A DNA stretch of 27,544 bases. Source: an uncultured archaeon (lineage in GTDB: Archaea; Asgardarchaeota; Lokiarchaeia; Sigyniarchaeales; SOKP01). Positions 1-27,544 of this stretch are shown here, in pieces. The stretch spans positions 3,684 through 31,227 of the forward strand of contig CAYLZE010000026.1 of the NCBI GenBank assembly GCA_964388035.1, given 5' to 3'. The position numbers were made by a program, and so were the translations under genes. Within the stretch, counting starts at the first letter, position 1; the number at the start of each line of letters is the position of its first letter. The notes below the pieces were generated by a model that worked only from the letters and a program-made list of their open reading frames with translations, was not told where the DNA came from and made no database searches.

Positions 1-386
1 TTACCTCCCGATACATTTTTTAATTCCTTCAAAGATTCTATGTTATCCTCAAAAAAATGAGTTTGAGAATCAACAACAAAAATAACAGCATCAGTACCTT
101 TAAAAATCTTTTTCCTTAAGGGAGAAAATCGATTTTGACCTGCGACGGTATACACGTGATAAAAGACCTTATTTTGCTTTTTAGATTGAAATATACCGCG
201 ATCGAAATAGAGTGTAGATCCGCTTGCCATCTCAATTTTTGTTAAATTGCCCGTTGGTGTTATGTCTTTATTTTGTTCTTTTGTTAATCTATACAAAGTA
301 TCCACAATAGTTGTTTTTCCAGAACCACCCATACCCCAATAAAGAATTTTGATATAGACCTTATGATCTTTTGTCCAACGAACCAT
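1..386 (-). CDS. MglA-like small GTPase (runs off the window edge; not in ORF track)
   Basis: Manual translation from ATG at 386: MVRWTKDHKVYIKILYWGMGGSGKTTIVD...SGSTLYFDRG...YHVYTVAGQNRFSPLRKKIFKGTDAVIFVVDSQ. G1 GxxxxGKTT, G2 TLYFD and G3 TVAGQ match MglA (TLFFD / TVPGQ). Confidence 0.88.
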   Translation of the reverse strand, partial: MVRWTKDHKVYIKILYWGMGGSGKTTIVDTLYRLTKEQNKDITPTGNLTKIEMASGSTLYFDRGIFQSKKQNKVFYHVYTVAGQNRFSPLRKKIFKGTDAVIFVVDSQTHFFEDNIESLKELKNVSGG

Positions 387-591
387 TGAGATAATTCCAC
401 TTTAAATCAATTGATTAGAAAATCACTAAATCTTTTATAAAATGATGAAGATTTTACTCCTATAATAAGAATATCATCTTAATTCTATAAAATTATGGTA
501 TAGTTTTTATAAAAGCTTTTTGATATTTTAATTTTTGTGTTTAGCATAGATGATTATGAAAACTCTTCATTTCCTTAAATACGTTGAAAAT

Positions 592-828
592 TTATTCTTT
601 TAGGTAATTTTCGCCATATCTAATTTTATAAGTACACCAAAGAAGGATTTTATTATACTCTTCTCCTTTATATCCTTTTCTAATTATATTATTAATTATA
701 TCGGAATACATTATTTTTCTTTTTCCAGCAATTTTTTCCTTTATATTCAGAATTACCTCATTTAGCAAAGGAAAAGTACTTGCATTGTAATTTTTAATCT
801 CCTCGATATCTTTTTTTAATTGTTCCAT
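592..828 (-). CDS. hypothetical protein (78 aa)
   Basis: ATG-started ORF, typical soluble composition, no overlap, same strand as the GTPase; no motif recognised. Confidence 0.55.
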   Translation of the reverse strand: MEQLKKDIEEIKNYNASTFPLLNEVILNIKEKIAGKRKIMYSDIINNIIRKGYKGEEYNKILLWCTYKIRYGENYLKE

Positions 829-1043
829 AAGTTTTAATCAAGATTACATTTTATTATTATACTCATTCTAATTAAAAGATAATAAATTACGTGCTTTTTA
901 TTTCCAATGACCTCTCTCTATCTCTATCAAGGGAGGATCCTTACATTAGAATGTTAAAAAAGTACATTGGGATGAAACTTGGTTATCCCAAATCAAAATA
1001 AGTTAATGCTTTTTATTTTCATATAAAATAAATGTGATATAAA

Positions 1044-2063
1044 ATGTTAATGGAAAAAAATAATTTAGAAGATGAAACACTGGATATCTGCCCGGAATGT
1101 GGAGGAACTTTAAAAATAAATAGTTTCGAAAAAACATGTCTTAAATGTGGACTTGTTATATGTGAAGTCTTCAAGGATTCAACATATATGATAAATGATA
1201 GAAACAGAATAGGATCTCTGAATAAACAATACGTAGCCTTAGGGGAGCGGACCGACTTTATAGGGGGTTTAGGATCATGCATAGACTATGAGAATTCAAA
1301 ATTTTTAAAGGATAGAAATGGGAGACTTTTACCTCCAAATGAGCAAAAACTTTATAGGCGATTAAAAAAGAATTATGCCCAATTTCTGAGGATTAAAGAT
1401 CATGAAACGGAATATAGAATATTCAATATTCTAAACAAAATCGCGGTCTATCTAAATTTCAATAAAAATATAAGAAATAATGCGGCTTATTATTATCGAA
1501 AAATTATTAAAAATGAAAAAAAAGTAATTAATAATATTTCTTTAATTGCATTTTGCATTTTTTATGCTGCGAGAAAAGAAAATCACAATGCTCCGATAAC
1601 GATCAATGAAATTTCTAATGCGTTTCAGAACTTTGGTCATCGTGTTAACCCACGGCTTATTTTGAGAGATGGTATAAGGTATAAAAAATATCTAATTGCG
1701 TATACGGAACCACATAAAAGTGAGGATTATCTAATTAGGCTCATACATGAAGTAATAAATCATAAAGATTTAGAAGAAAGAATGGAAAAAAAGGGATTAA
1801 ACTGGTCAAAAGGATTATATAAGAGAAATTTAATGAATAAATGTCAAGAAGTACTGAAAGGATTAGATTCATGGACACGAGGGGGGCGTAATCCATTCAT
1901 TTTAACAGGGGCAATAATATATTTAGCAGAAAAATTATTGGCTAAAGAAAATAATTATAAATCCATTTTAACTCAAAAGATGATTTCTGAAGCTACCCAA
2001 ATTGCAGAATATTCTATTAGAGATCATTATGTAAATTTATTAAAACCAATCTTTCTTAAATAA
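1044..2063 (+). CDS. tfb: divergent transcription factor IIB (TFB) paralogue
   Basis: N-terminal Zn ribbon CPECGG...CLKCGLV, cyclin-like core (IAFCIFYAARKE..PITINEI), GRNP motif and C-terminal TQKMISE HTH region. Confidence 0.85.
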   Translation: MLMEKNNLEDETLDICPECGGTLKINSFEKTCLKCGLVICEVFKDSTYMINDRNRIGSLNKQYVALGERTDFIGGLGSCIDYENSKFLKDRNGRLLPPNEQKLYRRLKKNYAQFLRIKDHETEYRIFNILNKIAVYLNFNKNIRNNAAYYYRKIIKNEKKVINNISLIAFCIFYAARKENHNAPITINEISNAFQNFGHRVNPRLILRDGIRYKKYLIAYTEPHKSEDYLIRLIHEVINHKDLEERMEKKGLNWSKGLYKRNLMNKCQEVLKGLDSWTRGGRNPFILTGAIIYLAEKLLAKENNYKSILTQKMISEATQIAEYSIRDHYVNLLKPIFLK

Positions 2064-2254
2064 TTCGATATTGAGAGGAAAAGAGTATTAGAGATTATTC
2101 ACTTTTTTATCCTTAATAATAATATTATTCGTTTATAGGCAAAACGCGGATCATATTCCTAATGGTTATAAATTGATTAATGATTGAAATTAAAAAATTA
2201 TTTATCTCAAAATTGATTATTTTTGATTAAATGGTTAAAATTTGGAAAATTTTT

Positions 2255-2360
2255 GCTTCTGTAATGTAGACCGGTCAAACTCAAATATTTTTAATTTTTA
2301 AAGGACCAAGCATGCGAGGCTCTCACCCTCGCAACCCGGGTTCAAATCCCGGCAGAAGCA
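2255..2360 (+). tRNA. tRNA-Glu (anticodon CTC) with 31-nt D-loop intron at 2279-2309
   Basis: Acceptor GCTTCTG/CAGAAGC+A, D stem ATGT/GCAT, anticodon arm CGAGG-CTCTCAC-CCTCG (CTC at 2322-2324), T arm CCGGG-TTCAAAT-CCCGG. Removing 2279-2309 gives a 75-nt cloverleaf. CCA is not encoded. Confidence 0.93.
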
Positions 2361-2404
2361 CTAATAAAAAAGAATGATGTCAATTCACTATTTTTAATAT
2401 ATTT

Positions 2405-2779
2405 TTATTGATTTAAATTAGAATAATTTGGTTTCGTAAATTGAGCTATCTTATCTAATAAATCAAGAGATCTCTGTAATACTTCAAAATATTTTTCAAT
2501 GTTATTAAGCTGCTCTTCCTCTTCTAATTTTTTAGAAATAAAATTGATTTTAGAAATAATAACTTTATTTAAATTATTTAATTCAGAATTATTCTGATTA
2601 AATTCACTTGCTTTTAATTTTTGGGCCGATTCATATTTTGATTTATCATTTATTTGTTTTACGGGACGATTACAAACAGGACAAAATACATTACCCTCTT
2701 TATCTCTAAAAATAGGATTATTACAAATAGGACAAGCAAGATTCAACATAGTATTGCCTGCTCTTAATAACTCCGCCAT
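2405..2779 (-). CDS. UPF0148 / Sjogren's syndrome-scleroderma autoantigen 1 (Auto_anti-p27) family Zn-finger protein
   Basis: MAELLRAGNTMLNLACPICNNPIFR...VFCPVC followed by a coiled-coil C-terminus; the true start may be ATT at 2800/2803. Confidence 0.85.
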   Translation of the reverse strand: MAELLRAGNTMLNLACPICNNPIFRDKEGNVFCPVCNRPVKQINDKSKYESAQKLKASEFNQNNSELNNLNKVIISKINFISKKLEEEEQLNNIEKYFEVLQRSLDLLDKIAQFTKPNYSNLNQ

Positions 2780-2844
2780 TTTCTCAATATGTTGATTAAT
2801 AATGAATCCCCAAGTTTGATACTTTCTTTTGAAAAAACCTAAAA

Positions 2845-3048
2845 TTAATCTAAAAGTTCTTTTCTTTTTATTTTTAACAAATCTACTATATATCCGGAAA
2901 TCCGATTCCTCAAATGTTTAGAATCTGTTTCAAGATATTTATCTAAAATTCTTTTATTTTTTTCAAAATCCGTTGTAAACACATCAGGATATTTATTAAC
3001 TAACTCTTTTGAGATATTTTTTATCAATAATGTTCTAACTTTACCCAT
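2845..3048 (-). CDS. rps17e: 30S ribosomal protein S17e (eS17)
   Basis: MGKVRT..IK...ELV.KYP..FTTDFEKNK...SKHLRNRISGY signature. Confidence 0.97.
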   Translation of the reverse strand: MGKVRTLLIKNISKELVNKYPDVFTTDFEKNKRILDKYLETDSKHLRNRISGYIVDLLKIKRKELLD

Positions 3049-3157
3049 TTTAACTTGTTTACCTTATATAGATATATCTTAAAGTAAAATAATTATTTAT
3101 AAAATATATTTTTTTTGGATTTATACATGTTTTTATAATTTCATTGAGAAAAAAGAT

Positions 3158-3331
3158 GTGAAAAAGAAATCGATTTTATTTTTTTTATCCCTCTCAATTA
3201 TGGGTTTTTTGAATTCTCCTCTATTCGTACATGCAATGGACTTTAAAATAGATTAACTGGAGTTAAATCATGAGAAATATTTTGTTGATGAAACAATATA
3301 TATAAATTTTTCAGGGAACTTAGATTATTAG
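3158..3331 (+). pseudogene. remnant of a secreted protein gene (signal peptide, in-frame stops)
   Basis: From GTG 3158: MKKKSILFFLSLSIMGFLNSPLFVHA-MDFKID*LELNHEKYFVDETIYINFSGNLDY*. Sec-type signal with VHA cleavage site; TAA at 3254-3256 and TAG at 3329-3331 in frame. Confidence 0.5.
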
Positions 3332-4083
3332 CCCCAATCCCATCTTGATAGATGCCTTTTCACGAGTTTGTATTGTTAAAACACCCGATGCAAGATCCTG
3401 GCAATTAGATTATAGGCTAAGCCCTCCCTTGATAGATAATTAAGTTTAGTATATGGAATGAAACAAAAAGAATCAAAGAAGTAAAATATATGACTAATAA
3501 AGGGGGGTTGATTTCATTAAATATTTTATTAAATGGATCTTTGAATTACCATAAATTCCTTGTTTTAAGAGTTAATGTAAAAGGAAATTCTACTTTGCTT
3601 AATACAACAAAAAAAATATACCTCCTAAGAAAAGAATCTATCAATTTAGATCAAACGGAGCCCTATGAATTGAAAGAAGGCATTTATAAGGAATTTTTTA
3701 GGTTTTTTCTCAGGGATTGGGTACTTTGGCTTAACGTATTCATTAATCTGGTCAAAAAACAAAATTTCCGGTGAAATCTCCCTCAAGCGAATTAAATTTA
3801 GATTTTAAGTATTAAACTTTCTTAAGATATTAATAAGCAGATCATCAAAATCTGTAAGAATTCTTTTAAAAATGATGACAAAATTACATTTTTAGAAATA
3901 TAATAAGAAAGGAATAAGGAAATTTGTTTCTTTTTTTAGAAAAACAAGAGGGATTACAAAATTTCATTTATATTAATTTTGATGTTTGAATTAGATTTTT
4001 GAAAAATTATTACTCCCTCTTATCTTAATAATCGAGATTTCATTATTTCCATAAATTCAATTAAATAATATTAATAATAGAAT

Positions 4084-5307
4084 ATGGAATACTTTGAAGA
4101 TTTTTTAAATAAGCCAACAATTTTTAAGAATGAGGGTAAATTAGATCAGAATTTTGTTCCCGATAAGCTACCACATAGAGAGAAAGAATTGTCACTTTTA
4201 TCGCAATTATTTATCGCCCTAATTATTAATCCAAATTCAATTTCAAGGAAAATATTAATTACAGGAAATACGGGAATAGGGAAAACAGTTACTGTAAAAT
4301 TATTTGGATCTTCTTTAATAAAAATAGCTAAAAAAAGACAAGTCAAAATTCAATATGTTCATGTCAATTGTAGAAAAGAAAGAACGAGTTATAAAGTATT
4401 AATATCTATAATAAAGTCTTTAGAAAAGGCCTTTCCGAAAAGGGGTTATTCTCCACAAGATTTATTAGAAATAATATTAGAATTATTAAATAAAAGAGAT
4501 CTTCATCTTCTTATTGTATTAGATGAGTTAAGATACTTAATTAACAAAGGAGAGGATTTAATTTATTCATTAACGAGAACAAATGATGATTCAATTAATT
4601 CTCCTCATAGAATTTCAATTATAGGCATCGTTAGAGATATTAGCTGTCTAAATAATCTAGATACCAGTACCCTTAGCACGCTCCAAAGAAACATTATTAA
4701 ATTCAAAAATTATTCGGTAGAGCAGATATATGATATCCTCAATTATAGAGCTCGCATGTGTTTTACTGATGATACTATATCTGAAAAAGTAATAAAAATG
4801 ATCTCGGATATTGTTTATAGTAATGGAGATATCAGATTTGGATTAAATTTATTATGGAAAGCGGGAAAAATCGCTGAAAATAGAAATCTAAAAATTATAA
4901 ATGCGGAATGCGTAAGATTGGCTAATCAAGATTTAATCCCGTTCTCAACCCAAGATATCATTAAATTTATGAACGCTCATGAATTATTGTTTCTCCTTGC
5001 TATAATAAGGAGTTTAAAAAAAGAGGATCAAGACGAAATTTCATATCATATTGCATATGAATTATATGAACTTTTATGCGAAAGTTTTGGTCTTAAGCCT
5101 AGATCCAAATCTCAGATTTGGAACTATATTCAAAATTTTAAGAAAGAGAATTTAATCAATCTAAAAATACAGAGTAAAAATATCAAAGGGAGAAAATCTC
5201 TCTTTTCTATTCCCAATATTCCTTTATCTAAATTCGAAGAGATATTAATGAATAATTTAAGTTTAAAAGATGAGATCCATGATAATAGAGAAAAATATGT
5301 GTTTTAA
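4084..5307 (+). CDS. cdc6: Orc1/Cdc6 replication initiator
   Basis: L...FVPDKLPHREKEL, Walker A GNTGIGKT, HVNC, P.RG.S, Walker B LLIVLDE, sensor-2 GDIR, C-terminal winged helix ending KGR. Confidence 0.96.
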   Translation: MEYFEDFLNKPTIFKNEGKLDQNFVPDKLPHREKELSLLSQLFIALIINPNSISRKILITGNTGIGKTVTVKLFGSSLIKIAKKRQVKIQYVHVNCRKERTSYKVLISIIKSLEKAFPKRGYSPQDLLEIILELLNKRDLHLLIVLDELRYLINKGEDLIYSLTRTNDDSINSPHRISIIGIVRDISCLNNLDTSTLSTLQRNIIKFKNYSVEQIYDILNYRARMCFTDDTISEKVIKMISDIVYSNGDIRFGLNLLWKAGKIAENRNLKIINAECVRLANQDLIPFSTQDIIKFMNAHELLFLLAIIRSLKKEDQDEISYHIAYELYELLCESFGLKPRSKSQIWNYIQNFKKENLINLKIQSKNIKGRKSLFSIPNIPLSKFEEILMNNLSLKDEIHDNREKYVF

Positions 5308-5566
5308 AATAGAAGAGTTACTTGGTTCAAAAGTGAGAGTAAAGATTTTAAAAGTATTGGCAAATCACGGTGAATTGACCATAACGTCAATAATTAAAAT
5401 GACAAATCTTAACCATAAAAGTGTATTCAAGAATTTAAAAATTTTAAAATCTTTTAATATTATTCAAGAAAAGAAATTCGGACGAATTAAGATTTATCGA
5501 TTCAATATTGAAAATATCAAAGCTAAAAGTTTCAAATCATTTCTCGACATATGGGAAGGTTTTTGA
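5297..5566 (+). CDS. winged-helix (ArsR-like) transcriptional regulator
   Basis: IEELLGSKVRVKILKVL...ELTITSI...LNHKSV..NL..L...IIQEKKFGRIKIYR. ATG 5297 (11-nt overlap with cdc6) preferred over 5270. Confidence 0.85.
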   Translation: MCFKIEELLGSKVRVKILKVLANHGELTITSIIKMTNLNHKSVFKNLKILKSFNIIQEKKFGRIKIYRFNIENIKAKSFKSFLDIWEGF

Positions 5567-5574
5567 TTTTTACA

Positions 5575-6228
5575 ATGTCTCTTTTAACGATTTTCCAGGA
5601 GTTTTTAATATTTTTCATATTCATTATTTTTATTTATAATGATTTAAAATTTAGGAAAATACCGAACCGAATTTTAAAATATGGCATTATAATTGGAATT
5701 TTAATTAATTATATTGAATTTATAAATAATAGCAAACTTCTTGTTTTACTTTTGATTAAAATATATTTCATAATTGTAATTTTTGGATTCTCATTACTAT
5801 TATATTTATGCAACATCGTTGGCGGGGGTGATGGAAAAGGAATCATTCTAATTTTCTCAATAAAATCCGTTTCAACATTAAATAATTCCATAATCATATT
5901 ATTTTTCTTGTATTTTACTTTTTTCTATATTTCTTACAATTTCATTAATTTTTTGATTAATCACAGTTCAAACTCTAAAGAGATATTCAATCAATTTTAT
6001 CTATTATATTCGATAACAACTAAAAGGAAAAAAATTTTATATAAATCTGCGTATATTTTTTATCCCCTCTCAGATCTAAACTATCTCAAAAAGTGTAATT
6101 ATATTATTAAAACGACGTCCATTATTTATGATTATAACCGGTATAAATTAATGATTTTAATACAATTTAGATTCCCAATATTTTTGTTTTTTTTATTTTC
6201 TTACTATTTATTATATATTATTGCATGA
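5575..6228 (+). CDS. prepilin peptidase, A24 family (PibD/FlaK/TadV-like)
   Basis: Polytopic membrane protein with catalytic motifs DLKFRKIPN and VGGGDGK (GxGD), C-terminal PIFLF. Start at ATG 5575 or 5551. Confidence 0.88.
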   Translation: MSLLTIFQEFLIFFIFIIFIYNDLKFRKIPNRILKYGIIIGILINYIEFINNSKLLVLLLIKIYFIIVIFGFSLLLYLCNIVGGGDGKGIILIFSIKSVSTLNNSIIILFFLYFTFFYISYNFINFLINHSSNSKEIFNQFYLLYSITTKRKKILYKSAYIFYPLSDLNYLKKCNYIIKTTSIIYDYNRYKLMILIQFRFPIFLFFLFSYYLLYIIA

Positions 6229-6574
6229 ATATGAAAAAGTTCAGGAAAAGATCAAGTTCTATTAATTCTGAATATCAAATTTTAGTCTTTACTTCTTAAA
6301 TATTAGATATAATGGAGTGCTTTTAAATAATTAGGCATTTAAATGATGAAAAGGAGCAAGTATTAATTAAAGAAAATTATATATGAAAAGTAGAAGTGAC
6401 AAAAGTGCATAGTAACTTAAAAATTCAATCAAGATAAAACAAGAAGAATAATCAATTACTAAAGGTGATATCCTATTAGATTTGTACTTAAAATATATTA
6501 ATTTAAAATTTATATATCTAGTAAAGTTAAATAAATTAATTTTACACTTAAACATCGATCAATTGAAAAACTAT

Positions 6575-6961
6575 ATGGAAATAGAAAAAAAGAGAGAAAC
6601 TTCTTGGAAAATTGCACTTAATAATAAAGAAAAAAATATTGAGCTTACTTCTGTTGAAATAGGGGGAGAAGTCCGAATAATTAAATTTTCATTAATTAAA
6701 GGTGAACAAATGATAACAGTTGAGATGTCTAAAGAAGAATTCTTTAATTTCCTTTCACTCTTAAATGCATTTAAAGATGTTGTTATCGGAGAAGATTTAA
6801 CAAAACGGGAGCAACATTCCGAATATTATGAAAAACCCATTAATAGTAAAAATGCAATTCAATCAGATGAAGAGCATAGAGAAATTGAGGCGGATTCATC
6901 AAACATCAGAGAAAAGGATGAAAAATTGGACTTAGATCCTGAAGAATGGGATCCATGGTAA
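6575..6961 (+). CDS. hypothetical protein; beta-rich N-domain plus acidic tail ending LDPEEWDPW
   Basis: Protein-like sequence from ATG 6575 (MEIEKKRETSW). The upstream extension from 6482 looks like translated AT-rich intergenic DNA. Confidence 0.7.
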   Translation: MEIEKKRETSWKIALNNKEKNIELTSVEIGGEVRIIKFSLIKGEQMITVEMSKEEFFNFLSLLNAFKDVVIGEDLTKREQHSEYYEKPINSKNAIQSDEEHREIEADSSNIREKDEKLDLDPEEWDPW

Positions 6962-6966
6962 TTTTA

Positions 6967-7452
6967 TCATATCTTACTAATTCTAAACTCGCAGTAATCT
7001 AATTCAGGATTGCTTATACTACATGTTGATTCTTCAGTATTGACACGATAAAGTGCGAATTCTCCAAAACCAGATAATAAACCAGAAATAAAATAACAAT
7101 AAAATCTTGATTTATTTTCCAATTGGGTTGATATATTATAATTTAACTTGATCGTTATTACTTCTTCTGAAATTTCTTTTATTTCAAATCTTCCCCATCC
7201 AAAACTGTTTAACACCGAAATAAATTGATCTGCTAAATCATCTAAGGTCTTAGGCTTAATATTTTCTTCTAAGTCTTGGATTAACTGCCATCCTGCCTTT
7301 TTTCCTAACCATACTAATAAAGATTTTACCCCTTCTCCATATATTGAAGATAAGATATCAATTATTTGAGGTGGAAAAAATAGGAATCTGTTATTATACA
7401 GCTCATATATTCCGTTATTAAACTTTAAGCCTTTTATTTTTAAATTTTTCAT
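6967..7452 (-). CDS. V4R domain protein
   Basis: NNRFLFFP...LVWLGKKAG...FGWGRFEI...CYFISGLLSG...VNTEESTC.....CEFRI matches the V4R pattern with three Cys. Confidence 0.88.
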   Translation of the reverse strand: MKNLKIKGLKFNNGIYELYNNRFLFFPPQIIDILSSIYGEGVKSLLVWLGKKAGWQLIQDLEENIKPKTLDDLADQFISVLNSFGWGRFEIKEISEEVITIKLNYNISTQLENKSRFYCYFISGLLSGFGEFALYRVNTEESTCSISNPELDYCEFRISKI

Positions 7453-7769
7453 TTATAACATCATTAATATTACTAATTTTATATATTTTAAAATAACGTC
7501 ATCTTATAAAAAATCATCATTCTTACGATATTTTTCATAATAGAATTTTTTATAAATAATTTGATAATAACTCTTAATATATTTAAATATACTATAATTG
7601 GGTTAGAAGAATTAAGTTTTCTCTAATATACAATTAAAAAAACTTCTTAATCTTTGTGTTAATTTTATAATACAAAAAATTAGAGATCTTATTTTAGGTT
7701 TTTGATTAATTACATTATCAAAATGAGCTTTCCATTTAGATTTTTATATTTCCCATTATATTAAAATTT

Positions 7770-9299
7770 CTAAGCGATAAGACCCATGAAAAAAGTAAAA
7801 GAACCGAGGAATGTAATGATAAAAAATAAGTTGGGAATAATGAGAAGGAAAATTTTTTTTTGATAATTAACAATCTTCAAGAAATAATATGATGTTATAA
7901 TATTGGAAGCACATAAAGAAGACGCAATGATAATAATATTATAGATATTTATTGGGTTCCAGATATAATTTTGAGAGGTATTTAACATTAAATTAAAATT
8001 GCTATTAAGAAGAGAAAAAAAGGGAAGTAAACCACTAATAACCCCGACAATAATTGGGAGGAGGAAAAGAAAAAGAAACACTTTAAAACTTTCACCTTGG
8101 AAAGTCAACTCAATTTTTCTTGAGAGTTTTTTCTGATCTTTTAGAACATTAAGTATTTCCAAGATTCTATAAGAGGAATAGTATGAATTTTCATGGATCA
8201 TATTTTTGATAATGTATATGATAAATGTATAATGATTAGATTTTAATGTGAAATTAATTTCATTTAATACTTCGATAAAGGAAAAATTCCGACAAATCAA
8301 AGATTGAAGTGATGGTTCAATGATTTGCTTTAAAGTTGTGAAAGTGGTTTTATTTTCCGAATATGTCTCTAAGAAAGCCTTTTCGGGTGATATATTGCTT
8401 TTTAATTTGAATGCAAAAATGCCGAAAAAATTAAGAAACTCTTCATAAAGTTTCTTGTTAGAACTGGATCGATTAATGAAAAATCCTATTATTGGTATTT
8501 TAAATCTAATAAAGTGATTAAAAAGATATTTCAATAAAAATAAGAAGAGAATGACTAAGGTAATTGTAAATATTGTATTGATATTCATAAAAATTATTAA
8601 AAAAGCAATAGAAATGGGATAAAAAAAACCTATGAAGAAAACTAAGCTAATTTTGGATTCTATTTCTTTAATATAGAGATTAATTTTTTCATCGATTGTA
8701 TTTTCAGAAAATTCATTATTTTCAATTTTATAATTGAATTTATTTCCTATAAGTTCCCTCATAAAATTATTAAAATCCCGTGAAGGGGTCTTAAAATTGA
8801 AAAGCTCAGCCTCAGGTCGGGCACCTAAATGAACCTTTTCTAATATTTTTCTGAACTCATTTGATAATGGTGAATCCAGGTTTTTCATTAAATCTATAAA
8901 ATATAAACAATAATCTGCATTATTTTTAAGCGATCTTTTGACTAGGTTAAAATTGATTTTTATAAGAAATAATAATGAATCTATTTTGTTTTCAATCTGA
9001 CTTACTTTATTATAAAGATATAAATTAAATCGATATAGACAGATAATAGAGAGCATTAAAGAATAGAATATTATCATAATTAAATTTATAGATGTAAAGA
9101 CGCAAGATAGGAGAAAAGTAGTAGAAAAAGTGAGGAGAAATATTACAAAACTTGCTTTATTGACATCATTCTCAATTAAACCATATTCTCTTTTATAGAA
9201 TTCAAGATAACTGGGATTAAGATCCTTGATTTTTATCTCGGGAATTTTATAATTATGAAATAAATTGCAAAATTGCTTATATCTTGTTAGAACCTGCAT
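7770..9299 (-). CDS. type II/IV secretion platform membrane protein (T2SSF; TadB/TadC/FlaJ-like, two repeats)
   Basis: Several TM hairpins; T2SSF-like segments LSNEFRKILEKVHLGARPEAEL and FAFKLKSNISPEKAFLE; downstream of the secretion ATPase. Confidence 0.75.
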   Translation of the reverse strand: MQVLTRYKQFCNLFHNYKIPEIKIKDLNPSYLEFYKREYGLIENDVNKASFVIFLLTFSTTFLLSCVFTSINLIMIIFYSLMLSIICLYRFNLYLYNKVSQIENKIDSLLFLIKINFNLVKRSLKNNADYCLYFIDLMKNLDSPLSNEFRKILEKVHLGARPEAELFNFKTPSRDFNNFMRELIGNKFNYKIENNEFSENTIDEKINLYIKEIESKISLVFFIGFFYPISIAFLIIFMNINTIFTITLVILFLFLLKYLFNHFIRFKIPIIGFFINRSSSNKKLYEEFLNFFGIFAFKLKSNISPEKAFLETYSENKTTFTTLKQIIEPSLQSLICRNFSFIEVLNEINFTLKSNHYTFIIYIIKNMIHENSYYSSYRILEILNVLKDQKKLSRKIELTFQGESFKVFLFLFLLPIIVGVISGLLPFFSLLNSNFNLMLNTSQNYIWNPINIYNIIIIASSLCASNIITSYYFLKIVNYQKKIFLLIIPNLFFIITFLGSFTFFMGLIA

Positions 9300-9323
9300 T
9301 TTATTAGGTAAAACTAATTATTA

Positions 9324-9737
9324 TTAAAATATGTCAACCTCTATTAAATTATGGTCATAAAAGACCTTTAAGACATAATTTGAAGGAGATATATTAATAT
9401 ATTGCTTCTCTTTAAGTGATTCATTGAATTCCAGGATTTTTGTATGTAATTCCCCATCTAATAAAATTTCAAACTTTGCATATTTATCTCTGAAGATTAA
9501 AGTCATATTTTGAGGATATTGTATTCTTTTTGTATAAAATTCCTTTGGATTTTTAATAATGTGGTTAATTGCTATATTTATTTCATCAACAAAATTCATA
9601 TAATCTTCTAATTTCTCATTTTCATTGTTATTGTAATTGTTAATTTCTTTTAAGAGAGGAGCACTTGCTGTGAAAAATATCATTAAAGTTAACATTCCAA
9701 ATCCCATGATTAATGCTTTTTCAACTAAATTTGTCAT
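9324..9737 (-). CDS. pilin-like protein (minor pilin/TadE-like) lacking a leader peptide
   Basis: N-terminus M-TNLVEKALIMGFGMLTLMIFF (E at +5 after Met removal, then hydrophobic helix), amphipathic helix and beta-rich globular domain; lies between ATPase and platform genes. Confidence 0.62.
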   Translation of the reverse strand: MTNLVEKALIMGFGMLTLMIFFTASAPLLKEINNYNNNENEKLEDYMNFVDEINIAINHIIKNPKEFYTKRIQYPQNMTLIFRDKYAKFEILLDGELHTKILEFNESLKEKQYINISPSNYVLKVFYDHNLIEVDIF

Positions 9738-9882
9738 AGGGTATCAGATTATTAGGGATTTTGCAAAATATAAATCTAAATTATTTTTCAAATAGATATT
9801 AATATAATGATATTTAAAGTACAACTTTATTCATATTGTTCAATAATTTCGAAGAAATTTGATAAGTAATTCTATTTTTCCC

Positions 9883-12063
9883 TTACTTAATTAAAAGGTT
9901 TTTCATTCTTCTCCAATAATCTTCCAATTCATTATATTTAAATCTAGAATAATAGGAAAGACCATGAAATAAAGAAATCAAATCTTTATTGTTAATTCTA
10001 TTATACAGCTTAAGAGAATCAAAAACATCTAAATATAGGTCGATAATTTCTGTAAATTTTTTTTCCGGTAAATCTTCATACAGCCGCACTTTTTTTATAC
10101 AATTTGAATCATAAAGGGATTGAATATTTTGCCATGTTTCAGTATTTGGTTTATAAATAAATAGATCTTGATAAAAGCCATTTGTTCCATCTAAATCTTC
10201 TGAAATTTCAGATATTGAGATGATTTTTCTGTCATTATTGATTTTTTTCATAAGTAAAATTAAATCAAGATCTTTCAAACAGGAAGAATTTATATTAAAA
10301 TGATATATAAACCGATTTATCAGAGAATTGATGTCATTCGAATGAATTGTCTGAAATCCTCTTAAACCCGCGGATAAACAATGAAACATAGCTTCTGCTT
10401 CTTCTTTAGTCAAGATTTCCCCTAAATAAATAATATCTGGAGTTCGATGAAGTAATTTTTTGATTTGATTACTCTTAGTATATTTCATTTCTTGAAAATC
10501 TTCAATGGAATCCACTTTATATTTTAATTGATGTTTCTTAAATTGGTTTTGATCCAGAGATTCAATAACATTTTCGACATAAATTTTTCTAAATTCGTTA
10601 GGAACTAATAGATCGAGAGCGTTAATTAACGTTGTTTTACCTGTATCAGTTTCTCCAGTAACAGTAATATTTATTCTCCTAATTATAATAAAAAATAAAA
10701 AAGCCGAAATTAACGGACTTAGCGTATTATTTTTGAGTAAATCCTGGATAGTGAAAATGTTTTTATTTAATTTTCGAATATCAATTGAAAACTTATGAAC
10801 ATTTATTGGTTCAACATCAATAGCAAATCTTGAGTAAAAGTACTCATTCTTAATAACGTACTTGATAGATGGGTTATCATAATCAAGTCTACTCCCGCTA
10901 TATAACCTCAGTAAAGTCTTTAATCTCTCAATCTCAATCTCGGTTAGCTTAATGCTTGTCCTGCATCTTCCGCATTTTAAATGATTTAGATAAATACATT
11001 CATCAGGAGCATCTAAAAAAATTTCTTCAATATAATTATCGATTAAGAGAGGAAATAGTTTTTCTAGATTAATTTTTTTTATTGTTGAAAGAGTTGCAAT
11101 TTTATTTATCAGTGCATCTGACAAATTATATTTTATTTTTATGATATTTTTAATTTCTTTAAAGTATTTATTTATTAAATCCTCAATAGATAGGACCTTG
11201 CTGATTTCCAGCGGTTGAGTTTCTTCAATAATGGAACTAATAATTCTTAAATAATGTTGCTCAAGCACATTATTTATAAAAAAGGGAAATATTTCATAGT
11301 ATCCCTCGACTTCATCGGGAATTCTATAAATCTTGACTTGAAAGGTCTCAAATTGACCCAGATAATATTCTTCGATTAATTCAGAACTTTTATTATTTTC
11401 TGGACCATTAACTTCTTCAATATCTCTTTCTTGGAATACTATTTTTGGAAATAGAAATTTGATAAGAGTTTTTGGCTTATTAACATTTTCTGTTAGAAAA
11501 TCAGTATGTTTATAGCATTTCTTTATAATTTCAGAATCATTTATGATAATAAATAGTTCTCCAATGAGTTTATTAAATATTGATTCTAGGTTGTGGTTTT
11601 TTATGATGAAGAAATTTTCTTTAGTTAAATCTCTTAATTTTAATATATATTTATACACCAATAGTGGATTAAGGAACTTATATTCTTCCAGTTCCAGTAG
11701 GGACAAGACGAGATCAAACTTTTTTGAATATAATATATCTTTTTTATAGGATTTTTTTACTATATTTATTAACTCATTCCAGCTGTTTTTTATAACCTCA
11801 ATTTTATCGAAATATTCAAAAAGTGGATCAAGATATTCAAAATCTAAAATTATATCGCTAGATTGAATAATAATTTTTTTATATTTTACTTTCTTATTTA
11901 TATATAAGTTTTCTAAAAAGCAATACAAACATTTAGGATTTTGGAAAAGATTTTTATTCCATTCACCACATTTGATACATTCTAAAATTAAATTATTTTC
12001 AAATTTTCCTTCTAAAGTTTCGATTACATGTAGCCGCGTTTTATTTTGAAAGTCTGTTAGCAT
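9883..12063 (-). CDS. type IV pilus / type II-IV secretion ATPase (CpaF/TadA/VirB11/FlaI family)
   Basis: DNYIEEIFLD, SIDIRK, TIQDLLKNNTLS, Walker A GETDTGKTTLINAL, Asp box VENVIE, Walker B RTPDIIYLGEI, His box QTIHS; N-terminal CxxC...CxxC. Confidence 0.93.
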   Translation of the reverse strand: MLTDFQNKTRLHVIETLEGKFENNLILECIKCGEWNKNLFQNPKCLYCFLENLYINKKVKYKKIIIQSSDIILDFEYLDPLFEYFDKIEVIKNSWNELINIVKKSYKKDILYSKKFDLVLSLLELEEYKFLNPLLVYKYILKLRDLTKENFFIIKNHNLESIFNKLIGELFIIINDSEIIKKCYKHTDFLTENVNKPKTLIKFLFPKIVFQERDIEEVNGPENNKSSELIEEYYLGQFETFQVKIYRIPDEVEGYYEIFPFFINNVLEQHYLRIISSIIEETQPLEISKVLSIEDLINKYFKEIKNIIKIKYNLSDALINKIATLSTIKKINLEKLFPLLIDNYIEEIFLDAPDECIYLNHLKCGRCRTSIKLTEIEIERLKTLLRLYSGSRLDYDNPSIKYVIKNEYFYSRFAIDVEPINVHKFSIDIRKLNKNIFTIQDLLKNNTLSPLISAFLFFIIIRRINITVTGETDTGKTTLINALDLLVPNEFRKIYVENVIESLDQNQFKKHQLKYKVDSIEDFQEMKYTKSNQIKKLLHRTPDIIYLGEILTKEEAEAMFHCLSAGLRGFQTIHSNDINSLINRFIYHFNINSSCLKDLDLILLMKKINNDRKIISISEISEDLDGTNGFYQDLFIYKPNTETWQNIQSLYDSNCIKKVRLYEDLPEKKFTEIIDLYLDVFDSLKLYNRINNKDLISLFHGLSYYSRFKYNELEDYWRRMKNLLIK

Positions 12064-12215
12064 TAATTTTAATTTGAAAATATTAATTTAAACATCCATC
12101 TTATCACACAATTTTCTATCAGATATTTTTTATTGCGATTTATTGATATCTATTAAAATAATGAAAAAATTTTTTTATTTTAAAGTATTAAATTTTCAAA
12201 ATAGATGTGAATAAA

Positions 12216-13235
12216 ATGGGTCATCGCAAACGGCATGCGCCTAGACGTGGATCATTAGCATATCTCCCACGAAAACGAGCAATAGCCATTAAAGGTCGTA
12301 TAAGGAATTGGTATGATAATTTAAACGAGATTAGTTTACTCGGATTTGCTGGATTCAAAGTAGGTATGACACATATTTCATATATTGAGGATCAGCAAAG
12401 CAGTCCTTATTTTGGAAAAGAATTGATGAAACCCGTAACCATTATAGAAGTTCCACCTCTTCTAATGATCGGGATTAGAATTTATGCAAAAGATGAATAT
12501 GGAAAATATATATTAGGTGAACTCTGGTCTTCTGAATTTGATGATAATTTAAGAAGAAAAATATCTTTACCAAAACTTGAGGAAGATGAATTCGATAAGG
12601 TAAAAAAAGATTTAAACATTAAATTGAAGAATAGTTGTGAAATTAGAGGAATATTTCAGACCCAACCTTCAAAAACTTCCTTATCTAGAAAAAAGCCCGA
12701 TATAATTGAGATTAAAATTAACTCAATTAATAATACAGAACAAGAATTTCAATATGCTTTAAAAAACCTTGGAAAAGAAATCAGAGCAAGGGATGTATTA
12801 TTAGAAGGTAGTTTAATAGATGTTATCGCAGTGACTAAAGGAAAAGGATATCAAGGACCTGTAAAAAGATTTGGTGTTCGAAAATTAACACGAAAAAATA
12901 GAAAACTCCAGAGGGGTGTTGCATGTATTGGTCCTTGGCATCCTGCACGAGTGTTATATACTGTTCCGAGACCAGGTCAGTTAGGATTTCATCAAAGAAC
13001 AGAATATAATAAGAGAATCATGTTGATTGGGGAAAATGAAGAAGAGATAAATTCTAAAGGTGGTTTTATTAATTATGGAAAAGTAAAAGGAGATTATCTT
13101 TTAATATTAGGTTCTATTCCGGGTCCACGAAAACGTTTGATAAGAATCAGAAAATCTCTTAGACCCATCAGAAATTTCGAGATAAAGTCACCCGAAATTA
13201 CTTTTATTAGCAGAGAGAGCCAACAACAAAAATAA
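12216..13235 (+). CDS. rpl3: 50S ribosomal protein L3 (uL3)
   Basis: MGHRKRHAPRRGSLAYLPRKRA, GFKVGMTH, TKGKGYQGPVKRFG, GQLGFHQRTEYNK. ATG 12216 (or GTG 12207). Confidence 0.98.
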   Translation: MGHRKRHAPRRGSLAYLPRKRAIAIKGRIRNWYDNLNEISLLGFAGFKVGMTHISYIEDQQSSPYFGKELMKPVTIIEVPPLLMIGIRIYAKDEYGKYILGELWSSEFDDNLRRKISLPKLEEDEFDKVKKDLNIKLKNSCEIRGIFQTQPSKTSLSRKKPDIIEIKINSINNTEQEFQYALKNLGKEIRARDVLLEGSLIDVIAVTKGKGYQGPVKRFGVRKLTRKNRKLQRGVACIGPWHPARVLYTVPRPGQLGFHQRTEYNKRIMLIGENEEEINSKGGFINYGKVKGDYLLILGSIPGPRKRLIRIRKSLRPIRNFEIKSPEITFISRESQQQK

Positions 13236-13247
13236 AGAGGAAAATTT

Positions 13248-14036
13248 ATGGAAAAAGTAAATGTATATAACATGGAAGGAAAAGTAATTGAAACTATCGA
13301 TAGACCAAATATATTTCTTGTTCCGCCTAGAATTGATCTCGTACAAAAAGCAAATGAAATTGGTCAAAGTAAAAAAAAACAAGCTAAAGGAAGGAATCAA
13401 CGTGCGGGCTTAAGAAATACGGCTGAAGGATGGGGAACAGGTCATGGCATGTCAAGAGCCCCAAGAATTAAGGGTTCTGGATTTTCAACAGCAAGAAATG
13501 TAGGACGCGTTCCCTTCGCTAAAGGAGGTAGGACAACACATCCAGTAAAAGTTGATAAAAAAATTCATAAAAAAATCAATAAAACCACAAAGAAATTATC
13601 TCTTATCTCGGGAATATCAGCAACAGCCGATAAAGATTTTGTTATTGCAAGAGGGCATTTAATAGCAAATGTTCCTGAAATCCCATTAGTTGTTGACGAT
13701 AAGATTCAAACAATTAAAAAGACGAATATGATTTTTAAAATATTATGCGATCTAGGATTAAAAGATGAATTGTATAAAGTGAAAAAGTCAAAAAGGATCA
13801 AGAAGGGTAAAGCTAAAAGAAGGGGACGAAAGTATAAGCAAAGGCGAAGCATTTTGATGATTATTAATGAAGATTTTGGGATTGTAAAAGCTGCAAGCAA
13901 TATTCCTGGAGTAGATGTCCGATATATTGATAATATAAGTGTTGATGATTTAGCTCCCGGAGGACAATTAGGAAGATTAATAATTTGGACTCAATCAGCA
14001 TTCAAACTATTAAATAATTACCAGAGGATAATATAA
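13248..14036 (+). CDS. rpl4: 50S ribosomal protein L4 (uL4)
   Basis: AEGWGTGHGMSRAPR, GGR..HP, NIPGVDV, LAPGGQLGRLIIWT. Confidence 0.98.
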   Translation: MEKVNVYNMEGKVIETIDRPNIFLVPPRIDLVQKANEIGQSKKKQAKGRNQRAGLRNTAEGWGTGHGMSRAPRIKGSGFSTARNVGRVPFAKGGRTTHPVKVDKKIHKKINKTTKKLSLISGISATADKDFVIARGHLIANVPEIPLVVDDKIQTIKKTNMIFKILCDLGLKDELYKVKKSKRIKKGKAKRRGRKYKQRRSILMIINEDFGIVKAASNIPGVDVRYIDNISVDDLAPGGQLGRLIIWTQSAFKLLNNYQRII

Positions 14037-14038
14037 TC

Positions 14039-14302
14039 ATGGAAAATTATTATAAAATTATTAAAAAACCTTTAATTACAGAAAAGACTTTCGATTTAAT
14101 TGAGAATGAAAATAAATTAGTTTTTTTCGTTAATAAAAGGGCTAATAAAAGTCAAATTAAAAAAGCTTTTGAAAAAATTCATGATGTTAAAGTATTAAAA
14201 GTGAACACTTTGATTACACCCAAGGGAGAGAAAAAAGCATTTATCAAATTAAGATCTGAGAATTCCGCTCAAGACATTGCAATAGATTTAGGCATATTTT
14301 AA
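14039..14302 (+). CDS. rpl23: 50S ribosomal protein L23 (uL23)
   Basis: PLITEKT...ENENKLVF.V...ANKSQIK...VKV.KVNTLITPKGEKKAFIKL...A.DIA..LGIF. Confidence 0.98.
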   Translation: MENYYKIIKKPLITEKTFDLIENENKLVFFVNKRANKSQIKKAFEKIHDVKVLKVNTLITPKGEKKAFIKLRSENSAQDIAIDLGIF

Positions 14303-14312
14303 TATTTTTAAT

Positions 14313-15440
14313 TTAAATTGTACATTCAACTATCGGTTGTTTTAGATTCTTATGAAGAAAATCATCCAAATGAATGAATGTGAAATTCTTCGACACATTG
14401 ACATTTATATATTTTTTCATTTTTATATATTGTTCTTTTTTAATAATAATAATATAGACTAAATATTTTGATGCAAATTTCTTCAATAGTTTTATCAAAA
14501 CATCAGAATTAATGCTTAGCACGAATACGATATATTTTTTTTCTATTAAAAAAAAATCTTTATTAATTTGAATATAATTAACGTGATCTTCTTTAAATTT
14601 TCTTTCTAAACTATCAAATACCTTCTGATAATTCTCGGGTAATTTTTGAGGGATGAAAAATATTTTTATTTTTTTATAATAAAACCAATTCTCGCTAACA
14701 TTTAACCTCCAGAATATTCTAAAGAAATCTTTGAAATTTAATTCAATTTTTTTTATTAGAGTAATTCCATAAAATTCATTTAACTCTTTTTGAATATTAA
14801 TAACAGAATCATCATTTGAATTAATATCAATTAAATAAAACGTTGTTTGAATAATATTCGTAAAATCTTTTTTAAATGTGAAGATAAGAAAGCCCTTTCT
14901 ATTTAGATTTCTAAGAATTTTCAAAAAATGTGTTAGAAAAAATTGTTTTTTAATAATTACATCTAAATTTAAATCATAACAATTAATTTTAAAATTCTTT
15001 TCTCCATTTTTTAATACTAAAATATTATTACTTTTTATGAGATTATTATACATCTCTTTCTTTTTAGTGATTATCTTAAAATATTCTTCTTCTAAAATGT
15101 TTTTTTCATAAAATACTGCTGAATTAAATGATTTAGTTATTTCTTTAAAAATTTGAGAAAATTTAATGATAATTTCTTTTTCTATTGATTCTTCAAAATT
15201 TAAAATGATAGTATATTTACAAGAATCAAGTATGGCCATTTGTATGGAGTAATATTTAATTAGTTCTTTAGAAAGATATGAGTTCAAGCACTCAATTGCA
15301 TTGTAGAGATCATCTAAAAAGAAAATCGAGATTCCTACGAATTTTTTAGTTCTATTTAGGCTTTTATAAATAATTAAATAATCTTTAATATCAAAAGAGA
15401 ATAAATTATATTTTCCTTTTCGTATTAATTTATTTTTCAT
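14313..15440 (-). CDS. hypothetical protein (375 aa)
   Basis: Long uninterrupted ORF 29 nt downstream of the signal peptidase gene; no motif recognised. Confidence 0.7.
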   Translation of the reverse strand: MKNKLIRKGKYNLFSFDIKDYLIIYKSLNRTKKFVGISIFFLDDLYNAIECLNSYLSKELIKYYSIQMAILDSCKYTIILNFEESIEKEIIIKFSQIFKEITKSFNSAVFYEKNILEEEYFKIITKKKEMYNNLIKSNNILVLKNGEKNFKINCYDLNLDVIIKKQFFLTHFLKILRNLNRKGFLIFTFKKDFTNIIQTTFYLIDINSNDDSVINIQKELNEFYGITLIKKIELNFKDFFRIFWRLNVSENWFYYKKIKIFFIPQKLPENYQKVFDSLERKFKEDHVNYIQINKDFFLIEKKYIVFVLSINSDVLIKLLKKFASKYLVYIIIIKKEQYIKMKKYINVNVSKNFTFIHLDDFLHKNLKQPIVECTI

Positions 15441-15469
15441 ATTTATAAGTTTTACTTCAAAATAATAAT

Positions 15470-16105
15470 TTAATTGTTAATATCTCTATAATTTCTACGT
15501 TTCCTAATCGTCAATTCGATCCGTTTGATGATTTTAGTCAAAGTTATAAAACCTATTATCGAAACTACCATCCAAATTATGAATGGAAAGTAAATTCCTA
15601 AGAATCCAATATAAGGAATTGTTACCTTAACAATACCTAAGATTTCCGTTTCAGGTATATATACTGCCTTTAATAAATCACATTCGACCAAATAATAATT
15701 GTCTTTTTTGACTAAAAACCTCATGGCACCATCAGGAATTAAATTATTATCCCCTTTCGTTAAAAAATACCATGTATCTTCAATCTTTTTTTTATCAATA
15801 GCTCGATGAATAATAGGTGTATTATTAGCTAAATACCCGAAAAAAAAAGGATCTATTCCATTTCTATAATAATACTCGGGTCCCTTAATAATTAGAATAT
15901 CTCCATCCGATACACTGGCTTTTATATCCTCGGGTGATTTAATCCCCTTAATAACTAAATCTCCTCGATTTAATGTAGGCTTCATGGATTCACTAGTAAT
16001 TAAATATAATGAATCTTTAAACAATACCGTGGACAAAAATATTTGAATTACTATACAAATTATTATTATAAAGAAAAATTTTTTTTTCGTTTTTTCCGAT
16101 TTCAT
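15470..16105 (-). CDS. signal peptidase I (S26, archaeal Sec11-type)
   Basis: N-terminal TM, SESMKPTLNRGDL (catalytic Ser), PIIHR (His), TKGDNN..PD, IPYIG plus C-terminal TM. Confidence 0.93.
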   Translation of the reverse strand: MKSEKTKKKFFFIIIICIVIQIFLSTVLFKDSLYLITSESMKPTLNRGDLVIKGIKSPEDIKASVSDGDILIIKGPEYYYRNGIDPFFFGYLANNTPIIHRAIDKKKIEDTWYFLTKGDNNLIPDGAMRFLVKKDNYYLVECDLLKAVYIPETEILGIVKVTIPYIGFLGIYFPFIIWMVVSIIGFITLTKIIKRIELTIRKRRNYRDINN

Positions 16106-16272
16106 TATTTCAATTATGAATAAAATTATAAAAATAACGATAAATCATGAGCAATTTGAAAAATAGAGATTTTTATCTGTGAATGCAAGGATGCATAAAT
16201 AATGATTATTTAAATGTACTCAATAATTATAAATGTGTAATTAATACAGTATTATCATATTAGGATTTTATT

Positions 16273-17550
16273 TTGTTAAATACTATAATTAACTTTTTTA
16301 AATCTAAAGAACCAAATATACTGATTCAAGCCCCTGCAAGAATTAATTTAATTAACCCTTTAGATGCAGTTGAAGGGGATTTTTGGATGCCTTCTGTAGC
16401 GATTAATGGAATTGAAAATCCTCTATCGGTTTTCTTATATTTAAAAAAAATTGAAAATGAAAGCCGCATTAACATTTTTGCATTAGAACCAAAAGCGGGA
16501 ACTTATGAAATACGATCTATACTTGAAGACACCTTAAAAAAAGATATTTTTGAATTCAGAAAGAAATTTTTTGGAGATTTTAAATTAATATATGCTAGCA
16601 TCTATAGGTTTTATAAGACCTGCTCAAAATTTTGGGATAAGTTCAAAACTGAAAATTTCGAATTAGGACTATTAACTACGGTACCTTTCGGCAGTGGGTT
16701 GGGAGGAAGTGCTGCTATTATAGTAGCAACTCTTTTTGCTTTTGCTAAATACTTTAATTTATATAATAATTTTTCTTGCCTCACTGATAACGAATATCCG
16801 ATTAATAAGGACATTATTGCTGAAATGGCTACTAAGGCTGAAGATGAAGATCTAAAGATTACTGCAGGATATGGCGACCGTTACGTTATCTGCAGAGGGG
16901 GGTTGGCTTTTTGTTCATATTATGGAAAATTGAATCATAAAGAATTATCTTTCGAACCATTAGCTATATACGATCGGATGGATGAAACGTACGGTATTAA
17001 GGAATTACCTATCATTATATGCTTTTCAGGCATACAACACAATAGTGGAAATGTACACGATAAATTACGGAAGTTATATTTACAAGAAGATGCTAAAATC
17101 CTTAAAGGTTATGAAAGATTAGCTGAAATATCATGGAAATCTCGATTTACAATAATGAGCCGCAATTGGAAAAAACTAGGAGGGTATTTAAAAGAAAATA
17201 CAAGAATCATGAATGATATCATGAATGATGCTGGTTTTAAATATGGCATAGGATTAGTCAATAATATTTTAATAACATTGATAGAAGATCATCCCAACGT
17301 TTATGCCGTTAAATTGACTGGGGCAGGAGGTGGGGGAAGTGTTTTTGCCCTAGTAGAACCCTCAAAAATCGATGAGGTTCTTAATGACTGGAAAAAACGT
17401 TTGGACGACATAATCTTGAACGAAAGTTCCTATAGAGCTTTATTCCCAAGTTATCCAACTCAAGTTAGAGAAGAATTAAAAAAAGCAAAATTTTATCAAA
17501 TCAAAATAAATGAAGGCGTTAAAGAGATAAATGTTAAAGAATTTAATTGA
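16273..17550 (+). CDS. GHMP family sugar kinase (glucuronokinase/HddA/fucokinase-like; substrate uncertain)
   Basis: APARINL, PFGSGLGGSAA, GYGD...GGL, KLTGAGGGG; TTG start. Confidence 0.88.
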   Translation: MLNTIINFFKSKEPNILIQAPARINLINPLDAVEGDFWMPSVAINGIENPLSVFLYLKKIENESRINIFALEPKAGTYEIRSILEDTLKKDIFEFRKKFFGDFKLIYASIYRFYKTCSKFWDKFKTENFELGLLTTVPFGSGLGGSAAIIVATLFAFAKYFNLYNNFSCLTDNEYPINKDIIAEMATKAEDEDLKITAGYGDRYVICRGGLAFCSYYGKLNHKELSFEPLAIYDRMDETYGIKELPIIICFSGIQHNSGNVHDKLRKLYLQEDAKILKGYERLAEISWKSRFTIMSRNWKKLGGYLKENTRIMNDIMNDAGFKYGIGLVNNILITLIEDHPNVYAVKLTGAGGGGSVFALVEPSKIDEVLNDWKKRLDDIILNESSYRALFPSYPTQVREELKKAKFYQIKINEGVKEINVKEFN

Positions 17551-17576
17551 AATAATAAATAAAATGGGAGAAAATA

Positions 17577-17771
17577 TTGAGTAAGTTTGACAGGCATAAA
17601 AAAGAAGAAGAACAATATATATATCCACATAAACATTGTGCAAAATGTGGAGATATGATCGAGGAGGCATACACATACTGCTCCAATTGTTATAAAGAAA
17701 TGGAAGAGAAGAAAGCAAAAAAGCCCAGATTCAAATGGTTTAAACGAATAAAGAAGGAAAGTAAGGAATAA
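17577..17771 (+). CDS. DUF2116-family Zn-ribbon protein
   Basis: PHKHCAKCGDMI....YCSNC followed by a basic tail. Confidence 0.7.
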   Translation: MSKFDRHKKEEEQYIYPHKHCAKCGDMIEEAYTYCSNCYKEMEEKKAKKPRFKWFKRIKKESKE

Positions 17772-17780
17772 TAGAGATTA

Positions 17781-19487
17781 TCATATATCTAATCTTTCAA
17801 GTATCCACTCTCTATCTATTAATATTATCAATGAACCAATTCGAGGCCCATTTTTTTCCCCTAAAATCACTTGATAAAGAGCTTGAAATAGTTTTTTAGG
17901 AGCAATGCGTAATTCTTCTTTTGCAATGGTAAACACTTTATTTTGAATCAAGTTTTCATCTAAATTTTCATTATCAAGTAAATATTTCCTGAGCCGTTTT
18001 ATCCCCTGCTTTTGAACTGGATCCAATTTATTAAGCAATTGGCTATCAATTTTTTCGGGAATTGTAAAAATATTAATTTTTTGTTCTAAACTATGCTTAG
18101 CTTTTTGATCTGTCTTTTCATTAATAATTTTTTTAACTTCTTCTATCCACTTTTTTGTACGATCTAATAACGCTTCAAATTCTTGTAATGATATTTGTTC
18201 TCCAAATCCATCTAAATTTAATAATTCATCTGCCTTTCTATATAACTTCTTTATACTTAAAATATTTTGAATTTGTGAGAAAAAAATTAGCATGTTAAAC
18301 GGAATTCTAACGGGTTTATTATCTGGAATTCCATTAATTTTAATAAGAGGATATAAATATTCAAGAAATGCTTCTTCTTCGTTTTCCTCCAATTGCTCTA
18401 AACCGTAATAAATATTTTCTACTTTTTCCAAGTAATCATAATATTGTGGTATTTCTTCAATTCTAAGTGATATATGTTTCATGGGATTAGTTCTTAACAT
18501 TAACATTCGAAATAACTCTGGGTCTGCAATCTTTAAGTACTTTTTAGGCGTAAAAACGATACCTTTAGAAGTTTTCATATCTCTATCCTCTAGCCTAACC
18601 CATTCATAAGCCACTTTGATCGGACCTATATAATTAAAAATTTGCTTACAAATTTCTAAACCACTATCATAACTACCCCCTTTAACACAATGATCTTTTC
18701 CAGCAGGTTCACAAGTAACTTTAAATATTGACCATTTGGCTGGCCAGTCTACTCTCCAATTAAGTTTTAACCTTCCGCTATAGATGGACAAGACACCACT
18801 ATTATTGCAAGCAGGACATTTATATGTAATTTCTAACTTTTTTTGATTAAAATCCGTGATTCTATTCGGCTTAATATTTCCATGTGAATCTCTAAATTGA
18901 ATTTTATCGCAATTTTCACAAATTGCCATGACGGGTGTCCAGTTTTTTTGCATTTCAAGAAATTTATTCTTTTTTTCATCACTTAAAGTTGGCAAAATAT
19001 AACTTTTGAGAATCATTTTGATGTCTTCTGTCCTTTCAAGTGCTATCTTGATTTTTTCTTGCATTTGTTTTTGTTTATATAAATTATGAGTCCAAATAAT
19101 TTGATTTTTAATACCATATTTTTCAAATGTATTTTGGAGTTCATTTCCAAAATGATATGCATAACTTTCACATTGACAATCAGAATATGGACAAGGTATT
19201 AAAGCAAAAGGTTTGCCAATATGCTTTTTCTGAAATTCTTTATCAATATATTCTGGAAATCTTTTGGCAGCATCTAGACTATCCATGAACAAATAAGAAT
19301 GTACAATTCTGTTCTTGGCTTCAAAAATTTTCCGAAGTGCATCGCAGATTAATATTTCTCTCAAGATTCCAATATGAATATGACCAGAAGGTGTTTTTCC
19401 AGTAGATAAAGTTATTTCTGATGGACTTCGTTTTTCTATTTCTTGAACGATTTTTTCTAACCAGTGGATTGGGTATTTTTCAGTCAA
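17781..19487 (-). CDS. lysS: lysine--tRNA ligase, class I
   Basis: HW.E, TPSGHIHIG (HIGH-like), KLNWRVDWPAKW, EPAGKDH, MKTSKG (KMSKS-like), GPRIG. Confidence 0.96.
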   Translation of the reverse strand: MTEKYPIHWLEKIVQEIEKRSPSEITLSTGKTPSGHIHIGILREILICDALRKIFEAKNRIVHSYLFMDSLDAAKRFPEYIDKEFQKKHIGKPFALIPCPYSDCQCESYAYHFGNELQNTFEKYGIKNQIIWTHNLYKQKQMQEKIKIALERTEDIKMILKSYILPTLSDEKKNKFLEMQKNWTPVMAICENCDKIQFRDSHGNIKPNRITDFNQKKLEITYKCPACNNSGVLSIYSGRLKLNWRVDWPAKWSIFKVTCEPAGKDHCVKGGSYDSGLEICKQIFNYIGPIKVAYEWVRLEDRDMKTSKGIVFTPKKYLKIADPELFRMLMLRTNPMKHISLRIEEIPQYYDYLEKVENIYYGLEQLEENEEEAFLEYLYPLIKINGIPDNKPVRIPFNMLIFFSQIQNILSIKKLYRKADELLNLDGFGEQISLQEFEALLDRTKKWIEEVKKIINEKTDQKAKHSLEQKINIFTIPEKIDSQLLNKLDPVQKQGIKRLRKYLLDNENLDENLIQNKVFTIAKEELRIAPKKLFQALYQVILGEKNGPRIGSLIILIDREWILERLDI

Positions 19488-19575
19488 ATTTTTTCAACAT
19501 AATGTTATTCTGTTTAGTTTATTTAATGATTAGATTTATTTATCATTTTTGATTTAATTCTCTAGTGAAATATTA

Positions 19576-21378
19576 ATGAGAATTGCCGTATTAGACAAAG
19601 ATTTATGTAAACCAGATAAGTGCAGTCCTTTTGGTGAAAAACCTTGCATAAAATATTGTCCGCGGGTTAGAACTGGAGATAAAACCATAGTATTAAATGA
19701 ACAAATCAATAAAGTAGAGATTACTGAGAGCTTATGTTCTGGCTGTGGAATATGTATAAAAAAATGTCCCTTTAGAGCAATAAGTATCGTCAATTTGCCC
19801 GATCAATTGAAAAATGAAATGACTTTTCGTTATGGCCTTGATCAATTCTCGTTATTTAGAATGGCGATCCCAAAAAGGGGGAAAGTCTTAGGTTTAATTG
19901 GACAAAACGGAGTAGGTAAAAGTACCTTATTAAAGATATTAAGTGGAGATTTGAGAATTAATTTTGGTACTTTTGAAAAGGATAAAACCAATTGGGATGA
20001 TATTATTGATTATTTTAAGGGATCAGAATTACAAGATTATTTTCTAAATTTAAAGAATAATAAGATTAAAGTAATATTCAAACCTCAGAATATAACTTCA
20101 ATACCTAAATATGTTTCAGGTAAAGTCTATGATCTTCTCGAAAAAAACGAAAAACCAGATCGTTTGGAGAAAGTAATAAGTGATTTAAATTTAGATGAAA
20201 TATTGGAAAGACCCTTGAATGTACTATCTGGAGGTGAATTACAGCGGGTTGCAATAGCTGCAGCTTTTTTAAAAGATGGCGATATTTTTTTATTCGATGA
20301 GCCGAGTTCTTATTTAGACATAAGTGAAAGAATTAATATGGCTAAATTAATAAGAAGTTTAACTCGTGAAAATAAAATGATCGTTCTTGTTGAACATGAT
20401 TTAGCTATATTAGATTATCTTAGTGATTATGTTTCTCTTTTATATGGGGAACCGGGAGTTTTTGGAATAATTTCACATCCACAGGGTGTAAGAGTAGGTA
20501 TTAATATTTATTTAAATGGTTATATCAAGGATGAAAATATAAGAATTAGAGAAGAACCCATCCAATTTCATGAAAAACCACCTCAAGAGTCCTTATTTGA
20601 CTCAGGGCAAGTAATTTTTTCTTATGATGATATGCAGAAGAGCTTAGGCGACTTTAATCTTACTGTTTCTGGAAGTGAAATACATGCTGGAGAAATAATC
20701 GGAATTTTAGGACCTAATGGCATTGGAAAATCGACTTTTATTAATTTAATTGCAGAGAAAGTAGAAACTAATAAAAGTAATGGGGAAACTGATTCATTTA
20801 AAATTTCGATTAAACCTCAATATATAAAAATGGAGGAATCTCTGCAAGTTTCAGAAACTATCAAAAAGATCAAATTATCTTCGTCTTTTAGTCAATCCTA
20901 TAAAAAAAGATTAATTAATTATTTGGATCTATCAAGTTTTAACGAACGTTTTATTTCTGAATTAAGTGGGGGGGAACTTCAACGAGTTGCTATCGCAGAA
21001 TGCTTATCCAAGGAAGCTGATTTATATTTATTAGATGAACCTTCTGCATTTTTAGATGTTGAAATGCGATTGAAGGTAGCTCAATTGATTCGAAAATCCA
21101 TTGAAGAAATAAAAAAAGCTAGTTTTGTTGTTGAACATGATATTATTACTCAAGATTTTATTGCTGATTCAATCCTGGTTTTTGAAGGGATTCCTGGTGT
21201 GGAAGGTAGAGCCTTGCCTTTAAAAAATCTTAGAGATGGTTTTAATTATTTTCTAAAACTTATGAATATCACATTTAGACGTGATGAAAACACAAAAAGG
21301 CCAAGGGTGAATAAATTAGGAAGTAATAAAGATATGTATCAGAAAAAAATAAATGAATATTATTTTATTCCGAAATGA
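19576..21378 (+). CDS. rli: ribosome recycling ATPase ABCE1/RLI
   Basis: N-terminal Fe-S domain (CKPDKC...C..YCP; CSGCGICIKKCPF), two NBDs (GQNGVGKST, GPNGIGKST), LSGGELQR twice, ITFRRD...RPRVNK..S.KD. Confidence 0.97.
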   Translation: MRIAVLDKDLCKPDKCSPFGEKPCIKYCPRVRTGDKTIVLNEQINKVEITESLCSGCGICIKKCPFRAISIVNLPDQLKNEMTFRYGLDQFSLFRMAIPKRGKVLGLIGQNGVGKSTLLKILSGDLRINFGTFEKDKTNWDDIIDYFKGSELQDYFLNLKNNKIKVIFKPQNITSIPKYVSGKVYDLLEKNEKPDRLEKVISDLNLDEILERPLNVLSGGELQRVAIAAAFLKDGDIFLFDEPSSYLDISERINMAKLIRSLTRENKMIVLVEHDLAILDYLSDYVSLLYGEPGVFGIISHPQGVRVGINIYLNGYIKDENIRIREEPIQFHEKPPQESLFDSGQVIFSYDDMQKSLGDFNLTVSGSEIHAGEIIGILGPNGIGKSTFINLIAEKVETNKSNGETDSFKISIKPQYIKMEESLQVSETIKKIKLSSSFSQSYKKRLINYLDLSSFNERFISELSGGELQRVAIAECLSKEADLYLLDEPSAFLDVEMRLKVAQLIRKSIEEIKKASFVVEHDIITQDFIADSILVFEGIPGVEGRALPLKNLRDGFNYFLKLMNITFRRDENTKRPRVNKLGSNKDMYQKKINEYYFIPK

Positions 21379-21868
21379 AATTATTTTCGCAAAAATGATT
21401 TGAACTTCCTTACTCTTTTATTAATTTAATTATTTACGTTAACCTTAGAAATTCTGTATTTTTATTTTAGTCTTATTCATGAATATTCAAACACCTTAAT
21501 TTCTATTGCAAAATTATAACATAATATTTCATTTATTTTTGAAGTTCAGGAAAGAAACAAAGAATAGAATATTAAACATTCAATAAAAATATTTAATAAA
21601 AATAATGGATTAATTTACTGGGATCCTTTTTTTTTAAATAGTATATATAAAATTATTTCTATTACATTTTTTTTAGTTTTGCAATCGAAATTATGCAGTA
21701 TATATTAATATTATATTATCAAATTCATTTATTCTGAGAAACTAAAAAGTATATTATAACTTTATAATGAAAGATTTAACTTTCCCTATTCCTGTATTAA
21801 ATCTCATTGTAAAAAACCATTAAAAATAGTGTTGATAATATTAACTACCTAAAAAGATTTCTTTGATT

Positions 21869-22090
21869 TCATATACCAAAAAAATTTTTTATTTTATCGA
21901 GAGAGTTGCTTGATTCGCCAATACTCCAATTAAGCATATCAGTTACTACAGTGATAATCATGAAAAACAGAAAAAGAGCAAATCCAATAAGTAATGCGTA
22001 CTCTGTCATATTACCTGCCCATTCATCAAAAAAAAAGGACCTAATTTTTTCTTTTATTAAATTTATTTTTTTTAGTAATTTCATAATCAC
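21869..22090 (-). CDS. Flp/Fap-type type IV pilin
   Basis: Basic leader ...FFFDEWA|GNMTEYALLIGFALFLFFMIITVV: Flp motif with E5-Y6, hydrophobic helix, about 48-aa predicted mature product. Confidence 0.8.
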   Translation of the reverse strand: MIMKLLKKINLIKEKIRSFFFDEWAGNMTEYALLIGFALFLFFMIITVVTDMLNWSIGESSNSLDKIKNFFGI

Positions 22091-22223
22091 TTTATATATT
22101 ATAATATTTGTTTATAAACCCCAATTTTTTTTAAAAATCTCGCTATTCATATAAATCGGTCAAAATGAGAATAGTACAAAAGAATCAGTCCAGAATTCTT
22201 ATATTAAACGATACATAATAAAA

Positions 22224-22628
22224 TTATTCGATATTAGATTTAATCTTAATAATTTTATCATTTTTAACGTTGAAATTATGCTTTTTCTGCCAATTAGCTA
22301 AATTATCATAAAAGTATTCAATATTAATATTTAGATATTTTAAAAAAGAATCTAATGGAATATAATTTGCGGTTGAAAGTATATTTACAATTTTTTTATT
22401 GATTAATTCAGGATTTTTTGCCTCTTCCTTTACTTTTTCTTCTTGTATTGAACTTTTTAATTCAATTAATTTTTCCATTAATTCAAGATTTTTCTCATCT
22501 CGAAAATAATTTTCAACAATGCTACTTATTACTTGAGCTTTTGTATTACCCAAAATACCTATCAATCGCTCTACTAAACTCATATTAAAATCGCTAAGAG
22601 TAACCGTTGTTCTACTAGTGTCTGTCAT
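22224..22628 (-). CDS. ribbon-helix-helix-like DNA-binding protein
   Basis: RTTVTLS (beta ribbon), DFNMSLVERL (helix), GNTKAQVISSIVENY (helix), plus a C-terminal helical domain. Confidence 0.65.
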   Translation of the reverse strand: MTDTSRTTVTLSDFNMSLVERLIGILGNTKAQVISSIVENYFRDEKNLELMEKLIELKSSIQEEKVKEEAKNPELINKKIVNILSTANYIPLDSFLKYLNINIEYFYDNLANWQKKHNFNVKNDKIIKIKSNIE

Positions 22629-22650
22629 TCCTTAGGTATTTTTAATATTA

Positions 22651-22709
22651 ATAAGAAATAATTCACTATTTCTTATGCTTATTTATGATATTATTACATA
22701 AATAAGCAT
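22651..22709. promoter_or_regulatory. two adjacent perfect inverted repeats (candidate operators)
   Basis: ATAAGAAATA-6nt-TATTTCTTAT (22651-22676) and ATGCTTATTTATG-9nt-CATAAATAAGCAT (22675-22709), between divergent RHH and wHTH genes. Confidence 0.6.
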
Positions 22710-22817
22710 CATTTATATATTAATCTGATCTTATTATTATATAAGTTAAAATGTATGAATTGCCATTTTAAAAAGTCGAAATTTTGTCGTTATATAAAAA
22801 AGTTGGAGGAATAATAA

Positions 22818-23066
22818 TTGGCTAACCAAATCTTGTTAGATTCAATTGGATCAGAGGAAATTTTTACTCCGATCCAATATAACATAGTAAAAGTATTAAA
22901 AAACAGAGGTCCCCTGACGAGAAAAGAACTTGTATTAAAGTTAAACACTCCAAGAACTACAATTTATGACAATCTAATCAAACTGCAAAAAAGAAAAATG
23001 ATTGAGAAATTTAGCAGAAATGATGGTAAAATTGGGAGACCCTTGGTTTTTTGGAAAATATCATAA
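22818..23066 (+). CDS. small winged-helix (TrmB-like) transcriptional regulator
   Basis: GPLTRKELVLKLNTPRTTIYDNLIKL....IEK......GRP..FW; GGAGGA RBS at 22805-22810 before TTG. Confidence 0.85.
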   Translation: MANQILLDSIGSEEIFTPIQYNIVKVLKNRGPLTRKELVLKLNTPRTTIYDNLIKLQKRKMIEKFSRNDGKIGRPLVFWKIS

Positions 23067-23370
23067 ATTTAAAAATTATTAATTTCCTATTTTTTCCTTA
23101 TATTTTTTAATTTTTATCTTGCTTAGAAGGACAACTTATTCATATTTCTAATCTTTATTTTGGGAATTATTTATCTTTTTAAATTTTTATTGTTATTTAA
23201 AGAACGTATTAAACACAGGAGTAACAATATCCTGATTAAAATGATATTTGAATAAAGTAATTTTACTTTTTTATAAAGATAAACATTTTAGTCAAAAATA
23301 GATTTGAAATCTATAAACCGAAAGACTCTATTATTATTTCTTTCTCCATTATCTTTAAAAAAGATAGGGA

Positions 23371-24189
23371 TTGAAAGTGTATTTAGAAGAGATATTAAAC
23401 TTATTAGAAAATGAGGTCGCCCCTAAAGTGTTTTATTCCAATTCAGAACCATATGGATTACAGTATGGTATAAAAAACTGTAAAGGGGTAATAAACAGAA
23501 TTATGATAACTGTTGATATTAACATTAAATCAATTCAATTCGCGCTTCAAAATAAAATTAATCTGGTTCTTTCTCATCATGGCTTAATCAATAACCCCAT
23601 TTTTTACTTTTCAAGAAATACCATTAAGAAAATTACAATGATTTCAAAAATTCCCATCTATATTTTTATAATGGGTATTCCATTCGTAGCTGCTATGGGA
23701 GGTATTTCAGATATTATTGTAGATGTTTTATTTTTAGAGACAAATGATACATTTAACGTGAGTAATTCTCATTCTAATGAGATACCAATAGGAAGAATTT
23801 GTTCCTCCAATTCATATTTATCGAAAGCTAAAAAATTAACAGTGGAAGATTTAATATTAAGAATTAAAAGAAATTTGAATATGAAAAATGTAACTTTCAT
23901 CGGAGATTTAAATCAATCCGTAAATAAGATTTTAGTAATTGGTCATGAAATTACGGATTTAGAATATTTAGAGAAAATTAAAGAAAAAGGTTGCGATTGT
24001 TGTGTTTGTTATAGAACAAATCATGTTATGGCTGATTATGCTTTAGATGAAAATATAGCTTTAATTGAATTATCTCATTATCAAGTTGAATTACTTGCTC
24101 TAAGAAGATTACTTAATATTCTAAGTTTAAAATATCCCAATGATGAATTTTTCCTATACGAATCCGAAGATCCATTCAAAATATTTTAA
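23371..24189 (+). CDS. Nif3/YbgI (DUF34)-like protein, degenerate metal site
   Basis: LE..VAP......YGLQ.G, IMITVD, SHHGL, IGRI, ELSHYQVE. Confidence 0.85.
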   Translation: MKVYLEEILNLLENEVAPKVFYSNSEPYGLQYGIKNCKGVINRIMITVDINIKSIQFALQNKINLVLSHHGLINNPIFYFSRNTIKKITMISKIPIYIFIMGIPFVAAMGGISDIIVDVLFLETNDTFNVSNSHSNEIPIGRICSSNSYLSKAKKLTVEDLILRIKRNLNMKNVTFIGDLNQSVNKILVIGHEITDLEYLEKIKEKGCDCCVCYRTNHVMADYALDENIALIELSHYQVELLALRRLLNILSLKYPNDEFFLYESEDPFKIF

Positions 24190-24429
24190 TCAATCTTGAT
24201 GCTTTTTTTCATTTTAATTACATGTCATTCTAAATACATTAGCATTAATATTTTATTCATTTAATATTACCCTAGGATGCTTTGAATTCCATCTGATGGA
24301 AATGCTTTTGTATATTTATTAAAAATATAAAGATTTATAGATAGATATTTTTTATATTACTACATGAATGAATTAAAAAATTCCTAATAGAAATTAAAAA
24401 TAATATTAAAAAATGCAAATATAAATACC

Positions 24430-25005
24430 ATGGTTGTCTTAGAATATAATGGTAAGGAACCAGAGATTAGTGATAAAGCATATGTAAGCCCCATGGCGAC
24501 AATTATTGGAGATGTTAAGATTAGTGACAATGTTATCGTATGGCCGGGTTCTATCATCCGAGCAGAGAATTCTTCTATACATATTGGAGAATTTTCAACT
24601 ATTTTTGATGGAGTAATGATGTTTTCTCGATCACAGAAAAGCTCAATTAATATTGGAAGATATTGCGTCATTGAATCCGGGGTATCATTATTGGGATGTT
24701 TTTTAGAGGATTATGTACAAATTTTAGAGGGGAGTTTAATTTATGAAGAAACTACCATAGGGGAAGGTGCAGTAGTTTTAAATAAAAGCCAAGTCCCTTT
24801 AGGATTCAACATACCTGCCCGAGCCGTTATGAGGGGGATTCCGGTTGAAACTGTTCGCGAGCAAACCCGAAATGATGTATTAGATCAGAAAGAGAGGGCA
24901 CATCATTATTCTCAGTTATTCACGAAAATAATAAATCAATTGCCAAATGCTCAAAGTTATTTACTAACTTTGCCCGATTTTTTGAAGTTAATGTTAAAAA
25001 AATAA
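24430..25005 (+). CDS. gamma-carbonic-anhydrase-like hexapeptide (left-handed beta-helix) protein lacking Zn-ligand His
   Basis: PEISDKAYVSPMATIIGDVKI...VWPGSIIR...IHIG; G.P...VR; C-terminal helix. Confidence 0.85.
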   Translation: MVVLEYNGKEPEISDKAYVSPMATIIGDVKISDNVIVWPGSIIRAENSSIHIGEFSTIFDGVMMFSRSQKSSINIGRYCVIESGVSLLGCFLEDYVQILEGSLIYEETTIGEGAVVLNKSQVPLGFNIPARAVMRGIPVETVREQTRNDVLDQKERAHHYSQLFTKIINQLPNAQSYLLTLPDFLKLMLKK

Positions 25006-25029
25006 GAAATAGTTAAAATTTTAAAATAT

Positions 25030-25923
25030 CTAAATCCTAACATTTAGTTTTTTTATCAATTCTTTATATCTAGATCGCAAGGTGACCTCTGTTACACCTA
25101 CTAAATTTGCAATTTCCTTTTGACTAACGCGGTGAGATTGAATTTTTGATACTAAATAAAGTGCCCCCGCGCATAATCCCTTTGGATCTTTTCCACTTGT
25201 AGAATATTTCGAAATGAACATTTGCAAGATCTTAATTGTCTTTTTTTCCGCATCAGCATTCAAGCCCAATTCAGCAATATACCGAGGAATGAGAGAAATA
25301 GGATCGGTTGATGGTGCTTTCAAATTTAGCTCCCTTATTACTGTTCTATAACACCTTCTCACATTTTTTGCACTTACTGATGTCTGATCTAAGATTTCTT
25401 GTAATGTTCGTGGAATTTTCTTCTCTCGACAAGCATAATATAAACAAGCTGCAACCATTCCATTGATTGATCGCCCACGCAATAATTTTCTTTTAAATGC
25501 TTCTTTATATAACCTAATAGCTGCCTTTTTCACATGATCGGGTAAATTTAAATTACTCCCTATCCTTTTCAGTTCGGTGGTAGCTATTAAGATATTTCTT
25601 TTATCCCAGGTCATCCTGGAATTCCATTTCGCAGCTCGTTTTAAATCAGGATTTTTAATATTAGATTTATCAATAATTGTTGATAAACCCATATCTGGTA
25701 ATAAAATAGAAATAGGAGAACCCGTTCTTTCTCTTTTTTCTTTCTCTTGTTTTGTAAAGGCTCTCTTTCCACTATGTGAAATATCTAAAATTCGATCATT
25801 GATGACTAATCCACATTGGCCACATACATCTTGAATTCTATCTTGAATTACTTTTCCCCCACATTCGGGACATAAACTGGTAAAATTATTGATTTCAGAC
25901 TTTATATCCATAAAAATTTTCAC
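25030..25923 (-). CDS. tfb: transcription initiation factor IIB (TFB)
   Basis: CPECGG...VCGQCGLV, RAF...RERTG.P, LLRGRSI..MVAACLY.ACR...PRTL.EI, TSGKDPKGL, SQKEIA...GVTEVTLRSRYKEL. Start GTG 25923 or ATG 25911. Confidence 0.96.
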   Translation of the reverse strand: MKIFMDIKSEINNFTSLCPECGGKVIQDRIQDVCGQCGLVINDRILDISHSGKRAFTKQEKEKRERTGSPISILLPDMGLSTIIDKSNIKNPDLKRAAKWNSRMTWDKRNILIATTELKRIGSNLNLPDHVKKAAIRLYKEAFKRKLLRGRSINGMVAACLYYACREKKIPRTLQEILDQTSVSAKNVRRCYRTVIRELNLKAPSTDPISLIPRYIAELGLNADAEKKTIKILQMFISKYSTSGKDPKGLCAGALYLVSKIQSHRVSQKEIANLVGVTEVTLRSRYKELIKKLNVRI

Positions 25924-26063
25924 ATTCTTTTAAATTATAATTATAAACAAATAAATCTATTAAATTTTAAAAATTAAAACTCTGTTATTATACGGTGGAA
26001 ATACTTTTGATCAACGTGACTGAAAAATTCCCAATGCAAATTATTAATATGATGGTTATATAT

Positions 26064-27476
26064 TTAAATGTTTCGTTTTTTAACATTATATGCGGTTAAT
26101 TCATAATTCCTAGAGGAGGGCTTAAAATTTTTAAATAACATATAATTTGTTAGTTTTTGTTCCACATTTTTGATTTTCCTCATCAAGAGAAAGTTGTAAA
26201 GTACTTCTAATTCCTCATAGCTGGTGGTATAGTACTTAAAAATAAGATTCTTCTTTACTTTTTTTTGATCTATGTCAAACATTGAATCAAGAATAGGTAA
26301 AAAATATTCATATATTTTTTTTTCCTTGCTTGAAGTAAATTTTTCTTTGATCTTATCCTCAAGAATTTGTAAGGAATGATTGAGTAAGAGAAATAAATGA
26401 TAATAATGTATGTATTTTGCTATAAAATAATAATATTCAATTGATGGGCTTGGAATTATAAAATTAAGATCCAATCCAATAATTACTTGATTATCCTCTT
26501 TAATTCCATTAAATTCTTCGTAACCAAATTGTTTTAAATAATTAAGATCTTCTTGTGAATTTAATTTAATCCCATATTTAATATTATTGTGAGTTTCAAA
26601 CGTTTTATCCGTGAATCTGATCGATTTAATCTTCATATCTATTATTTTAAAAGGAATCTGAAAATAAACAAAAAATGATTCCCATCTCCCTGGATTTGGA
26701 TCAGTGATAAACATCCAATCCGATTTTATAAACATCTCACAATAATAAATGAATTTTTTCATATATTCTTTAAATAGATCACTATTCTTACTCACATTTT
26801 TATTTTGCATTTCAATTATTTTTTTATGAATTGATTCAATAATTGTTATATACGCGCAAGCAAATTTGGTTTTAAAATTTTTAAGGATTTCTAAACCCTG
26901 AATTTGATCATTAAAAGGAATTTCAAATTTGACTTTATCTTGAGCCTCTTGATAAGAATTTTTAAATTCCCATGTATTTTGTATTTTGAAGGGAATTTCT
27001 AATGGCTCATAAATATTTAACGGTTTTGAATTTACGGGATTAAAAATAATGATTTTATTCGGATGCTCTTGAAACGACTCCAATAAATATTGCTTACTTC
27101 TCTCTCTACAAGATTTACTAAAAAAATTTAGTTTTCTTGAATCAAAGGAGTAAAAATTGTGATTTGAACTCAAGAACTTTTGTTTCTCTATAGGCAAAAA
27201 AGTACTTACAAGATAATTAGTATTTTCTTTAATGAATCTTGTATTTACTATATCCTTCTTTATCCATTTTATATTGCAAATTTCAGGAATGATAATCTCT
27301 ATTTTTTTTCCCCACATTAATTCTAAAAGAAGGGAATCGAAATCATCCATTAACTCCGATACCGCAATTTGCATTCTCTTTTTTAATTTATGATATAATA
27401 CAGCTTTAATCTCTCCTTTTTTGCTCAAATATTCAAAGATATTTTTTTCAAGGATGCCTTTCTCAGTGCTTCTCAT
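26064..27476 (-). CDS. hypothetical protein (470 aa)
   Basis: Long ATG-started ORF; no motif recognised. Confidence 0.7.
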   Translation of the reverse strand: MRSTEKGILEKNIFEYLSKKGEIKAVLYHKLKKRMQIAVSELMDDFDSLLLELMWGKKIEIIIPEICNIKWIKKDIVNTRFIKENTNYLVSTFLPIEKQKFLSSNHNFYSFDSRKLNFFSKSCRERSKQYLLESFQEHPNKIIIFNPVNSKPLNIYEPLEIPFKIQNTWEFKNSYQEAQDKVKFEIPFNDQIQGLEILKNFKTKFACAYITIIESIHKKIIEMQNKNVSKNSDLFKEYMKKFIYYCEMFIKSDWMFITDPNPGRWESFFVYFQIPFKIIDMKIKSIRFTDKTFETHNNIKYGIKLNSQEDLNYLKQFGYEEFNGIKEDNQVIIGLDLNFIIPSPSIEYYYFIAKYIHYYHLFLLLNHSLQILEDKIKEKFTSSKEKKIYEYFLPILDSMFDIDQKKVKKNLIFKYYTTSYEELEVLYNFLLMRKIKNVEQKLTNYMLFKNFKPSSRNYELTAYNVKKRNI

Positions 27477-27544
27477 TTAAAATATTATTTGAAAAATCTA
27501 TTTAAAAACCAATAAAAAATAAAAAAGTTCAGTTTTTAAATTTG

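Follow-up and report, generated by a model that had tools for sequence, protein, structure and literature searches.

A candidate major pilin for the archaeal type IV filament subclade 4D in Asgard archaea and Thermoproteota

A short gene in a 27,544-nucleotide stretch of a Lokiarchaeia genome (hereafter the window) very probably encodes, on the evidence of sequence and gene context, the major pilin of subclade 4D, a type IV filament (T4F) system that archaea appear to have inherited vertically. In its description by Makarova et al. (2016, PMC4858521), this subclade combines an ATPase whose N-terminal domain contains Cys with RPB8, a TFIIB homologue and a membrane protein, and a pilin had never been found; its gene set consists of the arCOG05558 ATPase, the arCOG05557/13890 membrane protein and the arCOG05559 TFIIB homologue (PMC4858521, PMC13705601). 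The 2016 table lists no pilin for 4D (PMC4858521). A 2026 survey still treated it as pilin-less, suggested that it is a non-functional remnant, and characterized the T4F genes of Asgard archaea as scattered, ambiguous in type and unclear in origin (PMC13705601). In the literature that we searched, no paper was found that defines this pilin family or ties it to 4D.

The pilin gene and its machinery in one Lokiarchaeia genome

The host genome is 5.47 Mb in size and 96.7% complete, and belongs to the order common to Ca. Lokiarchaeum ossiferum and Promethearchaeum syntrophicum but to a different family, the genomes of these two having been identified via their proteins. The window lies on contig C26, which has the lowest GC content of the assembly (28.7% vs 33.4%). 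Contamination was ruled out because the only L3, L4, L23, LysRS and Rli1 genes of the genome are located on this contig.

The open reading frame at 21869-22090 on the reverse strand reads as originally predicted, with a leader ending in DEWA, a mature start GNMTEY, and E5 and Y6. Its probable start is the ATG at 22084, preceded by the Shine-Dalgarno-like GTGAT, and the database gene call is likewise 71 aa long (P0001). Removal of the basic 23-aa leader leaves 48 aa, in agreement with the mature length of about 48 aa proposed at the outset. The open reading frame is a real gene. It is present as a single copy, and its motif occurs once among the 40,874 six-frame open reading frames of the genome. 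Mean pS is 0.65 and mean pN 0.13 across 42 homologous sequences (uncorrected, with rows chosen by motif). In an AlphaFold model (pLDDT 88), the chain kinks at the cleavage site between a leader helix and a single long helix, and there is no beta or globular domain. In an RNA-seq run of strain MK-D1, 99% of the words of a 2.1-kb stretch with the pilin gene were present, which is no measure of expression.

Database searches with the pilin were largely uninformative. Pfam, NCBIfam and PDB sequence searches gave no curated match, matches to FliP, TrbL and PsbH were dismissed as hydrophobic noise, and Foldseek returned no matches to the single-helix model. The ESM Atlas placed Promethearchaeota clusters at the top, one of them auto-named Flp/Fap, and bacterial clusters below 0.9; we regard this as a lead only. 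Most copies are annotated as hypothetical, as had been expected, with the exception of the P. syntrophicum copy, which RefSeq names "Flp family type IVb pilin"; automated pipelines name single members of the family "Flp".

The window also encodes the components expected of a filament system (table 1).

Table 1. Pilin gene and associated features in the window
Feature	Coordinates	Strand	Remarks
TFB paralogue	1044..2063	+	Most similar to the TFB genes that flank the ATPase in 4D loci of Asgard archaea and Thermoproteota
A24 prepilin peptidase	5575..6228	+	Both catalytic Asp residues present (N-terminal D, GGGD); only A24 match in the genome
Platform protein	7770..9299	-	Fused form of two genes (TadC-like then TadB-like)
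Leaderless pilin-like protein, 137 aa; probable minor pilin	9324..9737	-	Met at -1, E5; in-frame stop three codons upstream
Divergent assembly ATPase (PF00437)	9883..12063	-	N-terminal region contains Cys; falls in the subclade 4D clade; no other T4F ATPase found in the genome
Prepilin of 4D-type filament	21869..22084	-	23-aa leader, predicted A24 cleavage A23/G24, 48-aa all-helical mature chain, E5-Y6

A second PF00437 match in the genome was rejected as a T4F motor, its N-terminus resembling a PIN-domain ATPase. No archaellin match was found in the host genome. No other leader-bearing pilin candidate was found in this genome, which has a single assembly ATPase and a single A24 peptidase, and this upholds the original assignment of the protein as the major pilin of the system. 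The peptidase is short, at 217-225 aa in this genome and 156-214 aa in relatives. The same platform order, TadC-like then TadB-like, is found in unfused form in Odin, Freya, Heimdall and Thermoproteota loci. The TFB paralogue is separated from the ATPase by 7.8 kb, and none of the window's open reading frames was recognized as Rpo8.

Several further features of this neighbourhood recur elsewhere. In the 137-aa protein (9324-9737), Met at -1 and E5 are in register with a mature pilin, and this leaderless register recurs in about ten 4D loci of Asgard archaea and Thermoproteota, in several of which a stop codon lies just upstream. A Cdc6/Orc1 gene and a small HTH gene (window 4084-5566, forward strand) are found as conserved neighbours alongside the A24 peptidase and the pilin in loci across the Asgard archaea. 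A second fused platform copy, 35% identical and with no adjoining ATPase, is located on another contig of the genome (G000 contig C37:13533-15038).

Distribution of the pilin and its linkage to subclade 4D

We identified the pilin in 84 of 101 genomes of the window's family (five of these being weak matches) and, using a broader profile, in 244 of 268 Asgard genomes that are at least 85% complete and in 85 of the 90 of best quality. Pilin-bearing Asgard taxa include Lokiarchaeum, Promethearchaeum, Harpocratesius, Heimdallarchaeum, Freyarchaeum, Borrarchaeum and Odinarchaeum. The pilin was also present in 49 of the 151 Thermoproteota searched, among them Verstraetearchaeota, Brockarchaeota, Thermoproteus, Pyrobaculum and Vulcanisaeta. 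Methanobacteriota gave weak matches only (7/101, E about 1e-4), to Epd-like short pilins. The survey comprised these three groups. Members from cultured organisms are P. syntrophicum WP_147661801 and L. ossiferum NEF87_002710 and, within the Thermoproteota, P. neutrophilum WP_012351231 and V. distributa WP_013337439. Genomes of the Heimdallarchaeum family and Borrarchaeum carry two or three pilin copies (L073-L076, L068-L069, L083), and in one genome (G275) ATPase, pilin and platform genes occur again at a second locus.

The pilin was noted at the outset as distant from the ATPase in the window; in many relatives the two genes adjoin. In a panel of 40 Asgard genomes, the pilin lies within about 12 kb of the divergent ATPase in 24 of the 34 genomes that have it, and five of the six pilin-less genomes have no PF00437 match at E ≤ 1e-8. 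Five genomes (G009, G017, G090, G310 and G319; 86-98% complete) have neither pilin nor PF00437 match at this threshold, an apparent joint loss of pilin and ATPase. Near-complete Lokiarchaeia, one of them in the window's genus, are among the genomes that show neither gene, which counts against the proposed reading. Among the 151 Thermoproteota, 47 have both genes, two the pilin only, none the ATPase only and 102 neither; this co-occurrence is a pattern rather than a test statistic, because related genomes are not independent samples and these genomes had in part been used to build the profiles. Two intermediate-scoring Thermoproteales ATPases (G462, G523) were rejected as 4D, and their genomes, being without pilin, constitute a negative control.

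The ATPase of the window falls in one clade with the Thermoproteus and Vulcanisaeta ATPases (support 100/100 with IQ-TREE C20 and 100 with FastTree); branches in this tree are long, and shared derived motifs and synteny agree with the clade. Its members include the ATPases of Thermoproteus (343 aa) and V. distributa (525 aa), both encoded in loci of the form Rpo8-TFB-ATPase-membrane protein, and the length of the former equals that of the P. aerophilum entry for 4D (PMC4858521). TFB and Rpo8 are linked to the ATPase in Odin, Asgard family f31, Thermoproteota and Thermoproteales loci. The identification with 4D is based on synteny, lengths, taxa and the tree rather than on an arCOG profile.

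Gene order is conserved over the same range. Co-oriented ATPase-platform-platform-pilin genes beside a TFB gene were found in Odinarchaeum and in all 15 Thermoproteota loci with context, and Rpo8 was confirmed in three such loci. The block in Odinarchaeum and Thermoproteota comprises Lsm/TGT, Rpo8, the TFB paralogue, pilin-like genes and A24, the ATPase, two platform genes and the pilin, with variable accessory gene content. In one locus of Asgard family f31 (L335), TFB, ATPase and pilin are adjacent and no platform gene was recognized nearby. A MinD/ParA-like gene occupies a TadZ-like position in the 4D loci of Odinarchaeum and a second Asgard family (L334:14223-14888; L080:4029-4691). Thermoproteus and Pyrobaculum keep a truncated ATPase and one short membrane gene, and stand-alone pilin homologues away from the ATPase locus are present in Thermoproteus, P. 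neutrophilum and V. distributa.

Because Pyrobaculum, Thermoproteus and Vulcanisaeta have these stand-alone homologues, and because all 47 Thermoproteota with the ATPase have the pilin in cis or in trans, we infer that it is most likely the missing 4D pilin and that the description of 4D as pilin-less needs revising. The system matches 4D as described in its ATPase clade, Cys-containing N-terminal region and linkage to a TFB paralogue and Rpo8. It differs in that 4D was known from 11 Thermoproteales genomes, without a pilin and as a possible non-functional remnant, whereas the system found here includes leaderless pilin-like genes, an A24 peptidase and a complete platform alongside a major pilin, and extends to most Asgard archaea and several Thermoproteota lineages. 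Subclade 4D is most likely the vertically inherited type IV filament of Asgard archaea.

Some linkage is to be expected from the location of the system in a housekeeping superoperon alone. Makarova's alternative, that 4D was repurposed for a transcription-linked role, the pilin-like gene being a passenger of the Rpo8/TFB superoperon, would account for the tight linkage to Rpo8, TFB, Lsm and TGT, the degenerate ATPase motifs and the reduced machinery of the Thermoproteales. We consider it very unlikely, however, as the presence of the pilin follows that of the ATPase even where the two genes lie far apart on the chromosome, and the cleavage motif, E5, the catalytic Asp residues of the peptidase and the pilin-like minor genes are all conserved.

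Flp-like signal residues and comparison with the Tad and Epd systems

The acidic leader end and Y6, in which the pilin resembles bacterial Flps, are characteristic of the window's family. The query and all 52 non-identical homologues from this family have G/A at -1, E5-Y6 and a short hydrophobic mature chain, and this motif is kept in 52/52, E5 being demanded by the motif parsing yet invariant in free alignments. The residue at -1 is G in most relatives and A in the query. Position -4 is acidic in 52/52, K/R at -2 occurs in 0/52, and Y6 is universal (52/52). Outside Lokiarchaeia the picture is reversed: K/R at -2 and E6 are found in 32/38 and 37/38 pilins, respectively, of other Asgard classes, and in 25/29 (22/26 and 3/3) and 28/29 of Thermoproteota pilins, so that across these 67 sequences Y6 is absent and K/R at -2 is present in 57. 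The L. ossiferum and P. syntrophicum pilins carry S6. The pilins of two Lokiarchaeia families (L259, L391) are without G/A at -1, and may be leaderless or processed differently.

The class III prepilin rule of PibD/FlaK calls for a charged residue at -2, G/A/S at -1 and a hydrophobic stretch (PMC4371748). The query has W at -2 in place of the charged residue, and FlaFind would probably miss it. The premise of the original prediction that E5(-Y6) marks a pilin as bacterial was too strong, since E5 is known in archaeal EppA substrates (PMC4371748) and we found Methanobacteriota short pilins with E5-Y6.

As the Lokiarchaeia ATPases are nested within the wider clade (100/99), the simplest reading of these sequences is that the acidic leader and Y6 were derived within Lokiarchaeia from an ancestral signal with K/R-G/A and E5-E6. 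The acidic E5-Y6 state thus looks derived and not like the relic suggested at the outset, while closeness of the system as a whole to the Tad ancestor is neither demonstrated nor rejected. Because the acidic leader and Y6 are fixed only in the window's family, the Flp-like appearance is probably convergent.

The other origin first proposed, import of a bacterial Flp gene into this lineage, is rejected and can be regarded as effectively refuted. Its appeal lies in the local motif, which closely resembles those of bacterial Flps, and in one database homologue labelled bacterial. The latter, from a "Minisyncoccales" genome (L107), is on a 4.8-kb contig (JBMCQP010000032.1) that is archaeal and mis-binned, as it has archaeal TFIIB, Hexapep and NIF3 genes in the window's order. 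The suggested search with Flp_Fap (PF04964) gave no match to the query, above the gathering score or otherwise, and weak matches to 9 of 22 homologues (best E 0.0042). A profile built from archaea other than Lokiarchaeia has the window's open reading frame as its top match in the genome (31 bits, E 6e-7), far above bacterial Flps (3-13 bits). Homologues extend across Asgard archaea and Thermoproteota with conserved synteny, the ATPase groups with archaeal 4D, and the GC content of the gene is the same as that of the window.

Compared with Flp/Tad (T4c; PF04964), the 4D system shares a short all-helical pilin, a short A24 peptidase, TadC- and TadB-like platform halves and, in the window's family of Lokiarchaeia, an acidic leader end and E5-Y6. 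It is unlike Flp/Tad in that the query has no PF04964 match, the ATPase is of archaeal type, and pilins from outside Lokiarchaeia have a basic consensus with E5-E6. The 4D loci also showed no secretin, RcpC or TadE/G-like genes. The window's ATPase is nearer to AfGspE and FlaI than to CpaF (AfGspE E=1e-24 vs CpaF 2e-10) and lies outside the TadA/CpaF clade, the Tad and 4D clades being separate with 100/100 support each. Archaella occur in Chloroflexota, and ATPases on Chloroflexota contigs and on one contig labelled Ca. Aquidulcis group with archaellum-type archaeal ATPases (L113, L170, L177, L215, L223, L108); the Ca. Aquidulcis label may be due to mis-binning.

Epd (arCOG06620, EpdE; methanogens, system 1) is similar to 4D in having a stand-alone pilin of ~70 aa without a globular domain, E5 and a platform split in two genes, and the best non-4D matches of the first 4D platform gene are Methanobacteriota platforms. 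The 4D pilin differs from that of Epd in its +1 residue, which is G or S in nearly all members and Q in none that is correctly registered. Further differences are the single short A24 peptidase in place of the long EppA type and the separate ATPase clade.

Tad is considered to have arisen from an archaeal system resembling Epd, in which the pilin is short and the platform split (PMC6668835). It is conceivable, though unlikely, that bacterial Tad (or a group of Tad and Epd) has 4D as its archaeal sister and that the Flp resemblance reflects in part common descent, a relationship compatible with the pilin being that of 4D. The traits uniting Epd and Tad (PMC6668835) are found in 4D as well, namely a short helical E5 pilin, a split platform and, for Odinarchaeum, the MinD/TadZ-like gene; in addition, the A24 peptidase is short (156-217 aa), and an AU test does not reject 4D+Tad (p=0.2). 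The same test, however, equally fails to reject 4D+Epd (p=0.2), and the best ATPase tree, in which 4D is on a very long stem, joins Tad with Epd and places 4D with other archaea (83/71). In platform comparisons Epd is nearer to Tad than 4D is, the TadC profile scoring Epd platforms at 1e-27 to 1e-21 and 4D at 1e-5, and the platform tree, in which N- and C-half paralogues are mixed, does not join 4D with Tad. The Flp-specific residues are moreover confined to Lokiarchaeia.

Proposed assembly, function and implications

By analogy with type IV filament biology, the prepilin would be anchored in the membrane, its basic leader helix on the cytoplasmic side, and the A24 peptidase would cut it after A23. 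The ATPase and platform would then extract and polymerize the 48-aa helices, E5 pairing with the N-terminus of the next subunit. The product may be a thin filament that, as in Flp/Tad and Epd pili, has no globular heads and that the leaderless 137-aa protein could prime or tip. The ATPase clade retains both Walker motifs (A and B) as well as the second His of the His box, but the otherwise conserved Arg that follows Walker B and the first His of that box have been replaced, so that motor activity cannot be taken for granted.

Surface or cell-cell adhesion is the most likely use of this filament, at roughly even odds, and DNA uptake or transfer is suggested as the main alternative. In Thermoproteota the pilin is followed by a membrane-anchored HerA/VirB4-like ATPase and an adenylate-kinase-like gene (L329:10094-11953, L322, L326, L332), and homologues are present in the window's genome on contigs C15, C19 and C33. 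It is possible, though not the reading that we favor, that processing and assembly of the subunit yield not a long adhesive pilus but a short pseudopilus or piston that serves DNA uptake or secretion. The position of the HerA/VirB4-like gene directly after the pilin in Thermoproteota, the altered ATPase motifs and the lack of any report, in the papers searched, of such pili on cultured Lokiarchaeia are consistent with a pseudopilus. Against this, the HerA-like gene does not adjoin the pilin in most Asgard loci and has its homologues on other contigs in the window's genome, and Tad and Epd show that short helical pilins can build long adhesive filaments.

The identification of a 4D pilin answers a stated open question, as two surveys had left this subclade pilin-less and possibly repurposed. 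A single pilin family is present in about 90% of Asgard genomes and is syntenic with the ATPase from Odinarchaeum to several Thermoproteota lineages. Based on this spread and synteny, we infer either one filament system inherited vertically since before the Asgard-TACK split or an ancient exchange between the two groups. The filament can be sought directly, because concrete genes are named in cultured organisms. Our results also indicate that Flp-like signals can arise convergently in archaea, which cautions against reading such motifs as evidence of bacterial transfer.

We offer more speculatively, and with considerable doubt, the proposal that 4D is a complete and ancient filament system of the Asgard-TACK ancestor, that its genes have stayed in a core superoperon for transcription and translation, and that it is the true sister of bacterial Tad among archaea. 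If so, its minor pilins would skip prepilin processing by starting at the mature position, and Asgard cells, and plausibly the host lineage of eukaryogenesis, would have possessed a conserved thin pilus for adhesion or DNA uptake.
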